A stretch of DNA of 64,000 nucleotides from Alphaproteobacteria bacterium. Its GTDB lineage: Bacteria; Pseudomonadota; Alphaproteobacteria; UBA828. The notes under the pieces were generated by a model, which was not told where the DNA came from, did no database searches, and was given only the letters and a program-made list of their open reading frames with translations. The stretch covers positions 288,559-352,558 of the forward strand of contig OY763937.1 in assembly GCA_963667705.1 (NCBI GenBank). The letters are read 5' to 3'. The position numbers were made by a program, and so were the translations under genes. Of this stretch, positions 1 to 64,000 are shown in pieces (within the stretch, counting starts at the first letter, position 1; every line of letters begins with the position of its first letter).

Positions 1-184
1 CGTTGAGAAGGGTCTGGGCCGCGCTCAACAGCGCGAAGGCGCCCATGACGCCGACGAAGATGCCGAAGCCCGAGATCAGCGTGCCGCGGACCTGCTGCTG
101 CACCTCCAGGTAGACCCACCAGGAGGCGTAGCCGAGGCCGGCGGTGATGATCGCGCCGACGACGAGCCAGGCGGCATTCTTCAT
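1..184 (-). CDS. Membrane protein, partial (runs off the left edge)
   Basis: Manual translation from ATG 184: MKNAAWLVVGAIITAGLGYASWWVYLEVQQQVRGTLISGFGIFVGVMGAFALL..., with two hydrophobic helices. Starts 3 bp after the stop of the 188..976 gene. Confidence 0.7.
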   Translation of the reverse strand, partial: MKNAAWLVVGAIITAGLGYASWWVYLEVQQQVRGTLISGFGIFVGVMGAFALLSAAQTLLN

Positions 185-187
185 CGC

Positions 188-976
188 TCAGAACACCCTG
201 GCGCGGTCGATGTCGACCTTGAAGACCAGCAGGTCGTCCAGGCGCTCGACCTCGCCCTCGAGCTGGATCAGGATCGCCACGTAGTCGCGGAAGCGGTCGG
301 GCAGCGGGCCGCCCTTCTCGTCCGCCATCAGCAGGAAGGTCTCGCCGGCGACCGCGCCCTCTTCCTGCGTCACGAAGATCGGCGGCGCGCCGGACGAGAT
401 GCAGAGGTTGGCGCAGGCCTTGTGCGCGAGCCCGTCGCCGGGACGCATGGCGCCGAGATGGCACTTGCTGTCGCAGATCTCGCCGATGAGCCGCCAGCGG
501 CCGAGGGATTCCGCCGGCGCCGGCGTGTACTCCGGCGGCGGCTCGCCCTCGCCCGCCTCCGCCGCTTGCAGCGAATTCTTGCCCTGGATCTGCAGCATGT
601 CGATGTCGCCGCGCTGGAACATGAAGCCCTTCACGTCGACCACCTGGCCGAAGAACTTCTTGCCGCGCCGCTCGACGCTGCGCTTGCCGGGCACGGTGAG
701 CATGACGGTGCGGGGCTCGGGATTGCTCGCGTCCGGGCGAACACGAAGGATCGGGTAGGGCTTCTCCAGCAGCACCCCGGTCATCTCCTGCTTTCCGAGC
801 TTTCGGGCGAAGGCGCCGTCGCCGGGGTCGTTCGCGTTGGTGCCGAGCGCGAACGCGAGCCCCGCCATGCCGCCCACGAAGAGCGCCGCGCCGACCACGA
901 GGAAGATGGCGAGCGGCCTCGGCACGGTGTTCAGATAGCCGATGAAGAAGCCGGGGTCGGGTGCGCGGCCTGCCAT
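188..976 (-). CDS. Hypothetical membrane-anchored protein with Cys/His motif
   Basis: N-terminal TM helix; EICDSKC...HKACANLC motif; 1 bp from the upstream Rieske gene. Confidence 0.8.
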   Translation of the reverse strand: MAGRAPDPGFFIGYLNTVPRPLAIFLVVGAALFVGGMAGLAFALGTNANDPGDGAFARKLGKQEMTGVLLEKPYPILRVRPDASNPEPRTVMLTVPGKRSVERRGKKFFGQVVDVKGFMFQRGDIDMLQIQGKNSLQAAEAGEGEPPPEYTPAPAESLGRWRLIGEICDSKCHLGAMRPGDGLAHKACANLCISSGAPPIFVTQEEGAVAGETFLLMADEKGGPLPDRFRDYVAILIQLEGEVERLDDLLVFKVDIDRARVF

Positions 977-977
977 G

Positions 978-2033
978 CTACGCCTCCGTCACGCGCACCG
1001 GCTCGACATAGGTGCCGGGCTCGTTGGGCCGGGGGTCGAGCAGGATGCGCCTGCCGTCGAGCCTGAGACGGTAGGTCGCGGCCTTCTCGGTGAAGGGGGG
1101 CGGCGAGCAGCCGTCTCCGGGCCGGTACTGGAAGCCGTGCCACGGGCAGGTCACGTAGCCGTCCACGATGCGCCCCTCGCCGAGCGGCCCGTTCTGATGG
1201 GCGCAGACGTTGGCGAGCGCAGACAGCCTGTCGCCGTAGCGGAAGACCGCGACGCGCTCGCCATCCTCCAGCGCCACGACGATGCCGCGCCCGTCGGGCA
1301 CGTCGTCCACGTCGCCGGCCACGACCCAGGGGGCCTCGTCGGCGCCTTCGGCGGTGTCGCGGTCCTTCTGCCGCTCGATGCGCCCGGAAACCAGATGGAG
1401 GCCCGTGACGAGCACCACGCTGAGCCCCACGACCGCCGCCAGCAGCGGACTCTGCTTCGACTGCAGCGAGCCGAGCGCGACATGGCAGACGATGGCCGCA
1501 TAGGCGACGTAGACCGAGATGTGGATCGCCTTCCAGATCGGCGGGGTCAGGAATCTGAGCCAGAAGTCGTGGCTGGTGGCCGCCAGCACCAGCAGCAGGA
1601 AGAGCGCGAAGATGCCGAAGGTCTCGAAGGGGAAGCCGAGGAGACGGTCGTAGCTGGTGTTGCTCGCGAGCACGGCGACGTACTTGTCGAGCGGGCTGAA
1701 CGAGTAATAGATGCTGACGATGCTGCTGGCATGGGTGAAGGCGACCGCGCAGGTGATCACGCCGAAGTGGCGGCGGTTGTAGAGCAGCGGCAGGAAGCGC
1801 TTGTCCAGCCGGGCGAGCGGCCCGATGCAGAGGATGAAGGTCAGCATCAGGAAGGCGCAGGTGCCGAAGGCCTGGGCCCGCAGGATCACCCCGGTGGTTG
1901 GCCGGGTCACGTCCTGGAAGCTGGGCGCGATCTTGATGTAGAGCAGGATGAAGGCGACGACGGCGGCGAGCAGCACCACGTCGTAGATGATCTTGTTGCG
2001 GTTCCAGCCGACCGGCGCGTAGCGCACGCTCAT
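978..2033 (-). CDS. Ferric reductase-like (MsrQ-type heme b) transmembrane domain fused to a Rieske [2Fe-2S] domain
   Basis: LLYNRRHFGV...H, ATSHD and WKAIH...CH segments; C-terminal CAH...CPWHG Rieske motif. Confidence 0.88.
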   Translation of the reverse strand: MSVRYAPVGWNRNKIIYDVVLLAAVVAFILLYIKIAPSFQDVTRPTTGVILRAQAFGTCAFLMLTFILCIGPLARLDKRFLPLLYNRRHFGVITCAVAFTHASSIVSIYYSFSPLDKYVAVLASNTSYDRLLGFPFETFGIFALFLLLVLAATSHDFWLRFLTPPIWKAIHISVYVAYAAIVCHVALGSLQSKQSPLLAAVVGLSVVLVTGLHLVSGRIERQKDRDTAEGADEAPWVVAGDVDDVPDGRGIVVALEDGERVAVFRYGDRLSALANVCAHQNGPLGEGRIVDGYVTCPWHGFQYRPGDGCSPPPFTEKAATYRLRLDGRRILLDPRPNEPGTYVEPVRVTEA

Positions 2034-2049
2034 TGCCCCTGCGCCCCCG

Positions 2050-2229
2050 TCACTGCTCGGTCCCCTCGGCCGGCGCTTCGGCCTCCGCCGCGGGCTTCTC
2101 GACCTGGACCGCCGATCTCTCCGTCGGCCCGTGCTGGCGGATCGCGAGCGCCGCGATCAGCATCGCCGGCAGAAAGATCGCGAGCGCCTTCCACAGGTAG
2201 GCGTGGGTGGTGCGGTGGCGGCGCTGCAT
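2050..2229 (-). CDS. Small single-TM protein (59 aa, not in the ORF track)
   Basis: Manual translation MQRRHRTTHAYLWKALAIFLPAMLIAALAIRQHGP...EQ*; fits between co-oriented genes. Confidence 0.7.
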   Translation of the reverse strand: MQRRHRTTHAYLWKALAIFLPAMLIAALAIRQHGPTERSAVQVEKPAAEAEAPAEGTEQ

Positions 2230-2239
2230 GGGACGCCCC

Positions 2240-2452
2240 TCAGCCGCGCCGGCGTTCCGCCGCGACCCAGCGGCAGACGACCAGCGGCCAGAGCACGACG
2301 CAGCCCGGGATCAGCAGCGGGCGGAACGTGTAGGCACGCCGTGCGCGGACATCTACCCGCTCGATGCCGAAGAGCAGGAAGGCCGCGGCGACGGCCAGCC
2401 CGACGTAGCCGTAGTACTGCAGGACCTCGATGACGATGCGCGCCGCGTCCAC
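2240..2452 (-). CDS. Small two-TM membrane protein (70 aa)
   Basis: GTG start after GGAG; YGYVGLAVAAAFLLFG...FRPLLIPGCVVLWP. Confidence 0.72.
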   Translation of the reverse strand: MDAARIVIEVLQYYGYVGLAVAAAFLLFGIERVDVRARRAYTFRPLLIPGCVVLWPLVVCRWVAAERRRG

Positions 2453-2735
2453 GCTCCATCCCCCCGGAAGATCGGGCGGCGCCGGAAACCGCATCTGCCG
2501 GTCCGGCCCCGCCCCAAGCGTGGCCGAACGATACGAGCGAATAGGGGCGGTGCCAACCCCGCGGGCGATCAACTATGCGCGACTGGCATGCGGGAAGGGC
2601 TGGCATTCGGGCTGCGACCGGCTCATTATCCAAGACGCGGCGGCGGACGGCGGCGGACGGGCCGGCGGCGCGCCACGGCCCGCATGGAATTTCAGGTCGG
2701 GGGGGGACCGGGCCGCGACCGCAGAGGGCTGGGAG

Positions 2736-4223
2736 ATGGCCACCTCGACGATTCCGCTCGCGCGCGGCCTGCCGGGCATCGGCAGCGTCTTCGACATGGC
2801 GCGGGACATGCGCGCCTTCATGACCGAGAGCTACCTGGAGCACGGGCCGGTCTTCGGCATGCGGCTGCTCAACCGCCGCTTCACCGTGCTGGCCGGCCCG
2901 GAGGCCAACCGCTTTCTCGCGCGCCAGGGCACCAGGCACTTCCGCTCCTTCGAGTTCTGGAGCGGCTTCAACGCCTGGTTCGGCGCGGCGCGGTCCACGC
3001 TGAGCGCCGACGGGCCGGAGCACGCGACGTTCCGGCGGGCGCTCAGGCGCGGCTACTCCCGCGAGTATGCGGAAGAGCGCGTGGAGGGCATGATCGACAT
3101 CGCCCGGCAGGAGATCGCGGCGTGGCCGCAGGCGCGCGCCATGGCCGCGGCGCCGGCGCTGCAGCGCATCGTCACCGACCAGGTGGGCACGTTGGTGGCC
3201 GGCGTCTCGCCCCGCGCCTACAACGACGACCTGGTCCACTACGTCCACGGGTTGCTGTCGGCCACCATCGTCCCCAGGCCATACCTGCGCTGGTCGCCGC
3301 GCTTCCGCCGCGCGTCGGCGCAGGTGGACAAGCTCTACGACGAGGTGATCGAGCGCCACTCCGGCTCGATGCGGGAGCGGCACGGCGCCGAGCCGGACCT
3401 GATCGACGACCTCCTGGACCTGCACGACGCCGACCCGAAGTTCTTCCCCGAGGCGGACCTCAAGATCGCGGCCATGGGCCCCTTCGTCGCGGCGCTGGAC
3501 ACCGTGGCGGGCACCTGCGCCTTCATGCTCTACGCGCTGCTGCGCCACCCCGACGTGCTGGAGCGGGTGCGCGACGAGGCCGACGAGCTGCTGAGCGGAA
3601 GCGCGCCGGCGGACCAGGCCCTGCGCGAGATGGACACCATGCACCGCGCGGCCATGGAGACCATGCGGATGTATCCGGTGACGCCGCTGCTGGTGCGCAC
3701 CGCGGCCAACTCCTTCGAGTTCGCGGGCCATCGCATCCCCGCCGGCGAGCGGGTGATGATCGCGACCGCCGTGCCCCACTACCTGCCGGAGTTCTTCCCC
3801 GAGCCCGAGCGCTTCGACATCGACCGCTACGGGCCCGAGCGCGCCGAGCACCGCCAGCCCTACGTCTACGCGCCCTTCGGCCTCGGCCCCCACCGCTGCC
3901 TCGGCAACGGCTTCGCCGAGGTGCAGATCGCGGTCACCATGGCGACCATCCTGCACGAGGTCGATCTCGACCTCGACCGCACCGACTACAGCCTGAGGAC
4001 CACCCAGGTGCCGCTGCCGGCGCCGGACGAATCCTTCAGGGTGCGGGTCAGGGGCAGGCGCGGTGCGGCGCGGCCGCTCGCGGAGCGCAAGCCCTGGGGG
4101 GCGCGCTGGGGACCGCGCGGGGCCGTGCTGGGCGGCGCGCTGTGGGGCGCGCTCGGCGCCGAGGCCACCAGAGAGGCCTTCCGCTCGCTCACGCCGGCGC
4201 CGCGGCGCACCCTCAGCCGATGA
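2736..4223 (+). CDS. Cytochrome P450
   Basis: I-helix AALDT, ExxR (ETMR), PERF and heme motif FGLGPHRCLG; ATG 2736 follows GGGAG. Confidence 0.93.
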   Translation: MATSTIPLARGLPGIGSVFDMARDMRAFMTESYLEHGPVFGMRLLNRRFTVLAGPEANRFLARQGTRHFRSFEFWSGFNAWFGAARSTLSADGPEHATFRRALRRGYSREYAEERVEGMIDIARQEIAAWPQARAMAAAPALQRIVTDQVGTLVAGVSPRAYNDDLVHYVHGLLSATIVPRPYLRWSPRFRRASAQVDKLYDEVIERHSGSMRERHGAEPDLIDDLLDLHDADPKFFPEADLKIAAMGPFVAALDTVAGTCAFMLYALLRHPDVLERVRDEADELLSGSAPADQALREMDTMHRAAMETMRMYPVTPLLVRTAANSFEFAGHRIPAGERVMIATAVPHYLPEFFPEPERFDIDRYGPERAEHRQPYVYAPFGLGPHRCLGNGFAEVQIAVTMATILHEVDLDLDRTDYSLRTTQVPLPAPDESFRVRVRGRRGAARPLAERKPWGARWGPRGAVLGGALWGALGAEATREAFRSLTPAPRRTLSR

Positions 4224-5049
4224 AGGCGGCGTAGCGGTCCACCAGCGGCAGGATCTCCTCGCGCCCCTCGGAGGGGAGCAGCAGCAGCGCGCGGTCGATT
4301 CCGGCCTCGCGGCAGGCCTCCAGATAGCCCTGCTCGGCCGCTGCGCCGAACACCGAGGCGGAGACCGTCGCGGGGTCGCGCCCCGCCTCTTCTGCCGCCG
4401 CGCGGAGCCGCGCCATGCCGGCGGCCGGATCGGGCAGCAGCGCGCCGCGCGGCAGCCAGCCGGAGCAGAAGTCCATGATCCGGCGCATGGTGTGCACGGA
4501 TTCGCCCCCCAGCAGGATCGGCGGGTGCGGCCGCTGCACCGGTTTGGGCCATGACCAGATGGGCTCGAACGAGGTGAACTCGCCCTCGTAGGCGGCCTCG
4601 TCGGCGGCCCAGATCGCCTGCATGGCCCTGACCCGGTCCTCCATGACGCGGAAGCGGGTCTCGAAGCGGGTGCCGTGGTGCTCCATCTCCTCGGCGTTCC
4701 AGCCGGCGCCGATGCCGAACTCGAAGCGCCCGCCGGAGACCAGGTCGAGGCTCGCCACTGCCTTGGCGGTGACGATGGCATCGCGCTCGGTCACCAGGCA
4801 GATGCCGGTGCCGATGCGGAGCGTGCTCGTCGCGGTCGCCGCCGCCGCGAGGCCGACGAAGGGGTCCAGCGTGTGGGAGTATTCGCGCGGCAGATCGCCC
4901 CCGCCCCGCCAGGGCGAGCGCCGGCTGGCGGGAATGTGGGTGTGCTCGGGCACGAAGAGGGCGTCGAAGCTCCGCTCCTCGAGCGCGGGCGCGAGCTCGG
5001 TGAGCGCGATCGAGTAGTCGGTGGGGAATATGATGGCGCCGATCTTCAT
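4213..5049 (-). CDS. Luciferase-like (LLM) oxidoreductase, Rv2161c-like, probably F420-dependent
   Basis: VPEHTHIP, DPFVGLAAAA, SGGRFEFGIGAGWNAEE and PKPVQRPHPPI motifs. Confidence 0.87.
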   Translation of the reverse strand: MKIGAIIFPTDYSIALTELAPALEERSFDALFVPEHTHIPASRRSPWRGGGDLPREYSHTLDPFVGLAAAATATSTLRIGTGICLVTERDAIVTAKAVASLDLVSGGRFEFGIGAGWNAEEMEHHGTRFETRFRVMEDRVRAMQAIWAADEAAYEGEFTSFEPIWSWPKPVQRPHPPILLGGESVHTMRRIMDFCSGWLPRGALLPDPAAGMARLRAAAEEAGRDPATVSASVFGAAAEQGYLEACREAGIDRALLLLPSEGREEILPLVDRYAAFIG

Positions 5050-5181
5050 GTCTCAGTGCTCCTGGAGGGGTGACGGCTCGCGGGGCGGGTCGCGGCCCGG
5101 GCGGGGCCGCGCACGCTCTCACGCCCCGCCCGCCTTGACAAGGCGCGCCGGGCTGCCGAGCCTTTGGGTCGTCCCGCCACC

Positions 5182-6045
5182 ATGAGCCCCGTCATGACCG
5201 AGCAGATACCCGCCGCGAGCGCGGAACCCTGGCAGAGCCCGACGCTGAGCCTCAAGGGCCGCGTCGCCATCGTCGCCGGCGCCGGCCAGACGCCGGGCCC
5301 GGTGATCGGCAACGGTCGGGCCGCGGCCGTGCTCTTCGCCCGCGCCGGCGCCCACGTGGTCGCGCTCGACCGCGACCGTGCGTCCGCCGAGGAAACCGTC
5401 GCCATGATCGAGGCGGAAGGCGGCGGGGCCGAGGCCATGGCGGCGGACGTGACCGAGGAGCGGGCGCTGAGCGGCGTTGTCGAGACCGTGGTCGCCCGCC
5501 ACGGGCGCATCGACGTGCTGCAGAACAACGTGGGCGTCGCCTACACCGGCGGGGATTCGCCGCTCGCAGACCTCGACGAGGCGAGCTTCGACCGGGTGAT
5601 GGCGATCAACCTGCGCGGCACGGTGATGGCCTGCAAGCACGTCGTCCCGGTGATGCGCGCGCAGGAGCGGGGCGTCATAACCAACATCTCGTCCATCGCC
5701 GCGGTGGTGGACTACAAGTCGGTCACCTACAAGACCAGCAAGGCCGGGATGATCGCCTTCTCGCGCCAGCTCGCGCTCGACTGCGCCGCAGACGGCGTGC
5801 GCGTGAACGCGATCCTGCCGGGCTACATGGACACGCCCATGGCGGTGGACACGCAGGCGCGCCGCAGCGGCCGCCCGCGCGAGGAGATCGCCGCCGATCG
5901 CGACACCTGGAGCCCGCTCCGGGGCGGCATGGGCAGCGCCTGGGACGTGGCCCAGGCCTCGCTCTTCCTCGCCTCCGACGCCGGCCGCTTCATCACCGGC
6001 ATCGCGCTGCCGGTGGACGGCGGTGTGATGGCGCGGATCGGCTGA
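5182..6045 (+). CDS. SDR family oxidoreductase
   Basis: GAG...GNG, NNVG, YxxxK (YKTSK) and VDGG; start uncertain (5182 or 5194). Confidence 0.88.
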   Translation: MSPVMTEQIPAASAEPWQSPTLSLKGRVAIVAGAGQTPGPVIGNGRAAAVLFARAGAHVVALDRDRASAEETVAMIEAEGGGAEAMAADVTEERALSGVVETVVARHGRIDVLQNNVGVAYTGGDSPLADLDEASFDRVMAINLRGTVMACKHVVPVMRAQERGVITNISSIAAVVDYKSVTYKTSKAGMIAFSRQLALDCAADGVRVNAILPGYMDTPMAVDTQARRSGRPREEIAADRDTWSPLRGGMGSAWDVAQASLFLASDAGRFITGIALPVDGGVMARIG

Positions 6046-6103
6046 CGGCCTCGTCCGGGCGCGCTCGCGCCGCGTCGCGGCGAGGACCGGGTTATCGCCC
6101 CGC

Positions 6104-6838
6104 CTACACCTGGGCGTTGTACATGTCGAAGACCACGCCGTAGACGTCGAAGGTCTTCGACGGGTTGAACGACATGGTGTGCAGCACCTTGTCCATGTTC
6201 TTGAGCTGCGTCACCAGGCGGCGGAGCTTCGGCACCGGGTCCACGTCGAAGTCGACCCGCACGTCGACGGCGGGCCACGGCTGCTTGCCGTTGAACACCT
6301 GGATCATCGCCCAGGATTCCGGCACCGACCCGAGCTCGGGCTGGCCCTGGCCGCCGGCCGCCTTGCCGGCCTCGATGGCGCGCAGAAGGCGCTCGTCCAT
6401 GGCCTCGCCGCGGTTGTCCTCCAGCGCCTTGGCCATCGCCTTCACCGGCCCCGGGCCGTCCATGTAGTTGCCCATGGCGATCGAGCCCTCGGCGACGATG
6501 TGGCTGGCGTGGTTCCAGGCGTCGGAGCCGGTGCGCACCCAGGTCTCGCCGGTGGCGGTGACGGCGCCGATCTGGCGCCAGGTCCAGTTCTCGTCGTGCT
6601 TCTCCAGCTCGGCCTCCATGTCGTCCCAGCCGACACCGGCGTCGCGCAGGTCGCACAGGCGATGACCGTTCTGCGGATGGATGGTCGCCATCGGCGCAAC
6701 AATGATCCCGCGCTCGGTGAGGTCGGGAAGCAGGTGCCGGTGGACCGGGAAGGTCCGGCTGAAATTGATGGTGATCGTGGTCGACGCGATCCCGATTTCG
6801 CCCGTGTCCGGGTTGCTGGCAAGGACCGTGTAGGTCAT
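6104..6838 (-). CDS. DUF1028-like (Ntn-hydrolase-like) protein
   Basis: N-terminus MTYTVLASNPDTGEIGIA, WRQIGAV, AGKAAGG, DVRVD...P; GGAGAGG RBS. Confidence 0.78.
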   Translation of the reverse strand: MTYTVLASNPDTGEIGIASTTITINFSRTFPVHRHLLPDLTERGIIVAPMATIHPQNGHRLCDLRDAGVGWDDMEAELEKHDENWTWRQIGAVTATGETWVRTGSDAWNHASHIVAEGSIAMGNYMDGPGPVKAMAKALEDNRGEAMDERLLRAIEAGKAAGGQGQPELGSVPESWAMIQVFNGKQPWPAVDVRVDFDVDPVPKLRRLVTQLKNMDKVLHTMSFNPSKTFDVYGVVFDMYNAQV

Positions 6839-6919
6839 GGCGGCCTCTCCCTCCTTGGCTGCAGCGGCGGCGCGATCCTGCCGCATCGCCGGAGGGGTGT
6901 CGAGCCGGGCCGGCTCCGC

Positions 6920-7594
6920 TCAGGCCCTCCAGATCGGGTTCTTGAGGGTGGCGACGAAGGCGGCGTGGGCCTCTGCCTCCGCCTCGCTGGGCGCGTGCGG
7001 ACGCGGCGTGCGGGAGCGCGCGGCGCCGGGCGCGGGCGCGGCACCCGGCGCCCGCGCCGCGCGCTGCAGCTCGAGCCCCGGCTGGCGGCCGCCGATCAAT
7101 TCCAGGTAGACCTCGGTGAGCAGCTCGGCATCGAGCAGCGCGCCGTGCTTCTCGCGCGCCGAGCGGTCGACCCCGAAGCGCTTGCACAGCGCATCGAGGC
7201 TCGCCGGCGCGCCGGGGTACTTCCTGCGCGCGAGAGCCAGCGTGTCCACGGTTTGCGCCACCGGGATCGGGGGCCGGTCGATGCGCTCCAGCTCGGCGTT
7301 GAGGAAGCCCAGGTCGAAGGTCGCGTTGTGCATGACCAGCTTGGCATCGCCTATGAAGGCGAGCATCGCGTCCGCTTCCTCGGCGAAGCGCTTGTGGCCC
7401 GCGAGGAAGGCCCGCGTCAGCCCGTGCACGCGCTCGGCATCCTCCGGCATGTCGCGCTCGGGGTCGAGGTAGCGCTGGAAGCGCTTGCCCGAGGGGATGT
7501 GGTTGACCAGCTCGACGGCGCCGATCTCGACGATCCTGTGGCCCGATGCCGGGTCGAGGCCCGTGGTTTCGGTATCGAGCACCACCTCACGCAT
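6920..7594 (-). CDS. dnaQ: DNA polymerase III epsilon subunit
   Basis: DTETTG, HNATFD and HGALLDAELL exonuclease motifs. Confidence 0.96.
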   Translation of the reverse strand: MREVVLDTETTGLDPASGHRIVEIGAVELVNHIPSGKRFQRYLDPERDMPEDAERVHGLTRAFLAGHKRFAEEADAMLAFIGDAKLVMHNATFDLGFLNAELERIDRPPIPVAQTVDTLALARRKYPGAPASLDALCKRFGVDRSAREKHGALLDAELLTEVYLELIGGRQPGLELQRAARAPGAAPAPGAARSRTPRPHAPSEAEAEAHAAFVATLKNPIWRA

Positions 7595-8264
7595 CACTGC
7601 CGCCTTCCGTCCCTTGCGCGGACCTTAGCGCATCTGCCCAGCAGCGCGGCCAGCGGGTCCCGCGCCAGGCGGCGAGGCGGGCCGCGACACGCCGGGCCGC
7701 GTGCCGTGACTCCCGCCGGTCGAGCCCGGTGCTGACGACGAAATCGGCGCGGCGGCGCTTCTCGCCGTCAGTCATCTGGCGGGCGAGGATCGCGGCAAGG
7801 CGCTCCTCGCTCATCCGCGCCCGGCCCAGCACCCGCGCGCGCTGCACGAAGGCGGGCGCGGAGACCACCAGCGTCGCGTCGCAACGCGCTTCCCCTCCGG
7901 TCTCGAACAGCAGCGGCACGTCGAGCACCGCGAGACGGCAGCCCCGGCGCTGGCTCGCCGCGAGGAAGTGCCGCTCGCCGGCGCGCACCAGCGGGTGCAG
8001 GATCGCCTCCAGCGCGGCCAGCGCCTGCCGGTCGGCGAAGACCCGCGCGCCGAGGGCGCCGCGGTCGACCTGGCGGCCTGCGCCCTCCCCCGCCGCCGCA
8101 TCGGGAAAGAGCGCGAGCACCGGGTCCAGCGCCGCGCCGCCGGGGCCAAGCAGGCGGTGGACCGCCGCATCGGCGTCCCAGATCGCGGCACCCCAGGCCC
8201 TGAGCGCATTGGCGACGGTTGTCTTGCCCATGCCGATCGAGCCGGTGAGTCCGAGCACCACCAC
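7587..8264 (-). CDS. coaE: Dephospho-CoA kinase
   Basis: GLTGSIGMGKTT, DADAAVH, LDVPLLFE. Confidence 0.96.
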   Translation of the reverse strand: MVVLGLTGSIGMGKTTVANALRAWGAAIWDADAAVHRLLGPGGAALDPVLALFPDAAAGEGAGRQVDRGALGARVFADRQALAALEAILHPLVRAGERHFLAASQRRGCRLAVLDVPLLFETGGEARCDATLVVSAPAFVQRARVLGRARMSEERLAAILARQMTDGEKRRRADFVVSTGLDRRESRHAARRVAARLAAWRGTRWPRCWADALRSAQGTEGGSDA

Positions 8265-8273
8265 GGCGCGCCC

Positions 8274-9113
8274 TCAGAGCCCCTCGGCCACGAAGGCGCG
8301 GAGCGCCGCCGTGGCCTCGGCCCGAGCCCCGAACCAGGCGGCGAAGCCGGGCCGCGCCTGGTGGATGAGCATGCCGAGCCCGTCCACCGCCACATTCCCC
8401 CTGGCGCGGGCCGCCCGCAGCAGCGCGGTCTCCAGCGGCGCGTAGACGAGGTCGTAGACCACGGCATCGGCTGGCAGCCGCCCCAGATCGAGATCGAGCG
8501 CAGGCTTGCCCACCTGGCCGAGCTGCGTGGTGTTGACCAGCAGGCCGCAGTCGTCCAGCGCCGCGCCGCGCTCCTCCCACGGCAGGGAGCGGACGGCGCC
8601 GCCGGCAGCGGCGGCGAGCGCGGCCGCGCGCTCCGGCGAGCGGTTGACGATGCGGATCTCGGCGGCACCCGCCGCCACCAGCGCGTCTGCCACCGCCCGC
8701 GCCGCGCCGCCTGCGCCGAGCATGGCGACCGGCGCCGCGGGCTCCCAGCCCGGCGCCTCCTGCCGCAGGTGGCCGATGAAGCCGTAGCCATCGGTGTTGT
8801 CCCCGTGAAGCGCGTCCCCCTCGCCCACCGTCACGGTGTTGACGGCGCCGATACGGCGCGCGGCCTCCGACAGTGTCGCCATGTGGAGGACCGCCGCCTC
8901 CTTGTGCGGCGCGGTCAGGTTGCAGCCGCGAAAACCCAGCGCCGGCAGCGCCGCGAGCGCCGCACCCAGAGCCTCGGGCCGGACCGCGAGCGGCAGGTAG
9001 GCGCCGTCGATCCCCTTCTCCTCCAGCCAGTAGCCGTGGATGCGGGGCGAGCGCGAGTGCGCCACCGGCCAGCCCATGACGCCCGCCAGCCGCGCCGTGC
9101 CGGAGAGGATCAT
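8274..9113 (-). CDS. aroE: Shikimate dehydrogenase
   Basis: GWPVAHSRSP, NLTAPHK, GAVNT, NTDGYG, GAGGAA, GLGMLIHQA. Confidence 0.96.
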   Translation of the reverse strand: MILSGTARLAGVMGWPVAHSRSPRIHGYWLEEKGIDGAYLPLAVRPEALGAALAALPALGFRGCNLTAPHKEAAVLHMATLSEAARRIGAVNTVTVGEGDALHGDNTDGYGFIGHLRQEAPGWEPAAPVAMLGAGGAARAVADALVAAGAAEIRIVNRSPERAAALAAAAGGAVRSLPWEERGAALDDCGLLVNTTQLGQVGKPALDLDLGRLPADAVVYDLVYAPLETALLRAARARGNVAVDGLGMLIHQARPGFAAWFGARAEATAALRAFVAEGL

Positions 9114-9751
9114 GTCTCGACCAGCCCGTGACCGCGCAGGAAGGCAAGCAGGGGCAGGAGCGGCAAACCGAGCACCGCGAACCAGTCGCCCCTGATCTCC
9201 GCCAGCAGCTGCCCGCCCAGGCCCTCGGCCTCGTAGCCGCCGACGCAGGCGAGCACGGCGTCGCCCGCGCGCTCGAGATAGCGCTCGAGAAAGGCGTCCG
9301 AGAAGGGCCGCATGGTGAGCTCGGGGCAGGCCAGCCCGCTCCACAGCTCGGCTTCGTCGCGCACCACGGAGACGGCGGTGACCAGCGTGTGCCCGCGGCC
9401 CCTCAGGCGCCGCAGCTGCGTCCGCGCGTCGTCCAGGTCCACCGGCTTGTCGAACCATTCCGTCCCGCACACGAGGAGCTGGTCGGCACCCACCACGAAG
9501 GCCCCCGGCGCCTGCGCGCTGACCCGCCGGGCCTTGAGCGAGGCGAGCGCCTGCGCGGTCGCCCGCCCCTCGGGATCGCCCGGGCGCATGGCGCTCTTGA
9601 TCGCGCTCTCGTCCACCCGCGCCGGCTGAACCGTGAAGGAGAGGCCCGCCGCGCGCAGCATCGCCGCGCGCACGGCCGCCTGAGAGGCGAGCACCAGCTC
9701 CCCGCCGCCGGCCGCGGCGGCAGTCGGCGGGCGCGCATCAGCCGTCGCCAT
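9110..9751 (-). CDS. maf: Maf family nucleotide pyrophosphatase
   Basis: LVLASQ...R, GADQ, KP, LGLPL; conserved position in the operon. Confidence 0.9.
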   Translation of the reverse strand: MATADARPPTAAAAGGGELVLASQAAVRAAMLRAAGLSFTVQPARVDESAIKSAMRPGDPEGRATAQALASLKARRVSAQAPGAFVVGADQLLVCGTEWFDKPVDLDDARTQLRRLRGRGHTLVTAVSVVRDEAELWSGLACPELTMRPFSDAFLERYLERAGDAVLACVGGYEAEGLGGQLLAEIRGDWFAVLGLPLLPLLAFLRGHGLVET

Positions 9752-9823
9752 GGCTACACTCTGCCCTCCGCCTCCTGCCTGTCGGGGGCGAAGAATATAC
9801 CCTTTCGCCGCCGCGCCAACCGG

Positions 9824-10639
9824 TCAGCCCGCGGCGGCCCGGCGGTCGTAGAGCTGCAGGATCGCGGCCGCGGTCTCCTCGATCGAGCGGTGGCTCACGT
9901 CGATCACCGGCCAGCCGGCCTCGGCGAAGAGGCGCCGCGCCTGCCTTACCTCCTCCTCCACCTGCGCCGGGTCGACGTACCCGGTCTCGCCGATTTCGCC
10001 GATCATGCGCATGCGGCTGCGGCGCACGTCGATCAGCAGGTCGGGGTGGCAGGTGAGACCCACCACCAGCGCCTCGGTCGGCGCCATCAGCTCCGGCGGC
10101 AGTGGGCAGCCGGGAACAACCGGCACGTTGGCCGCCTTCAGCCCCCGGTTGGCGAGGTAGAAGCAAGTGGGGGTCTTCGACGTGCGCGAGACCCCCACCA
10201 GCACGACGTCGGCCTCGTCGAGCGTCGCCGGCGCGCGTCCGTCGTCGTGGCCGAGCGCGTAGTTCATCGCCTCGATGCGCTTGAGATAGGCTTCGTCCAT
10301 GACATGCTGGCGGCCGGGCTGGTTGCGGCTCTCGACGCCGAGGAAACCGCTCAGCACCGAGATCACGGGGTCGAGCAGGGCGATGCAGGGAACGTCGATA
10401 CGGCGGCACTCCTCGTGCAGGAGGGCGCGGAGCGCGGGGTCGACCAGGGTGAACATCACCACGCCAGGCTCGGCCTCCACGTGGGCGAGAACACGGCGCA
10501 GCTGGCTCTCCGTCCGCACCAGCGACCAGAGGTGCTCGACTGCATCCACGCCCTGGAACTGCGCAGCCGCGGCGCGGCCGATGGTGATGCAGGTCTCGCC
10601 GGTGGCGTCGGATACCAGATGCAGGTGGAAGCTCGGCAT
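9824..10639 (-). CDS. DUF299 kinase/pyrophosphorylase (PEP synthase/PPDK regulatory protein)
   Basis: HLVSDATGET, HDDG, GVSRTSKTP, SIEETA. Confidence 0.94.
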   Translation of the reverse strand: MPSFHLHLVSDATGETCITIGRAAAAQFQGVDAVEHLWSLVRTESQLRRVLAHVEAEPGVVMFTLVDPALRALLHEECRRIDVPCIALLDPVISVLSGFLGVESRNQPGRQHVMDEAYLKRIEAMNYALGHDDGRAPATLDEADVVLVGVSRTSKTPTCFYLANRGLKAANVPVVPGCPLPPELMAPTEALVVGLTCHPDLLIDVRRSRMRMIGEIGETGYVDPAQVEEEVRQARRLFAEAGWPVIDVSHRSIEETAAAILQLYDRRAAAG

Positions 10640-11039
10640 GGCCCCTCAAGACCTCTCCGGCCCGGCGGCCCCCGCCCCCGGCGTGTGAAGAACGCAGTGA
10701 GCAACGCGGCGTGGACCACGACCCGGCAGCTTTTCCCCAGCTTATCAGATCGCCCGTGTCACACGCCCGTCATCGTGGGGATAACGCTTCCAGCCCGCCA
10801 CATGCCCCACCCTGTTCCCCGCTTTTCCCGCCTTTCGGCCGGAGTTAGCGCCCTTGCCTGCCGCCGTCGTCCAACGCTTTTTCACCTCAAGCACGCGTGT
10901 ACCCCGGGCCCGGCCCCGATGCGACAGCCCAGGGTGACAACTGCCCCAATCCCCGGCTCTCCGGCGCCAACACCAACCACCCTTATCAAGAGTCGATTAA
11001 TGAAGTTAGTCTGGCCGACGTGGGGATAAGGGCCGAATC
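10640..11039. other. Probable chromosomal replication origin (oriC)
   Basis: Divergent DUF299/hemE gap, the established alphaproteobacterial origin location. TTATCCCCA on the minus strand at 10776-10784 and 11021-11029; TTTTCCCCA at 10731-10739; AT-rich patch at 10983-11009; GANTC at 10990 and 11035; parS and parAB within 8 kb. Confidence 0.82.
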
Positions 11040-12098
11040 GTGACTGCAGCACCCGCCGACAAACCGCTGCTTGCGGCGCTGAGGGGCGAGGTGCGGCGGC
11101 CCGTGCCGCTCTGGCTCATGCGTCAGGCCGGTCGATACCTGCCCGAGTACCGGGCGCTGCGGGCCAAGGCGGGGTCCTTCCTCGACCTTTGCTACGACCC
11201 GGCGCTGGCGGCGGAGGCCAGCCTTCAGCCCCTGAGCCGCTTCCCTCTCGACGGGGCGATCCTGTTCTCGGACATCCTGGTGGTGCCGCAAGCGTTGGGC
11301 GCGAAGCTCTGGTTCGAGGAGGGAGAGGGGCCGCGCCTGGAGGCGGTGCGGGAGGGCGACGTCCTGCCGGTCTTCGACGGCGAGAGACAGAGTCGGCGCC
11401 TTGCCCCTGTGTACGGGGCGATGGAGCGGGTGGTATCGACCGTGCCGACGGGCGTGACGGTCCTGGGCTTCGCCGGCGCGCCTTGGACTCTTGCCACCTA
11501 CATGGTGGAAGGGGGCCGCAGCCGGACCTTTGCGGAAGTCAAGGGCTGGGTCGGCCGTGACCCCGAAGGCTTCGCGAGGCTGATTGGAACGCTGGAGGAT
11601 GCGGTGGCGGCGCATCTCGTCGCGCAGCTTGATGCAGGTGCCGATGCCGTTCAGATCTTCGACAGCTGGGCCGGCGCGTTGCCCGCGGGCGCGCTCGGAC
11701 GCTGGTGCATCGCGCCCGTTCGGCGGATCGTGGTCCGTGTGAAGGCTGCACATCCGCAGGCGCCGGTGATCGTCTACGTACGCGGTGTGGGGCGGCGTTG
11801 CAAGAGCGTGGCGGAAGAGGCGGACGCGGACGCGGTATCCGTCGACAGCACGGTGCCGCCGACCTGGGCGGCCGAGCAGTTGCAGACGCGCTGCACCGTG
11901 CAGGGGAACCTCGATCCGGCGACGCTCGTGACGGGCGGCGAGGTGCTGCGGCAGGCCGCCACCGGCATCCTGGAGGCGCTCGGGCACGGTCCCTTCGTCT
12001 TCAACCTCGGCGAGGGCGTGCTGCCCGCGACCCCGCCGGCGCACGTTGCCGAGCTCTGCGACTTGGTGCATGGATGGGCCGCCGGGGCGGAGCGGTGA
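11040..12098 (+). CDS. hemE: Uroporphyrinogen decarboxylase
   Basis: WLMRQAGRYLPEY, FSDIL, GFAGAPWT, QIFDSW. Confidence 0.97.
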   Translation: MTAAPADKPLLAALRGEVRRPVPLWLMRQAGRYLPEYRALRAKAGSFLDLCYDPALAAEASLQPLSRFPLDGAILFSDILVVPQALGAKLWFEEGEGPRLEAVREGDVLPVFDGERQSRRLAPVYGAMERVVSTVPTGVTVLGFAGAPWTLATYMVEGGRSRTFAEVKGWVGRDPEGFARLIGTLEDAVAAHLVAQLDAGADAVQIFDSWAGALPAGALGRWCIAPVRRIVVRVKAAHPQAPVIVYVRGVGRRCKSVAEEADADAVSVDSTVPPTWAAEQLQTRCTVQGNLDPATLVTGGEVLRQAATGILEALGHGPFVFNLGEGVLPATPPAHVAELCDLVHGWAAGAER

Positions 12099-13153
12099 GC
12101 CGGGTTGCCGTGGTGCTGATGAACCTCGGCGGGCCGGATTCGCTCGACGCCGTCGAGCCCTTCCTGCGCAACCTGTTCCGCGACCCCGCGATCATCCGGG
12201 CGCCGGCGCCGGTGCGCCATCTGCTCGGCCGCTGGATTGCGCGCCGGCGCGGTCGCGAGGCGCGCGAGATCTACCGCACGCTCGGCGGGGGCTCGCCACT
12301 GCGCGCGGAGACCGAGGCTCAGGCGACGGCGCTCCGGGCGGCGCTTGCCGATCTCGAGGCGGTCGAGGTCGCGATCGCCATGCGCTACTGGCACCCCATG
12401 AGCGAGGCGGCGGCGCGCACGGTCGCCGCCTTCGGGCCCGACCAGGTGGTGCTGGTGCCGCTCTATCCGCAGTTCTCCACCACCACCACCGCGTCCTCGC
12501 TCGCTGCCTGGGACGCGGCGGCCACGGTCGCCGGGATCGCCGCGCCTACCCGTGCGGTCTGCTGCTATCCGCAGGCCGAGGGGCTGATCGACGCCCATGC
12601 GGCGCTGATCGCGCCCCTGCTCGATGCCGCGGCCGAGGCCGGCCCGCCGCGGCTCCTCCTCTCCGCCCACGGGCTGCCCCGGAGCGTGGTCGCGCGGGGC
12701 GATCCCTACCAGTGGCAGGTGGAAGAGACGGCGCGCCGCATCGTCGACCGCCTCGACCGGCCGGAGCTGGACTGGCGGGTCTGCTACCAGAGCAAGGTGG
12801 GGCCGCTCGCCTGGCTCGAGCCCGCGACCGCGGACGAGATCGAGCGCGCCGGCCGCGATCGCGTGCCGCTGGTGGTGGCGCCGGCCGCCTTCGTCTCCGA
12901 GCACAGCGAGACCTTGGTGGAACTCGACGTCACCTGCCGGGAGCTGGCGGAGCGGGTGGGCGTGCCGGCCTATCACCGGGTGCGGGCGCTCGGTACCCAC
13001 GAGGCCTTCATCGCGGCGCTGGCGGGCCTCGTGCGGGGCGCGCTGAAGGCGATGGACGCGGGCGATGGCACGGGCCTCGGCGCGGCGGGCACGGGCGCGC
13101 GCCTCTGCCCCGCGGCCCATGGCGCCTGCCCGCTCGCGGCGCAAGGGGCGTAG
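12095..13153 (+). CDS. hemH: Ferrochelatase
   Basis: MNLGGP, LYPQFSTTT, SAHGLP, YQSKVGP, FVSEHSETL; GTGA overlap with hemE. Confidence 0.96.
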   Translation: MSRVAVVLMNLGGPDSLDAVEPFLRNLFRDPAIIRAPAPVRHLLGRWIARRRGREAREIYRTLGGGSPLRAETEAQATALRAALADLEAVEVAIAMRYWHPMSEAAARTVAAFGPDQVVLVPLYPQFSTTTTASSLAAWDAAATVAGIAAPTRAVCCYPQAEGLIDAHAALIAPLLDAAAEAGPPRLLLSAHGLPRSVVARGDPYQWQVEETARRIVDRLDRPELDWRVCYQSKVGPLAWLEPATADEIERAGRDRVPLVVAPAAFVSEHSETLVELDVTCRELAERVGVPAYHRVRALGTHEAFIAALAGLVRGALKAMDAGDGTGLGAAGTGARLCPAAHGACPLAAQGA

Positions 13154-13156
13154 ACC

Positions 13157-13600
13157 GTGGCCGACGACCCCCTCGCCTGGCTTGGGGCGCTGCACGTGAT
13201 CGCCGTCATCGCCTGGATGGCGGGGATGCTCTACCTGCCCCGGCTCTACGTCTACCACGCCGACGCCGCGCCCGGCTCCGAGTTCTCGGAGAAGCTCAAG
13301 CTCATGGAGCGCCGCCTGCTGCGCATCATCATCAACCCGGCGATGGTCCTGAGCTTCGGCTTCGGCGGCGCGCTGCTGGCCCATCCCGGCGTGATCGACT
13401 GGTCGGGCGACATCTGGATCTACGTGAAGCTCGCCCTGGTGGCGCTGCTGGCGACCTACCACGGGCTGCTCGCGCGCTGGCGCCGCGACTTCGCCGCCGA
13501 CCGCAACCGCCGCAGCGCGCGCTTCTACCGCCGGATGAACGAGGTGCCGACGCTTGCGATGATCGGCATCGTCGTCATGGTTATCGTCAGGCCCTTCTGA
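13157..13600 (+). CDS. hemJ: Protoporphyrinogen oxidase HemJ
   Basis: LHVIAVIAWMAGMLYLPRLYVYH, MERRL, NEVPT. Confidence 0.95.
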   Translation: MADDPLAWLGALHVIAVIAWMAGMLYLPRLYVYHADAAPGSEFSEKLKLMERRLLRIIINPAMVLSFGFGGALLAHPGVIDWSGDIWIYVKLALVALLATYHGLLARWRRDFAADRNRRSARFYRRMNEVPTLAMIGIVVMVIVRPF

Positions 13601-13618
13601 GACGGGAGCGCGCGAGCG

Positions 13619-14716
13619 ATGGCGAGCAAGGCCGGAGTCCTGTCGAGCACCGGGATCGGCGCGCTGATCGAGAGCGGCGCGGTCAGCGCGGACGAGCCCG
13701 TAGCCCAGGGGCAGATCCAGCCGGCGAGCCTGGACTTGCGTCTCGGACCGAAGGCCTATCGCGTGCGCGCGAGCTTCCTGCCCGGGCGCGAGAGCGTGAG
13801 CGCGAAGATCGCGCGCCTCGGCATGCACGAGATCGACCTCGGCGCGAGCGCCGTGCTGGAACGCGGCTGCGTCTATATCGTGCCGCTGATGGAGAGCCTC
13901 GCGCTCGCGCCCGATATCGCGGCCCACGCCAACCCCAAGAGCTCGACCGGGCGGCTCGATATCTTCACCCGGCTCATCACCGACGAGGCGCGCGAGTTCG
14001 ACCGCGTCAAGCGCGGCTACGCGGGGCTGCTCTACGCCGAGGTCTCGCCGCGCACCTTCAGCGTCGTTGTGCGCGCGGGCAGCCGGCTCAACCAACTCCG
14101 CTTCAAGCGGGGCGAGCCCGGCTATTCCGACCGCGCGCTGCGCCAGCTCCATGCCGAGCGGCGGCTGATCGAGGGCGAGGTCGGGCGCGAGGGTTTTTCC
14201 GGCGGTCTGCCGCTCACCGTCGACCTTGTGGGCGACGGCGGCCTGGTGGGCTGGAAGGCGAAGCGCCACGCCGACCTGATCGACCTCGACGCCGTCGGCC
14301 GCTACGACGCGGACGACTTCTGGGAACCCATCGCGCCCCCCTCAGGCGCGGGCGTGATCCTGAACCCGGACGACTTCTACATCCTGGCCTCGAAGGAATC
14401 GGTGCGGATCCCGCCGGACCACGCCGCCGAGATGGTGGCCTACGACACCCTCGTCGGCGAGTTCCGCGCGCACTACGCGGGCTTCTTCGATCCCGGCTTC
14501 GGCCACGACGAGGCCGGCGGCGGCGGCACCCGCGCGGTGCTCGAGGTGCGCTCCCACGACGTGCCCTTCGTGATCGAGGACGGCCAGACCATCGGCCGGC
14601 TGCTCTTCGAGCCCCTGACCGAGCGCCCGGCCGCACTCTACGGCCAGGGCATCGGCTCTTCCTACCAGCGCCAGGGACTCGCGCTCGCCAAGCAGTTCAG
14701 GCGGGCGGAATCCTGA
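13619..14716 (+). CDS. dcd: dCTP deaminase (long alphaproteobacterial form)
   Basis: QPASLDLRLG, NPKSSTGRLD, HYAGFFDPGFG, VLEVRSH. Confidence 0.92.
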   Translation: MASKAGVLSSTGIGALIESGAVSADEPVAQGQIQPASLDLRLGPKAYRVRASFLPGRESVSAKIARLGMHEIDLGASAVLERGCVYIVPLMESLALAPDIAAHANPKSSTGRLDIFTRLITDEAREFDRVKRGYAGLLYAEVSPRTFSVVVRAGSRLNQLRFKRGEPGYSDRALRQLHAERRLIEGEVGREGFSGGLPLTVDLVGDGGLVGWKAKRHADLIDLDAVGRYDADDFWEPIAPPSGAGVILNPDDFYILASKESVRIPPDHAAEMVAYDTLVGEFRAHYAGFFDPGFGHDEAGGGGTRAVLEVRSHDVPFVIEDGQTIGRLLFEPLTERPAALYGQGIGSSYQRQGLALAKQFRRAES

Positions 14717-15020
14717 GTGCTTGGCAGACGCGTATCGTGACACGGGAGGGGACCGGGCCGTAGGCGCGTAGCCAAGCGAGCGGAGCGAGCGCCCGGCGCC
14801 TGAGAGTGCGATTGAATCAACATAATCTTCGTTTGACTCCGCCGATTGCCACCCGATAGGGTAGGACACCGCGCCCGACGGAACGGGCGGGCGACCCCCC
14901 TGCCCGCCGCCGGCGCAACCTTCTCGCAAATTTTTGCCCGCCGATCCTCATCGGGTTTGCGCCTTTCGCGTGCCGCCGTCCGGCAGCACCGCCCTCCGCC
15001 CCACAACGGCAGTGCCCGTC

Positions 15021-16277
15021 ATGCATTTGCAAGAGCTCAAGACCCAGACCCCGACTCAGTTGATCGACCTCGCCGAGGACCTCGCGATCGAGAACGCGAA
15101 CTCCATGCGCCGCCAGGACCTGATGTTCGCGATCCTGCGCCAGCTCGCGGAGAACGACCAGGCGATCTTCGGCTCGGGCGTGCTGGAGACGCTGTCGGAC
15201 GGCTTCGGCTTCCTGCGCTCGCCGGAGTCCAACTACCTGCCGGGCCCCGACGACATCTACGTGAGCCCGAGCCAGATCCGCCGCTTCGGGCTGCGCACGG
15301 GCGATACCCTGGAGGGGCAGATTCGCGCGCCGCGCGACGGCGAGCGCTACTTCGCCCTGCTCAAGCTCAACAACATCAACTTCGACCCGCCGGAGAACCT
15401 GCGGCACAAGGTCAACTTCGACAACCTGACGCCGCTCTACCCCGAGCAGCGCTTCAGCATGGAGGTCGCCGACGCCGCGCGGAAGGACACCACCAGCCGC
15501 ATCCTCGACATCGTGGCGCCGCTCGGCAAGGGCCAGCGGGCGCTGATCGTGGCCCCGCCGCGCACCGGCAAGACCATGATGCTGCAGAACATCGCGCACT
15601 CGATCGAGGAGAACCACCCCGAGGCCTACCTCATCGTGCTGCTGGTGGACGAGCGGCCGGAGGAGGTCACCGACATGGACCGCTCGGTGAAGGGCGAGGT
15701 GGTGAGCTCGACCTTCGACGAGCCCGCGTCGCGCCACGTGCAGGTGGCCGAGATGGTGATCGAGAAGGCCAAGCGCCTGGTGGAGCACAAGCGCGACGTG
15801 GTGATCCTGCTGGATTCGATCACCCGGCTCGCGCGCGCCTACAACACCGTGGTGCCGTCGTCGGGCAAGGTGCTGACCGGCGGTGTGGACGCCAACGCGC
15901 TGCAGCGGCCCAAGCGCTTCTTCGGCGCGGCGCGGAACATCGAGCACGGCGGCTCGCTCACCATCATCGCGACGGCGCTGATCGACACCGGCTCGCGCAT
16001 GGACGAGGTGATCTTCGAGGAGTTCAAGGGCACCGGCAACTCGGAGATCATCCTGGACCGCAAGCTCGCCGACAAGCGCACCTGGCCCAGCATGGACATC
16101 GCGCGCTCCGGCACGCGCAAGGAGGAGCTGCTGGTCGACCGCGCGACCCTCGCCAAGATGTGGGTGCTGCGCCGCATCCTCTCGCCCATGGGCACGGTGG
16201 ATGCCATGGAATTCTTGGTCGACAAGCTCAAAGCGACCAAGACCAACGAGGAATTCTTCGCCTCGATGAATACCTAG
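15021..16277 (+). CDS. rho: Transcription termination factor Rho
   Basis: [39 protein letters not shown]. Confidence 0.98.
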
Positions 16278-16290
16278 CCGCTCACGCTCG

Positions 16291-16363
16291 CAGGGTCGCG
16301 CCCGCCCGCAGGGTCGTGCGCGGGTGACACAGGGTGGCGCACTCGGACCGTAGCAGCGCCCTG
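16291..16363. repeat. Three direct and one inverted copy of an 11-bp CAGGG-led motif
   Basis: CAGGGTCGCGC at 16291, CAGGGTCGTGC at 16309, CAGGGTGGCGC at 16330; inverted GCAGCGCCCTG at 16353-16363. Confidence 0.55.
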
Positions 16364-16471
16364 TTTGTTAGCTAGACATGTAATTGATGGCGAGCGATAA
16401 CCCATTGGTGTAGCTGTAAAAACGCCCCGCTACAGGCCGCGCCTCTAGGGGCCTCCGGCGAAACGTGGCGG

Positions 16472-17377
16472 TCAAGGGCGCGAGGGTGGAGGCGTCCGCA
16501 ACCGGGCGATGAGGGAGTCGAGCTGCTCCGGCTGCCTGTAGGCGACGGTGAGGCGGCCGCCGTTGCCGCGTGCGGCCGGCGTGATGGCGACCTTGAGGCC
16601 AAGGACGCGGCCGAGCTCCTTCTCCAGCGCGCGGATGTCGGGATCGACGGCTGGCGTTGTCTTCGGGGCCCTTTCTTGTCCGGCGCGGCGCACCAGCGCC
16701 TCGGTCTGGCGCACGGTGAGCCCGAGGCGCACCACCGTCTCCGCGAGCTGCGCCGGGTCGTCCGCTGCCAGCAGCGCGCGCCCGTGGCCCGCGCTCAGGG
16801 CAGCGTCGGCGATCAGCGTCTTCACCGGCGCGGGCAGGTCGAGCAGGCGCACCGTGTTGGCCACGTGGCTGCGCGACTTTCCGAGCGCCTGCGCCACGTC
16901 CTCCTGGCGGTGGGCGAAGTCGTCGATCAGGCGGCGGTAGGCCGATGCTTCCTCCAGCGGGTTGAGGTCGCGGCGCTGCAGGTTCTCCACCAGCGCGATC
17001 TCGATGCTCTCGGCATCGCTCAGGCGGCGCACCACCGCCGGCACCTCGTGGATGCCGGCTCGCTGCGCTGCGCGCCAGCGCCGCTCGCCCGCGACGATCT
17101 GATAGGGCGCGTCCCCGGCCGCGCCCTCCGCGGGCCGCACCACCAGCGGCTGGACGATTCCCCTCTCCCGGATCGAGGCGGCGAGGCTCTTGATCTCGGC
17201 TTCGTCGAAATGCCGGCGCGGCTGGCCCGGATGGGGTGCCAGCTGCTCGATGGGGATGGAGAGCAGCGTGCCCTCGCGCGCGCTGCCTGCGCCGGGATCC
17301 ACGGTCTCGCCGAGGAGGGCGGCGAGGCCCTTGCCGAGGCCGCGCTGACGCGGGTGGGGGCTCGGATCGGGTGTCAT
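16472..17377 (-). CDS. parB: Chromosome partitioning protein ParB
   Basis: RGLGKGL N-terminal peptide, [22 protein letters not shown] and an HTH. Confidence 0.96.
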
Positions 17378-18252
17378 GCTGCGCTCTCCCTCATCTGTCG
17401 CTCGCGCCGCAGCAGCTCGCCCGCCAGGTGGGCGTAGGCCTGGGCGCCGGGGCAGCGGAAATCGTGGAGCAGGACCGGCACGCCGTAGGACGGCGCCTCG
17501 GCGACGCGCACGTTGCGCGGGATGACGGTGTCGTAGACCGCATCGCCCAGATGCGCGCGCACGTCGTCGCGGACCTGGGCGGAGAGGTTGATGCGCTGGT
17601 CGAACTTGGTGAGCACGACGCCGGGAACGCGGAGCGTCGGGTTGAAGGCGGCGCGCACGCGCTCGACGGTGCCCAGGAAGTTGATCAGCCCGTCGAGCGC
17701 GAGGAACTCGCACTCCACCGGCACCAGAACGGCATCGGCGGCGACCAGCGCGTTGATGGTTAGCATGCCAAGTGCTGGCGGGCAGTCGATCAGCACGTAG
17801 CCGCGATTGCCCCCGAGAGCGCCGCCCCGGGCGAGTGCTGGCGCCAGCGCCTCCTTCAGGCAGTGCTGGGGGCGGTCGCTGCCGGGGAGCTCGACCTCGG
17901 CGGCGGCGAGATCGGCGCTCGCCGGCACAATGGAGAGGCCGGGGACCGCCGTCTCCTGCGTCGCTGCGGCGAGCGGCGTGCCCTGCAGCAGCTCGTAGGA
18001 GCCGGGCGCGCGCGCCGTTTGCGGAACGCCGAGGCCAGTGCTGGCGTTGCCCTGCGGGTCGAGGTCGAGCAGCAGCACGGACCGGCCCGCGGCGGCAAGC
18101 GCGGTGCCGAGGTTGATGGCGGTGGTGGTCTTGCCGACGCCGCCCTTCTGGTTGGCGACGGCGGTGATCAGGGGCCGCCCGGCTGGGGCTGCGGCGGCGG
18201 CCGGGGCCGGCGTGTCGCGCAGGCCGGACTCAGGGGCGGCGGCGTTCGACAT
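17374..18252 (-). CDS. parA: Chromosome partitioning ATPase ParA
   Basis: NQKGGVGKTTT, DLDPQGNAS, IDCPP, IPRNVRVAEAPS. Confidence 0.96.
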   Translation of the reverse strand: MSNAAAPESGLRDTPAPAAAAAPAGRPLITAVANQKGGVGKTTTAINLGTALAAAGRSVLLLDLDPQGNASTGLGVPQTARAPGSYELLQGTPLAAATQETAVPGLSIVPASADLAAAEVELPGSDRPQHCLKEALAPALARGGALGGNRGYVLIDCPPALGMLTINALVAADAVLVPVECEFLALDGLINFLGTVERVRAAFNPTLRVPGVVLTKFDQRINLSAQVRDDVRAHLGDAVYDTVIPRNVRVAEAPSYGVPVLLHDFRCPGAQAYAHLAGELLRRERQMRESAA

Positions 18253-18856
18253 CGCTGATCCTCAGTATCCGCGCCTCCGCCGCCGTGCGGCTGGGGACGA
18301 TCTCCGCCCGGAAGTCCCAGCGCTCCTGCGCCGCCTCCAGCTCGCTGCGGTAGCGTCGACCCTTCGGGAATATACAATATGTATGAGTTTCAAGCACAGG
18401 GAAAACAAGACCTAGCAATTCGGGCAGTGGCGCGCAGGCCCGCGCCGTGATCGTGCCGGCGGGTGCGAGCCGGGCCTGCACGGCCGCGTCCTCGAGGCGC
18501 CCCTCGATCACCGCGACCCGCGTGCCGGTCTCGTGCGCCACCTCGCGCAGGAAGGCGCAGCGCTTGGCGTTGGCCTCGACCAGGCTTACCCGGCGTGCGC
18601 CGTCGAGGATCGCGAGCACCATGCCGGGGAAGCCCGCGCCGCTGCCGACATCGACCGTGTGGCCGCGCGCGTCGTCCGCCAGCAGGGGGGCGAGCTGCGC
18701 CGAGTCGAGGAAGTGCCGGGTCCAGAGATCGGGAAGCGAGGCGTCCGAGACTAGGTTGGTGCGTCGCTGGCGGCGGCGGAGGAGGGTCTCGTAGATTTCC
18801 AGCCGCGCGCGTGTTTCACGTGAAACATCGCGCCGGAAGGCCTCGCCCGGCTCCAT
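18230..18856 (-). CDS. rsmG: 16S rRNA m7G527 methyltransferase RsmG (GidB)
   Basis: RHFLDSAQL, DVGSGAGFPG, TARA, PKG. Confidence 0.95.
   Translation of the reverse strand: MEPGEAFRRDVSRETRARLEIYETLLRRRQRRTNLVSDASLPDLWTRHFLDSAQLAPLLADDARGHTVDVGSGAGFPGMVLAILDGARRVSLVEANAKRCAFLREVAHETGTRVAVIEGRLEDAAVQARLAPAGTITARACAPLPELLGLVFPVLETHTYCIFPKGRRYRSELEAAQERWDFRAEIVPSRTAAEARILRISDVERRRP
18812..18827. promoter_or_regulatory. parS centromere site
   Basis: Perfect TGTTTCACGTGAAACA palindrome inside the 5' end of rsmG (encodes VSRET). Confidence 0.95.
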
Positions 18857-18861
18857 CCGGT

Positions 18862-20763
18862 CTAGCCGCGTGCGGCCTCCGCCGCGCTCTCGCGGGCATC
18901 GCTCTTGCGCACGTGGGCGAGCAGCGCGGTCAGCGCCGCCGGCGTCACCCCCGGCACCCGTCCCGCCGCGCCGAGGGTCGCAGGCCGCGCGGCGGCCAGC
19001 CTCTGGCGCATCTCGTGGGAGAGGCCGCCGACGCGGTCGAAGCAGAGGTCGCCCGGCAGCCGGAGCGCCTCGTCCCGGCGGAAGGCGGCGATGTCCGCCT
19101 CCTGCCGCTCGACGTAGCCCCGGTAGTGGGCGTCGTTCTCCAGCGCCTGCGCGACCTCCGACTCCAGGCCTGCGAGCTGCGGCCAGAGCGCCGCGAGCTG
19201 CTCCAGGGTGATGCTCGGATAGCCGATCAGCTCGCGCGCGCTCCGCCGGCGGCCGTCCCGGTTCGCCGCGATCCCGTGGCGGCGCAGCGCGTCGGGGGTG
19301 GCGGCGAGGGAGTCGAGCAGCGTCTCCGCCTCGCCGAGCGCCGCGCCCTTGGCGGCGAAGCGCCGCGCCCGCTCGGCGCCGACGCAGCCGGCCTCGATGC
19401 CCGGCGCGGTGAGCCTGCGGTCGGCGTTGTCCGGCCGCAGCCGGAGCCGGTACTCGGCGCGCGAGGAGAACATGCGGTAGGGCTCGCTCACTCCCTGCGT
19501 CACGAGGTCGTCGATCAGCACGCCGATGTAGCCGTCGGCGCGGTCGAGGGTGAACGGCGCGCCGCCGACGGCCGCACGCGCCGCGTTGATGCCGGCGACG
19601 ATGCCCTGGGCCGCGGCCTCCTCGTAGCCGGTGGTGCCGTTGATCTGCCCGGCGAGGAAGAGGCCGGCGATGCGCGCGCTCTCCAGCGACGGGCCGAGCT
19701 CGCGCGGGTCGACGTGGTCGTACTCGATGGCGTAGCCGGGGCGCAGGATCTCCGCCCGCTCCAGCCCCGGTATCGTCGCCACCAGCGCCCGCTGCACGTC
19801 ATCCGGCAGCGCCGTCGAGATGCCGTTGGGATAGACCGTGTGGTCGTCCAGCCCCTCGGGCTCGAGGAAGACCTGGTGGGAGGCGCGCTCGGCGAAGCGC
19901 ACCACCTTGTCCTCGATGGAGGGGCAGTAGCGGGGGCCGCGACTCTCGATGGCGCCCGAATACATCGGCGAGCGCGCGAGGTTGCGGCGGATGAGGTCGT
20001 GGCCTGCCGGCCCCGTGGCGGTGATGTGGCAGGGCACCTGCGCCCGCGTGATCGCCGGCGTGAGGAAGGAGAAGGGCTCGGGCGGCTCGTCGCCCTGCTG
20101 CGCCTCCAGCCCGGCCCAGTCGATGGTGCGCCCGTCGAGCCTGGGCGGCGTGCCGGTCTTGAGCCGGCCGAGGCGGAAGCCGAGCCGCTCCAGCGTGAGC
20201 GCGAGACCCGTCGCCGGCGCATCGCCGACGCGCCCGGCCGGAATCTGCCGCTCGCCGATGTGGATCAGACCGCGCAGGAAGGTGCCCGTGGTGAGCACCA
20301 CCCTGGGCGCCCGGAGCAGCGTGCCGTCGCCCAGCGCCACGCCGCGCACGCGGGGCCGCGCGTTCGCCACCGCATCCAGCATCAGGTCCTCGACCGTGCC
20401 CTCGCGGATGGCGAGGTTGGACTGGGCGTCGAGCGCCGCCTGCATGGCCTCGCGGTAGAGCGCGCGGTCCTGCTGCGCGCGGGGCCCGCGCACCGCCGGC
20501 CCCTTGCTGCGGTTGAGCACGCGGAACTGGATGCCGGCCTCGTCAGCGACGCGGCCCATGAGCCCGTCGAGCGCGTCCACCTCGCGCACCAGCGTGCCCT
20601 TGGCGAGCCCGCCGATGGCCGGATTGCACGACATCGCGCCGATGGTCGCGCGCTTCTGGGTGACGAGCAGGGTCACAGCACCCACGCGCGCCGCGGCCGC
20701 TGCGGCCTCGCAGCCGGCGTGGCCGCCGCCTATCACGATGACATCGAAGCGATCGCGGCCCAT
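18862..20763 (-). CDS. mnmG: tRNA modification enzyme MnmG (GidA)
   Basis: [48 protein letters not shown]. Confidence 0.98.
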
Positions 20764-20854
20764 GGCCGTCCTCCCGGCCTGTGCTCTGCCGGCGCGGCGC
20801 ACCCTATAGGGCAGACTCGGGCGCCCGTAAAGCGCCGTGTGCCGGCGGCCGCGC

Positions 20855-22189
20855 CTACTTGCCGATGCAGAAGTCGCGGAAGACCAGGTCGAGTACGGCC
20901 TCGACGTCGACCCGGCCGGTGATGCGGCCGAGGGCGTGAGCCGCGACGCGGAGCTCCTCGGCGAGCCGCTCGTCCGCCGGCCCGGCGAGGGCGCGGCCGA
21001 GGGCGGCGCGGCACTCGATGACTGCCTGCCGGTGGCGGGCGCGGGTCAGCGCCGGCGCGGCGGGCGCCGGGTAACGCCGCGCGATATCCTCAGCAAGCGC
21101 CTCGAGCAGTGCGTCGATCCCGGCACCGCTGAGGCAGGAGACCGCGTACGCCGCTTGGCCGCCTATCGTGGCAGGGGCGGGGCCGGTGAGCAGGTCGGAC
21201 TTGTTCAGCACGGGGAGTGCGGCGTCGCCCAGCAACGCGAGACTCTGCGAGTCAGCCTCGGGCCAGAGCGCGCCGTCGAAGACCACCAGGGCGAGGTCGG
21301 CATCGGCCGCGCGGGCGAGCGCGCGGCGCACGCCCTCGCTCTCGATCTCGTCGCGGCTCTCGCGCAGGCCCGCGGTGTCGGCGAGGGTGACCGGCCAGCC
21401 GGCGAGGTCGAGGCGCACCTCGACGACGTCGCGGGTGGTGCCGGCGCGGGTCGAGACGATGGCCGCCTCGCGCCCGGCCAACCTGTTGAGAAGGCTGGAT
21501 TTTCCGACATTGGGCGCGCCCAGGATGGCGATCGTGAAGCCGGCGCGCAGGCGCTCGCCGCGCCCCGCGTCGTCGAGGTGGGCGGCGATCTCGGCCTCCA
21601 GCGCCGCGAGGTCGGGAGCGGCGGTGGCCATGGGATCGGCGCCCAGGTCCTGGTCCGAGAAGTCGATGGCGGCCTCCACGTTGGCTCGCAGCGCCATGAG
21701 GCGCGCCCGCCAGCCGTCGTAGAGGCGGTGCAGCGCCCCTTCCATCTGGCCGAGCGCCTGGCGGCGCTGGGCCTCGGTCTCCGCCGCCACCAGGTCGGCG
21801 ATTCCCTCGGCCTGCGTGAGGTCGAGGCGGCCGGCCTCGAAGGCGCGCCGGGTGAACTCGCCGGGCTCGGCGGGGCGCAAGCCCGGCAGCGCGGCGAGAG
21901 CGTCCACTAGCGCGGCGATGACGGCGGGGCCGCCATGGACGTGGAGCTCCGCCACGTTCTCGCCGGTGGCGCTGCCCGGGCCCGGGAACCACACGCAAAG
22001 GCCCCGGTCGATGGGCTCGCCCGCCCCGGGCGTGCGGAAGCGGCGCAGCGTCGCTTCGCGCGGGGCGGGCAGCGGCCTGCCGCCGATGGCCTCCAGCGCC
22101 GCGCTGGCGGAAGGGCCGGAGACCCGGACCACCGCGATGGCGGCGCGGGTGCCGCCGGAGGACAGGGCGAAGATGGTGTCGCCGCTCAT
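20855..22189 (-). CDS. mnmE: tRNA modification GTPase MnmE
   Basis: [24 protein letters not shown] and C-terminal FCIGK. Confidence 0.97.
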
Positions 22190-22252
22190 GGCTCCGGCCG
22201 TTGCCGCGCGGGTGCCGGCCAACCGCCGCCGGCGAGCGGCCCCGGCCGCGGC

Positions 22253-22636
22253 TCAGGAGGCGGAAGCCGCCACGCCGGCTTCCGCGTCTTGGTCAGGCAA
22301 GGGCTGGTCCGGCATCAGCATGAGGCGCTCGACCCGGCCGCCGTTCACGAGGTGAGTCTCGATGATCTCGTCCACGTCTGCCACCGTCCTGACCGCGTAC
22401 CACACGCCTTCGGGGTAGATCACCATGGTCGGCCCGAACTCGCAGCGGTCGAGGCACTGGCTCGCGTTGATGCGCACGTCGGTGAGCCCCCGCTGCTTGG
22501 CGCGCGCCTTCATGTGGGCGCGGAGCCTGACCGAATCCCTGGCGCTGCAGCAGCCGCGCGGGTGGTCGGGTGCGCGGGTGTTGACGCAGCAGAAGACGTG
22601 GGCCCGGTAGTAGAGCGGCGGGTCCGGGCGGCTCAT
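22253..22636 (-). CDS. Thioredoxin-like [2Fe-2S] ferredoxin
   Basis: HVFCCVN...GCC...CLDRCEFGP...YPEGVWY. Confidence 0.9.
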   Translation of the reverse strand: MSRPDPPLYYRAHVFCCVNTRAPDHPRGCCSARDSVRLRAHMKARAKQRGLTDVRINASQCLDRCEFGPTMVIYPEGVWYAVRTVADVDEIIETHLVNGGRVERLMLMPDQPLPDQDAEAGVAASAS

Positions 22637-22902
22637 CCTGCGCCGCCTCCGCCGCGGCCCTTGGGGGCGCCACCGGGATCGCCGAAGCCCTCCCAGAAGG
22701 CCTTCTGCATGGCTTCGAAGCCCTTGAGCCCGCCGGGGAGCCAGGTCTTGAGCAGCGTCTCCGCGTCGATCGCCCCGACGGCGTCTGCGATCCGCGCCTC
22801 CATGCCCTTGGCCATGGCGTCGTGGGCCGCGCTCAGGTCCGGCATGCCGAAGAAAGCGCGCGCCTCCTCGGGCGTGCAGTCGATCTCGATCCTGACCTTC
22901 AT
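22633..22902 (-). CDS. Small conserved protein (DUF6489-like)
   Basis: MKVRIEIDCTPEEARAFFGMPD N-terminus; ATGA overlap with the ferredoxin gene. Confidence 0.8.
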   Translation of the reverse strand: MKVRIEIDCTPEEARAFFGMPDLSAAHDAMAKGMEARIADAVGAIDAETLLKTWLPGGLKGFEAMQKAFWEGFGDPGGAPKGRGGGGAG

Positions 22903-23038
22903 GGCGGCCCTCGCTCTCAGTGCCGCGCGTGGCGGCGCGACGAGCGCGATCATACCCCAATCGCAGCGATTGTTGAGACTCCGTCGTCGTTGCGGCCTTC
23001 GGGCGGCGTGGGGACGTGCGTCGTGACGCGCCAATGGG

Positions 23039-23109
23039 GGATATCTGGATTGACATCTGCGAAATGCAGATTATATATCTGCACAGTGCAGATATGAAAC
23101 GAGATATCC
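23039..23109 (+). promoter_or_regulatory. Sigma70-like promoter overlapped by two palindromic operators
   Basis: TTGACA at 23050-23055 and a TATATATC region at 23072-23079; ATCTGC-N5-GCAGAT at 23055-23071 and 23077-23093. Confidence 0.75.
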
Positions 23110-23112
23110 AAC

Positions 23113-24276
23113 ATGATCTTCACCGAACCCACCTTGTCGCAAGAGGACCACAAGGTGCTGGAGATACTGGAGGGTCAGAGACGCCGCTTGCGGATCGAGA
23201 CCCAGCACAACCCCCGCCGCTGGCATGGGGCCCTGCGGCGGAGCATGTTCGCGCGTGCGATCCAGGGCTCGAACGCTATCGAGGGCTACAACGCCACAAT
23301 GGACGAGGCCATGGCGGCTGTGGAGGACGAGCCGCTCCTCGACGAGAGGACAGAAACGTGGCGCGCAATCAGCGGTTACAGGGCCGCCATGACCTGCATC
23401 TTGCAGGCGGCGGAGGATCCTTACTTCGAATGGAGCAAGCAATTTCTCAAGAGCCTGCACTTCATGATGACCGCGTTCGATCTGAACGCACACCCCGGGA
23501 CATGGCGACCCGGCGCCGTCCAGGTCGTGAACCACGCAACTGGCGCGGTCGTCTATGATGCGCCGTACTCCGACTTAGTGGATCATTTGGTAAGCGAGTT
23601 GGTGGAATACCTGGATGGGGAGAATCGTCAGTCGGTGGTCGTTGTCGCCGCGATGGCGCACCTGAACCTGACCATGATCCACCCCTTCAAGGACGGCAAC
23701 GGCCGGATGGCGCGTGCCCTCCAGACCTTGGTGCTTGCGCGCGAGGGCCTGATTCACCCCCTCTTCTCGAGTATCGAGGAATGGCTGGGCCGCAACACGC
23801 AGGACTACTACGACGTGCTTGCGGCGGTCGGGCAAGGCGCGTGGAACCCCTCGAACAGTGCGCTAGCGTGGGTGCGCTTCTGCCTCAAGGCCCACTATCA
23901 GCAGGCCGGCACGGTGATCCGTCGCCATGAGGAATACGAAGCCCTCTTCACCAATATCGAGACGCTCGTGGAGCGCCGGGGGCTCAACGAGAGAGTGACC
24001 GCCCCGCTCTTCAACGCCGCACTGGGAATGCGGCTCACCAACGCCCGCTATCAGCGGGTGGCGGAGGAGAGCTCCCACGTCGCCGGGCGCGACCTCAAGG
24101 CCCTGGCCGATCTGGCGCTCCTCGTTCCGCACGGCGAGAAACGCGGTCGCTACTACACGGCCGGCAAGGAACTTGTGGAAGCGAGGGCCGGGGCAAGGCG
24201 CGACAGGACCGTTCGAGACCCCTACCAGCTGCCGCAGGTGGCGGCTGACCCAGGCCCCCGATTGCCGGGGATTTGA
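23113..24276 (+). CDS. Fic family protein (class II) with a probable C-terminal winged helix
   Basis: HPFKDGNGRMAR active-site motif; N-terminal inhibitory SNAIEG; visibly less GC-biased codon use than its neighbours. Confidence 0.92.
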   Translation: MIFTEPTLSQEDHKVLEILEGQRRRLRIETQHNPRRWHGALRRSMFARAIQGSNAIEGYNATMDEAMAAVEDEPLLDERTETWRAISGYRAAMTCILQAAEDPYFEWSKQFLKSLHFMMTAFDLNAHPGTWRPGAVQVVNHATGAVVYDAPYSDLVDHLVSELVEYLDGENRQSVVVVAAMAHLNLTMIHPFKDGNGRMARALQTLVLAREGLIHPLFSSIEEWLGRNTQDYYDVLAAVGQGAWNPSNSALAWVRFCLKAHYQQAGTVIRRHEEYEALFTNIETLVERRGLNERVTAPLFNAALGMRLTNARYQRVAEESSHVAGRDLKALADLALLVPHGEKRGRYYTAGKELVEARAGARRDRTVRDPYQLPQVAADPGPRLPGI

Positions 24277-24371
24277 GCGGCCGCCGGGCTGGCGGCGGGG
24301 GGCGCTGCGCCCTATGCTCAGGATCGGGGCCGCCCCGCCGTCACGCGGCCCGTGACCTGCCGGAAAGGGCC

Positions 24372-26408
24372 ATGAGCGAGAACCTGCTGGGCGCGGAAAC
24401 GAGCCCCTACCTGCTGCAGCACGCCGACAACCCGGTGCACTGGCGCCCGTGGGGGCCGGAGGCGCTGGCCGATGCGAGGGAGAACGACAAGCCGATCCTG
24501 CTCTCGGTGGGCTATTCCGCCTGCCACTGGTGCCACGTCATGGCGCACGAGAGCTTCGAGGACGAGGAGACCGCGGCGCTGATGAACCGGCTCTTCGTCA
24601 ACATCAAGGTGGATCGCGAGGAACGCCCCGACCTCGACACCATCTACCAGCGGGCGCTCGCGCTCATGGGCCAGCAGGGGGGCTGGCCGCTCACCATGTT
24701 CCTGACGCCCGGGGCCGAGCCCTTCTGGGGCGGCACCTACTTCCCGCTGGAGCCCCGCTTCGGCCGGCCGGGGTTCAAGGAGGTGCTGCGCCTGATCGAG
24801 CAGACCTACCGCAACGACCGGGACAAGGTGGACAAAAACAGAACAGCGCTGCTCGAGGCGCTGCAGGGACTCGCCAAGAGCAAGCCCGGAGAGGCCGTCA
24901 CAGACGCACAAACAGAGAACATGGCGCGCACCTTGCTGCGCGAGGTCGACGGACGCCACGGCGGTATCGGCGGTGCGCCGAAATTCCCGCAATGTTCCAT
25001 GCTGGAGCTGCTCTGGCGCAGCTATCTCCGCACCGGCTCGCAGCTGATGAAGACCGCCGTGGTGCTCTCCATGGAGCGCATGTGCCAGGGCGGCATCTAC
25101 GACCACCTCGGCGGCGGCTTCGCCCGCTACTCCACCGACGAGCGCTGGCTCGCGCCGCACTTCGAGAAGATGCTCTACGACAACGCCCAGCTACTCGACC
25201 TGCTCTGCCACGTCTGGCAGGAGACGGGCGAGCCGCTATTCGCCGCCCGCGCCGCCGAGACCGTGGCCTGGGTGCTGCGCGAGATGCGCACGGGCGAGGG
25301 CGCCTTCGCCAGCGCGCTGGACGCCGATTCCGAGGGCGAGGAGGGCAGGTTCTACGTCTGGGACGAGGCCGAGGTCGACGAGTTGCTCGGCGAAGACGCG
25401 GCCTATTTCAAGGCCGTCTACGACGTGAGCCCGGACGGCAACTGGGAGGGCAAGACTATCCTCAACCGGCTGCTGCCGCCGCGGCTGGAGGAGGCGCCCG
25501 ACGAGGCCCGCCTCGCCGGGATGCGCTCGGTTCTGCTCGCGCGCCGCGCGGTCCGCGAGCGCCCCGGCTGGGACGACAAGGTGCTGGCGGACTGGAACGG
25601 GCTGATGATCGCCGCCCTTGCCAATGCCGCCAGGGTCTTCGGCGAGCCCGCCTGGCTCGATGCGGCGCGCGAGGCCTTCGACCACGTCGCAGGCCCCATG
25701 GCGGCCGGCGAGCGGCTGCGCCACGCGGCCCGCCACGGCCGCTCCAAGGAGGTCGAGTTCCTCGACGACTATGCCGAGATGGCCCGCGCGGCGCTGCTGC
25801 TGGCGGAGGCCACCGGCGAGGCGGCCTACATCACCCGCGCGCAGGCCTGGCTCGCGGTGCTGGATGCGCACTACTGGGACGCGGCGGAAGGCGGCTACTT
25901 CTATGCGCCGGACGACGCCGAGGCGAACATCAGCCGCACCAAGACGGCCCACGATTCCGCGACGCCCGCCGGCAACGGCACCCTGGTGGGGGTACTCGCG
26001 CGGCTCCACCATCTCACCGGCGAGGCGGCCTATCTGGAGCGTGCCGAGGCCCTGGTGAAGGCCTTCTCCGGCGAGCTGGAGCGCAACTTCTCCCCGCTGG
26101 CGACGCTGGCCAACAACAGCGAGCTGCTGCGCCGCGCGGTGCAGGTCGTGGTCTGCGGCCCAGCTGAGGACGAGGAAACCCGGGCCCTGCTGGATACCGT
26201 CTTCGCCGTCAGCCTGCCCAACCGGGTGCTCACCCTGCTGGAGCCCGGCGAGGCGCTGCCGCTGGGCCACCCGGCCTTCGGCAAGGGACTGCACGAGGGG
26301 AGGCCCGCGGCCTACGTGTGCGTCGGCCCGGTGTGCTCGCTGCCGGCGACCGGGCCGCAGGCGCTGCGCGCGGCGCTTGCCATGGCCTGCGCGCCGGCCG
26401 AGGCGTGA
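24372..26408 (+). CDS. Thioredoxin-domain protein (YyaL/DUF255 family)
   Basis: ETSPYLLQHADNPVHW, SACHWCHVM, GGWPLT, PHFEKMLYD, DDKVLADWNG. Confidence 0.93.
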   Translation: MSENLLGAETSPYLLQHADNPVHWRPWGPEALADARENDKPILLSVGYSACHWCHVMAHESFEDEETAALMNRLFVNIKVDREERPDLDTIYQRALALMGQQGGWPLTMFLTPGAEPFWGGTYFPLEPRFGRPGFKEVLRLIEQTYRNDRDKVDKNRTALLEALQGLAKSKPGEAVTDAQTENMARTLLREVDGRHGGIGGAPKFPQCSMLELLWRSYLRTGSQLMKTAVVLSMERMCQGGIYDHLGGGFARYSTDERWLAPHFEKMLYDNAQLLDLLCHVWQETGEPLFAARAAETVAWVLREMRTGEGAFASALDADSEGEEGRFYVWDEAEVDELLGEDAAYFKAVYDVSPDGNWEGKTILNRLLPPRLEEAPDEARLAGMRSVLLARRAVRERPGWDDKVLADWNGLMIAALANAARVFGEPAWLDAAREAFDHVAGPMAAGERLRHAARHGRSKEVEFLDDYAEMARAALLLAEATGEAAYITRAQAWLAVLDAHYWDAAEGGYFYAPDDAEANISRTKTAHDSATPAGNGTLVGVLARLHHLTGEAAYLERAEALVKAFSGELERNFSPLATLANNSELLRRAVQVVVCGPAEDEETRALLDTVFAVSLPNRVLTLLEPGEALPLGHPAFGKGLHEGRPAAYVCVGPVCSLPATGPQALRAALAMACAPAEA

Positions 26409-26413
26409 GCCAG

Positions 26414-26887
26414 ATGGCCGCCGCCCGCTGCACCATCGAAAGCCCGGTCGGCCCGCTCACCATCACCGCCGAGGACGGCGCGATCACCGCGGTCGACTTC
26501 GGCCCCGGCGGCGGTTCGCGTCCCGACGTCGGTCTGCTGGCCGACGCCGCGCAACAGCTCGCGGACTATTTCGCCGGCGCGCGCCGGGATTTCGACCTGC
26601 CGCTTTCGCCGCACGGCACACCCTTCCGCCTCCGCGTCTGGGCGGCGATGCAGGCGATCCCCTATGGCGAGACCCGCAGCTACGGCGACCTCGCCCGCAT
26701 GCTCGGCACCGCGCCCCGTGCCGTCGGCGGCGCCTGCGGTGCCAACCCGATCCCGCTCGTCATCCCCTGCCACCGGGTCACGGGCTCCGCCGGCGCGCTC
26801 GGCGGGTTCTCCGGCGGTGCGGGCTGTGATACCAAGCGCCACCTGCTCGCCCTCGAAGGCGCGCTGCCGCAGGCCCTGGCGGTTTGA
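26414..26887 (+). CDS. ogt: Methylated-DNA--protein-cysteine methyltransferase
   Basis: IPYGETRSY and active-site PCHRV; alternative GTG start at 26405. Confidence 0.92.
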   Translation: MAAARCTIESPVGPLTITAEDGAITAVDFGPGGGSRPDVGLLADAAQQLADYFAGARRDFDLPLSPHGTPFRLRVWAAMQAIPYGETRSYGDLARMLGTAPRAVGGACGANPIPLVIPCHRVTGSAGALGGFSGGAGCDTKRHLLALEGALPQALAV

Positions 26888-26928
26888 GGCGGGCGCGGGC
26901 GGGCGCACCGGACAGGAGAGGGAGAACC

Positions 26929-27906
26929 ATGGTCAAGGCGGTGCGGATGCACGAGGCTGGCGGGCCCGAGGTGCTGCATTACGAGGATGTGACGCTGCCC
27001 GATCCCGGCCCCGGCGAGGCGCTGGTACGCCACGAGGCGATCGGCCTCAACTACATCGACGTCTATCACCGCACCGGCCTCTACCCGGTTCCCTCGCTGC
27101 CCTGGACCATCGGCATGGAGGGCGCGGGCACGGTCGAGGCGGTGGGGGACGGCGTGAGCGAGGTCGCGCCCGGCGTGCGCGTGGCCTACGCCAGCCCGCC
27201 GCCCCCGGGCGGCTACGCGGAGGCCCGCGTCATGCCGGCCGCCTCGCTGGTGGAGCTGCCCGAGGACATCAGCTTCGAGCAGGGCGCGGCCATGATGCTC
27301 CAGGGCATGACGGTGGAGTATCTGATCCGCCGCACCTACCCGGTGAAGGCAGGCGAGACCGTGCTGGTGCACGCGGCCGCCGGCGGCGTCGGGCTGATCC
27401 AGTGCCAGTGGCTCAAGCACCTTGGCGCGACGGTGATCGGCACCGTCGGCTCGGAGGAGAAAGCCGCGCTCGCGCGCGCCCACGGCTGCGACCACCCGGT
27501 CCTTTACCGCAGCGAGGACTTCGCCGAGCGGGTCATGGAGATCACCGACGGGGCGGGTGTGCCGGTGGTCTACGATTCCATCGGTGCCGACACGCTGGAG
27601 GGCTCGCTCAACAGCCTCGCACGGCTGGGCGTGCTGGCGAGCTTCGGCAACGCCTCCGGTCCGATCACGGACTTCAACCTGGCCCGGCTCGCGCCGAAGT
27701 CGGCCTACATCACGCGGCCCACCCTCTTCGGCTACAACGCGACGCGGGCGGAGCTCGAGGCATCGGCCGGGGCACTCTTCGACGTGGTGCGTGCGGGCGC
27801 GATCAAGATCGAGATCCACCAGACCTATGCGCTGGCGGACGCCGCGCAGGCGCATCGCGACCTGGAGGCGCGCAAGACCACGGGCTCGACCATCATCACC
27901 CCCTGA
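26929..27906 (+). CDS. qor: NADPH:quinone oxidoreductase (zeta-crystallin type)
   Basis: GLNYIDVYHRTG, HAAAGGVG, VYDSIG, RKTTGS. Confidence 0.9.
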   Translation: MVKAVRMHEAGGPEVLHYEDVTLPDPGPGEALVRHEAIGLNYIDVYHRTGLYPVPSLPWTIGMEGAGTVEAVGDGVSEVAPGVRVAYASPPPPGGYAEARVMPAASLVELPEDISFEQGAAMMLQGMTVEYLIRRTYPVKAGETVLVHAAAGGVGLIQCQWLKHLGATVIGTVGSEEKAALARAHGCDHPVLYRSEDFAERVMEITDGAGVPVVYDSIGADTLEGSLNSLARLGVLASFGNASGPITDFNLARLAPKSAYITRPTLFGYNATRAELEASAGALFDVVRAGAIKIEIHQTYALADAAQAHRDLEARKTTGSTIITP

Positions 27907-27940
27907 GTGACCGCCGTCGGGCGCGCGCGGCGCTCGCGGC

Positions 27941-29263
27941 ATGAACGTCCCCGGGCAGGCGGCCGATAGGGGCGTCTTCCGCGACCCCGCCTTCATGGCC
28001 AACCGCGAAGCGCCGGTGCACCGCTGGGTGCCCTGGATCGCGGGCTTCTCCCGGCACTTCGTCCAGGACGCGCTGGCCCGCCACCTGAAGGGGTCCGGGC
28101 CGGGCGTGGTGCTCGACCCCTTCGCCGGCGTCGGCACCACCCTGGTCGAGGCCGACCTCGCCGGCCACGCGGCGGTGGGCTTTGAGATCAACCCCTACGC
28201 CGTTTTCGCCGCGCGGACGAAGCTCGCGGCCCACCGGCTGGAGCCTGCGCAGGTGCGGGCCGCAGTCGCCGCGTTCGAGGCGTTCATGGCGGAGAGCGCG
28301 CGCACAGGCCGTGCGCCCGAGACGCCGCCGCCCGCCGCCTTCCGCACCCGCGCGCCCTTCTACAGCCCGGCGGTCGAGCGCAAGGTTCTGCTCGCCTTCG
28401 ACTTCATGGCGCAGCAGGAGGCGCAGGTCCGTGACCTCTTCCGCCTCGCCTTCGCGGCCACCATGGTGGGCTACTCCAACTACTCCTACGAGCCGAGCCT
28501 GGGGCGCAAGGCGTCCGTGGGCCGGCCCGAGGTGGAGGACGACGACGTGGCCGGCGCCATCGCGGGCCGGCTGCACTGGATGGCCGAGGATGCCGCCTGG
28601 TACCGCGCCGCGCGCACGGGCCCTGAGCGCGACGACGGGCGGGTGCTTGAAGAATCTTTCTTTGATGGCTACGCGTCGCTCGACGAGGGCAGTGTTGACC
28701 TGTTGGTCACCTCGCCGCCCTACCTCAACAACTACCATTACAATCGCAACACCCGGCCTCACCTCTACTGGCTGGGCTTCTGTTCCTCGCCCGGCGACCT
28801 GAAGCGGCTCGAGGCGCTCAACGTCGGCACCTATTGGCAGAACGCGCGCGACGAGGAGCGCATCGATCTCGACCCCGCCATCGAAGACAACGAGATACGA
28901 GAGACGCTCGAAGAGGTGCGGGAGCGGAACCCGGAGAAGGGCGTCTACGGCGGCAAGGGCTGGGCCAACTACGCCGCGCGTTACTTCAACGACTGTGCCC
29001 GCTTCGCAGGCGCCGCCGCTTGGTGCCTGCGGCCGGGCGCCACCGCGCTGGTGGTGATCGGCAACTCGATCCTGCAGGGGGTGCCGGTCCCGACCGACCG
29101 CTTCCTCGCCCGCATCGCCGAGACGCGTGGCTTCGAGCTCGCCGGCATCCACGTTCCCCGCGAAACGCGGGTCGGCAGCAGCATCGTCGAGTCCAGCGTC
29201 CGCGCCGGCAAGGCGGGCGGCAGCGCCCTCTACGAATCCGTTGTGGAACTCCGCCGGCGCTGA
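27941..29263 (+). CDS. Orphan DNA methyltransferase, probably N4-cytosine
   Basis: Motif I (LDPFAGVGTT) precedes motif IV (TSPPY); N-terminal HRWVPWIAGFS. Confidence 0.85.
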   Translation: MNVPGQAADRGVFRDPAFMANREAPVHRWVPWIAGFSRHFVQDALARHLKGSGPGVVLDPFAGVGTTLVEADLAGHAAVGFEINPYAVFAARTKLAAHRLEPAQVRAAVAAFEAFMAESARTGRAPETPPPAAFRTRAPFYSPAVERKVLLAFDFMAQQEAQVRDLFRLAFAATMVGYSNYSYEPSLGRKASVGRPEVEDDDVAGAIAGRLHWMAEDAAWYRAARTGPERDDGRVLEESFFDGYASLDEGSVDLLVTSPPYLNNYHYNRNTRPHLYWLGFCSSPGDLKRLEALNVGTYWQNARDEERIDLDPAIEDNEIRETLEEVRERNPEKGVYGGKGWANYAARYFNDCARFAGAAAWCLRPGATALVVIGNSILQGVPVPTDRFLARIAETRGFELAGIHVPRETRVGSSIVESSVRAGKAGGSALYESVVELRRR

Positions 29264-29320
29264 GGAAGACCGCAGTCGGCCCGGGCTTGTTGGCCCCCAT
29301 GCGAGGTGGGATAAGGGGCC

Positions 29321-31501
29321 ATGAACGCGCCCGCGAGCGCCGAGCGCCGCTACCGCACCCGCGGCGGTGTCACCATCCACCGCAACGACCGCGAGGCGGC
29401 GGTGGGGCGGGAGGCCGCGGCCCTGGCCGAGCGGCTGGACCGCCACCCCGGCGTCTTCATGTCGTCCTGCTTCGAGTTCCCCGGCCGCTACACGCGCTGG
29501 GACCTGGGCTTCGCCGCCCCGCCCCTCGTCATCACCTGCCGCGGGCGCGACTTCGAGGTCGCCGCGCTGGAGCCGCGGGGCGAGGTGCTGATCGCGCCCA
29601 TCCGCGCTGCGATCGAGCCGCTGCCCGCGGTCGCCGCGCTGGAGGCGGCGCCCGCCCGTCTCGCCGGGCGCATCCACCCGCCGACCGAGATCGTGCCGGA
29701 GGAGCAGCGCAGCCGCCAGCCCTCGATCTTCAGCGTGCTGCGCGCGGTCATCGACCTCTTCGGCAACGACGAGGACCAGCACTTCGGCCTCTACGGCGCC
29801 TTCGGCTACGACCTCGCGCATCAGTTCGAGCCGGTCGACCTGCGCCTTGAGCGGGCGCCCGATCAGCGCGACCTGGTGCTCTTTGTGCCCGACGAGATCC
29901 TGGTGATCGACCACATGTCGGACCGCGCCGTCTGGCACCGCTACGACTTCGTCACCGCCTCGGGCGACACGCGTGCCATGCCCCGTGCGCCGCGCGAGGA
30001 CCCCTACAGGCCGGCACCGGCAGGCAGCGAGCCGCCCGGCAACGATCACCTGCCGGGCGAGTATCCGGCCACGGTGGAGCGCGCTAGGCAGGCCTTCATG
30101 CGGGGCGACCTCTTCGAGGTGGTGATGAGCCAGCTCTTCAGCGAGGCCTGCGCCGATGCGCCATCGGAGGTGTTCGACCGCCTGCGCACCCTCAACCCCG
30201 CGCCCTACTGCGCGCTGATGAACCTCGGCGACGGCGAGTTCCTGGTCGCCGCCTCGCCCGAGATGTACGTGCGCGTCGAGGGCCGCCGCGTCGAGACCTG
30301 CCCGATCTCCGGCACCATCGCGCGCGGCAAGGACGCGCTGGGCGATGCCGCGCAGATCGCCAAGCTCCTCAACTCGGCCAAGGACGAGGCCGAGCTCACC
30401 ATGTGCACCGACGTCGACCGCAACGACAAGTCGCGCATCTGCGAGCCGGGCTCGGTGCGGGTGATCGGGCGGCGCCAGGTGGAGCTCTACTCGCGCCTGA
30501 TCCACACCGTGGACCACGTGGAGGGGATCCTGCGCCCCGAGTTCGACGCGCTCGACGCCTTCCTCAGCCACACCTGGGCGGTGACCGTGACCGGCGCGCC
30601 CAAGCACTGGGCGATCCGCTTCATCGAGGACAACGAGCGCTCGGCGCGGCGCTGGTATGGCGGCGCCATCGGCCGCATCGGCTTCGACGGGGCGATGAAC
30701 ACAGGCCTCACGCTGCGCACCGTCCGCATGAAGGCCGGTGTCGCCGAGATCAGGGCCGGTGCCACGCTGCTCTACGACAGCGATCCGGAGGCCGAGGACG
30801 AGGAATGCCGCCTCAAGGCCTCGGCCCTCTTCGCCGCGGTGGGGGCGGAGCAGGCGGCGCCGCCGGTCCGCGCAACGCCCGCCCGGCCGGGGGCGCATGC
30901 GCGGGTGCTGCTGGTGGACCACGAGGATTCCTTCGTCCACACGCTCGCCAACTACCTGCGCCAGACCGGGGCCGAGGTCGAGACGCTCAGGCCCCGGCCC
31001 GCGCGCCGGGCGCTGGAGAGGGAAACCCCCGACCTGGTGGTGCTCTCGCCGGGCCCGGGCCGACCCGAGGACTTCGGCACCGCCGAGACCATCGCGCGCG
31101 TGCTGGAGAAGGACGTGCCCCTCTTCGGCGTCTGCCTCGGGCTCCAGGCCGTCGCCGAGTACTTCGGCGGCCGGCTCGACCAGCTGGATGAGCCCGTGCA
31201 CGGCAAGCCGTCGGAGGTCACGGTGTTGGGCGGCGCGCTCTTCCGCGGCCTGCCCGGACGCTTCCGCGTCGGGCGCTACCACTCGCTCTACGCCCGGCGC
31301 GTCTCGCTGCCCGACGACCTGCTCACGGTGACGGCGGAGACCGACGACGGCGTCGTCATGGCGCTGGAACATCGCGCCAGGCCGATCGCCGCGGTGCAGT
31401 TCCACCCGGAATCGATCCTCTCGCTCGACGACAACATCGGCATGCGGCTGATCGACAACATGATGGCCACGCTCATCGGAGAGGCACGGGGCGAAGGCTG
31501 A
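29321..31501 (+). CDS. trpE: Anthranilate synthase, fused components I and II
   Basis: CPISGT, ELTMCTDVDRND, TGAPK; glutamine amidotransferase motifs DHEDSF, GVCLG and QFHPES. Confidence 0.95.
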   Translation: MNAPASAERRYRTRGGVTIHRNDREAAVGREAAALAERLDRHPGVFMSSCFEFPGRYTRWDLGFAAPPLVITCRGRDFEVAALEPRGEVLIAPIRAAIEPLPAVAALEAAPARLAGRIHPPTEIVPEEQRSRQPSIFSVLRAVIDLFGNDEDQHFGLYGAFGYDLAHQFEPVDLRLERAPDQRDLVLFVPDEILVIDHMSDRAVWHRYDFVTASGDTRAMPRAPREDPYRPAPAGSEPPGNDHLPGEYPATVERARQAFMRGDLFEVVMSQLFSEACADAPSEVFDRLRTLNPAPYCALMNLGDGEFLVAASPEMYVRVEGRRVETCPISGTIARGKDALGDAAQIAKLLNSAKDEAELTMCTDVDRNDKSRICEPGSVRVIGRRQVELYSRLIHTVDHVEGILRPEFDALDAFLSHTWAVTVTGAPKHWAIRFIEDNERSARRWYGGAIGRIGFDGAMNTGLTLRTVRMKAGVAEIRAGATLLYDSDPEAEDEECRLKASALFAAVGAEQAAPPVRATPARPGAHARVLLVDHEDSFVHTLANYLRQTGAEVETLRPRPARRALERETPDLVVLSPGPGRPEDFGTAETIARVLEKDVPLFGVCLGLQAVAEYFGGRLDQLDEPVHGKPSEVTVLGGALFRGLPGRFRVGRYHSLYARRVSLPDDLLTVTAETDDGVVMALEHRARPIAAVQFHPESILSLDDNIGMRLIDNMMATLIGEARGEG

Positions 31502-31517
31502 TCCGGGCGGGTGCGCT

Positions 31518-32258
31518 CTAAAGGCTCAGGCCGCCGTCGATCACCAGCGTCTGGCCGGTGGTAAAGGCCGCCTCGTCCGACGCGAGATAGACGCAGAGCG
31601 CCGCGATCTCCGAGGGCGATCCGATCCGGCCGACCGGGTGGCGCGCGGTGAAGGCCGCGCGTGCGGCGTCGGAGCCGGGCAGCGCGCTGAAGCGCTCGTT
31701 GAAGGAGGGAGTCTCCACCGCGCCGGGGCAGAGCGCGTTGCAGCGGATGCCATGCGCGGCATAGTCCAGCGCCACCGACTTGCTGAGGCCGATGACGGCG
31801 GCCTTGCTGGTCGCGTAAGCGCAGCGGTCCGGCGCGGCGCTCAACGACGAGACCACCGAAGCCATGTTGATGATCGAGCCGCCGCCCGCGGCCAGCATCG
31901 CCGGCAGGAAGGCGCGGATCATGCGGTACATGGCGGTGACGTTGAGGCGCAGCGTCTCCTCCCAGTCCGCCGGTTCGCAGTCGAGGAGCGCGCCCTGGGG
32001 CACGCGGCCGGCGCAGTTGAAGAGCACGTCGAGCGCGCCGATCTCGGCCGCCGCAGCCTCCACCGCGCCCGGATCGCGCACGTCGAGCGCGCGGCAGGTG
32101 ACGCCCTCCAGCGCTGCCAGGCCCGCGAGCTTGTCCTCGTCGATGTCGGTCGCCCAGAGCCGCACGCCCTCCCTGTGGAAGGCCTGCGCCGTAGCGTGGC
32201 CGATGCCCTGACCCGCCGCGGTGATCAGCGCGGTCTTGCCCGCGAGCCTGCCGCTCAT
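31518..32258 (-). CDS. SDR oxidoreductase (BDH2 / keto-deoxy-fuconate dehydrogenase-like)
   Basis: TAAGQGIG, FNCAG, YATSK, CPGAVETPS. Confidence 0.85.
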   Translation of the reverse strand: MSGRLAGKTALITAAGQGIGHATAQAFHREGVRLWATDIDEDKLAGLAALEGVTCRALDVRDPGAVEAAAAEIGALDVLFNCAGRVPQGALLDCEPADWEETLRLNVTAMYRMIRAFLPAMLAAGGGSIINMASVVSSLSAAPDRCAYATSKAAVIGLSKSVALDYAAHGIRCNALCPGAVETPSFNERFSALPGSDAARAAFTARHPVGRIGSPSEIAALCVYLASDEAAFTTGQTLVIDGGLSL

Positions 32259-32261
32259 CGC

Positions 32262-33059
32262 TCATCGCCCGGTGAAGGCGGCCGGGCGCTTCTCGACGAA
32301 GGCCCTCACCCCCTCGGCGAAGTCCTCGCTCGCCGCGCAGTCGGCGAACATCTCGCCCTCCATCTGGAGCTGATCCTCGAGGGAGGCGTGGCCGGAGGCG
32401 CGGAGCAGCCGCTTGGTGTTGGCAAGGGCCAGGGCAGGGCCCGCGGCGAGGCGCCGGGCCAGCGCCTCGGTCTCCTCCTCCAGCCGGTGCGGCGAGACGA
32501 CGCGGTTGACGATGCCGAGCCGCTCCGCCTCGCGTGCGCCGAAGCGATCGCCCAGCAGCGCCAGCTCCATCGCCTTCTTCGCCCCCACCGTGCGCGGCAG
32601 GAACCAGGTCGACGAGCCGTCGGGGCTGGTGCCGAGGCGGCAGTAGGCCATGGTGAAGACAGTGTCGGCGGCACAGAGCGCGAGGTCGCAGGCAAGCACG
32701 AGGCTGAGGCCGAAGCCGCCGGCGGCGCCGTCGACCTTGGCGATGACCGGCTGCGGCATGCGCCGCATGATGCGGATGATCGCGTGGACCCGGTCGATCA
32801 TCGACTCGAAATGGCGCCGGCGCTGGTCCGGTTCGAGCCCCACCACCTCGTGGAAGACGCGGATGTCGCCGCCCGCCATGAAGCGGCCGTCCGCGCCCTG
32901 CAGCACCAGCACGCGCGTCTCGCGCTCGCGTTCGACGGCCGCGAGCGTGGCCACCATCGCGTCGCAGAGCTCGTCGTTGAGCGCGTTCAGCACCTCCGGC
33001 CGGTTCAGCGTCATCCGAGCGATGCCGCCCTCGCGCTCTATCAGCACCGTGTCGCTCAT
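32262..33059 (-). CDS. Enoyl-CoA hydratase/isomerase family protein
   Basis: LNRPEVLNAL, FMAGGD, AGGFG, PDG, EGVRAFVEKR. Confidence 0.9.
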   Translation of the reverse strand: MSDTVLIEREGGIARMTLNRPEVLNALNDELCDAMVATLAAVERERETRVLVLQGADGRFMAGGDIRVFHEVVGLEPDQRRRHFESMIDRVHAIIRIMRRMPQPVIAKVDGAAGGFGLSLVLACDLALCAADTVFTMAYCRLGTSPDGSSTWFLPRTVGAKKAMELALLGDRFGAREAERLGIVNRVVSPHRLEEETEALARRLAAGPALALANTKRLLRASGHASLEDQLQMEGEMFADCAASEDFAEGVRAFVEKRPAAFTGR

Positions 33060-33157
33060 GTCGCATGTCTCCTGTTTTCGCCGTGTGCGCCTCCTACCAT
33101 CTGGCGGCGCCGTGGGCGAGACTGTCGCGCAGGAAACCCCCACGGAGGAGAGCAGCG

Positions 33158-33565
33158 ATGGCCGATAACGCGGTGCGCATCAAGACCGACCCCGATCCCT
33201 ACGAGGCCTTCAGGCTGGCGCAGGCCTATCGCGTCGGCGACCTCATCTTCGTCTCCGGCCAGGCCGCCATCGACCTCGACGGCAGCATCGTCGGCGCCGG
33301 CAATTTCGACGCCCAGGCGGAGCAGACCTTCAGGAACCTGGCGGCGGTGCTGGAGGCCGGCGGCTCGAACCTTTCGAAGGTCGTCAAGGTAACCATCTTC
33401 CTCAAGGACATGGGCAATTTCGGCAAGATCGTGAGCTTGCGGGAGAAGCACTTCACGCCGCCCTACCCGGCGGACACCATCGTGGAGATCACCTCGCTGG
33501 CGCTGCCCGAGCTCGAGCTCGAGATCGAGGCGATCGCCATGGTCGAGGGCGAGATCGTAGGCTGA
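33158..33565 (+). CDS. Rid (YjgF/UK114) family protein
   Basis: FVSGQ, AQAEQTFRNL, LEIEAIA; GGAGGAG RBS. Confidence 0.88.
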   Translation: MADNAVRIKTDPDPYEAFRLAQAYRVGDLIFVSGQAAIDLDGSIVGAGNFDAQAEQTFRNLAAVLEAGGSNLSKVVKVTIFLKDMGNFGKIVSLREKHFTPPYPADTIVEITSLALPELELEIEAIAMVEGEIVG

Positions 33566-33680
33566 TTGCACCCGCAGACGCGCCCGTCCGCCCCGGTTGC
33601 ACGGGCCGACGCGATAGCCGGGGCGGGCGGCAGGGTGCTATAACGGCGCCCCCTCGATCCTCGCCCGACGGGACGGCCCC

Positions 33681-34849
33681 ATGAACCTCCACGAGTATCA
33701 GGCCAAGCAGGTGCTGGCGGGCTTCGGCGTGCCGGTGCCGCGCGGCGTGCCCGTGCTCGCGCCCGACGAGGTGGAGGCCGCCGTCGACGAACTGGGCGGC
33801 CCGGTCTGGGTGGTGAAGGCGCAAATCCACGCCGGCGGACGCGGCAAGGCCGGCGGCGTCAAGGTGTGCACCAGCCGCGGCGAGGCGGTGGAGACCGCGC
33901 GTGCCATGTTCGGCCGTGTGCTCGTCACGCACCAGACCGGTCCCGCAGGCCGCGCGGTGCGCCGCGTCTATCTGGAGGAAGGCGCGGCCATCGCGCATGA
34001 GTACTATCTCGGCGCCGTGGTGGACCGGGAGAGCGGGCGTGTCGCGCTCATGGCGTCGCGCCAGGGCGGCGTCGATATCGAGGAGGTGGCGGCGCGGAGC
34101 CCGGAGGCCATCGTCACGGTGACCGTCGATCCCGCGAGCGGCTTCCAGCCCCACCACGGGCACGGACTGGCCTTCGGCCTCGGGCTGACGGGCGCGGCGG
34201 CGAAGGCGGCGGGCACGCTCGCCCGCGCCGTCCACGACGCGGTCCTGGGCTGCGATGCGACCCTGGTCGAGATCAACCCGCTGATCGAGACGGAGGACGG
34301 CGCGCTCGTGGCCCTCGACGCCAAGGTCGGCATCGACGACAACGCGCTCTTCCGCCGCAAGGACATCGCGGCGCTGCGCGACCCGGACGAGGAGGACCCG
34401 GCGGAGCGCGCGGCGGCCGAGCACGGGCTCAGCTACGTCAAGCTCGACGGCAACATCGGCTGCATGGTGAACGGCGCGGGCCTCGCCATGGCGACCATGG
34501 ACATCATCAAGCTGCACGGTGCCGAGCCCGCCAACTTCCTCGACGTCGGCGGCGGCGCCAGCCGCGAGAAGGTGACGGAAGCCTTCAAGATCATCCTCTC
34601 CGACGCCAACGTGCGCGGCATCCTGGTCAACATCTTCGGCGGCATCATGCGCTGCGACGTGATCGCCGAAGGCATCGTCGCCGCGGCCCGCGAGGTGAAG
34701 CTGGAGCTGCCCCTCGTGGTCCGGCTCGAGGGCACCAACGTGGAGAAGGGCAAGGCGATCCTTGCGGGCGCGGGCATCGACCTGATCGCGGCCGACGACC
34801 TCGGCGATGCCGCGGCCAAGGTGGTCCAGGCCGTCGGGCGGGCGGGCTG

Positions 34850-34850
<1 letters not shown>
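33681..34850 (+). CDS. sucC: Succinyl-CoA synthetase beta subunit
   Basis: [36 protein letters not shown]. Confidence 0.97.
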
Positions 34851-38621
<3,771 letters not shown>

Positions 38622-38625
<4 letters not shown>

Positions 38626-39992
38626 CCATCGACATCACCGTTCCCGCCCTCGGGGAATCGGTCACCGAGGCGACCGTCACCCGCTGGCTCAAGGCCGAGG
38701 GCGACGCGGTCGCGCCCGACGAGACGCTGGTGGAGCTGGAGACCGACAAGATCGCGGTCGAGGTCAAGGCCAAGGCCGCCGGCACCCTCGCCGAGATCGC
38801 CGCCGGCGAGGGTACGGACGTCGAGGTGGGCGCGCTGCTCGGCCGGCTCGCGCCCGGTGACGCCGGTGCCTCCGCTGCCGCGACCGAGCCGGAAGCGCCG
38901 CCTGCGCCTGACCCCGTGCCCGCGGCGGCACCCGCGAGAGAGAGGGTTTCGTTGCGTCGTCGGACGCCGCCGCCGTCGCCCGCCGTGCGCCGCCTGCTCG
39001 ACGAGCATGGCCTGGATGCGACCGCGATCAGGGGCAGCGGCAAGGGCGGGCGCCTGCTGAAGAGCGACGTGCTCGCCGCCGTGGTGGCGCGCGCCGCTCC
39101 CGTTGCTGCGCCTCAGGCTGAGCACTCGCCGGAACCTGAACCCGAAGCTGCGCTGCCCGAAGCTCCGCCACCCGCTGCCGACGCAACTACCGCGCGCGGG
39201 ACGGTTCCCGCTCGCGACTCTTCCGATGCGCGCGAGACGGTTCCCGCTCGCGCGACTCCCGCGCCCGCGACGCTGCGCGCGCGGGCGACTGACGCGCGGG
39301 AGGAGCGGGTGCCCATGAGCCGCCTGCGCCGCCGCGCCGCCGAACGGCTCAAGCTCGCGCTCGACACGGCGGCGATGCTCACCACCTTCAACGAGGTGGA
39401 CATGAGCGCGGTCCAGGCGCTCCGCGCCGCGCACGGCGAGGCCTTCGAGCAGCGCCACGGCGTCCGCCTCGGCTTCATGTCCTTCTTCGTGCACGCGGCC
39501 GTCGCCGCCCTGGTCGAGTACCCCGCGGTCAACGCGCAGATCGAGGGCGACGAGATCGTCTACAAGCACTACCACGACATCGGCGTCGCGGTGAGCGCGC
39601 CGCAGGGCCTGGTGGTGCCGGTGCTGAGGGACGCCGGCGCGATGAGCTTTGCCGAGGTGGAGCAGGCGGTCCGCGCCTACGCCCTCAAGGCGCGCGAGGG
39701 CAAGCTCGCGCTGGACGACCTGCTGGGCGGCACCTTCACCATCTCCAACGGCGGGGTCTTCGGCTCGCTCATGTCGACGCCGATCATCAATCCGCCGCAG
39801 TCCGCGATCCTCGGCATGCACAAGGTGCAGGAGCGTCCGGTCGCGGTCGACGGCGAAGTGGAAATCCGGCCGATGATGTATCTTGCGCTGAGCTACGATC
39901 ACCGCATCATCGACGGCCGCGAAGCGGTCGGCTTCCTGGTGCGGATCAAGGACTGCATCGAGGACCCGCAGCGCATCCTGCTTGACCTCTGA
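38622..39992 (+). CDS. sucB: Dihydrolipoyl succinyltransferase E2
   Basis: Lipoyl motif LETDK, E3-binding SPAVRRL...GSGKGGR and catalytic YDHRIIDG. Confidence 0.96.
39192..39256 (+). repeat. 36-bp-period tandem duplication in the sucB linker
   Basis: GCGCGCG(G/A)GACGGTTCCCGCTCGCGACTC at 39192 and 39228, 28 of 29 bases identical. Confidence 0.85.
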
Positions 39993-40018
39993 GGGCGAGA
40001 TCATCGGCCGGAGCCGCC

Positions 40019-41422
<1,404 letters not shown>

Positions 41423-41435
41423 GCGGGGCAGGACC

Positions 41436-43808
41436 ATGAACACCGGCGCACCGGCCGCCACGATGCGGCGCATCAGCGAGATGACGGAGACGCACTTCGA
41501 CGGCGTGAGCAAGCCCTACGTGCCGCCGGCGGAACTCTCGATCTCCGACAAGCTCACGCTGCACCGTGAGTGGGAGAGCGACATCGACCCGGTCACCTAC
41601 GAGGTGATCCGCCACAACCTCTGGAACATCAACGAGGAGCACGGTGCCACCATCCAGCGCATCTCGGGCTCGCCGGTGGCGATCTACGCGCTCGACCTCA
41701 ATCCCTCGATCCTCACCGAGGACGCCGAGTTCGTCTATTTCGGCCCCTACATGCAGTACATGTCGGGCGTCACCGACACGCAGGTGAAGTGGATCCTGGA
41801 GCACCGCAGCGACAATCCCGGCATCGCCGAGGGCGACATGTTCCTCGCCAACGACCCCTGGGTGGGGGCCGCGCACCAGATGGACGTGATGGTGATCTGC
41901 CCGGTGTTCTGGGAGGGCGAGCTCTTCTGCTGGATCACCAACTGCCTGCACCAGTACGACATCGGCGGCATCACGCCGGGCAGCTTCTGTCCCGCCGCCG
42001 AGAGCGCCTTCGACGAGGGGATTCTGATCCCGCCGGTGAAGATCGTCGAGAACGACGTGGTACGCCGCGACATCGAGGAGCTCTACCTGCGCTCATCGCG
42101 CAAGCCGGAGATGGTGGCGCTCGACTTCCGCGCCCAGCTCGCCGGCAACATGAGCGCGCGCGAGCGCCTGCTGCAGCTGGTCCGCCGCTACGGGCCGCGC
42201 ACGGTCAAGGGCGTGATGAAGCGCATCATCGACAATGCGGAGACCGCTTTCCTCGCCAAGCTGGAGCGCCTCCCCGACGGCGCGTGGAGCGACCGCACCT
42301 ACGTCGAGGCCTGCCGCCCGGGCGACCGCCGCACCCACCGCGTGCAGATCACCGTCACCAAGCAGGGCAACCGGCTGATCTTCGACAACGACGGCACCGC
42401 GCCGCAGGACGGCGCCATGAACGCCACCTATTCCGGCTGGCGCGGCTCGGTCATGGTGGCGATCAACGAGCTGCTGGCGTGGGACCAGTACTTCGCGGTG
42501 GGCGGCGCGCTCAGGCACATCGACTTCGACCCCACCGCGGGCACGCTCAACTGCGCCGACTTCCCGGCCAGCGTGTCCACCGCGCCCACCCAGTCGATGG
42601 AGATCTCGCTCTACCCCGCCTATAACGCGATCTCCAAGATGCTCTATTCGGACGAGACGCTGCGCGGCGACATCATGGGCATCGGCGGCACCAGCCAGTG
42701 GCCGGCGACGCTCTTCCGCGGCATCGACCAGTGGGGCGAGCGCTACGGCTACCTGCTGATCGACCCCATCGGCGGCTCCATCGGCGCCTTCGCGCACGGC
42801 GACGGCATCAACACTGGCGGCCAGGCGCGCACGCCAATCTGCCAGCTCCCCAACGTGGAGCACAACGAGCAGAACTTCCCGCTGCTGGTCCTCTACCGCA
42901 AGGAGCTGCCGGATTCCGGCGGCGCCGGCAGGCATCGCGGCGGGCTCTCCGCCGAGACCTGCTTCATCCCCCACAACACCGAGCGCATCACCCAGGACAC
43001 GCTGTCGTCGGGCAACGCGACGCCGACGTCCACCGGCATGATGGGGGGATATCCGTCCACCACCAACGCCTACCAGTTCATCCGCGAGAGCGACATCCTG
43101 GAGCGCATGGCCGAGAGCCGCATGGTGGAGGATCATTCCGAGGTGTCCGGCCGGCCCGAGCACCTGGAGCTCAGGCAGGAGAACTTCGACCAGAACCCGG
43201 CGGACGTCTACGCCGTGCGCTGGTCGGGCGGCGGCGGCTTCGGCGATCCCATGCGGCGCGACCCGGCCAAGATCCAGCACGACCTCCTGCACCGCAACAT
43301 TACGGCGGAGGCCGCGCGGACGATCTTCGGCGCCGTGCTGGCCGAGGACGAGATCACCGTCGATGCCGAGGCCACGCGGGAGAATCGCGCCGCCATCCTG
43401 GCGGAGCGCCTGGCCCGGCTCGGCAACGGCGCGCCGCCGCCGGCCAAGCGCGAGGGCGGCATCCGGCTGCACGCAACGGACGCGCTCGACGTGCGCGAGG
43501 ACGAGGCCGGCGCCTACTGGGCCTGCGGCGCGTGCGGCACCTCCCTCGGCCCGGTCGACGGCAACTACAAGATCGCCTGTCTCAAGGACGTGCGGCCGGT
43601 CTCGGACTCCAACCCGCTGATCGGCGACCCCGCCCTCTTCGTCGACGACGCGGTGGAGTTCCGCCTCTTCTGCTGCCCCGGCTGCGGCGCGCAGATCGAG
43701 AACGAGATCGCCGTCGCCACCGACCCGATCCTGCGGGACATTTCGATTGCGCTCGCGACCGTTTCCGGCGCGAGCGACATCTCGATCATGCGCGCCCCCG
43801 ATGACTGA
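41436..43808 (+). CDS. Hydantoinase B/oxoprolinase subunit with a fused C-terminal acetone-carboxylase-gamma-like Zn domain
   Basis: DPVTYEVI, NDPW...H..D, HQYDIGG, DSGGAGRHRGG, GGGGFGDP; C-terminal CGACG...CCPGCG. Confidence 0.85.
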   Translation: MNTGAPAATMRRISEMTETHFDGVSKPYVPPAELSISDKLTLHREWESDIDPVTYEVIRHNLWNINEEHGATIQRISGSPVAIYALDLNPSILTEDAEFVYFGPYMQYMSGVTDTQVKWILEHRSDNPGIAEGDMFLANDPWVGAAHQMDVMVICPVFWEGELFCWITNCLHQYDIGGITPGSFCPAAESAFDEGILIPPVKIVENDVVRRDIEELYLRSSRKPEMVALDFRAQLAGNMSARERLLQLVRRYGPRTVKGVMKRIIDNAETAFLAKLERLPDGAWSDRTYVEACRPGDRRTHRVQITVTKQGNRLIFDNDGTAPQDGAMNATYSGWRGSVMVAINELLAWDQYFAVGGALRHIDFDPTAGTLNCADFPASVSTAPTQSMEISLYPAYNAISKMLYSDETLRGDIMGIGGTSQWPATLFRGIDQWGERYGYLLIDPIGGSIGAFAHGDGINTGGQARTPICQLPNVEHNEQNFPLLVLYRKELPDSGGAGRHRGGLSAETCFIPHNTERITQDTLSSGNATPTSTGMMGGYPSTTNAYQFIRESDILERMAESRMVEDHSEVSGRPEHLELRQENFDQNPADVYAVRWSGGGGFGDPMRRDPAKIQHDLLHRNITAEAARTIFGAVLAEDEITVDAEATRENRAAILAERLARLGNGAPPPAKREGGIRLHATDALDVREDEAGAYWACGACGTSLGPVDGNYKIACLKDVRPVSDSNPLIGDPALFVDDAVEFRLFCCPGCGAQIENEIAVATDPILRDISIALATVSGASDISIMRAPDD

Positions 43809-45183
43809 CACCGCTCATACCCCCTCCAACGCCCACGCCGACTTGATGGCGCGGGACTCAGCCCGCGTCTTCGGCTGGCGCTACCAGCCGGCGATCCAGT
43901 TCGAGCGGGGCGAGGGGATCTGGCTCTACGACGTCGACGGCGAGCGCTACTACGACCTCACCGCCGGCATGATGTGCAACGTGCTGGGCCACTGCCACCC
44001 CGAGCTGGTGGAGGTCATGCGCGAGGAAGCCGGCAAGCTCTGGCACGAGAACTCGTGGTACTCGAACCCCCATCTCGTCCGCTTCGCCGAGCGCATCGCC
44101 TCCACGCTCCCCGAGGGGCTGGAGGTGGTGAACTTCGCCGTCACCGGCTCGGAGGCGAACGAGATCGCCATGCGCATGGCGCTCGGCGTCACCGGCAGGC
44201 ACGACATCCTCTCGGTGATCCGGGGCCTGCACGGCGGCAGCCTCGCGGTGGAATCGGTGACCACCATCGGCGGCGCCCGCAGGCGCCACCTGGGTCCGCT
44301 GCTCGCGCCCGCCAACGCGCCCGCGATCTACGCGCCCTTCTGCTACCGCTGCCCCATCAACCTGGAATACCCCGCCTGCGACGTGGCCTGCCTCGCAAGC
44401 TCGCGCGAGCTGATCGACCACGTCACCTCGGGCGACATCGCGGCCGTGCTGGCGGAGACCATGCTCGTCGCGGGCGGCATGGTGGTGCCGCCGCCGGAGT
44501 GGCTGCCCCGGCTCAAGAAGCTGGCGCAAGCCGAGGGCGCGCTGCTGGTGCTGGACGAGGCCCAGCTCGCGCCGGCCCGCACCGGCAGGCTCTGGGGCTT
44601 CCAGCACTACGACGTGGTGCCCGACATCGTCACCTTCGCCAAGGGCATGAGCGCAGGGCTTGCCATCTGCGGCGCGGTGACGACGCGCGAGATCGCGGAA
44701 GAGGCGCGCGGCAAGGCGGGACTCCCCTGGGCCGGCACCTACTCCGGCGATCCGCTGCCGGCGGCAGTCGCCGACAGGCAGCTCGAGATCGTGCTGCGCG
44801 ACAGGCTCGACGAGCGCGCGGCCGCCTCAGGCCGGGTGCTGCGCGCCGCGCTGGAGCGCCTGCGGGATGCGCACGACGTGATCGGCGACGTGCGCGGGCG
44901 GGGCCTCTACCAGATGCTCGACATCGTGAGCGACCGCGAGGCGCGCACGCCCGACCCCGCCATGGCCGAGCGCATCCGCCTCAACGCGGCGCTCGGCGGC
45001 GTGATCGTGATCTGCATCAAGAACTTCATCCGCATCTGCCCGCCGCTCACCGTGACCGAGGCGGAGATCGGCGCGTTTGCCGAGCGCCTCGATCACGCTA
45101 TCCGGCGGGCGCTGGACGGCCATCCCAGGGACGTCGATTTCCGCGCCACGAGCTCGCTGGCCATGGGCACCGCCGCTCCCTAG
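43801..45183 (+). CDS. Class III PLP aminotransferase
   Basis: LGHCHP, TGSEANE, LDEAQ, TFAKG (PLP lysine), GDVRGRG. Confidence 0.92.
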   Translation: MTDTAHTPSNAHADLMARDSARVFGWRYQPAIQFERGEGIWLYDVDGERYYDLTAGMMCNVLGHCHPELVEVMREEAGKLWHENSWYSNPHLVRFAERIASTLPEGLEVVNFAVTGSEANEIAMRMALGVTGRHDILSVIRGLHGGSLAVESVTTIGGARRRHLGPLLAPANAPAIYAPFCYRCPINLEYPACDVACLASSRELIDHVTSGDIAAVLAETMLVAGGMVVPPPEWLPRLKKLAQAEGALLVLDEAQLAPARTGRLWGFQHYDVVPDIVTFAKGMSAGLAICGAVTTREIAEEARGKAGLPWAGTYSGDPLPAAVADRQLEIVLRDRLDERAAASGRVLRAALERLRDAHDVIGDVRGRGLYQMLDIVSDREARTPDPAMAERIRLNAALGGVIVICIKNFIRICPPLTVTEAEIGAFAERLDHAIRRALDGHPRDVDFRATSSLAMGTAAP

Positions 45184-45204
45184 GCCGGCCGCAGGGAGGC
45201 CACC

Positions 45205-46410
45205 ATGACGAGCCAGGTCTTTCCCAGGGAGGAGTACGAGGCGCGCTGGGCCAGGGTGCATGCCGAGATGGAGCGCCGGGGCTACGAGACCGCGGTGATC
45301 TGGTCGCGCGGCGCGAGCTCCTACGACCGCTGCGCCAACCTGCTCTGGCTGGTGAACCACTACTCCGGCCACCCCGGCCAGACGCCGGACAACAACCTGT
45401 GGCAGGGGCGGGGCCACAACGCCGTCATCATGCGGCCGGGCCGGGAGCCCGAGCTGCACAACGACGAGCTGCTGGAGCCGGCGGACTGGCTCGCCACCGA
45501 CAACTGGCACTGGCACCAGAACCCGATCAGGGGCACGGCGGACGCGCTCAACGCGCAGGGGGTCACCGGTCAGGTCGCCATCGTCGGGACCGACTTCCTG
45601 CCCTGCAAGTACATGGACTGGCTGCGCGAGTGGTGCCCGCGCATCGACTGGCGGCCGGAGGACGACCTCGTCAAGTCGGTGCAGCACGTCAAGAGCGCCC
45701 GCGAGCTCGAGGTCTTCCGCGAGGCGGGCGAGATCGCGAGCAGCGCGCTCACCCTCATCATGGAGGGACTCGTCGCGGGCCGGACCGAGGCCGAGTCCGC
45801 GGCCGCTGGGGCCGCCGAGGTGGTGCGCCGCGGCGGCATTCCCAACATCATCCGCCTCTCCCACGGCACCGGCGACGAGATGAACAACTTCAGCCGCTAT
45901 CCGCTCAGCGGTGCCGACCCGGACTCCGCGCCGAAGGAAGGCGACTTCGTGCGCGCCTGGATCATGGGGCCGATGCGCCACGGCTACTTCCTCGACCCCG
46001 GCCGCACCGCGGTGTGCGGGCGCAGGCCCACCTCTACCCAGCGCGCGCTGATGGAGGCCTGCATGGGCATCGTCGACGGCGTGATGGCGAAGATCCGCCC
46101 CGGCGTCTCGCCCCACGAGCTCGCGCGCGAGGGCGACCGGCTCACGCGCGAGGCCGGCGGCGGCGACACGGTGGACCAGGCCGGCCTGCAATGGCCGCTC
46201 TACGGCCACCTCTGCGACATGATGTTCGAGAACCCGATGTACGGGCTTTCCACCTGCGACGAGGACCAGCTCATTCTCGAGAACATGGTGTGCAGCTCGG
46301 AGGCCTTCCTCGCCTGGGAGGGCGTGGGCGCGGTAGGTTTCGAGCAGAACCTGATCGTGCGCGCGGACGGGGTGGAGGTCATCACCACCACGCCGGTCTG
46401 GTGGGAGTGA
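45205..46410 (+). CDS. M24 (creatinase/prolidase fold) hydrolase
   Basis: FPREEYEAR, VKSARELE, GYFLDPGRT, GH, E...GFEQN. Confidence 0.85.
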   Translation: MTSQVFPREEYEARWARVHAEMERRGYETAVIWSRGASSYDRCANLLWLVNHYSGHPGQTPDNNLWQGRGHNAVIMRPGREPELHNDELLEPADWLATDNWHWHQNPIRGTADALNAQGVTGQVAIVGTDFLPCKYMDWLREWCPRIDWRPEDDLVKSVQHVKSARELEVFREAGEIASSALTLIMEGLVAGRTEAESAAAGAAEVVRRGGIPNIIRLSHGTGDEMNNFSRYPLSGADPDSAPKEGDFVRAWIMGPMRHGYFLDPGRTAVCGRRPTSTQRALMEACMGIVDGVMAKIRPGVSPHELAREGDRLTREAGGGDTVDQAGLQWPLYGHLCDMMFENPMYGLSTCDEDQLILENMVCSSEAFLAWEGVGAVGFEQNLIVRADGVEVITTTPVWWE

Positions 46411-46435
46411 GGGCGATCTTGCGGCGAGGTGCGGC

Positions 46436-48487
46436 GTGGGACTGAGGATCGCGATCGATACCGGCGGCACCTTTACCGATGTCGTCGCCATCGACGAGGC
46501 GGACGGCAGCCGCTACGCGCTGAAGACGCCGAGCACGCCGGCCGACCCCAGCATCGGCCTGCTCGACGGCGTCCGCAAGGCGGCCGAGGCGGCGGAGGCG
46601 GACGAAGGCGCCGTCGCCCGCCTGCTCCACGGCTCGACCACGGCGACCAACGCCGTCCTGCAGCACCAGTTCGACGGGCTCGGCCTGATCGTGACGGAGG
46701 GCTTCCGCCACGTCATCGAGATCGCGCGCCAGTCGGTGCCCGACGGCTACGGCAACTCCTTCTTCTGGGTGAAGCCGCCGCGCCTCGTGCCGCTCCACCT
46801 TGTGCGCGAGGTGAAGGGCCGCATGACCCACCGGGGCGAGGAGCTGGAGCCGCTGGACGAGCAGGCGCTGATCGAGGCCGCCGGAGAGCTCGCCGCGCGC
46901 GGGGTGCGCTGCATCGCCGTCTGCTTCCTGCACGCCTACGCCAACGACGACCACGAGCGCCGCGCGGGCGAACTCATCGCCCGCCACCACCCGGACCTCT
47001 TCGTCTCGCTCTCGTCGGTGGTGCTGCCCGAGTACCGCGAGTACGAACGCGCCATGACTACGCTGATCGATGTGCTGGTGAAGCCCTATTGCCAGACCTA
47101 CCTGCGCACCGCGGCCGAGCGCATCGGTGCGGGCGAGGGAGCTGCGCCCTTCCTCATCATGCAGTCGAACGGCGGCGTGGTGCGCCACGCGACCGCCGGC
47201 GAGCGGCCCGTGACCATGCTGCTCTCGGGCCCGGCGGCGGGCGTGCTCGGGGCCGTGCACATGGCCCGGCTCGCGGGCTTCGAGGACGTGCTCACCCTCG
47301 ATGTCGGCGGCACGTCCACCGACATCTCGCTGGTGGAAGGGCTCAAGCCCCAGCTCACCAGCCAGTCGCTGGTGGAGCACTATCCGGTCAAGACGCCCAT
47401 GCTCGACATCGCGACCGTCGGCGCCGGCGGCGGCTCGCTCGCCTGGGTGGACGACTACGGCGCGCTCAAGGTGGGGCCGGAGAGCGCGGGCGCCGACCCG
47501 GGCCCGATCTGCTATCGCCGCGGCGGCACCCGGCCCACGGTCACCGACGCGGCCCTCGTTCTGGGCCGCCTGCCAGGCCAGCTCATCGGCGGGGAGCTCA
47601 CCCTCGACGCAGGCGCCGCGCGCGATGCCTTCGCCCGCCTCGGCGCCCGCTTCGCGCTCAGCCCCGAGGAGACCGCGGCCGGCGTATTCGAGATCGCCGC
47701 CGCCAACCAGGTCCACGGCATCCGCCAGGTCACCACCAGCCGGGGGCGGGAGCCGGGGCGCTACGTGCTCGCGGCCTTCGGCGGCGCGGGCGGCATGTTC
47801 GCGGCCGAGGTGGCGGCGTTCCTCGCCATCGGGCGCATCCTCTCGCCGCCCGACCCGGGCAACCTCTCGGCCTTCGGCCTGCACGTCTCCGACATCAAGC
47901 GTGACTACGTGCGCACCCTGGTGCGCCAGCAGGCGAACGCGGACGCAGGCGAGATCGACGGCGCCTGGCAGGAGCTGGAGCACATCGGCAAGGCCGAGGT
48001 GATGGCCGAGGGCGTGGCGGCCGAGCGCATCCGGCTCAGGCGCAGCGCCGACGTGCGCTATGTGGGCGAGGGCCACGAGGTCCCGGTCGAGATCCCGCCG
48101 GGCACGAAGGGCGCGGCGGCAGTGGAGACCATGTGGTCCGCCTTCCACCGGGTGCACCTCGACGCCTTCGGCTTCGACTACGAGGGCCGCCAGGACGTGG
48201 AGGTGGTGAACCTGCGGGTCCAGGTGACCGGCCAGGTCGACCGGCCTGCGGCGCACGAGATCGCGCAGAGCGCGGACGCGGCCGCGCCGGTCTCCTCCCG
48301 CCCGGTCTACTGGCGGGAGTCCGGCTGGGTCGACTGCCCCATCTTCCGCCGCGAGGACCTGGGCGCGGGAGAGCGGCTCGACGGGCCGCTCATCGTGGAG
48401 GAATATGGCTCGACCGTGGTGGTGCCTGCGGGCTGGGGGCTCGCCTGCGACCGCTACGGCAACCTGGTCATGGAGAAGGCGGGATGA
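46436..48487 (+). CDS. Hydantoinase A/oxoprolinase ATP-binding subunit
   Basis: DTGGTFTD, HGSTTATN, SGPAAG, DVGGTSTD, GAGGGS, GADPGP. Confidence 0.93.
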   Translation: MGLRIAIDTGGTFTDVVAIDEADGSRYALKTPSTPADPSIGLLDGVRKAAEAAEADEGAVARLLHGSTTATNAVLQHQFDGLGLIVTEGFRHVIEIARQSVPDGYGNSFFWVKPPRLVPLHLVREVKGRMTHRGEELEPLDEQALIEAAGELAARGVRCIAVCFLHAYANDDHERRAGELIARHHPDLFVSLSSVVLPEYREYERAMTTLIDVLVKPYCQTYLRTAAERIGAGEGAAPFLIMQSNGGVVRHATAGERPVTMLLSGPAAGVLGAVHMARLAGFEDVLTLDVGGTSTDISLVEGLKPQLTSQSLVEHYPVKTPMLDIATVGAGGGSLAWVDDYGALKVGPESAGADPGPICYRRGGTRPTVTDAALVLGRLPGQLIGGELTLDAGAARDAFARLGARFALSPEETAAGVFEIAAANQVHGIRQVTTSRGREPGRYVLAAFGGAGGMFAAEVAAFLAIGRILSPPDPGNLSAFGLHVSDIKRDYVRTLVRQQANADAGEIDGAWQELEHIGKAEVMAEGVAAERIRLRRSADVRYVGEGHEVPVEIPPGTKGAAAVETMWSAFHRVHLDAFGFDYEGRQDVEVVNLRVQVTGQVDRPAAHEIAQSADAAAPVSSRPVYWRESGWVDCPIFRREDLGAGERLDGPLIVEEYGSTVVVPAGWGLACDRYGNLVMEKAG

Positions 48488-50397
48488 CGAAGATGGACAA
48501 GGCGGCGCTCGGGCCCATCGAGCTCGAGGTCATCGCCGGCGCCGTTCGCTCGGCCGAGCTCGAGATCGAGGCGGCGGTGGAGCGCACCGCGCGCTCGCCC
48601 ATGATCCGCGACCAGCACGACTACCGCGTGGCGCTGTTCGACGCCAGGGGCCGCAAGCTCACCGGGCGCTCCTACTCCGCCCTGGTGGAGCCGGTGTTCG
48701 AGTACTTCGGCGCCGACGACATCCACGAGGGCGATGTCTTCTTCTGGAACGACCCCTACAACAGCGCGGGCGGCATCGGCCACGTGCCCGACCTCTGCAC
48801 CACCATCCCGGTCTTCCACGAGGGCCGGCTGGTCGGCTTCAGCCAGGTCTTCGGCCATCACGACGACGTCGGCGGCTCGGTGCCCGGCAGCCTCCCCGTG
48901 CACGCCACCGACATGTGGTCCGAGGGCCTGGTGGTCCCGCCCATCAAGCTCTACGAGCGGGGTGTGCTCAACAAGGCGGCCTACGCCATCATCGGCCGCA
49001 ACTCGCGCCTCGCCGACCATCTGGAGGGCGACATCGACGCCGAGATCGGCGCCGCCCGGCTGGGTTCCAGCCGCGTCGTCGCGATGGCGGAGCGCTACGG
49101 CGCCGACGTGCTGGAGGCCGCCTTCGACGCCATCGTCGAGAACTGCGCCCAGACGCTGCGGCGCGAGCTGCTGCCCAAGATCGCCGACGGCGTCTACCAC
49201 TGGGAGGACTACATCGAGAACGACGGCGTCGATGCGCCGCGCCTGCACGCGCTTAGGCTCACCATGACCAAGACGCCGGAGAAGATCACCCTCGACTTCA
49301 GCGGCACCGACCCGGAAACCAAGGGCCCGATCAACTGGCCCATCGACTATTCCGAGGGCCGCTTCGTCCGCAAATGGATGGCGCCGGTGCTGCGCTCGCT
49401 CGCCGACACACCCGAGCGCGCCGCCGAGATCGACATGAACGAGGGCGTGCTCGACGTGATCGACGTGGTCTTCCCCGGCAAGGGCACGCTGGTGACGCCC
49501 ACCTTCGGCCGGCCCACGGGGATGCGCTTCTTCATCCTGCTGCGCGCGCTAGGCGTCTTCGCCGCCTGCCTCTCCAAGGCCACCGGCGGGCGCATGCCGG
49601 CGGACCACGAGACCATCCGCATCTGGGGGCTGCACGGCAACGCGGCGGACGGCGACTTCTACCTCTTCCGCGAGGTGCTGGGCGGCGGCGGGCCGGGCCG
49701 GCCCTGGGCCGACGGCAGCGACGTGGTGCACATCGTCCCCAACTCGCGCAACCTGCCCGCCGAGTTTTCGGAGACCCGCTACCCCATCCGCATCGAGCGC
49801 CTGGGGCTGAACCAGGATTCCGGCGGCGCCGGCTACCGCCGCGGCGGGCTCGGCTACGACAAGCGGGTGCGCGTGCTCGAGGAGTCGACGCTGCTGTCCA
49901 ATGCCGACCGCGCCATGCTGAACACCTACGGCGTCAACGGCGGCGGGCCCGGCGCGCCCTACGCCATCTCGGTCGAAGATCCTGCGGGCGACGTGCGCGA
50001 GGTCGCCGGCATGGCCGACGGCATCGAGGTTGAGGCGGGCTCGGTGGTGCGCATCGTCACCACCGGCGGCGGCGGCTGGGGCGATGCGCTCAGGCGCGAG
50101 CCGGCGCTGGTCTGCCGCGACGTGGAGTCTGGTCTGGTCTCGGCGGCGGCGGCGCGCGAGCGCTACGGCGTGGTCCTTGCCTGCGAGGACGGGGCCTGGA
50201 GCATCGACGGCGCGGCGACCCGCAATCTCAGGGCCGAGATGGCGGCGCGGCGCGGGCCGCTGCCCCTCTTCGACCGCGGCCCCTACTTCGAGGCGCGCAA
50301 GGCCGAGGGCGGCATCGCCTGGCCCGAGGGCTGGCAGGACCCCGACGCGGCGTGGCGGGCGGAGCCCGTCGAAGCCACCATGGACGCGGCGGAATGA
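48484..50397 (+). CDS. Hydantoinase B/oxoprolinase subunit
   Basis: ARSPMIR, NDPY...GHVPD, HHDDVGG, DSGGAG, GGGGWGD; ATGA overlap. Confidence 0.93.
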   Translation: MTKMDKAALGPIELEVIAGAVRSAELEIEAAVERTARSPMIRDQHDYRVALFDARGRKLTGRSYSALVEPVFEYFGADDIHEGDVFFWNDPYNSAGGIGHVPDLCTTIPVFHEGRLVGFSQVFGHHDDVGGSVPGSLPVHATDMWSEGLVVPPIKLYERGVLNKAAYAIIGRNSRLADHLEGDIDAEIGAARLGSSRVVAMAERYGADVLEAAFDAIVENCAQTLRRELLPKIADGVYHWEDYIENDGVDAPRLHALRLTMTKTPEKITLDFSGTDPETKGPINWPIDYSEGRFVRKWMAPVLRSLADTPERAAEIDMNEGVLDVIDVVFPGKGTLVTPTFGRPTGMRFFILLRALGVFAACLSKATGGRMPADHETIRIWGLHGNAADGDFYLFREVLGGGGPGRPWADGSDVVHIVPNSRNLPAEFSETRYPIRIERLGLNQDSGGAGYRRGGLGYDKRVRVLEESTLLSNADRAMLNTYGVNGGGPGAPYAISVEDPAGDVREVAGMADGIEVEAGSVVRIVTTGGGGWGDALRREPALVCRDVESGLVSAAAARERYGVVLACEDGAWSIDGAATRNLRAEMAARRGPLPLFDRGPYFEARKAEGGIAWPEGWQDPDAAWRAEPVEATMDAAE

Positions 50398-50431
50398 GCC
50401 CGCGAAGGCGGCCGATGACGGCGGAGGAAGC

Positions 50432-51685
50432 ATGAGCGAGGCAGCGCCGGGCCCGGACTGGGACCTTCTCATTCGCGACGCGGTGCGCCTCGACGAGGCG
50501 GAGCCGGTCTCCATCGGCATCCGCGGCGGGCGGATCGAGGCCGTGGCGCCGTCGCTCGAGGGGACGGCGGCCGAGCGCATCGACGCGCGCGGCGGGCTGG
50601 TCACGCCCTCCTTCGTCGATCCCCACTTCCACATCGACAAGGTGCTGAGCCGCGACCTGCTCGGCGCGCTCGGGCCGCAGGAAGCCTTCGACCGCGCCCG
50701 CGAGGTCAAGACCCAGTTCACCGTCGCCGACGTGGAGGAGCGCGCGAGCCAGGCGCTCCGGCTTGCCGCGGCCCACGGCATCGGCCGCCTGCACGCGCAG
50801 GTCGACGTGGACTTCGCCACCCGGCTGGTCTCCTTCGAGGGCGTCATGCGCGCGCGCGACCGCTTCGCCGGCGTCGTCGACGTCACCCTCGTCGCCTTCC
50901 CGCAGGAGGGGATCGTGGCGGACAAGGAGGCACCGGCGCTGTTGCGCGAGGCGCTCGAGATGGGCGCTGCGGCCGTGGGCGGCCTGCCCGAGGTGGAGGC
51001 CTCGGTCGCGGACCAGCGCACCCATGTCGACACCTGTCTGGACCTTGCCGCCGAGTTCGACGTGCCGGTGGAGATGCACGCCGACTACATGGACCGGGCC
51101 GAGCTCAAGACCCTGGAGATGCTGGCGGACGCCACCGTCGCCCACGGCATGCAGGGCCGTGTGGTCGGCAGCCACTGCAACGCGCTCGCGGTCTACCCCG
51201 ACGACGAGGCCGGGCGCGTGATCGACAAGGTGTTGGCCGCCGACATGGCGATCACGGTGCTGCCGATCGCCAACCTGCAGATGCTGGGCGGCGAGGGGCG
51301 CACGCCCCATGATCGCGGCTCGTCGCGGGTGAAGGAATTGCTGGACGCCGGCGTCAACGTCGCCGCGGGCGCCGACAACATGTACGACATCTGGTACCGC
51401 TTCAACCGGATGGACCCAACCGAGCTTGCCTACATGACCGTGCACAGCGCGGGCCTCAGGACCGACGAGGAAGTGCGTGAGGGCTTCGAGATGGTCACCA
51501 CCCGGGCCGCGCGCATCATCGGCGCGCCCGTGCCCGCCGTCGCCGCCGGCTCGGCGGCCGATCTGGTGGTCTTCGAGGTGGCCTCGCTGGTCGACATCCT
51601 GCGCCGCCTCCCTGGCCGCCGCATCCACATCAAGAGCGGCCGCCGCGTCGGCGGGGTGGAAGGCTCCTGTTGGAGCGCCGCCTGA
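50432..51685 (+). CDS. Cytosine-deaminase (CodA)-like metal-dependent amidohydrolase
   Basis: DPHFHIDK, AFPQEG, HADY, SHC, GADN; GGAGG RBS. Confidence 0.87.
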   Translation: MSEAAPGPDWDLLIRDAVRLDEAEPVSIGIRGGRIEAVAPSLEGTAAERIDARGGLVTPSFVDPHFHIDKVLSRDLLGALGPQEAFDRAREVKTQFTVADVEERASQALRLAAAHGIGRLHAQVDVDFATRLVSFEGVMRARDRFAGVVDVTLVAFPQEGIVADKEAPALLREALEMGAAAVGGLPEVEASVADQRTHVDTCLDLAAEFDVPVEMHADYMDRAELKTLEMLADATVAHGMQGRVVGSHCNALAVYPDDEAGRVIDKVLAADMAITVLPIANLQMLGGEGRTPHDRGSSRVKELLDAGVNVAAGADNMYDIWYRFNRMDPTELAYMTVHSAGLRTDEEVREGFEMVTTRAARIIGAPVPAVAAGSAADLVVFEVASLVDILRRLPGRRIHIKSGRRVGGVEGSCWSAA

Positions 51686-51719
51686 ACGCGTGCCGGGTCG
51701 CGTGCGTATCTTCCGCGGA

Positions 51720-51733
51720 TGTAACCGGTTACA
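51720..51733. promoter_or_regulatory. Perfect palindromic operator, LacI-family-like
   Basis: TGTAACCGGTTACA ending 31 bp before the aprM start. Confidence 0.65.
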
Positions 51734-51764
51734 ATCCCCGGCACTCCGACATTGAGGGAAACGC

Positions 51765-52550
51765 GTGTTCACCAGTAATCCCTTCGCCGCGCTGACGACG
51801 ACCGTTCCGTCCGATGCCATGCAGATTTACGTCGGCGTGATGATCGCGCTGGTCGTGTGCGGCACCCTGTTCGACGTCTGGCACAAGGGGAGCGCCGCCT
51901 ACTTCTTCGGTAGCTGGCGGAACGCGAGGGCAAGGGGCACGCGGAAAGTCGGCAGCGGGAAAGTGGCCGGGCTCGCGGTCCGGACGGTCATGTCGGAGGT
52001 GCTGACGTCTGCCGAATTCGGCAACGGACGCCGCCGGGCTGCCCACCTTCTGACGATGTACGGATTCCTGCTCTACGTCGCGACCACCGTCGTCATGGTG
52101 TTCTGCTATCCGACACCCGACGCGGCGACGCCCGCGGTCCTGCCCCAGCTCTGGATCGCAGGCGCCCTGCTGGTCTGCCTCGGCGGCTACTGGTTCTGGT
52201 TCTTCATCCGGGTCGACGTGGCGGCCGAGGGCAACACGCCGCTCCGCGTCGTGCGCGCCGACCTCTTCATCCTCTCGCTTCTCGCCAGCGCGTCGCTCGG
52301 GCTGATCTGGGCTGCCCTGCAGTCGATCGAGAGCTGGGGCACGAACATCGTCCTCGGCCTCTACCTCGTCGCCACGACGGTGCTGTTCGGATCCGTGCCC
52401 TGGTCCAAGTTCTCGCACATGTTCTTCAAGCCCGCGGCCGCCTTCGAGAAGCGGGTATCCGAGGCGACGGGTTCGAGGAGCAACCTGCCGGCGCCCGCCG
52501 ACGAACCCGAGACCTTCGGCAGCGCCCGCGAAAGGCCCCGCCACTACTGA
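51765..52550 (+). CDS. aprM: APS reductase membrane anchor AprM
   Basis: MFTSNPFA, DVWHKGSA, AHLLTMYG, WSKFSHMFFKP; directly upstream of aprBA. Confidence 0.88.
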   Translation: MFTSNPFAALTTTVPSDAMQIYVGVMIALVVCGTLFDVWHKGSAAYFFGSWRNARARGTRKVGSGKVAGLAVRTVMSEVLTSAEFGNGRRRAAHLLTMYGFLLYVATTVVMVFCYPTPDAATPAVLPQLWIAGALLVCLGGYWFWFFIRVDVAAEGNTPLRVVRADLFILSLLASASLGLIWAALQSIESWGTNIVLGLYLVATTVLFGSVPWSKFSHMFFKPAAAFEKRVSEATGSRSNLPAPADEPETFGSARERPRHY

Positions 52551-52586
52551 CCGGCCCGATTTCGCCAGAGGAGACAAGGGAGCCAC

Positions 52587-53048
52587 ATGCCGACATTCGT
52601 CTACATGACCCGCTGCGACGGCTGCGGATACTGCGTCGATATCTGCCCCTCCGACATCATGCACATCGATAAGACCTACCGGCGCGCCTACAACATCGAG
52701 CCCAACATGTGCTGGGAGTGCTACTCCTGCGTGAAGGCGTGCCCGCAGAATGCCATCGACTGCCGCGGCTACGCCGATTTCGCGCCCATGGGCCACAGCG
52801 TGCGCACGCTGAGGGAAGAGGCGAAAGGCACCATTTCCTGGAAAATCAAGTTTCGCGACGGCACGGAAAAGGACTTCGTGTCCCCGATCCGGACCACGCC
52901 CTGGGGGTCGATCAGGGCGCCGGCCGACTACGACGCACCCACGGCGCAAGCGATGAAATCCCAGGAGCTGGCGCACGAGCCGGACGCGCTCAACATCGCG
53001 GCGCTGCCCGCGCTCGCGCCGGGCCGCTTCAGGGAGGGAGCCCTCTAG
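52587..53048 (+). CDS. aprB: Adenylylsulfate reductase beta subunit
   Basis: MPTFVYMTRCDGCG, CPSDIM, EPNMCWECYSCVKACP, IRTTPWG. Confidence 0.96.
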   Translation: MPTFVYMTRCDGCGYCVDICPSDIMHIDKTYRRAYNIEPNMCWECYSCVKACPQNAIDCRGYADFAPMGHSVRTLREEAKGTISWKIKFRDGTEKDFVSPIRTTPWGSIRAPADYDAPTAQAMKSQELAHEPDALNIAALPALAPGRFREGAL

Positions 53049-54892
53049 TGGGTCTGTTCTCGCGCCGTAAGACGGTCTTCGTGGACGCGGACATCCTGGT
53101 CGTCGGCGGCGGCATGGCCGGCTGCGGGGCGACCTACGAAGCAGGCTACTGGGGGCGCGACCTGAAGGTCGTCTGTGTCGAGAAGGCAAACATCGAGCGC
53201 AGCGGCGCCGTGGCCCAGGGCCTCTATGCCATCAACTGCTACATGGGCATGCAGTGGGACGAGAACCGGCCCGAGGACCATGTCCGCTACGCCCGGAACG
53301 ACCTCATGGGTCTGGTGCGGGAGGATCTGGGCTACGACATCGCCCGCCACGTCGACTCCGCGGTGCACAAGTTCGAGGAGTGGGGCCTTCCCATCATGAA
53401 GGACCCGGAGACCGGGCGCTATCAGCGCGAAGGCAAGTGGCAGATCATGATCCACGGCGAGAGCTACAAGCCGATCGTCGCCGAGGCCGCGCGCAAGGCC
53501 GCGGCGCAAGTCTACAATCGGATCATGGTGACCCACCTGCTGACGGACCGGACCAAGCCCGGCCGCGTCGCGGGCGCGGTCGGGTTCAACGTCCGAACCG
53601 GCGACTTCCACGTCTTCCGCGCGAAGGCGGTCATCGTCTGCGCCGGCGGCGCATCGCACATCTTCAAGCCGCGAGCGGTGGGCGAGGGCATGGGGCGAAC
53701 CTGGTACGCCCCATGGAGCAGCGCCTCGGCCTATGCGTTGCCGATCCTCGTCGGCGCCAAGATGACCCAGATGGAGAACCGGATCGTGCTGACCCGCTTC
53801 AAGGACGGCTACGGTCCGGTCGGCGCCTACTTCCTCCACCTCAAGACCTACACCGAGAACGCCTACGGGGAGGAGTACGAGTCCAGGTGGTACGACCACA
53901 CCAAGGCGCTGGTGGGCGACTACATCGACATGCACCCGGTGCCGACCTGCCTGCGCAACCACGCCCTGCTGGAGGAGATCAAGGCCGGCCGCGGCCCCAT
54001 CCGCATGGTGACGAAGGAGGCCTTCGCGGATCCCCACAAGGAGCAGGTCGGCTGGGAGAATTTCCTGGGCATGACGATCGGGCAGGCGGTCGTCTGGGCG
54101 TCCCAGAACATCGATCCCAAGCACACCAACCCGGAGCTGACCACGTCCGAGCCCTACGTCATGGGCTCGCACGCCACCTGCTCGGGCGCCTGGGCGAGCG
54201 GTCCGGAGGACTGCGCGCCGGCGGACTACCAGTGGGGCTACAACCGGATGATGACCGTCGACGGCCTGTTCGGCGCCGGCGACACCATCGGCGGCTCCGC
54301 CCACAAGTTCTCGTCAGGCTCCTTCACCGAGGGCCGCATCGCCGGAAAGGCGGCGGTCAACTACGTCAACGACCTGAAGAGCGAGCAGCCTCAGGTCAGC
54401 GAGAAGGAGTACGAAGACCTCAGGAAGGCCGTCTTCCAGCCCCTCGAGACCTACCGGGTGAACCGCAACGAGATCGTCGCGGGGACGGTCTCACCGAGCT
54501 ACATGCTGCCGCTTCACGGCCTGCAGCGTCTCGAGAAGATCATGGACGAGTACGTCGGCGGCATCAGCGCCCACTACACGACGAACGAGCCGATGCTGAC
54601 CCGCGGGCTGGAGCTGCTCGGCATGCTGAAGGAGGACCTCGATCGTCTGGGCGCCGAAGACCTTCACCAGCTTCAGCGCGCGTGGGAGCTTCACCACCGA
54701 GTGCTTGCCTCGGAGGCCGTGACGCATCACACGATGTTCAGGACGGAAACGCGCTGGCCGGGATACTACTACCGGGGCGATCATCCCAAGCTGGACGACG
54801 CCGATTGGCACTGCTTCACGCTCTCTCGCTACGACCGGGAGTCCGGGGAATGGGCCATGGAGAAGGCCCCCGTCTACCACATCGTCGACTAG
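53048..54892 (+). CDS. aprA: Adenylylsulfate reductase alpha subunit
   Basis: RSGAVAQGL, WQIMIHGESYK, RFKDGYGPVGA, HKFSSGS, ETRWPG; GTG overlaps the aprB stop. Confidence 0.96.
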   Translation: MGLFSRRKTVFVDADILVVGGGMAGCGATYEAGYWGRDLKVVCVEKANIERSGAVAQGLYAINCYMGMQWDENRPEDHVRYARNDLMGLVREDLGYDIARHVDSAVHKFEEWGLPIMKDPETGRYQREGKWQIMIHGESYKPIVAEAARKAAAQVYNRIMVTHLLTDRTKPGRVAGAVGFNVRTGDFHVFRAKAVIVCAGGASHIFKPRAVGEGMGRTWYAPWSSASAYALPILVGAKMTQMENRIVLTRFKDGYGPVGAYFLHLKTYTENAYGEEYESRWYDHTKALVGDYIDMHPVPTCLRNHALLEEIKAGRGPIRMVTKEAFADPHKEQVGWENFLGMTIGQAVVWASQNIDPKHTNPELTTSEPYVMGSHATCSGAWASGPEDCAPADYQWGYNRMMTVDGLFGAGDTIGGSAHKFSSGSFTEGRIAGKAAVNYVNDLKSEQPQVSEKEYEDLRKAVFQPLETYRVNRNEIVAGTVSPSYMLPLHGLQRLEKIMDEYVGGISAHYTTNEPMLTRGLELLGMLKEDLDRLGAEDLHQLQRAWELHHRVLASEAVTHHTMFRTETRWPGYYYRGDHPKLDDADWHCFTLSRYDRESGEWAMEKAPVYHIVD

Positions 54893-54920
54893 CCCCGACG
54901 TCCCGCCACAAGGACGCCCC

Positions 54921-56180
54921 GTGTCCGCGCTAATCGCCCCGCACGGCGACGCCGGCCTGAAGCCCCTGCTGCTGCCGCGGGAGGCGCGGGACGAGGCGCT
55001 CAAGAGGGCGCGCACCCTGAAGCGGCTGCCGCTCTCGACCCGCGAGGTCTCGGACCTCTTCATGCTTGCCATGGGTGCGTATTCGCCGCTCACGGGCTTC
55101 ATGGGCGCGGCCGACTGGCGCGGCGCGTGCTTTGAGATGCGCCTGGAGGACGGGCTCTTCTGGCCGCTGCCCATCACCCTCTCCTGCGGCGAGGACGCAG
55201 CCCCCGCCGTCGGCGACGAGGTGGCGCTCGCCGATGCGGGCGGCGAGATCCTGGGCGTCCTCGCGGTCGCCGAGAGATACGCCATCGACAAGGCGCTTGA
55301 GTGCCGCGAGGTCTACCGCACCGACGACGAGGCCCACCCGGGCGTCGCCAAGGTCATGGCGCAGGGTGCGGTCAACCTGGCGGGCCCGGTCTCGGTTCTC
55401 TCCGAGGGTCACTTTCCCGAGACCTACGCGGGGCTCTACCTGCGCCCCGCCGAGACCCGGGCGCTCTTCACCGGGAAGGGCTGGGCGACGGTGGCCGCCT
55501 TCCAGACCCGCAACCCCATGCACCGCAGTCACGAGTTCCTCGCCAAGGTCGCCCTCGAGGCGTGCGACGGGGTGCTCATTCACCAGGTCCTGGGTGCGCT
55601 CAAGGCGGGCGACATCCCGGCCGAGGTCCGTATCCGCGCCATCGACTGGCTGGTCGCGAACCACTTTCCGCAAGGACGGGTGATCCAGGCCGGCTACCCC
55701 ATCGAGATGCGCTATGCCGGTCCGCGCGAGGCGCTCCTGCACGCTCTCCTGCGCCAGAACTTCGGCTGCTCGCACCTGGTGGTGGGGCGCGACCATGCCG
55801 GGCTCGGCGACTACTACGGGCCCTACGACGCGCAGCGCATCTTCGACGAGATCGACGCAGACAGCCTCGTCATCCGGCCGCTCAAGGTCGACGATACCTT
55901 CCATTGCTTCGACTGCGGGGGCATGGCGACGGGCAACGTGTGCTTCGCCGCCGGGGGCGGGAAGGACCCGGTAGGCGAGGAGGAGCGCCATCGTGCGGTG
56001 GCGGCGGTGGCGACGGGCGTCGCACCCGGTCGGCCCTGCCGCCTGGATGACGCCGGAAAGCTCCGCATCTCGGGCACCCGGCTGCGCGAGATGTTCGCGA
56101 ACGCCGAGGCGATCCCGCCCGAGTTCAGCCGCGAGGGCGTGCTCGCCATCCTCCGGGACCATTACGACGGCGCCCCGTGA
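54921..56180 (+). CDS. sat: Sulfate adenylyltransferase (ATP sulfurylase)
   Basis: FQTRNPMHRSH, YAGPREA, VGRDHAG, ISGT. Confidence 0.95.
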   Translation: MSALIAPHGDAGLKPLLLPREARDEALKRARTLKRLPLSTREVSDLFMLAMGAYSPLTGFMGAADWRGACFEMRLEDGLFWPLPITLSCGEDAAPAVGDEVALADAGGEILGVLAVAERYAIDKALECREVYRTDDEAHPGVAKVMAQGAVNLAGPVSVLSEGHFPETYAGLYLRPAETRALFTGKGWATVAAFQTRNPMHRSHEFLAKVALEACDGVLIHQVLGALKAGDIPAEVRIRAIDWLVANHFPQGRVIQAGYPIEMRYAGPREALLHALLRQNFGCSHLVVGRDHAGLGDYYGPYDAQRIFDEIDADSLVIRPLKVDDTFHCFDCGGMATGNVCFAAGGGKDPVGEEERHRAVAAVATGVAPGRPCRLDDAGKLRISGTRLREMFANAEAIPPEFSREGVLAILRDHYDGAP

Positions 56181-56253
56181 CGCTCTATGATGTCTGACGA
56201 GCAAGGCGGGCACGTGCGCGCCTGGCGCGGGCAGAAGGGAACGGAGGCGCATC

Positions 56254-57162
56254 ATGGCGGAGGTATCTTCAGGCGGGCGCGATCTCGTGGGCTACGGCGC
56301 GAACCCACCGGCAATCCCATGGCCGGGCGGAGCGCGGCTCGCAGTCTCGGTGGTGGTCAACTACGAGGAAGGCTCGGAGTATTCGCACGCCATGGGCGAT
56401 GCGCACCAGGAAGGGCTCACCGAGTTCGGCAGCTACTCGCTGCCCGAGGTCTACCGCAACCTCGCCATGGAATCGATGTTCGAGTACGGCTCCCGCGCCG
56501 GTGTCTGGCGTATCCTGCGCCTCTTCGAGGAGACCGGGATCACGTCCACCTTCTATGCCTGCGCCGTCGCCTTCGAGCAGAACCCGGAGGTCGCCCGCGC
56601 GGTTGTCGCCGGCGGCCACGAGGTGTGCAGCCACGGCTGGCGCTGGGAAGAGGTGTTCCGCCTCTCGCGGGAGGAGGAGCGCGAGCACATGCGGCTCGCC
56701 ATCGAATCCTTCGAGCGCACCTGCGGCAAGCGGCCGGTGGGCTGGTACTGCCGCTTCGGCCCCTCGGTCCACACCCGCGAGCTGGTGGTGGACGAAGGGG
56801 GCTTCATCTACGATTCCGACGCCTACAACGACGACCTGCCCTACTTCGTCGAGGTCTCGGGCAAGCGCCATCTGGTGGTGCCCTATACGTGCGATATCAA
56901 CGACTTCTCTTTCTGGACGGCGCCCGGCTTCCTCACCGCCGAACACTTCTATCAGTACGCGCGGGACAGCTTCGACACGCTCTACGCCGAATCCGCGACC
57001 TGCCCGAAGATGATGTCGATCGGGCTGCACGCCCGCATGATCGGCCGCCCGGGCCGGATCGGAGGACTGGCCCGCTTCATCGAGCACGCGCAAGGACACG
57101 AGGGCGTCTGGTTCGCGACGCGGGAGGAGATCGCCCGCCACTGGCTCGCCGCGGCAGGGTAG
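56254..57162 (+). CDS. Polysaccharide deacetylase family protein (PuuE-like)
   Basis: RDLVGYG, WPGGARLAV...NYEEG, EYGSRAG, SHGWRW, MMSIGLH..IGRPGR. Confidence 0.87.
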   Translation: MAEVSSGGRDLVGYGANPPAIPWPGGARLAVSVVVNYEEGSEYSHAMGDAHQEGLTEFGSYSLPEVYRNLAMESMFEYGSRAGVWRILRLFEETGITSTFYACAVAFEQNPEVARAVVAGGHEVCSHGWRWEEVFRLSREEEREHMRLAIESFERTCGKRPVGWYCRFGPSVHTRELVVDEGGFIYDSDAYNDDLPYFVEVSGKRHLVVPYTCDINDFSFWTAPGFLTAEHFYQYARDSFDTLYAESATCPKMMSIGLHARMIGRPGRIGGLARFIEHAQGHEGVWFATREEIARHWLAAAG

Positions 57163-57223
57163 TGCGCGTCCGTCTATGGTGGACGCGCGACGGGCGAGCG
57201 CAAGTTGATAGTTTACGAAATAA

Positions 57224-57436
57224 TATCAATATGTTGCGTGAAATTGGGTTCGTTTTGCAAAAGCGCTGCGCCGGCGCGAGAGCGGCGGGCCGCGGCGGCG
57301 ACCCGTGCCCTTTCCGCCGAGAAGGGACCCGCGCCGGCGCGGCACGCGACGGCGAGCCAAAGGCGACCGGGCGTGTGCGCGTTCCTCCATGTTATTCAAT
57401 GAAACAAATGGGTTATGCGAAATTGGCTTCGTTTTG
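57224..57436. repeat. Direct repeat GAAATTGG(G/C)TTCGTTTTG, each copy preceded by an IHF-like site
   Basis: Copies at 57240-57257 and 57419-57436 (17 of 18 identical); TATCAATATGTTG at 57224-57236 matches WATCAANNNNTTR exactly. Confidence 0.85.
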
Positions 57437-57791
57437 AAATTTCCTCTCTTCGGCATCGCTCCCTCGATCCGCAGCGCGCGCCGCGGCGGCGGCTGGTGTC
57501 GCGCAGGACGCACCCGCCGATTCGGTCCGCGCGCCGCGGGTCGGCCCGGATCGGCCCCGGACCGGATCGAGGCGGGAGTCCCTGGGCCGGGGCGCCGCTC
57601 GACCGGAGAGCGCCCGCTCGTCCACCATGCTGCCGCCCGGTCGCTTCTCCACCGCATGGCGCGACTCTGGCCCCGGCGCCGCGCACCGTGCACCGCACCA
57701 TGGTCCGGCTATCCTGTCGGCCGGACAGCGCCGCGCAAACCATGACCCTGGTGAGACATGCGGGCTAAAGCGGAAACGCCCAAGCCCCCCG

Positions 57792-58931
57792 TCACTTCGC
57801 CAGCAGGTGGCGGGCGACGATGAGGCGCATGATCTCGTTGGTGCCTTCGAGGATCTGGTGCACGCGCAGGTCGCGCAGGTGGCGCTCGATGGGGAAGTCC
57901 ATCAGGTAGCCGTAGCCGCCCAGCAGCTGCAGCGCCTGGTTGCAGACCTCGAAGCCCGTGTCGGTGGCGAAGCGCTTGGCCATGGCGGTCGCCGCGGTGG
58001 CGTCGGCGCCGTCCGCGTCCAGCGTCGCCGCGGCGCGTCGGATCAGCAGGCGGGCCGCCTCCAGGTTCGTCGCCATGTCGGCGAGCCTGAACTGCAGTGC
58101 CTGGAACTCCGCCAGCTTGCGGCCGAACTGCTCGCGCTGCAGCAGGTGGTCGCGGGCGATCTCCAGGCTCGCCTGGGCCGCGCCGATGGAACACGCGCCG
58201 ATGTTGATGCGCCCGCCGTCGAGCCCCGTCATGGCGATCCTGAAGCCCTGGCCTTCGGCACCGATCAGGTTCTCCGCCGGCACGCGGCAGTCCTCGAAGG
58301 TCACCATGGCGGTGGGCTGGCTGTGCCAGCCGAGCTTTTTCTCCTGCGCGCCGAAGCCGAGCCCCGGTGCATCGCGCTCCACCGCGATGCACGAGATGCC
58401 GTCGGCGCCCTGCCCGCCGGTCCGCACCATGCAGACATAGATGTCGGCATGGCCGCCGCCGGAGATGAAGGCCTTGGTGCCGTTCAGCACGTAGTGCTCG
58501 CCGTCAAGCCGCGCGCTGGTGCGGAGCGAGGCGGCGTCGGAGCCCGAGCCCGGCTCGGTGAGGCAGTAGGCCGCGAAGTGTTCCATGCTAGCGAGCTGGG
58601 GCAGGAAGCGGCGGCGCTGCGCGTCCGCGCCGAAACAGTCGATCATCCAGGACGCCATGTTGTGGATGGAGATGTAGGCGGCGGTCGACGCGCAGCCCCG
58701 CGCCAGCCCTTCGAAGATCAGCGCGGCGTCCAGCCGCGTCAGGTTCGAGCCGCCGACATCGTCGCGCACGCAGATGCCGCCGAAGCCGAGCGCTGCGGCC
58801 TGGCGCAGCGCATCGATGGGGAAGGTGCAGTCGCGGTCCCACGCTGCGGCATGGGGCGCGAGCTCGTTCTCGGCGAAGTCCTGCGCGAGCGCGCGGAACG
58901 CCTCCTGCTCTTCCGAGAGGGTGAAGTCCAT
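57792..58931 (-). CDS. Acyl-CoA dehydrogenase (isobutyryl-CoA dehydrogenase-like)
   Basis: [41 protein letters not shown]. Confidence 0.92.
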
Positions 58932-58938
58932 GGCCCGC

Positions 58939-60033
58939 CTAGCTTAGCGAGCGTCGGCGCGCCTCGGCGAGGCGAAATATCAGCGGGGCCGCGATCACGA
59001 TCAGGATGATGCGCGCGACGTGGTGGGTCGAGACGAAGGCCGCGGCGCTGCCGAAGGTGAGCGCGATCAGGCTCATCTCCGCGAGCCCGCCCGGCGCCAG
59101 CGCGAGAAAGAGGGCCGAGCCCGCGAGGTCGGTGGCGGCGCCGAGCCCGTGGGCCGCGCCGGCCGCGATCAGCACCATCAGCACCGCGACGAGCGCGGCG
59201 AGCAGCATCACCCGCCAGAGCTCCCGAAGCGCCATGCCGACGAAGCGCGCGCCGATGGCACCGCCCAGAACCACCTGGGCGGCCGCCACCAGCTCGCCAG
59301 GCGGCTGGGCCGAGACCAGTCCGCTCAGGTGCAACGCGGCGCTTAGCACCAGCGGCCCAACGAGCTGGGCCGCCGGCACGCGCAGCGCCTTGGCCGCCGG
59401 GTAGCCGACGAAGGCGCAGGCCACCAGCGCGACGAGGTCGACCCAGGAGGCCCCGCCGCCCGCCGGCACCGGCAGGCCCACCGGCTCGTAGCCCTCCACC
59501 AGGCGGTAGTAGAAGGCGATGAGGAACACCGCGACGAGGATGCGCGTGCCGTGGGTGAGCGAGATCTTGCGTCCGTCGCCGCCCATGCTCTCGCCGAGCA
59601 CCATCATCTCGCTGAGCCCGCCCGGCATGGAGGCGAAGTAGGCGGTCGCCCGGTCGTAGCCGCCGATCCTGCGGAAGACGGCGTAGGCCATGGCCGCCGT
59701 CGCCACCGTGGACAGCACCACGCCCGAGAGCCCCACGTACCAGTCGGCAATGCGGGCGAAGAGGTCGAGCGTGAACTGGCTGCCGAGCAGCACGCCCAGG
59801 ATCGCGATCATGGCGTTGCGGACGGCGGGCGGCACCTGCAGCGGCGCGCCGGCGAGCGCGGCCGCCGTCGCCGCGGTCATGGCGCCCAGCATCCAGGGCA
59901 GAGGCAGGGCCAGCGCATGAAAGACCGCGCCGCCTGCGGCGCCGAGGCCGATGGCGAGCGCGAAGCGCTGCGCCGCCACGCGCAGGTTCGCGGCGCGGAC
60001 GCCGCCGAGGAAGGGGGGGTTCTCCCGCTTCAC
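58939..60033 (-). CDS. AbrB-type duplicated membrane protein
   Basis: LPLPWMLG and two PGGLxEM motifs; start uncertain (GTG 60033). Confidence 0.85.
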
Positions 60034-60100
60034 GGATCGCGCCGGCGCGAGGCACGGCCGGGACTGCGAGGGGAGCACACGGGGAGCCGGGGACGCTCTC

Positions 60101-60868
60101 TCAGGGTGTGAACTGCTCGCTGAGGATGCGCTCGGTGAGACTGTGCTCGGGGTCGAACAGCAGGTGGATCGCCGTCGCGTGATCGACCGCAACCTCGACC
60201 GAGGCCACGTCGCGCACCTCGGTGTAGTCGGCGACCGCACTGACCGGGCGCTTGTCGTGCTCGATCACTTCGAGCCTGACGGTCGCCTCGTGCAGCAGCA
60301 GCGCGCCGCGCCAGCGCCGCGGCCTGAAGGCGCTGATCGGCGTGAGCGCCAGGATGTTGGCGCCGAGCGGGATGATGGGGCCGTGGGCGGAGAGGTTGTA
60401 GGCGGTGCTGCCCGCGGGCGTCGCCACCAGCACCCCGTCGCAGATGAGCTCGTCCACGCGCACGACGCCGTCCACGCTGATTCTGATCTTCGCGGCCTGG
60501 CGGGTCTCGCGCAGCATCGAGACCTCGTTGATGGCGAGCGCCTCGCGCGTCTCGCCGTGGATCGTCGCCGCCCGCATGCGGAGCGGATGGAGCGTCGTGC
60601 CGTGCGCGCGTTCCAGCCGCGCCGGCAGATCCTCGAGCGAGAACGCGTTCATCAGGAAGCCGACTGTGCCCCGGCTCATGCCGTAGATCGGCGTGCCCTG
60701 GCTCAGGAAGCGGTGCTGCGTCTCCAGCATGAAGCCGTCGCCACCCAAAGCGATGACGACGTCGGCCTCAGCCGGCTCGGCGAGAGAATAGCGGGCGGCG
60801 ACCTCGGCAAGCGCGGCCTGGGCATCGGCGGCGCTGGATGCGACAGCGGCCATCCTCCGGTAACGCAT
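60101..60868 (-). CDS. NAD kinase
   Basis: [39 protein letters not shown]. Confidence 0.94.
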
Positions 60869-60915
60869 GGAATCCCCCGATGGGCGGCGCGGGGCTCGGG
60901 CTGGGCGGCGGCGGC

Positions 60916-61908
60916 TCAGCCGCCGGTCACGCTCATGTGGCGGCCGACCGCAGGGCGCGTGTGTCGGCGGTCGATGATGAAGTCGTGGCCCTTGGGCTTG
61001 CGCCCGATCGCTTCGTGGATCGCGGCGATCAGCGCCCCATCGCTCTCGCTCCGGCGCAGCGGCGTGCGCAGGTCGGCCGCGTCCTCCTGACCGAGGCACA
61101 TGTAGAGCGTGCCGGTGCAGGTGAGCCGCACCCGGTTGCAGGATTCGCAGAAGTTGTGGGTGAGCGGCGTGATGAAGCCGAGGCGCTGGCCGGTTTCGCG
61201 CACGGTGACGTAGCGCGCGGGCCCGCCGGTGCGGTGGTCGCTCTCGTCCAGCGTCCAGCGCTTGCGCAGGCGCGCGCGCACCATGGAGAGCGGCAGGTAG
61301 TGCTCGGTGCGGTCGCCGTCGATCTCGCCCAAGGGCATGGTCTCGATGAAGGTGAGGTCGTGGCCCTGCGTCCCGCACCAGATGACCAGGTCCTCGATCT
61401 CGTCCTCGTTGACGCCGCGCAGCGCCACGGTGTTGATCTTGACCTTGAGTCCCGCCGCCTGCGCCGCCTCGATCCCCGCCATCACCTGCTCCAGCCGGCC
61501 CCAGCGGGTGATCTGCGCGAACTTGTCGGGATCGCGGGTGTCGAGGGAGATGTTCACCCGGCGCACGCCGGCGGCATGGAGGCGTTCCGCATGGCGCGGA
61601 AGCTGGCTGCCGTTGGTGGTGAGCGTCAGCTCGTCGAGCGCGCCGCTCCGCAGGTGCCGGCCCAGGCTCTCGAACAGCCCGATCACGCCCTTGCGCACCA
61701 GCGGCTCGCCGCCGGTGATGCGAAGCTTGCGCACGCCGAGGCCGACGAAGGCGCTGCACAGGCGGTCGAGCTCCTCCAGCGTCAGCAGCTCCGCCTTGGG
61801 CAGGAAGCTCATGTGCTCGGACATGCAGTAGACGCAGCGGAAGTCGCAGCGGTCCGTGACCGAGACCCGCAGGTAGGTGACGTGGCGCTCGAATGGGTCG
61901 ATCAACAT
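60916..61908 (-). CDS. moaA: GTP 3',8-cyclase MoaA
   Basis: [20 protein letters not shown]...C and C-terminal GG. Confidence 0.97.
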
Positions 61909-62077
61909 GGCTCCTGCTCCGCGGGCAGGGGGGTGGCACCGCCCCTCGCCCGGCGCCATATTACGCGATATTGCCTTGGGGCCGCGAATTTCTCGTGCGG
62001 AATTTGGGTCAAAATTGCGCGATTGCCCGCGTGCCGCTGCTAGAATCGCGCGGCACGGGCATGGCGGAGGCTGGACG

Positions 62078-63094
62078 ATGGCGCGCTCGGTGGTTCCGGT
62101 GATCGATATCGCACCCTTCCTCGCCGGCGGGCGGGCGGACAAGGCGCGCATCGCGGCAGAGGTCGATGATGCCTGCCGCGAGATCGGCTTCCTCGTGATC
62201 GAGGGCCACGGCGTGGCGGCGGTACGGATCGAAGAGATGCGCGCGGTCACCCGCGCCTTCTTCGCGCTGCCGCACTGGGAGAAGCTGCGGGTCAAGATGC
62301 CGCCGGGCCGCTACCGCGGGCTCATGACCGTGGGCAGCGAGGACGTGGCCTACAGCATGGACGAGGACGAGAACGCGCCTGACTGGCGCGAGAGCTTCGT
62401 CACCGGGCCGCACGACCATGCCTACGACGAATACCACTACGGCGCGGAGGGATGGCGCTTCTTCGCCGCCAACCTGTGGCCCGACCGGCCGGCGGAGATG
62501 CGCCCGCTTTGGGAGGCCTACTACGGCGTGATGGAGCGGCTGGCCGCGGACCTGATGCGCATCTTCGCCGTTGCGCTGGGCCTCGACGAGCAATTCTTCG
62601 CCGACAAGATCGACCGCCACATCACCAACTTCATCGCCTCCTACTACCCGCCGCAGCCGACCCCACCGGCGCCCGGCCAGCTCCGCTGCGGTCCGCATGC
62701 GGACTACGGCAGCCTCACCATCGTCTCGTCCGACACCGACGTCGGCGGGCTCCAGGTGCTGGGGCGGGACGGCGCCTGGGTCGACGTGCCCTGCATCCCC
62801 GGCACCTTCGTCATCAACCTCGGCGACCTGATGGCGGAATGGACCAACGACCGCTGGCGCTCCACCCTGCACCGCGTCGTCAACCCGCCGCGCACGGAAG
62901 CAGACAGCAGCCGGCTCTCGCTGCTCTTCTTCCACCAGCCCAACTATGACGCCGTGATCGAGTGCATCCCGAGCTGCACCGACAGGGCCAGCCCGCCGCG
63001 CTACGAGCCCATCACCTCGGGCGCCCACGTCGCGCGCAAGATCGACCTGAGCCGCCGGCCGCTGCTCGACGGCGCGGCAGAGGCCGCGGGATAG
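62078..63094 (+). CDS. 2OG/Fe(II) oxygenase, isopenicillin N synthase family
   Basis: PVIDI, HADYG, H(RV) and RLS motifs. Confidence 0.9.
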
Positions 63095-63189
63095 CGGCGG
63101 GGCGGCGGGTCCCGCGCGTCGCGCTTGACTCGAGGCCGGTGGGCCGCATGGTGCAGACCCGGCGGCAACGAGACGGAAGGGAGGCAGCC

Positions 63190-64000
63190 GTGGCCGAGGA
63201 TTCAGGGCAGGGCGCCCACGATCAGATCGACGAGGCGCTGGCACGGCTCAAGCGCGACGGCATCCAGCATGTCCGCTTCGAGCTGCCCGACATGCACGGT
63301 TCCGCCCGCTCCAAGCAGGTGCCGGTGGAGCAGTTCGCCGCCACCGCGCGCGCAGGGCTCAACATGTACGGCGGCATCGTCTCGCTCGACACCGCCTCGC
63401 ACGTGATCCCCGGCACCCTCTACAACGAGGAGGTCAAGTACAAGGACCAGACCCTGCGCCCCGACCTCGCGACGCTCGCGCCGGTGCCTTGGCTCGACGG
63501 CATGGCGAAGGTCATCTGCGATACCGCGTGGGAGGACGGCACGCCGCTCCACGCCGCCCCCCGCCACGTCGCGCGCCGCATGCTGGAGCGCGCCGCCGCG
63601 CTCGGCTTCGGCATCCAGAGCGCGCACGAGTACGAGTTCTACGTGCTCGACCGGGAGACGCACCAGCCGCTCTTCGGCGGCCTCCACATCTTCAACAACC
63701 TGCGCAACGAGCACCTGCCGGCGGTCCGCCAGGTGGTCGACGGCCTGCGCGCGGCCGGCATCCCGATGCTGACGGCCAACGCCGAGTACGCCCCCTCGCA
63801 GTACGAGCTGGTCTACAGTCACGCCGAGGGGCTGGCCGGCATCGACAACGCCTTCACCTTCAAGAACGGCGTCAAGGAGATCATGCAGCACGCGGGCCTC
63901 TGCGCGACCTTCATGGGCAAGCCGTCTGCGGACTCGGCCGGCTCCGGCTGCCACTACCACATCAGCCTGTTCGATCGTGAGAGCGGCCAAAGCGCCTTCT
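63190..64000 (+). CDS. Glutamine synthetase family protein (gamma-glutamyl-amine ligase-like), partial
   Basis: Manual translation: FELPDMHGSARSK, EYEFY, EYAPSQYE, ATFMGKP, GSGCHYHISL; open to the window end. Confidence 0.88.
   Translation, partial: MAEDSGQGAHDQIDEALARLKRDGIQHVRFELPDMHGSARSKQVPVEQFAATARAGLNMYGGIVSLDTASHVIPGTLYNEEVKYKDQTLRPDLATLAPVPWLDGMAKVICDTAWEDGTPLHAAPRHVARRMLERAAALGFGIQSAHEYEFYVLDRETHQPLFGGLHIFNNLRNEHLPAVRQVVDGLRAAGIPMLTANAEYAPSQYELVYSHAEGLAGIDNAFTFKNGVKEIMQHAGLCATFMGKPSADSAGSGCHYHISLFDRESGQSAF

Follow-up and report, generated by a model that had tools for sequence, protein, structure and literature searches.

The gap analysed here contains a deletion-derived copy of a dispersed repeat, whose core motif is also carried by genes of one very large, unstudied protein family. 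That the repeat travels with this family suggests an undescribed repeat-plus-helper-gene partnership. The descriptive part of this account, comprising a dispersed family, a composite repeat that is a deletion derivative and a linkage between gene and motif, is highly probable. The mechanistic part, namely core binding and repeat copying by the family protein, is plausible and falls somewhat short of an even chance. Taken as a whole (deletion-derived repeat, gene-linked cis site and a protein partnership of the REP/RAYT kind), the explanation stands about evenly balanced between right and wrong.

The window, a 64,000-nucleotide stretch of an alphaproteobacterial genome (G000), contains a 629-bp gap between two convergent genes, one of the polysaccharide-deacetylase family (plus strand, end at 57162) and one for an acyl-CoA dehydrogenase (minus strand, end at 57792). 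The initial annotation had described two AT-rich islands 179 bp apart in this gap, and a repeat search of the window confirmed them as 42-nt units, 74% alike, with the 16-mer AATTGG(G/C)TTCGTTTTG in common. With up to three mismatches allowed, this 16-mer matches the window only twice, both times in the gap; 0.08 matches were expected in the shuffled window, and none of 100 shuffles had two. Unit A (57205–57262, plus strand) consists of an A/T tract, an IHF-type 13-mer (TATCAATATGTTG, 57224–57236, plus strand), GCGTG and the core GAAATTGGGTTCGTTTTGCAA; the core 16-mer AATTGGGTTCGTTTTG occupies 57242–57257 on the plus strand and reads CAAAACGAACCCAATT on the minus strand. Unit B (57384–57445, plus strand) is likewise an AT-rich island, with an IHF-type 13-mer (AACAAATGGGTTA, 57403–57415, plus strand), GCG and the core GAAATTGGCTTCGTTTTGAAATTTC, in which a motif scan placed the 16-mer AATTGGCTTCGTTTTG at 57421–57436 on the plus strand; its arms GAAATT and AATTTC are able to pair. 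No sigma-70 promoter was found in the gap, and a small ORF starting from the ATG in GTTATGCG was discarded, as in many copies the ATG is replaced by ACG, GCG or a TGA in frame. The small shares of words found in two RNA runs are uninformative on transcription of the units.

Both units lie within a composite repeat of 533 bp (57179–57711, plus strand), one of 11 copies in G000. As written, the composite runs from unit A through a spacer and unit B to about 270 nt of GC-rich sequence and a terminus (57671–57711, minus strand) shared with the 5' end of a ~950-bp gene-bearing unit. This terminus contains the palindrome CCGCACCATGGT, which in the congener G018 precedes the start of the gene by ~60 nt. 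A separate 55-bp dispersed repeat (57713–57767), recognised by BLAST of the gap and by a genus-wide DNA search, lies outside the composite and is common both in G000 and across the genus. The initial annotation had assigned an inverted-repeat pair to each unit. Both pairs are present, the GC-rich I2 in the A–B spacer (57265–57343; arms 57265–57278 and 57330–57343) and the GC-rich I9 (57462–57572; 10-nt arms 57462–57471 and 57563–57572, 91 nt apart), but they are only two of nine pairs in a very GC-rich stretch, so that alone they are weak evidence, and they are confined to the composite of this species. The GC-rich inverted repeats are part of this species-specific composite only and lie outside the widespread module.

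BLAST of the gap against G000 returned 10 further composite copies at 85–92% identity. The 11 composites align over their full length in three spacer-length variants, the A–B spacer with I2 being deleted in three of the 11 and extended in four, and I9 shows one compensatory change and two disruptions among them. G000 also has eight copies of the ~950-bp gene-bearing unit, three of them with identical translation. The composite and this unit have a terminus in common, with 33/38 positions identical (E 6e-7), and are colinear where their motif regions align; unit A (46/63 identical) is closer to the motif region of the gene-bearing unit than unit B. Unit B resembles the single copy that G018 and another congener, G011, have at the site orthologous to another G000 composite. 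By alignment, 57179–57711 is demonstrably an internally deleted relative of the gene-bearing unit, and we read it as a non-autonomous repeat. A genus-wide DNA search matched the composite in G000 only and in none of 20 congeners, and the gap had no blastn match in the plasmid collection.

Comparison of the ends of the 11 composites revealed no terminal inverted repeats, and none of the nine inverted repeats forms a terminal pair. The comparison of filled and empty sites proposed by the initial annotation yielded two sites filled in G011 and empty in G000, one of them also filled in G018. No target duplication is visible at these two pairs or at the composite flanks, in species that are 84–90% identical and with flanks that hold other repeats. 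With neither terminal inverted repeats nor visible target duplication, no known transposition chemistry is suggested. Correia elements are an example of MITEs, which the composite resembles in being a multi-copy, intergenic, non-autonomous internal-deletion derivative, and some MITEs carry IHF sites. Unlike MITEs, it has no terminal inverted repeats and, at 84–90% identity between species, no visible target-site duplication, and the gene-bearing unit encodes no recognisable transposase. Passages of PMC2229807 include small mobile sequences with IHF sites among the MITEs.

The core motif belongs to a dispersed family, as the initial annotation had supposed. G000 contains 54 copies, compared with one for a reversed control pattern, and this count together with the shuffles rules out a chance local duplication of the gap units, the reading against which the annotation had set its own. 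A profile of the AT-rich copies found the same 46 again in G000 at E ≤ 8.5e-9 and added only five weak matches (E about 1e-3 or weaker), four of gene type and one at 3359315, with no tail of decayed copies. The motif is present in 15 of 20 congeners and is multi-copy in Ignavibacteriales (20), Zixibacteria (12), the Pseudomonadota MAG G043 (27) and Pirellulales (92), with controls at 0–1; in 300 other Pseudomonadota genomes there were at most two matches each, no more than for the control. The repeat is AT-rich within a genome of 70% GC, and the same 16-mer occurs in phyla ranging from 0.36 to 0.70 in GC content. Arrays of a 10-nt sub-unit, in direct and inverted order, are found in Planctomycetota. 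Convergent-gene intervals hold 17 of 30 loci against a background of 14–18% (p about 1e-6), in a test that rests on home-made gene calls. At six orthologous intergenic sites, the core is 78% identical (245/315), a value inflated by choosing the sites for presence of the 16-mer, and the flanks are 36% and 44% identical.

Gene-less units of this kind could be inert relics, the functionless leftover ends of decayed gene-bearing units. The composite is demonstrably a deletion derivative, as relics would be, and neutral insertions survive between convergent genes. However, decay should then appear as a gradient, and the profile search found none; orthologous sites retain the core in species that share only 84–90% identity in their genes, and the 16-mer is unchanged across phyla over that whole range of GC content. 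Moreover, the gene-less units have an AT-rich IHF-type module, which the in-gene copy does not. We consider a relic origin very unlikely.

The linkage of motif and gene was followed through the family of P0001, the protein that the gene encodes in G000. At all 12 gene loci in the genus, exactly one motif lies on the coding strand, 664–790 nt after the first matched codon, and none on the opposite strand. In Ignavibacteriales, a coding-strand motif is found 25 nt after the stop of a family gene; in Zixibacteria, the motif lies inside a family ORF, and a second gene is followed, past its stop, by a degenerate copy; and the same arrangement is seen at a Pirellulales contig end and on a Planctomyces plasmid. 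Among 33 loci from other lineages, the motif is on the coding strand in 10 and on the opposite strand in none; at seven loci of family genes the motif sits about 15–20 nt before the ATG. Weaker relatives on viral contigs (20 of 29 loci) are without it. On family genes of several phyla the motif is present as its reverse complement, at the 3' end or just upstream.

Minus-strand translations of the gap (LLQNEPNF, AFAKRTQFH, KTNPIS, KTKPIS and FQNEANFA) recur towards the C-terminus in members of a genuine protein family. Motif peptides were read in 31 of 150 family representatives, with 18, 18 and 3 occurrences in the three frames, compared with one of 150 in a reversed-sequence control. The peptides KRTQF, QNEAN and TKPI, which the initial annotation had linked to the ends of dubious ORFs, do come from the motif, read through in three frames. 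Judged by this use of frames, the motif is conserved at the nucleotide level.

Gene and motif also co-occur among 21 genomes, non-independent as members of a single genus. Motif matches number 4–53 in each of the 12 genomes with the gene, and the nine without it have 0, 0, 0, 0, 0, 1, 1, 2 and 4; the congener G015, whose genome is 95% complete, has four copies and no family gene. Neither a protein nor a profile query found a family gene in G043, a possibly incomplete MAG with 27 motif copies. Ten of the 12 genomes possessing the gene have only one copy of it, and its 5' flank is homologous to that of G018 in seven of 11 loci compared; it is a resident of the genus.

The unknown protein that the initial annotation had placed beside IHF now has a candidate in the P0001 family: the motif is found on the genes of this family, and motif number follows their presence. 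The family comprises 40,731 clusters. An AlphaFold model of P0001 is all-helical (pLDDT 88), and Foldseek and VIA structure comparison revealed no recognisable nuclease, recombinase or DNA-binding fold in it. Foldseek gave nothing at E ≤ 0.001 (best E-value 0.46), and the best Z of 8.3 in VIA-align wide fell on helical hairpins and is uninformative. Pfam, NCBIfam, PADLOC and PHROGs returned only noise for P0001 and its relatives, the PDB had no match by sequence, and the ESM Atlas matches were unnamed clusters only. Five tblastn matches to the protein in the plasmid collection are all annotated as hypothetical. Literature searches produced no report matching the motif peptides or the conserved peptides of the protein and, for the motif and its 12-mers, nothing related among the matches listed.

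The initial annotation had also linked the repeat to IHF and supplied the consensus WATCAANNNNTTR used here. The 13-mer of unit A matches it exactly and that of unit B with two mismatches, and both end 5 nt before AATTGG, the equal spacing it had reported. At this one offset, 43 of the 46 AT-rich copies in G000 are within two mismatches of the consensus (8 exact, 21 with one and 14 with two), compared with at most four at other offsets, and the consensus stands at the same offset in 17 of 20 copies in G018 and G011 together. An AATT tract is conserved about 20 nt upstream, and G000 encodes an IHF alpha subunit (131 bits, above cut-off). The fixed-distance link holds in the genus but does not extend further, as the Pirellulales, Zixibacteria, Ignavibacteriales and G043 samples lack the site; the predicted IHF-type site is specific to this lineage.

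With an IHF-type site nearby and TGGC ... TTGCA-like letters, TTGG(G/C)TTCGTTTTGCA resembles −24/−12 elements, as in a sigma-54 promoter with an upstream IHF site. The GG-to-GC spacing of sigma-54 promoters is generally taken to be invariant at 10 nt. Here the two dinucleotides are 9 nt apart, and the candidate was judged to have failed on this spacing. Furthermore, GC is replaced by GA or CG in unit B and many other copies, the IHF-type site is only 5 nt away, and most copies face a convergent gene from its 3' end, which leaves this reading a negligible probability.

IHF-binding REP mosaics are named RIP or RIB. The repeat studied here resembles enterobacterial BIMEs in being an extragenic mosaic at gene ends with a predicted IHF consensus at a fixed place. 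Unlike in BIMEs, the predicted site abuts a non-palindromic core, and there is no sequence similarity. Excerpts of PMC2817692 and PMC3479197 describe BIMEs and IHF-binding REP mosaics as extragenic, with an IHF consensus at a fixed place and a position at gene ends; in BIMEs, two REP hairpins in inverted orientation flank the IHF site.

We weighed an element acting at the RNA level, in which the reverse-complemented motif would form the 3' untranslated end of the gene upstream, including that of the family's own mRNA, and would terminate or stabilise transcripts or be bound by an RNA-binding protein, which may be the family's own product. Family genes invariably have the motif on their coding strand, and at gene-less loci the 3' end of a same-strand gene precedes it in 15 of 19 cases, often with the motif 20–50 nt past the stop; tandem-gene contexts favour that strand by 5 to 1. 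The gap itself has no canonical intrinsic terminator (no GC-rich stem followed by a T-run in 57000–57900), and in the other orientation many copies show a weak hairpin (GAAATTG / CAATTTC) and then T-runs. The ncRNA alternative of the initial annotation nevertheless gained no footing in Rfam: nothing matched the units in 56900–58000 at E ≤ 10, 20 loci gave no match at the gathering score, and five loci at E ≤ 1 gave a single, unrelated one. A conserved upstream hairpin, indicated by apparent compensatory changes at one orthologous site, was rejected when 43 distinct copies folded like shuffled sequences (mean −2.1 versus −1.95 kcal/mol), and neither unit A nor the Zixibacteria copies have the second hairpin. 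RNA structure of the composites was likewise set aside, since RNAalifold covariation across the 11 is negligible on both strands, with a term of about −3 out of about −150 to −160. Two loci lie in divergent promoter regions, and the direct and inverted 10-nt arrays of Planctomycetota look more like protein-binding DNA. An RNA-level role is unlikely on this evidence.

Several of the same observations would also suit a DNA site that serves the host without ongoing mobility, the family protein being a DNA-binding factor with sequence specificity (a nucleoid organiser, a roadblock to convergent-gene transcription or an autoregulator), the units forming its regulon of sites and IHF acting as architectural partner. 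In most congeners the gene occurs once and in syntenic position; it carries its own site, the core is kept at the six orthologous intergenic sites while their flanks have diverged, there are no decayed copies, and loci are enriched between convergent genes. However, a site of at least 30 nt cannot arise repeatedly by point mutation, so some copying process must have spread the copies. G000 has its eight gene units, three of them protein-identical, and 11 composites without counterpart in 20 congeners, and sites are filled or empty between species. Moreover, the sites are spread evenly round the chromosome, and their orientations are without replichore bias (10 plus and 9 minus in one half of a weak skew profile, 8 plus and 11 minus in the other), which argues against macrodomain or fork-trap roles. 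The balanced orientations rule out a replication-fork trap or an IS200-like lagging-strand bias. A purely host-serving site strikes us as improbable.

The partnership with a helper gene is best compared with REP/RAYT systems. REPs are generally lineage-specific, and in this they differ from the present repeat, whose identical 16-mer across phyla is unusual for extragenic repeats. It is also AT-rich in a 70% GC genome and is not a GC-rich palindrome, its doublets in G000 are all direct and not inverted as in REPINs, and its partner, with an all-helical model and no Pfam or NCBIfam family, is not an HUH/Y1 transposase like RAYT. The similarities lie in organisation. There are tens of short extragenic copies (54 versus one for the control, 46 of them AT-rich); the partner gene is repeat-flanked, usually single-copy, vertically inherited, syntenic and co-occurring with the repeats; motif number tracks the gene; and the repeat persists over long times with its sequence conserved. 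For REP/REPIN and RAYT systems, parts of PMC3116915, PMC3337134, PMC5581495 and bioRxiv 10.1101/2022.05.22.493013 describe short extragenic repeats whose partner gene, flanked by the repeat, is usually present once and inherited vertically, repeat numbers that track gene presence, long persistence and a conserved repeat sequence.

The AT-rich islands are copies of a ~60–75-bp module with a core of about GTTAYGCG-AAATTGG(G/C)TTCGTTTTG-YAA, and many further gene-less copies lie in intergenic positions, mostly between convergent genes. Under the partnership reading, this core would be a cis-acting DNA site belonging to the P0001 gene family. The family protein may recognise it by way of its N-terminal ~40 residues, which are conserved and basic, IHF would in this genus bend the DNA adjoining the core, and the protein–DNA complex would copy or maintain the repeats. 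Three steps of this scheme are inferred: the protein binds to the core, IHF binds as well, and the repeats are mobilised by the protein. More broadly, it is possible, although doubtful, that we are looking at a second symbiosis of the REPIN/RAYT type that operates without an HUH transposase. It would join an unannotated all-helical family of at least 40,000 sequence clusters to a near-invariant 16–30-nt site reaching from Alphaproteobacteria to Planctomycetota, Ignavibacteriales and Zixibacteria, with site populations copied or maintained intergenically by a chemistry that leaves neither inverted repeats nor target duplications, and with lineage-specific helpers such as IHF.

If true, this would provide the first functional handle on an unannotated family with tens of thousands of members, together with a defined DNA or RNA partner sequence ready for a binding assay. 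It would also explain the spurious small ORFs of GC-rich genomes that end in QNEPNF, KRTQF or KTNPI, and persistent partnerships between a repeat and a gene would extend beyond one transposase fold.

The intergenic gap (57163-57791) lies between two convergent gene ends, that of a polysaccharide-deacetylase-family gene (PF01522) on the forward strand, which ends at 57162, and that of an acyl-CoA dehydrogenase gene on the reverse strand, which ends at 57792. Neither a sigma-70-like promoter nor an intrinsic terminator was found in the gap. The initial annotation had described two repeated units here, each followed by an inverted-repeat pair, and both features were recovered. The 16-mer AATTGG(G/C)TTCGTTTTG occurs at 57242 and 57421, its sole matches in the 64-kb window with up to three mismatches allowed; shuffled windows gave an expectation of 0.08 matches, and two were reached in 0 of 100 shuffles. 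A repeat search of the gap returned the two units, 42 nt each, 74% alike and 179 bp apart, together with nine GC-rich inverted-repeat pairs that include the two described (57268-57278/57330-57340 and 57462-57471/57563-57572).

The genome from which the window comes (G000; a single contig of 4.15 Mb, 69.7% GC) contains 54 matches to the 16-mer with up to two mismatches, against one for a reversed control pattern, as expected of the dispersed site family that had been proposed and not of a local chance duplication. The consensus of these copies spans about 75 nt: it begins with an AATT tract, some 15 variable A/T-rich bases follow, and AtCAa...GTTAyGcGAAATTGGGTTCGTTTTGCAAtTTC leads into T-runs. 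Twenty-two copies lie in 11 composite repeats of the type found in the window, eight are GC-richer versions within a repeat of about 950 bp, and the remaining 24 are gene-less units, located at 19 loci whose flanks are unique. A profile of the AT-rich copies recovered the same 46 at E <= 8.5e-9 and only five weak matches beyond them, so there is no tail of decayed motif copies. At positions 952619-953019 of the G000 contig (C1), three gene-less units stand in direct orientation in a span of 400 bp, inside about 2 kb that lacks a confident gene call.

BLAST of the gap against the genome identified 57179-57711 as one of the 11 composites, which are 85-92% identical, align over their full length, fall into three variants by the length of the spacer from unit A to unit B, and have no terminal inverted repeats. 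The minus-strand start of the composite is a 38-nt terminus that matches the 5' end of the ~950-bp repeat at 33 of 38 positions (E 6e-7), and the motif regions of the two are colinear (46/63). These shared parts make the composite a non-autonomous relative of the gene-bearing unit, derived by internal deletion. The terminus contains a palindrome, CCGCACCATGGT (inverted repeat I6), that is also found about 60 nt upstream of the family gene in the congener G018. None of 20 congeners yielded the composite, and at the 19 congener loci retrieved, no motif was detected near orthologues of the gap's flanking genes.

The two flanking genes are adjacent (56254-58931) in G000 and neighbours in none of the 20 congeners, being about 18-20 kb apart in G005 and G009 and far apart elsewhere, which places the window's composite at a rearrangement or deletion junction. 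Another composite (C1:3125436-3126024) corresponds to a single unit in G018 and G011 (loci L176 and L185), which resembles unit B beyond the core; the far flank maps to another place in G000. This points to older single units as a possible base for composites. Other REP-like repeats form nests around the G000 composites. Most composites are bordered on the left by GC-rich hairpin repeats of the GCGCGTGGACGCGCGAC type (here at 57176-57198), often several consecutively. A different 55-bp repeat adjoins the window's composite (57713-57767); G000 has about 10 copies of it, and each congener listed has many, at 90-96% identity. A GC-rich repeat of about 110 bp with more than 50 BLAST matches in the genome adjoins one gene-bearing unit (C1:88352-88460, locus L003).

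The ~950-bp unit, of which G000 has eight occurrences, encodes a protein of 273 amino acids (P0001), and three of its translations are identical. Searches with the P0001 family found no Pfam or NCBIfam match, only noise in PADLOC and PHROGs, and no PDB entry by sequence; the annotations found for its relatives read "hypothetical protein" only. The family is very large: a word-indexed search gave 493 relatives among 8,000 candidates scored, and a profile searched against 1.84 billion representatives matched 40,731 clusters at E <= 0.001, of which 24,830 reached E <= 1e-10. AlphaFold, given an alignment of 42 sequences, predicts an all-helical fold with confidence (pLDDT 88): two short N-terminal helices lie around the invariant N..N...STGP.....K.....N...HG, and long helical hairpins follow. 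Foldseek of the model against the PDB returned nothing at E <= 0.001, and VIA-align reached a Z of about 8 at most, on the helical hairpins, which the tool rates as uninformative. Of the 12 genomes of the genus with the gene, 10 have a single copy, the exceptions being G000 (eight matches) and G003 (three). The 5' flank of the gene is homologous to that of G018 in 7 of 11 loci compared. The gene behaves as a resident that has expanded in G000.

A search for co-occurring protein families had been proposed, and the P0001 family is physically linked to the motif. Each of the 12 gene loci of the genus has a single motif, which lies on the coding strand 664-790 nt past the first codon matched; the opposite strand has none. 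Read in frame, the reverse-complemented motif gives ..LQNEANS.. close to the C-terminus of alphaproteobacterial relatives. Motif-encoded peptides occur in the C-terminal part of 31 of the 150 best family representatives (1/150 in a reversed-sequence control), in three frames with 18, 18 and 3 occurrences, and since the motif persists in different frames, conservation acts on the nucleotides. Among 33 loci of other lineages, 10 have a coding-strand motif and none an opposite-strand one; the 20 weakest relatives lack it. It lies 25 nt past the stop codon of the family gene in Ignavibacteriales, within a frameshifted ORF (as QNEPNS) in Zixibacteria, where a second gene has a degenerate copy after its stop, and after the C-terminal helix at a contig end in Pirellulales; a Planctomyces plasmid has two degenerate copies in the 3' part of the gene. 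In one subfamily (seven loci) the motif stands about 15-20 nt ahead of the ATG. The codons for a conserved N-terminal peptide of the family (..KQIEANR..; loci L223, L241, L243 and L244) also resemble the reverse-complemented motif, L223 and L241 differing from the 14-nt core at one position at most, and the C-terminal ..LQNEANS.AQT.. weakly echoes the N-terminal ..QIEANRRNAQ.STGP..; this likeness may have arisen by chance, mark an operator at the start of the gene itself, or show where the motif originated.

Scanning other genomes revealed further copies. The motif is present in 15 of the 20 other genomes of the genus and the gene in 11; counting G000, motif matches number 4-53 in the 12 gene-bearing genomes and 0, 0, 0, 0, 0, 1, 1, 2 and 4 in the nine that lack the gene. 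Motif number following gene presence is no more than suggestive, the genomes being kin. Outside the genus the distribution is patchy: none of 300 evenly drawn Pseudomonadota genomes (>=90% complete) had more than two matches, no more than the control pattern, whereas MAGs of Ignavibacteriales, Zixibacteria, Pseudomonadota and Pirellulales had 20, 12, 27 and 92, respectively (controls 0-1). A scan of one genome per species gave at least 119 motif loci, in a collection where chance alone is estimated to produce roughly a thousand matches, so the evidence lies in the multi-copy genomes and the shared flanks rather than in the raw locus list. Common to the lineages are GTTAC.GCG ahead of the 16-mer and a T-rich stretch after it; further flanks differ, every lineage adding its own. 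In the Zixibacteria MAG, all six loci (L194, L199, L204, L209, L214 and L219) carry TTATCCACA, which we take to be the DnaA-box consensus, about 60 nt upstream of the 16-mer, and it was not seen there in the other lineages compared. At six loci of the Pirellulales MAG (L190, L195, L200, L205, L210 and L215), tandem GGGTTCGTTT sub-units precede the motif, which is followed by TTGATTGATTGA, giving stop codons in all three frames.

Twenty motif sites fetched from G018 and G011 include six places orthologous to motif-bearing G000 sites, where an ungapped alignment gives 78% identity in the core (245/315) against 36% and 44% in the flanks; the core value is biased, the 16-mer having served to locate the sites. 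The comparison of filled and empty sites yielded two places filled in G011, one also in G018, and empty in G000; the extra DNA measures 85-110 bp, and no target duplication is visible at either. In G000 the sites are distributed round the chromosome, and their orientation shows no link to replichore. By our own gene calls, the 19 gene-less loci comprise 10 convergent, five tandem with the motif strand opposite the genes, one tandem on the same strand, two divergent and one complex, and the 11 composites seven, one, one, two and none, respectively. Convergent placement (17/30 loci) thus compares with 14% of gaps by number and 18% by length (p about 1e-7 and 2e-6), although the repeats themselves lengthen gaps. 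Zixibacteria loci are likewise mostly convergent.

An IHF-type site at a fixed distance from the motif had also been proposed. In the gap, 13-mers at 57224-57236 (exact) and 57403-57415 (two mismatches) each end 5 nt ahead of AATTGG. Among the 46 AT-rich G000 copies, the consensus at this offset is exact in eight, with one mismatch in 21 and two in 14, and any other offset has it in at most four copies; in 20 copies from G018 and G011 the corresponding numbers are six, seven and four. An IHF alpha subunit encoded in G000 scores above the NCBIfam cut-off. The linkage holds in these three genomes, but the IHF-type site is absent from samples of four other lineages (none exact) and is therefore an addition of this lineage rather than part of the universal core.

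The alternative that the units are a repeated ncRNA was not supported: Rfam has no match to them, covariation among the composites is almost absent, and the GAAATTG/CAATTTC hairpin is missing from unit A and from the Zixibacteria copies. A compensatory hairpin was apparent at one orthologous site and was rejected, as 43 distinct copies average -2.1 kcal/mol against -1.95 when shuffled. In Planctomycetota, the 10-nt sub-unit GGGTTCGTTT is arrayed direct and inverted at helical spacing, and such arrays look like protein-binding DNA. Together these observations favour the motif being a DNA site; less probably, its coding-strand reading has an RNA role.

The motif and its gene resemble REPIN/RAYT systems in several respects: the gene is resident and its own repeat flanks it, gene-less copies number in the tens and vary with the gene, the repeat persists with a conserved core, and there are occasional bursts. 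The IHF-type site recalls IHF-binding REP mosaics and small mobile sequences. The defining features of these families are not seen here: there is no HUH transposase, palindromic repeat or inverted termini, and the doublets are direct, not inverted. By this analogy, the P0001-family protein would bind the core, with IHF assisting, and may copy the repeats.
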